DNA of 17,479 nucleotides, taken from contig CM119271.1 in assembly GCA_051294375.1 (NCBI GenBank), positions 2,671,245-2,688,723 of the forward strand. Direction: 5' to 3'. Under the pieces are notes generated by a model. It saw nothing but the letters and a program-made list of their open reading frames with translations, searched no databases and was not told the origin of the DNA. Both the position numbers and the translations under genes were made by a program. This DNA comes from Paraspadella gotoi (taxonomy: Eukaryota > Animalia > Chaetognatha). This document shows positions 1-17,479 of this stretch, piece after piece. The first letter of the stretch is position 1. Each line of letters opens with the position of its first letter.

Positions 1-589
1 GATATTTTCTAATGATTAATATTTCACGGAAATTTGCATATAAAGAGAATCCGAGATGATTCTATAAAGATTAGAGAGAAAGTTTAAAACCGATTTGTTA
101 TTTTAAAGAGAAAATCTCGTTGTTTGACTTCACTGACGGGGAATTAATGCAAGGCTTAGAAGGTTNNNNNNNNNNNNNNNNNNNNNNNNNNNNNNNNNNN
201 NNNNNNNNNNNNNNNNNNNNNNNNNNNNNNNNNNNNNNNNNNNNNNNNNNNNNNNNNNNNNNNNNNNNNNNNNNNNNNNNNNNNNNNNNNNNNNNNNNNN
301 NNNNNNNNNNNNNNNNNNNNNNNNNNNNNNNNNNNNNNNNNNNNNNNNNNNNAGAAAGAAAGAAAGAAAGAAAAAAAGAAAAAAAGAAAAAACAGAGAGA
401 GAGAAAGAGAGCGAAAGACAGAGAGAGAGAGTGAGAGAGAGCGAAAGGCAGAGAGAGAGCGGATTTTCGTCGGCGAAGCGGAATGGAATATTGTCGGGAC
501 ACGACGTCGCTTTTCCCCGACGACCATAAACTATTGTCGAGATAAGAATCGAAAAACTGGAAACTCGAATATTATTCACTGGGAATGAG

Positions 590-641
590 GGACGGACGGA
601 CGGACCGGACGGGACCGGACCGGACCGGACCGGACCGGATC
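590..641 (+). repeat. (GGAC)n/(GGACC)n microsatellite; inverted copy at about 15232-15286
   Basis: GGACGGACGGACGGACCGGAC...CCGGACCGGATC seen directly. Confidence 0.9.
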
Positions 642-950
642 GGAAAAGATCTTCCGGGGGCAACGCGTCGAGATTGAAGCGCGCATGAAGAGGGGGGGGG
701 GGAGGGGCGGGGGTTGTAGGTATGAAGAAGTAAAAGGGGGAGAATGGAAGGGTTAGTTCAGGGGTGGGAGATAAATGGCTTTAGGGTTTGAGATTTGAGG
801 TTTCAGGAGGGGGTAAGTGAGACTGGAGGAAGAAAGGTAAGGAGGCGCCCTGGGAAGAGAGAAAGATAAATTTGTGTTGCGCTCGGTATATAGGAGTAAG
901 TGAAGAAGGCCAGGTAGTTAGAATCGCCAGGAACGGCAAAATGTAAAGCT

Positions 951-1237
951 TGTGGATAACGGCGCTACGGTGGGCTGAGATGACTGTCCGTAATTCTTAT
1001 AACCCCCTCTAGCAGCCATGGAACGGGTCCCTGGGCTGTGGAACCAGCTGAGGGTTGCCATGCCCCCAAGGAAGGCTTACGGCCGTCCTCACGGCTTCCA
1101 TCAGGGTAGTACCAGGTTTGTGGAATTGAACCCGGTATCTGTGGTCATGAGCGATGGCTTACTCAATGAGCCACCGGGTCCACACTGAAATGTCCATGAA
1201 TTCTAGGCGGGGGTGAACCTAGGCAATGCCGGCTACA
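951..1237 (-). repeat. LTR copy (3'-most in element orientation), 287 bp
   Basis: Plus strand TGTGGATAA...CCGGCTACA; aligns by eye with the other three copies, differing mostly by 1-bp indels. Confidence 0.88.
1108..1180 (-). promoter_or_regulatory. tRNA-derived segment with Pol III internal promoter (A and B boxes) inside LTR; also at about 1526-1600, 1946-2021 and 2369-2448
   Basis: By-eye minus-strand consensus GACCCGG TGGCTCATTGAG TAAGCCATCAG CTCATGA CCACTAGATACCG GGTTCAATCCC AACCCGGTACC (72 nt). A-box-like motif starts at position 8, B box GGTTCAATCCC has TTC at 53-55, and CT-CAT-GA sits at the anticodon-loop position. Anticodon and T stems pair poorly, so this is a tRNA relic, not a functional tRNA. 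Confidence 0.75.
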
Positions 1238-1349
1238 TGCCCCCAGATTTGTAACCCACCCTGCACGTGCTTCAGCCTGGAGGGAGGGGAGCAATCTTCC
1301 AGCTAGACCAAGGGCCTGGAATCAGAAGGTTGGATACGCCTCGACAGGA

Positions 1350-1359
1350 GGGCTCACCA
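1350..1359 (-). promoter_or_regulatory. Primer-binding site, tRNA-Trp-like (also 1771-1780 and 2195-2205)
   Basis: Minus strand reads LTR end CA, one spacer C, then TGGTGAGCCC. This is a 9/10 match to TGGTGACCCC, the complement of the metazoan tRNA-Trp(CCA) 3' end as I recall it. Confidence 0.72.
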
Positions 1360-1360
1360 G

Positions 1361-1658
1361 TGTGGATAAGGGCGCTACGTGGGCTGAAGATGAACTGTTC
1401 CGTACTTATATATAACCCCCTCTAAGCAGCCAAAATGGAAACCGGTTTCCTGGGCTTTGGAACCAGGCTTGAGGTTTGCCATGCCCCCAAGGCGGCTTAC
1501 GGCCGTCCTCACGCTTCCCAGGGTAGGTACCGGGGTTGGGATTGAACCCGGTATCTAGTGGTCATCGAGCTTGATGCTTAACTTCAATGGCCACCGGTGC
1601 AACAACTGGAAAGTGCATGATTCTAGGCGGGGGTGAACCTAGGCAATGCCCGGCTACA
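1361..1658 (-). repeat. Internal LTR copy, 298 bp
   Basis: Plus strand TGTGGATAAG...CCGGCTACA, bracketed by the PBS and PPT of adjacent internal domains. Confidence 0.88.
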
Positions 1659-1666
1659 TCCCCCCC
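1659..1666 (-). promoter_or_regulatory. Polypurine tract (equivalents at about 1238-1244 and 2078-2086)
   Basis: Minus strand GGGGGGGA immediately precedes the LTR start TGTAG; the other copies are G-rich with one or two C interruptions. Confidence 0.7.
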
Positions 1667-1781
1667 AGATGTAACCCACCCTGCACTGCTTCCAGTGGAG
1701 GGATGGGGAGCAATCTTCAAGCTAGACCAAGGGCCTGGAATCAGAAGGTTGGAAATACGCTCGACAGGATGGGCTCACCAG

Positions 1782-2077
1782 TGGGATAAGGCGCCTACGT
1801 TGGGCTGGAAGATGACTGTCCGTAACTTCTATAACCCCTCTAGCAGCCATGGAACGGGTCCCGGGCTTGGAAACCAGGCGTTGAGGGTTTGCCATGCCAC
1901 CCAAGGCGGCTTTACCGGCCGTTCCTCACGCTTCCCGCAGGGGTAGGTACCGCGGTTGATTTTGAAACCGCGTATCATAGTTGGTCATGAGCTGAATGGC
2001 TTTCTCATGAGCCACCGGGTCCAAATGAAAGGTCATGATTCTAGCGGGGTGAACCTAGGGCAAATGCACCGGCTACA
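1782..2077 (-). repeat. Internal LTR copy, 296 bp
   Basis: Plus strand TGGGATAAG...CCGGCTACA, same internal motifs as the other copies. Confidence 0.88.
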
Positions 2078-2206
2078 TGCCGCCCCAGATTTGTAACCCA
2101 CCCTGCCACTGGCTTCCAGGTGGAGGGAAGGGGAGCAAATCTTCAGCTAACAAGGGCCTGGAATCAGAAGGGTTGGAATACGCTCGACAGGAATGGGCCT
2201 CACCAG

Positions 2207-2509
2207 TGTTGGATAAGGCGCTACGTGGGCTGAAGCATGACTGTCCGTAACTTTCTATAACCCCCGTCTAGCAGCAATGGAAGCGGGTCCCTGGGCTTGG
2301 AACCAGGCTTGAGGGGTTTGCCATGCCCCACAGGCCGTTACGGTCCGTCTCACGCTTCCGCAGGGTAAGGTTACCGGGTTGGGATTTGAACCCGGCTATC
2401 TAGTGGTCATGAGCTGATGGGCCTTTATCAATCAAGAGCCACCGGGTCACAACTGAGAAGTGTCTGATTCTAGGCGGGGGTGAAATTTAGGCACTGGCCC
2501 GGCCTAACA
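2207..2509 (-). repeat. LTR copy (5'-most in element orientation), 303 bp
   Basis: Plus strand TGTTGGATAAG...CCGGCCTAACA followed directly by the AGCT TSD. Confidence 0.85.
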
Positions 2510-2659
2510 AGCTTGCGGTTTTGGGCGAAATCGGTTGGGGATCAGTCTCTGGGGAAAGTTTGAGACTTTGGACGGAAAGTGAGTGGGCGGGAGGTTGTAC
2601 CCTGAGACGAGAGGGGGAGGAAGGGGGGGAGTGGGCTGGTTCAAGGAGAGGGAAGGCGG

Positions 2660-3059
2660 CTGGTCGGTCGTCCGGTCGGGTAGATTGGTCGGTCGTAGAT
2701 TGGTCTCGGTAGATTGGTCGGTCGGTAGATTGGTCGTCGGTAGATTGGTCGGTCGGTTAGATTGGTCGTCGGTAGAGTTGGTCCTCGTAGATTTGGTCGT
2801 CGGTAGATTGGTCGGTCCGGTAGATGGTCGGTCTGGTAGATTGGGTCCGGTCGGGGTAGATGGTCGTCGGTAGATTGGTCGGTCGGTAGATTGTCGGTCG
2901 GTAGATTTGGTCGTCGGTAGATTGTCGGTCGGTAGATTGGTCGGTCGGTAAGATTGGTCGGTCGGTAGATTGGTCGGTCGTAGATTGTCGGTCGTAGATT
3001 GGTCGGTAACTGTCGGTCGTAGATTGGTCGGTCGGTAGATTGGTCGGTCGGTAAGATTG
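2660..3059 (+). repeat. Minisatellite, 15-16-bp unit GGTAGATTGGTC(G)GTC
   Basis: Tandem copies visible directly; source of the PTN/RPT-rich spurious ORFs. Confidence 0.95.
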
Positions 3060-3155
3060 AATTTTCCCAGATGAGACACAGATATAATAACCCGAGGAGT
3101 TTCGCCTCTCTCTTCTCCCAACGATATCCAGAGTCGAAGATCGGACGTGAGCTCT

Positions 3156-3203
<48 letters not shown>

Positions 3204-3230
3204 AGAAAGAGAGAGGAGAAAGAGAGAGAG
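3156..3230 (+). repeat. (GA)n microsatellite; related CT/GA tracts at 353-460, 7513-7592, 10518-10708, 13965-14050 and 15415-15740
   Basis: Dinucleotide and purine/pyrimidine runs seen directly. Confidence 0.95.
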
Positions 3231-5239
3231 CAGCGCCGGAGCCAAAATTGAGAGAAAAAGGTTTGGTTTATAATCGAAAAGAAAGTGGGTTGGTTCGAAA
3301 AGGAAAAAAAAAAATCACATTTGTATCAGAAAGAATTTTTAAAGGAAAACTACCATTCTTATTTGAATTGTAATACATTATAAAAGTAATACATTAGCTA
3401 TAATGGACATTGCATTCTGGGTTGGAGAATTAGGATTGGCTCTGGGCTAGGGTGTTTTATTTGTTTTTAAAAAAATGCGTCTGAGTTTTTGACAAACGAC
3501 GACGTTAACTGAGAATAAATTAGTAAACGAAATAAGGAATAAACAAAAGGCTGTCGTAAGAGCGATAACCGGTTGTAAAATCTGGTGATGTACGAGATGG
3601 GAAAGAATTTTAAGGCGACTGCGGGGACCTTGATAGAAAAAAGGGAAAAAATGATCAACGAATAAGATAAGAAAATTTTAGATCCAATGATGCGTCGACA
3701 ATTACAATTTCGATAATTACATAATAAACTGAATTAATGTTCAATAATATCTTATTTAATATTAAGAAATGAATGTATAATTAATTTATTTTCTAGTTAG
3801 ATAAACACATTATTATAAGCAATCAGCAAAATTCAACATTTGTAAAACAATTCCGCATTCTAATTTTACTTATAAAATAGTTTAATAAAAAAAGTTTTGA
3901 TTGAAAGCTCATATGCATCATATGATACAATTCTTAATTCTTGATACAATTCTACAATTCTGCTACCATAGAGTGTCTAAGTCTGGAAAAATATAACCCA
4001 TTTATTATATAGTTATACCAATTCTATAAACAATTGAAAAAACTATTATATATCAATGATAAGTATACTCGTAAAAAGGAGGGATGCATCAACGCATTTA
4101 ATAAATAATGAAGAGACCAGAAAAGTCTGCGCGTCGTCGATTTTTTGAAAATCGACTTCCGTTCAAAACCGAAATTTAAAACCCGGTGCAATGCGTGGGC
4201 AGAGATAAAGAGTTTGGGGAGAAAAGGGGGAATAAATATAAATATAACAATACTATTTTTGATAAATTTTAGATAAAGATTAGTTGGAAAGTTGCCAAGG
4301 AAAATGACCAGAACATTGAAATAGGGGGGGGAGAATCGGGGTGTGTGTGAGATGGGAATCTTGTGAGTCACTCCAATCTTTAGAAAAAAAAATGTAATCT
4401 GAGGAAAATGGGTTTTCTTTAATCGATGCGACGTAAAAAGTAAATATTTGGAATTTGTTCGAGTGATAAGGATTGACGAAGCCTAACGGGACAGAAAGAT
4501 CGAGATAGACAGATAGAGATAGACAGATAGATAGACATTTAATTATTTATCGACGTTTACATATAAACAAATTATTTCCCTCTTTTAGCCACTGATGATC
4601 TTAGACTTAGAAATTAAGTCGAAATATATCGCAAAAAATTCAAATTTTTTTTGGTTTCTTTTGCACTGATACTCCATAGTGAAAATAAGTATTTAATTAA
4701 GCATTCTACTAGTGCATGTGATGACATTAAAGCAATTTATTTCCCTCAAAAGGAAAATCAATTTCAGGGTCGAACGAAAATACGAGACGCAATAGATTCA
4801 CCGTAAAATGAATTATGAAGGAGAAACTGACTCCAGAGTCGGAGTCGGTGGAATGGTGATTGTTGTTGTTGTCGTCGTTGTTTTAATCCATAGCCTCTAG
4901 AACTGGAAAGAGAACAATTTTTTTTTCAGTTAGTTATTTTGACAAGTGAATTAGAATACAAAATGCATGGCTTAATACTTTCTGAAAGACGGAAAGAAAG
5001 ATAAAAAGATAGCGAAAAAAGAAGGACAGAAAAGCGAATAGACAGACGGGAATGACTTAAAGAGATTCCATCCGAGATTAGAATAAAAAAGAAAAAAAAA
5101 AGAAAAGGAAAGAAAAATTAAAACTCAAATCAAAAGAAAAGTTTTGTTTTCGACGTTGTTGTTGTTGTTGTTCCTCGTCGCCGGGTCTTGAAAACGTCAG
5201 AGATAAGAACTGGAAATCCGAAATGACTCATCCGTTATT

Positions 5240-5983
5240 CTCCTCTCTATTTTTTCTTTCCTGTTATTTTCTTTTCTTTTCTTTCCTTTTTTTAAAAATA
5301 TTTTATTTTATCTTCTTTTATCTTCTTTTCTTTTCTTTTCTTTTCTTTTCTTTTCTTTCTCATCTCTTTTCTTCTCTTCTCTTTTCCTCTTCTCTTTTGT
5401 TTTCTTTTCTTTTTTTATTATATTTCTTCTCTTATCTCCTCCTCTTCTCTTCCCTTCTCTTCTTTCTCTTCTCTTCTTTTCTCTTCTCTCCTCCTTTTTT
5501 CTTTCTTTTCTTTTTTAATTCTCGCTTTTTTCTCTTATCTCCTTCTTCTATTCTCTTCTTTTCTCTTCTTTTCTCTTCTCTTCTCTTCTCTCTTCTCTTC
5601 TCTTCTCCTTCTCTTCTCTTCTCTTCTCTTCTTCTTCTTTTCTTTCTTCTCTCTCTCTCCTTTTCTCTTTTATTTTCTTTTATTCTCTTTTCTTCTCTTA
5701 TCTTCCTTCTCTTCTCTCTTCTTCTCTTCTCTTTTCTTCTTCCTCTTCTCTTCTCTTCTTTTCTCTTCTCTTCTCTTCTCTCCTTCCTTTCTCTTTTCTT
5801 TTCTTTTTTTTTATTCTTTTCTCTTCTCTATCTCCTTCTTTTCTCTTCTCTTCTCTCTCTTCTTTTCTCTTTCTCTTCTCTTCTCTTCTCTCCTCCTTCT
5901 CTTTTCTTTTCTTTTTTATTTCTCTTCTTCTCTTTTCTCCTCCTCTTCTCTTCTCTCTCTTTTTTTCTCTTTTTTCCTTTTCC
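5240..5983 (+). repeat. Long polypyrimidine low-complexity tract (TTCTC/TTTTC-like); purine mirror at about 11052-11880
   Basis: About 740 bp almost exclusively C/T. Confidence 0.95.
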
Positions 5984-5985
5984 AG

Positions 5986-6166
5986 GGAATGAATTCAGAG
6001 GAACCTGGGGAAGGGATCGGTTATGTGACAAACAGAATCAACTAATCACCTCATTGGACCTGAGATTAAAAATGCCTCTGTTGTATGACGGCGCGGATTA
6101 TCAAATGGTACAGGGCGATTTGGAAATAAATTTTAGATTTACAGAGGATTTTCAAAAATTGTTGTG
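5986..6166 (+). CDS. Candidate internal coding exon, product unknown (xNEFRGTWGRDRLCDKQNQLITSLDLRLKMPLLYDGADYQMVQGDLEINFRFTEDFQKLL)
   Basis: Polypyrimidine tract plus TTTCCAG acceptor (AG at 5984-5985), 181-bp open frame of normal complexity, G|GTGAG donor at 6167. A frameshifted or noisy inverted copy lies at about 10860-11050. No recognisable homology. Confidence 0.35.
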
Positions 6167-7406
6167 GTGAGGCTCATAGAGTAAACTCGTGGTGACTAAT
6201 ATTGAACAAATGTTCTTGTTAGTTGATACATTCGAACGTCAGATCCGAAGATTGAAATCTGGATTTAATGAAATGAGAATTTGGACAAGTTGCAGATTGT
6301 GATTTGANNNNNNNNNNNNNNNNNNNNNNNNNNNNNNNNNNNNNNNNNNNNNNNNNNNNNNNNNNNNNNNNNNNNNNNNNNNNNNNNNNNNNNNNNNNNN
6401 NNNNNNNNNNNNNNNNNNNNNNNNNNNNNNNNNNNNNNNNNNNNNNNNNNNNNNNNNNNNNNNNNNNNNNNNNNNNNNNNNNNNNNAAAGAAAGAGAGAG
6501 AGCAAGAGAGAGAGAGAGAGGAAGATTGAATGATCAAGTTATGATATTTGATAAATGGTGTTTGTTGTAACAATTTCTTTTAAAAACGGTTAAAGCGTGA
6601 CAAATAATAGTGAAACTGTTGACGCCTCACGGAACAATAACAGGGACTCATGTTAATATTTTAAATTTTTACCAAGTTGTTAAAACAAACCCTTCGTGTC
6701 AAGAAACCCAAATCGATATAAACGTTTTTCTTAGAATTAATTTTTTTTAACTGAGTTGATGATTTATGACTTCGTTCACAGTTTTTGGCTCAAAGAAAAA
6801 AGTATATGAAAAAAAATGTTATTTTTGAATTTTTGAGAATCGGAAAGCCTTTGATCTTTTTTCTTGTAATGGGAAAGGNNNNNNNNNNNNNNNNNNNNNN
6901 NNNNNNNNNNNNNNNNNNNNNNNNNNNNNNNNNNNNNNNNNNNNNNNNNNNNNNNNNNNNNNNNNNNNNNNNNNNNNNNNNNNNNNNNNNNNNNNNNNNN
7001 NNNNNNNNNNNNNNNNNNNNNNNNNNNNNNNNNNNNNNNNNNNNNNNNNNNNNNNNNNNNNNNNNNNNNNNNNNNNNNNNNNNNNNNNNNNNNNNNNNNN
7101 NNNNNNNNNNNNNNNNNNNNNNNNNNNNNNNNNNNNNNNNNNNNNNNNNNNNNNNNNNNNNNNNNNNNNNNNNNNNNNNNNNNNNNNNNNNNNNNNNNNN
7201 NNNNNNNNNNNNNNNNNNNNNNNNNNNNNNNNNNNNNNNNNNNNNNNNNNNNNNNNNNNNNNNNNNNNNNNNNNNNNNNNNNNNNNNNNNNNNNNNNNNN
7301 NNNNNNAAAAAAAAAAAGTATTTCATTGGTCTTTCTTTCTATTATTTCTTTCTCTCTTTCTGTATTTCTCTCTCTCATTCTTTCTTTCTTTCTTTCTTTC
7401 TTTCTT

Positions 7407-7431
7407 NNNNNNNNNNNNNNNNNNNNNNNNN
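7407..7431. other. 25-N assembly gap in the spacer of the inverted duplication (other gaps: 166-352, 6308-6486, 6879-7306, 16674-16906)
   Basis: N runs seen directly; most abut GA/CT or A/T simple repeats. Confidence 0.97.
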
Positions 7432-7512
7432 TCTGATCCAATTTCTTTTTCACTTCCTACTATATTTTTTTTTCTGTTTCCTTTTCCCTCCCAGCGCTTT
7501 ACATGTTTTCAT

Positions 7513-7568
<56 letters not shown>

Positions 7569-8046
7569 CTCTCTCTTCTCTCTCTCTCTCTTCCCCCTTT
7601 CCCATTTACAAAGAAGAAAGAATCAAAGGCTTTCCGATTCTCAAAAATCAAAAAATTAACATTTTTTTTCATTATACTTTTTTCTTTGAGCCAAAACTGT
7701 GAACGAGAGTCATAAATCCATCAACTCAAAAGTTAAAAAAAAATTAATTCGTAAGAAAAAACGTTTATATCGATTTGGCGTTTCCTTGACACGAGGCGTT
7801 TGTTTTTAACAACTTGGTGTAAAAATTCTAAAAATTTAACATGAGTCCCTGTTATTGTTCGCGTGATGGCGTCAACCAGTTTCACTACTTATTTGTGGTT
7901 TTTTTCCCAACGGCGGGGCTTTAACCGTTTTTAAAAGAAATTGTTACAACAAAACAACCATTTTATCAAATATTTCATAACTTGATCATTTCAATCTTCC
8001 TCTCATCTCTCTTCTCTTGCTCTCCCTCTCTTTCTTTTCGAATCGG

Positions 8047-8428
8047 GCAGGCCTTTCCATTATACTTGAAAGTTCGCCGGACCTCAATTTTCGGTCACTC
8101 TCTGATTGTTTTTCCGGTCAGCCTGCCGGCCTATTATGTTCTCCTTCCGTCCGCAGCCTTCTATGGTCGCCGCGACCTGGACCCGAACCTGACCCCGACG
8201 GCTCATTACTCTTCTCTTCTCTTCCCTTTCGTCCGCGGCATCCTGGGAACTTTTCCATGATCAGCAGTCCGGGCCTGATACCGACGAGCTGGAAAGTCGC
8301 GGTATTCGAGCTCTTTTTCTTTCTTTCCTTTTAATTCTCAAAAGAATCCAAAAAAATTAAGGGAAAAAAAATAAAATATATAAATAAAATAAATAAACAA
8401 AAAAGGAAGAAATAAATAAACAAATTGA
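8047..8428 (+). repeat. Direct repeat A1 (partner A2 at 9993-10345)
   Basis: Shared ACTTGAAAGTTCGCCGGACC...ATGATCAG...GATACCGACG...GAAAGTCGCGG, followed by an A-rich tail ending AAATT(T)GA. Confidence 0.9.
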
Positions 8429-9083
8429 ATAGTGAAGAAATATTACTCTGTCACAGGATCTCTCTCTTCTTCTCTATTATATCTTTATTTTTTTAAATTT
8501 TCTGATCTATACTTTTTCCACTTAAATTATTGTTTTCTATTTTTTTAATTTTTCGATTCTGTATCATTTGCTATTTAATATTTTTTCAACTTGAAACAAA
8601 AAAAATACCAATTTTCTATGTATAAAAATGATTTAAAAATTGATTAAAAAAGAATACTGGCTGCGTGAAATTGTTAGGCATTCCAAGACAACTGTTTTTG
8701 CTCGGGCTTGTTTCAGCTTCTGCTCCACTCTCCACTCTCGGTGTGAGAGTTAAAGCGACCTCTCAAAACAATTCGGTGATCGTGCCCAAAGGGCAGTCTT
8801 TCCCATGAACAAAAGATCAGAATGTTAAAAACTTTTGGCCCAAGACCTTTTTTCTCCAAAAAAAAAAAAAAACAAAAAACAAAAAAAAAAAAAAAAAATT
8901 TGATATTCTAGGAATCGAAATTTGAAATTAAAAAAGAAAGAAATCAATTAAAATGTGTTAAGTCAAGGGGGAAAAAAATATTTTTGTTTTTATTTGCCAC
9001 CACCCGTAAAGTGTTAATTTAAATCTAAATTAAATAAAATTTAAAAGGGATTAAAAATTTCATTAAATAGATGAATTGAACAC

Positions 9084-9190
9084 TGATGGAAGCCTTAAAC
9101 CACCAAAGCCTGTCCAAAGTCCAGGGGCAGAATAGCTTATTTATTAAATGAAATCGGATAACTTTTATATTTGATTGAACCAATTTCATA
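9084..9190 (+). repeat. Half copy of the 16049-16262 foldback element
   Basis: CACCAAAGCCTGTCCAAAGTC...ATAGCTTATTTATTAAATGAA...CCAATTTCATA shared with 16178-16263. Confidence 0.85.
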
Positions 9191-9819
9191 AGTCTTATTT
9201 AGTTAAAAGGAATGTTGGCTTGCAAGAGAAAATCACAGCGGCCGCAACAAGTTGGACCTTGCTGGTTTCTGTCTAATTTGGTTAATTTGCTTATAAAATT
9301 TGAGATGCAAAGGGCAAACGTTTTCAATTATTTTAAAATAATAATTTAATTTTGTGCACTATTTTAAATTTTTTTAACTTAATTTTTTGTAAACAAATGT
9401 TATTTTATTTCTTAATCGCCTTATTAACTCAATTTTATCATAACATTAAAAATCTTGATTTTGCCACAGCCAAAATAGATAACCTAGAAAAAACAACGAT
9501 GTTAAAAACAATTCCAACATTGTAATTAAGTTCATCTCTCTCTACTCTTTTGTCAATTTTTTTCCAACGTCAGCTTTTTACTGGTCAGACCAATAGCCTG
9601 TATTCCAAAAGTTATTTTATAATAGAGTTAGTTTGTTTCAAAAAAAAAATTATTGTTTGAAAATTTAAAATAAAAGAGATGTACCCAAAAAGGAAAACAA
9701 AAACAATGTTTTACATTTCATTTTTTCTATTCAACCTTCTATATAATAGTTTTAAAGAAAATAAGTAAAAATAATTTTCCCGTCCGCCGACCACGATCTC
9801 CGGACGTGATAGCCCGTTT

Positions 9820-9992
9820 GATCCGCGGATTCTCCCGATCAGAGATAATTTCTCTGAAACTCCGCGACCTCGAGTCCCGGCGGCAAAGATTGGCCGGCCG
9901 GGACGTGTCCGGCCATGGTGACAAAAAGGCCCTCCCGCCCGTGTCGCGGACACCATTGGCTTCTTAGCCGCGAATCCTCGAGTATACCCATG
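9820..9992 (+). repeat. Direct repeat B1 (partner B2 at about 10346-10511)
   Basis: Shared GCGGATT...TCAGAGATAATT...CTCGAGTCC...GGCGGCAAAGATTGGCCG...GTATACC(C)ATG. Confidence 0.9.
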
Positions 9993-10587
9993 GAGGCATA
10001 TTTACTTGAAAGTTCGCCGGACCATTTTCGCGTCACTCTATTGTTTTCCGCGCTGCCGGCTATTGTTCTCTCCGTCCGCCGGCTCAGGTCGCCGGACCCT
10101 GACCCGAAACCTCGCACCCCGACCTGGCTCACTACTCTTCTCTTCTTCTCTCCCTTTCCGCCGCGGCATCCGGACCTTTTATGATCAGAGTCCGGCGATA
10201 CCGACGTGAGCTGAAAGTCGCGGGATCGAGTTCTCTTTTTCTTCTCTTTCCTTTAATCTCAAAAGAATAAAAAAATAGGAAAAATAAAATTGATAAATAA
10301 AATAATTAAAACAAAAAAAGAAGGAAATAAAATAACAAAATTTGACAGGCGGATTTCTTCCCGAGTTTCAGAGATAATTCTCTGAATCCGCGACTCGAGT
10401 CCGGGGCGGCAAAGATTGGCCGCCGACGTGGTCCGGCGACATGGTCGGACAAAAGGCTCGGGTGTCCGGACCCACCATGGCCTTTCTAGCCGCGATCTGA
10501 GGTATACCATGTTTTCGTTTCTTGCTCTCTCTCGTTCGCTCTCTCTTTTCTCTCTTACTCTCTCTCTTGCTCTCTCCTCTTTCTCTC

Positions 10588-10623
<36 letters not shown>

Positions 10624-13600
10624 CTCTCGTTGCTCTCTTCTCTCTCTCTATCTCTTGCTCTCTCTCTCTCTCTCTCTCTTCTCATCTCTCTCTCTCTCTC
10701 TCTCTCTCAAATTCACAATCTGCAACTTGTCCAAATTCGTTCATTTCATTAAATCCAGATTTCAATCTTCGGATCTGGACCCGTTCGAATGTATCAACTA
10801 ACAAAAAAGAACATGTTTTGGTTCAATATTAGTCACACGAGTTTACTCTATGAGTCTCACCAACAAACAATGAAAATCCTTCTGTAATCTAAATTTATTT
10901 TCCAAATCGCCCTGCTACCATTTGATCAAATCCGCGCCGTTCATACACACCGGAGGCATTTTTAATCTTCAGTCCAATGAGGTGATTATGTTGATTCTAT
11001 TCTTCACATAACCGATCCCTTCCCCAGGTTCCTCTGAATTTCACTTCCCCTGAAAAGGAAAAAAGAAGCGAAAAAAAGAGCATAGAGAAGAGAAGCAGGA
11101 GGGAGAAAAGCAGGAAGAAAAGAGAATAACAAACCCAGAACAAGAAAAGAGAAGATACGCCGAGGAGAGAAGAGAAGAGAGAAGAAGAACGAGAAAAAGA
11201 AGAGAAGAGAAGAGAAGAGAAAAAGATATGGGACGCAGCAATAAGAGAAGGAAAACGAGAATCAAAAAAAGAAAAGAGAAGGAGGAAACGCGGGGGAAGA
11301 AGAAACGAGAAGAGAAGGGGGAGATAGCAGAAGAGAAGAGCAAGAGCAGAAGAGAGACGAGAGAGAGAGAGAAGAGAGCCAGAAGAGAAGAGAGAGGAAG
11401 GAGATAAGAGATGAACAAGGAGCAATAAAAAGACAAATAAAAGAGCCGAACCAGGCGAGCACAGAGGACAGAGAAAAGAGAAGAGAAGAGAAGAGCAAGA
11501 GAAAGAGAAGAGAAGAGAGAGAAGAGAACCGCCAGAAAAGAGAACACAGAGAGAAAAGAAGAAAGGAATGAGGAAGGAGATAAGAGAAGAAGAGAATTAA
11601 AAAAGAAAAGAAAAGAAAAAGAAGGGAGAGAAAGGAAAAAAGAGAAGGAGGAAAGAACGAGAAGGGAAGAAGAGGAGGAGAATAGCAGAAGAAAATATAA
11701 TAAAAAGAAAAGAAAACAAAAGAGAAGAGGAAAAGAGAAGAGAAGAAAAGAGATTGAAGAAAGAAAAGAAAGAAAAGAAAAGAAAGAAAAGAGATAAAAG
11801 AAGATAAAATAAAATATTTTTTAAAAAAAGGGAAAGAAAGAAAAGAATAAAACAGGATAAGAAAAAAATAGAGAGGAGAATAACAGAATGAGTCATTTCG
11901 GATTCAGTTCTTATCTCTGACGTTTCAAAGACCTGGCGACGAGGAACACAACAACAACAACGACGAAACAAAAACTTTCTTCTTTTTGATTTGAGTTTTA
12001 ATTTTCTGTATCCTTTTTATTTTCTTTTATTCTAATCTCGGACTGGAATCTCTCTTCTTAAGTCATTCCTGTCATGTCTATCTGCTTTTCTGTTCCTTCT
12101 TCTTTCGCTATCTTTTTAACTTTCTTTTCTGAATTCGAGAAAACTATACGCCAATTGCATTTTGTATTCTAATTCACTTGTCAAAAAATAACTAACTGAA
12201 AAAAATCATGTTCTCTTTCCAGTTCTAGAGGACTCTGGATTAAAACAAAGACGACAACAACAACAATCACCGCATTTCCATCGGACCTCGACCTCTGCGA
12301 GTCAGTTTCTCCTTCATAATTCATTTACGGTGAAATCTATTGCGTCTCGTATTTTCGTTTCGACCCTGAAATTGATTTTCGCTTTTGAGGGAAATAATGC
12401 TTAATATGTTCATCACATGCACTAGTAGAATGCTTAATTAAATACTTATTTCACTATGGAGTATCAGTGCACAAACAGAAACCCAAAAAAAATTTTGAAT
12501 TTTTTGCCGATATATTTCGACTTTTAATTTCTAAGATCTAGATCTATCAAGTGGCTAAAAGAGGGAAATAATTTGTTTATATGTAAACGTCGATAAATAA
12601 TTAAATGTTTCTATCTTATCTGTCTATCTTCTATCTGTCTATCTCGAATCATTTCTGTTCCCCGTTAGCTTCGTCAATCCTTATCACTCGAACAAATTTC
12701 CAAATATTTACTTTTTACGCTCGTATCGATTAAAGGCAAAACCCATTTTCCTCAGATTACATTTTTTTTTCTAAAAGATTGGAGTGGACTCACAAGATTC
12801 CATCTCACACACACCCCGATTCTCCCCCCCCCTATTTCAAATGTTTCTGGTCATTTTTCGCTTGGCAACTTTCCAACTAATCTTTATCTAAAATTTATTC
12901 AAACAATAGTTATTGTTATATTTATATTTATTCCCTTTTTTCTCCCCAAACTCTTTATCTCTGCCCCGCACTGCTATCGGGTTTTAAATTTCGGTTTTGA
13001 ACGGAAGCTCGATTTTCAAAAAGATCGACGACGCGAAGACTTTTCGGGTTTCTTTCATGTATTTATTGAAAATGCGTTGGGCAGCATCCCTCCTTTTTTA
13101 CGGAGTATACGTTATCATTGCAATATATAATAGTTTTTTTAATTGTATTTATAAGAATTTGGTACAACCAGTATTAATAAATTGGGTTACCTTTTTTCCA
13201 GACTTAGACATGCTATGGTAGAAAGGACATTGTAGAATTGTCCCATAAGAATAGAATTGTATCATATGATGCAAACAGGCTTTTCAATCAAAACTTTTTT
13301 ATTAAACTATTTTTAAGTAATAATAGAATGCAGTAATTGTTTTACAAATGTTGAATTTTGCCTGGATTGCTGATAATAATGTATTTATCTAACAAGAAAA
13401 TAGAATTTTATAATTTAAATAAGATATTATTGAACATTAATTCAGTTTATTACGTAATTATCGAAATTGTAATTGTCGTACGCATCATTGGATCTATAAA
13501 TTTTCTTATCTTCATTACGTTTAGATCATTGTTCCCTTTTTCTATTCAAGGTCCCCGCAGTCGCCTTAAAATTTCTTTCCCATCTCGTACGATCGACCAG

Positions 13601-13996
13601 ATTTTACAACCGGTTATCGCCTCTTACGAACAGCTTTTGTTTTTTCCTTATTCGGTTTACTATTTATTCTCAGTTAATCGTCGTCGGTTGTCAAAAACTC
13701 TGACGCCATTTTTTTAAAAACAATAAACACCCTAGCCAGAAGGCAATCCCTAATTCTCCAACCCATTCTGCAAAATCGTCCCATTATAGCTTAATGTTAT
13801 TACTATTTATAATGTATTACAATTCAAAGTAAGAATGGTAGTTCCTTTAAAAATTCTTTTCTGATACAACATGTGATTTTTATTTTTTTCCTTTTCGAAC
13901 CAACCTCACTTTCTTTTTCGTTTTAAAAACCAAACCTTTCTCTCAATTTTGGCTCCGGGCCGTGCTCTCTCTTCTCTCTCTCTCTCTCTCTGCTCT

Positions 13997-14050
<54 letters not shown>

Positions 14051-14159
14051 AGAGGCTCACGTCCGATCTTCGACTCTGGATGATCGTTGGATAAGAGCAG
14101 AGGCGAATCTTCCTCCGGGTTATTTATATCTGTGTCTCATCTGCGGAAAATTCGTTCTT

Positions 14160-14757
14160 CTCCGACCGACCAATCTATAGTCGACCGACCAATTCTACGA
14201 AACCGACAATCTACCGACCGACCTAATCTACGACCGACCAATCTACCGCACGACCATTCTACCGACCGAACCATCTACCGACCGACCAATCTACGACCGA
14301 CCAATCTACCGGATCCTGCATTCTACGACCCGACCAACTATACCGACCGACAATTACCGAGGTCCGACCAATGTCTACCGACCGACCAATTCATAACCGA
14401 CCGACCAATCTACGAACCCGACCAATCTACAGACCGACCATCTACCGATCCGACCAATCTACCGATCCCGACCAATCTTACCGAGCGACAATTCTTACGA
14501 CCGACCAATCTTACCGACCCGACCATCTTACCCGGACCGACCAATCTACCGACCCGACCAATTCTACGACCGAGCCATCTACCACGACCAATCTTACCGA
14601 GGCGACCAATCTACCGACCGACCAATCTACCGATCCGACAATGCTACCTCGATCCCGACCAATCTACCGACCGACCAATCTACCGACCGACCAATCTATC
14701 CGACCGACCAATTCCGAGCCGACCAAGTCTACCGAGCCGATAAGCTCGACCGACCAG
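14160..14757 (-). repeat. Minisatellite, reverse-complement copy (GACCGACCAATCTACC)n, longer and noisier
   Basis: Same unit in the right arm; about 600 bp vs about 400 bp. Confidence 0.92.
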
Positions 14758-15673
14758 CCGCCTTCCCTCCTCCTTGAACCAGCCCACTCCCCCCCTTCTC
14801 CCCCCTCTCGTTCTCAGGGCTACAACTCCCCGCCCACTCACTTTCCTTTCCAAGAGTCTCAAACTTTCCCCAGAGACTGAATCTCCCACCCGATTTCGCC
14901 AAAACCGCCAAGCTTTACTTTTGCGTTCCTTGGTCTGGATGCTAACTTACCTTGCTCTTCACAGTACTTCACTATACCGACGCAACCACAAAATTCATCT
15001 TTTCTCTCTCCCAGGCCGCGCTTACCATTTCTTCTCCAGTCTCAGCGTCGACCTCCCTCCTAAACCTCATAAATCCCTCTGCAACCCTAAAACCATTTAT
15101 CCCCACCCTCCCCTGAACTAACCCTTCCATCTCTTCCCTTTATCTTGCTTATACCTACAATTCCCCCCTCTCGCCCCCCTTCTTTCATGCGCGCTTCAAA
15201 TCTCGACGCGTGCCCCGGAAGATCTTTCCCGATCCGCGTCCGGTTCCGGTCCGGTCCGGTCCCGTCCCGGTCCGTCCGTCCGTCCCTCGATTCCCGTGAA
15301 TAATATTTCGAGTTTCCAGTTTTTCGATTCTTATTCGACAATAGTTTATGGTTCGTCGGGAGACGCGACGTCGTGTCCGACAATATTCCATTCCGCTTCG
15401 CCGACGAAAACTCGCTCTTCTCTGTCTTCGCTCTCTCTCATCTCCTTTCTTTTTTCCTCTCTTTCTTCTCTTCTTTCTTTTTTCTTTCTTTCTTTTCTTC
15501 TCTTTTTTTTCTTTTCTTTTCTTTTTTCTTTTTTCTTTCTTTCTTTTCTTTCTTCTTTCTTTTTTTCTTTCTTCTTCTTTTCTTTTTTCTTTTCTTTCTC
15601 TCTCTCTTCTTCTCTCTTCTCTCTCGTCTCTCTCATCTCTCTCTCTCTCTCTTCTCTTCTCTCTCTCTCCTTG

Positions 15674-15706
<33 letters not shown>

Positions 15707-16048
15707 GTCTCTCTCTCTCCCTCTCCCACTCCCTCTGCCCTCATTTCCGATCAACCGTAAAATAAGATTTCGATTCGTGACGATTCATCCATTTACGCGA
15801 TCAACTTTTATCTCGAAATCTTTCTCCTGTTGTTGTTGTTGTTATTTCTCTTTCTTCCCAGATTTTTCTTAAAGGATAATTTTCGAAGATTAAAAATGAA
15901 AAAAAAAAAAATAAAACGTGACGACGACCGAAGAACGAAAAATCGATGCTCATTTGTTTCGTTTTTGTCACGAATCGCGAATGAAATTAAAAGGAAATCG
16001 CAGCGACATCTGGGCGAAACTGCCGCAATGTCTACGTCAAATTATCTC

Positions 16049-16262
16049 ATGAAATTGTTACAACCAATACAACATTATCCATTCCTTTAATAACTAAGCT
16101 ATCTTGCCCCTGACTTAGGACAGGCTCTGAAGGTTTAAGGCCTTCATCACTATTACAAGGTAATACCTTAATATAAACACCAAAGCCTGTCCAAAGTCAA
16201 GGCCAAGATAGCTTATTTATTAAATGAATGGATAATTTTTATATTGATTGTGCCAATTTCAT
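16049..16262. mobile_element. Foldback/MITE-like palindromic element, 214 bp
   Basis: Arms 16049-16129 and 16181-16262 are reverse complements (about 85% by eye, mostly substitutions); central perfect hairpin TATTAC-AAG-GTAATA at 16151-16165; dispersed half copy at 9084-9190. No clear TSD. Confidence 0.65.
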
Positions 16263-17479
16263 AGCAGAATCCTGAAACCTTTCAATCAAGACTCTGAAAC
16301 AGTCTCATTTATTCACTCCCAGAATTCCTGGCTTCCCTATCAATGAAGCGGTTTAATTTTTCAAAGAATATATCGATTATATAAAATAAACACTCTCTTA
16401 ACTATTATACTTAAAATATCTTTAAAATACAAGGAGCTTACTGTAACGTGTACAAGAGGATTGAGAATCCGTTGAGGAAAACAACAACAACAACGACAAC
16501 GAAAACGTTGTTTCTACCTCGTTCCATTCTCTATATAACATTACCTACGGTCCGTCGGTCCGTCCACCTGCCAGGAATCCTTCTCCAAGAAAATTATTTG
16601 TTTACTTTGTCGTATAAAAGAGTTTATCTTTTCTTTTCTTATTTTTTCTCTTCGGCTTTCTCTTTTTTTTTTTNNNNNNNNNNNNNNNNNNNNNNNNNNN
16701 NNNNNNNNNNNNNNNNNNNNNNNNNNNNNNNNNNNNNNNNNNNNNNNNNNNNNNNNNNNNNNNNNNNNNNNNNNNNNNNNNNNNNNNNNNNNNNNNNNNN
16801 NNNNNNNNNNNNNNNNNNNNNNNNNNNNNNNNNNNNNNNNNNNNNNNNNNNNNNNNNNNNNNNNNNNNNNNNNNNNNNNNNNNNNNNNNNNNNNNNNNNN
16901 NNNNNNCGGAAATGGAACGCCTCCATCTCTTTTCTACTCAGATGGCGAATATCTTCTGTCGTCGAAATTTGGTCGAATTTTTTTTATTTCGAGAAGAAAT
17001 CTTATAAAAGTTGGTATCTCGACATTTCTGAGAAAAGGTTGGCACATAAGGCTTTCATGACATGACTTTAATCAGACCGAGAAAGAAAAATAAAAATATG
17101 GTGAAAAAGAAAAGGCACGAAACTCATATATGTATAAAAGAATTATCAAATCAATTAAAAGTCAAAATGTGAGACGGAAACTTGGAAGGCAAAGATTAGT
17201 AGACAAGAAATAACAATAATAATTACTAAATAATTAACGAATTAATGGCGGCACAATAAATTATCAATCTCACGCTTGTGTGAAACATCACCATTGGCTG
17301 ACTTTATATCCGGAAAGAACAAGAACTTTAGTTTCGATTAATTTAATGTAGTTTTTAAATATAACTAAATGCATACACTATTATATTTCACCTTGATCCC
17401 TTAGTTTCCAACTTGGGCTCATTTTCTCGACTTACCAATCTCGCTCTTAAAATTTTTCTGGACCCGGGTACCAGCGTGA

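Follow-up and report, generated by a model that had tools for sequence, protein, structure and literature searches.

What is the head-to-tail repeat at positions 951–2509 of the Paraspadella gotoi sequence that we analyzed, did it arrive in one piece, and from which promoter would it be transcribed? The whole analyzed stretch (17,479 nt; NCBI GenBank assembly GCA_051294375.1, contig CM119271.1, positions 2,671,245–2,688,723 of the forward strand) is referred to as the window. We consider it fairly likely that the repeat is a gene-less miniature LTR element of the Helenus type (TRIMp3), arranged as a tandem with four LTRs, inserted once at an AGCT site, and carrying a decayed tRNA-derived segment as its likely Pol III promoter.

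TRF detected a repeat with a period of 420 and 3.7 copies at 951–2484. Together with alignments, this resolved the following parts, listed from the 5′ end of the element.

951–2509, minus strand: tandem TRIM array with four LTRs separated by three internal parts (L4I3)
2207–2509, minus strand: 5′-most LTR, begins with TG, 303 nt as read
2078–2206, minus strand: internal part 1, with a PBS-like motif, a spacer and a G-rich PPT
1781–2077, minus strand: second LTR, 297 nt as read, with the noisiest box B
1659–1780, minus strand: internal part 2
1361–1658, minus strand: third LTR, 298 nt as read
1238–1360, minus strand: internal part 3
1350–1359, minus strand: PBS-like TGGTGAGCCC, one base past the LTR; further copies at 1771–1780 and 2195–2205
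1238–1249, minus strand: short G-rich polypurine tract ahead of the LTR
951–1237, minus strand: 3′-most LTR, 287 nt, TGTAG...CCACA

The LTRs measure 287–303 nt and the internal parts 122–129 nt, and the monomer is about 700 nt. The LTR termini are TG..CA, with the LTR at 1781 reading one base short. A TGG-led PBS-like motif stands right behind the LTR in all three internal parts, and 7–9 of the final 12 bases of each internal part are purines (n = 3). The PBS-like motif differs from every PBS in Fig. S2 of PMC10886601, the nearest being that for tRNA-Trp, which it matches at nine of ten bases; no report of it as a primer binding site was found in the literature searched. The array has no protein-coding capacity: its longest stop-free frames span 59–123 codons, the maximum on the element strand is 70 codons, and an internal part offers only about 125 nt. 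Inspection by eye of the window's list of open reading frames identified no convincing protein gene.

The window is eukaryote-like and of raw-read quality, with N gaps and 10–13 gap columns per 100. The four LTRs share 80–85% identity, and their alignment has 13 gap columns per 100; the six LTR pairs show 18 transitions versus 75 transversions. These differences have the pattern of read errors and not of ageing, suggesting that the true LTR sequences are probably near-identical. The element is 56% GC with a CpG observed/expected ratio of 0.56, whereas its flanks are 32–37% GC with ratios of 1.0–1.3; this contrast may stem from methylation of the family in the past or from an origin in another host.

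The surroundings of the array bear on whether it moved as a unit.

947–950, no strand: target-site duplication AGCT, left copy
2510–2513, no strand: target-site duplication AGCT, right copy
14911–14914, no strand: empty site in the inverted duplicate of the locus, with a single AGCT and the flanks joined without the element
2673–3059 and 14162–14740: 16-nt tandem repeat, 24.9 copies in one arm versus 34.5 in the other

A single target-site duplication (TSD) encloses the whole array, indicating one insertion event; the tandem form described in a first-pass annotation of this DNA is borne out as L4I3 under one AGCT duplication. The insertion site reads AAGCTT, a palindrome, and the TSD length of 4 bp therefore rests on the canonical TG..CA ends. 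Self-comparison revealed that positions 464–6878 (about 6.4 kb) recur in inverted orientation at 7596–15410. Identity between the two arms is 87%, their alignment contains 11 gap columns per 100, and their differences are of the indel type. The inverted copy of the locus holds the empty site, which shows that the insertion is real and young; this empty site, which the first-pass annotation does not mention, is the strongest evidence for movement of the element. The copy number of the 16-nt repeat differs between the arms, and they are therefore not two passes of one molecule. We infer that the arms are two haplotypes set head to head, or two paralogues; the inverted duplication itself probably reflects head-to-head scaffolding of two haplotypes or of raw reads. 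Whether the arms are haplotypes or paralogues, the insertion postdates their split.

The raw-read quality, the N gaps and the large inverted duplication also raise the question of whether the array arose as an artefact of sequencing or assembly, through a chimeric or looped long read. However, the junction of the flanks is exactly that of the empty copy plus one added AGCT, the arms differ in their 16-nt repeat count, and head-to-tail units with shared LTRs are a known biological form (PMC4717578). An artefact is thus highly improbable.

No second copy of the element was found elsewhere in the window. Two other repeats were observed there: GC-rich direct repeats between the inverted arms (8063–8331 with 10003–10254 and 9839–9926 with 10368–10454, 79–84% identical), and an AT-rich, MITE-like long hairpin at 16081–16229 with a partial second copy at 9061–9190, which gave a sub-threshold match to MIR7504. 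The 16-nt repeat had no match in the viral and prokaryote collections. A 21-mer of the internal part matched one metagenome contig (L001), which is unrelated and shares only 22 nt, and the same 21-mer had no match among viral contigs. A 21-mer of the LTR had none among prokaryote genomes, and blastn against phages returned two weak matches (E 0.2 and 9).

The LTRs contain a tRNA-like segment of 69–77 nt that starts at LTR positions 57–62, in the same sense as the PBS and PPT, which agrees with the earlier placement of such a segment about 57 bp inside each LTR in element sense. We scored it with a profile of box A, the anticodon loop and the T arm. The profile was trained on 18 tRNAs of phage T5, taken from 21 aligned T5 matches after one tRNA-like RNA and two tRNAs with a long arm had been excluded; its spacing windows were set wide, with the noise of the data known beforehand. 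The four segments are given with their profile score and the number of shuffles scoring as high.

2372–2448, minus strand: tRNA-like segment of the LTR at 2207; box A from 2441, box B 2383–2391; 25.9 bits, 0 of 2000 shuffles
1949–2021, minus strand: tRNA-like segment of the LTR at 1781; full box A consensus 2004–2014, box B garbled; 9.6 bits, 425 of 2000
1528–1600, minus strand: tRNA-like segment of the LTR at 1361; box A from 1593, box B 1539–1547; 17.5 bits, 7 of 2000
1112–1180, minus strand: tRNA-like segment of the LTR at 951; box A from 1173, box B 1123–1131; 27.1 bits, 0 of 2000

These four copies represent one sequence read with errors and not four independent observations. The first half of box A, TRGCY, was found in all four LTRs, its second half, YGG, in none, and the full box A TRGYnnAnnnG in one. 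Box B in its canonical consensus GWTCRAnnC (PMC4333407) was found in three LTRs, the LTR at 1781 having an extra T, and GGTTC was likewise found in three. CTCATGA was also present in three LTRs, with one G inserted in the LTR at 1361. The first-pass annotation had assigned the segment to every LTR, with an A box, a B box and CT-CAT-GA at tRNA spacing. By alignment the segment is indeed present in four of four, although its motifs are intact in only three; the three modules lie at tRNA spacing, and the profile is significant in three LTRs. Agreement among the four copies at this single locus is about level along the LTR and does not show the boxes to be better conserved than the rest.

In 5000 dinucleotide shuffles per LTR (two LTRs, either strand), TRGCY followed by GGTTC occurred in 4.7–5.9%, the version extended to GGTTCRA in 0.4–0.5%, and that extended to GGTTCRANNC in 0.1–0.2%. 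With the profile, the segments of the LTRs at 951, 2207 and 1361 took ranks 1–3 in the window on both strands, ahead of a next site at 14.7 bits, while the segment of the LTR at 1781 was not significant. The real T5 tRNAs scored 15–32 bits in 17 of 18 cases when each was left out in turn, and two segment scores fall inside the range of real T5 tRNAs.

General tRNA finders gave a different picture. Rfam reported no tRNA in the window, the array or one 101-nt segment (E up to 5–10), and the pseudo-tRNA-level match to RF00005 that had been predicted was absent on these single noisy copies; ARAGORN also found no tRNA. Two covariance models, R1 and R2, were built from T5 tRNAs and are thus of bacterial type; they too were run on single noisy copies. 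With R1, positions 2372–2447 were the top match in the window, full-length and marginal (E 0.04), and the refined R2 recovered only a T-arm piece (E 0.2), third in the window after two unrelated matches. As annotated earlier, the cloverleaf stems are decayed, with at best 5/7, 3/4, 2/5 and 3/5 pairs. All four copies are predicted to fold as two long hairpins (z −1.55 to −3.20, for a segment picked post hoc). The segment cannot yield a working tRNA, and the folding model places two long hairpins in its stead. Retention of the boxes with loss of the stems is the pattern described for Helenus (PMC10886601). The reading of CAT in the loop is insecure, since Kojima reads a similar CTCATGA in a rust Helenus as the anticodon ATG (PMC10886601).

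The predicted fold also suggests another origin of the likeness. It is common to the four copies and pairs the box A arm with the CTCATGA arm, next to a stem around the box B loop, so that the likeness to a tRNA could in part be a coincidence of two inverted repeats, the "anticodon loop" being simply the strand that pairs with the box A arm. The blank results of Rfam and ARAGORN fit this explanation, as does a three-motif scan of viral contigs, in which neither of the two matches was called a tRNA. In contrast, box A and box B, even when the anticodon module is disregarded, occurred together in only 0.1–0.5% of shuffles, and the three modules lie at tRNA spacing in element sense. Coincidence is therefore improbable, and the motif and profile analyses support the derivation of the LTR segment from a tRNA.

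A further tRNA-like feature was observed on the plus strand of the internal part. At 1320–1360, a 12-nt motif that occurs in tRNA 3′ halves lies upstream of the PBS complement, and the same region is present ahead of 1781 and 2207. A scan with this motif and a tRNA-end motif returned two matches, both tRNAs. The region could be what remains of a longer, degenerate copy of the primer tRNA, but its spacing varies from 17 to 19 nt, its T arm misfits and its tRNA profile score is low. We also considered self-priming and rejected it: box A shares only 6 nt with the PBS complement when compared by eye, and a unit-length RNA folds no better than its shuffles do (z 0.80).

If the segment acts as a promoter, TFIIIC would bind box A and box B in the LTR, and Pol III would initiate near LTR position 55–60. 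After crossing the internal part and the following LTR, the RNA would likely end at the first T run in the flank. A host tRNA would then prime reverse transcription at the PBS, and the reverse transcriptase and integrase would be supplied by an autonomous LTR element, probably of the Gypsy type; Kojima infers a Gypsy-type partner for Helenus with a 4-bp TSD (PMC10886601). The tandem array may have formed at insertion, or afterwards via unequal recombination between LTRs. A copying step and later LTR recombination are both left open as origins of such arrays in PMC7215508 and PMC11899658.

The distribution of possible stop signals is relevant to this proposal. On the sense strand of the array, a single T4 run is present, at 1435 in one copy, and the other three copies are without one. 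The nearest candidate stop lies in the flank.

938–941, minus strand: first T4 run downstream of the element, candidate Pol III stop

This run lies 10 nt into the flank and exists in the empty copy too. Alu RNAs likewise end at the first downstream T run, past the element (PMC4333407). The absence of T4 from the element suggests that a Pol III RNA would read through and have an R region spanning about 230 nt; within the array, read-through would result in multi-unit RNAs. This absence is weak evidence, because 44% of shuffled units also lack T4 (56% contain it). A stronger version, in which the element is a terminator-less Pol III element, every LTR fires a transcript that extends to the flanking T run and the tandem retrotransposes as a whole, is doubtful. 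If true, it would explain both the tandem arrays and the highest copy number of zebrafish LTR-11_DR, and the filled and empty copies described here would be a ready test locus. By eye, the LTR-11_DR consensus in PMC10886601 contains no T4 run. A scan with bacterial promoter and terminator models, which are not suited to eukaryote DNA, detected nothing.

Pol III transcription of tRNA-bearing TRIMs is a proposal, which according to Kojima is unvalidated for Helenus overall (PMC10886601); the earlier description of the family as Pol III-driven goes further than the sequence does. The array could accordingly be an ordinary Pol II TRIM, with an inert tRNA or SINE-head relic in its U3 and a transcription start near LTR position 265–270. 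A feature shared by the LTRs would suit this reading.

996–1001, minus strand: TATA-like motif that precedes the LTR 3′ end by about 50 nt, at the same place in the four LTRs

The motif lies at LTR positions 237–251 in all four LTRs, and the second half of box A is degenerate, as a relic would allow. However, with a start so near the LTR end, R plus U5 would shrink to about 20–25 nt; neither AATAAA nor ATTAAA is present on the sense strand of the array, which thus lacks a canonical polyadenylation signal; and box B is intact although the cloverleaf is gone. Pol II transcription is a possible reading that we do not favor, and we retain the Pol III promoter as the likely one.

A very young copy together with its empty counterpart points to a family that is probably active, in which Pol III use and the origin of tandem arrays could be tested. 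Otherwise, the element adds one more family to a class with over 200 listed in Table S1 of PMC10886601.

Several known systems share part of this organization. Cassandra, a plant TRIM, carries in its LTR a promoter derived from 5S RNA (boxes A and C) and a terminator, and its transcription has been shown (PMC7215508). The present element resembles it in a putative Pol III-type promoter in the LTR and in LTR-internal-LTR arrays with shared LTRs; in contrast to Cassandra, its segment is of the tRNA type and no terminator is evident. No 5S match, as expected of the 5S rRNA-derived LTR segment of Cassandra and Ajax, was found in the Rfam scans. Tandem TRIMs are common. In plants, Gao et al. (2016; PMC4717578) described TA-TRIMs, whose arrays, from L3I2 to L5I4, share LTRs and are enclosed by a single TSD, as is the present array. 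Cassandra excepted, no small-RNA-derived promoter is reported for TA-TRIMs in the available text of PMC4717578, whereas the present array has a candidate one. Retrozymes carry a hammerhead ribozyme in the LTR; the element strand of all four LTRs was without a CTGANGA core, an antisense match occurred in one of the four, and Rfam reported no hammerhead. By eye, a hammerhead-like core (CTGATGA ... GAAAC) follows the tRNA-like piece in two LTRs of Data S1 of PMC10886601, Helenus-2_SyJa-LTR and Helenus-2_SyUm-LTR; the accessible text of that paper does not mention this core.

The tRNA-derived SINEs (SINE2) have a tRNA head with boxes A and B and decayed stems, and their Pol III RNA extends to the first downstream T run, as proposed for the present element. 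Unlike SINE2, this element lacks both a LINE-type 3′ end and a tail that is A-rich or made of repeats, and its segment is embedded in an LTR with a PBS, a PPT and an integrase-type 4-bp TSD.

The closest relatives are found in Helenus (TRIMp3), which Kojima (2024, Biology 13:119; PMC10886601) defined as TRIMs of less than 1 kb with tRNA-derived sequence in their LTRs and with TSDs of 4 bp in animals and 5 bp in fungi and a plant. The mention in the first-pass annotation of tRNA-bearing TRIMs with 4-bp TSDs in animals agrees with this published definition. Like Helenus, the present element has a monomer of less than 1 kb, an LTR tRNA-like segment with TRGCY and GGTTC, a PBS, a PPT, a non-functional cloverleaf and the 4-bp TSD of the animal families; its LTR length, monomer length and TSD lie inside the Helenus range. 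Its tandem arrangement is shared with zebrafish LTR-11_DR, the most numerous Helenus family, for which tandem arrays are reported (PMC10886601). Most Helenus families carry TRGCY, GGTTC and also YGG in box A (PMC10886601); the present element lacks YGG, a typical and not a defining trait. In most Helenus LTRs, compared by eye and in part, the tRNA-like piece comes late and a T run follows soon after, whereas here it lies in the first third of the LTR with no T4 run behind it.

In Data S1 of PMC10886601, where line breaks can hide matches, seven of ten motifs from the window were absent and the other three gave generic matches, and none of the families compared by eye resembles the present element. 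This agrees with the earlier view that the family is probably uncatalogued. The literature searched held no later description of TRIMp3, Helenus or tRNA-derived TRIMs. The nearest layout is that of Synergus Helenus-2, with a 277-nt LTR, an early tRNA-like piece and a tRNA-Trp PBS, and without evident sequence likeness. All testable defining features of Helenus given in PMC10886601 are present in this element. The element is a real, young, tandem Helenus-type TRIM, and it probably represents an uncatalogued Helenus family, new as a family and not as a kind of element.
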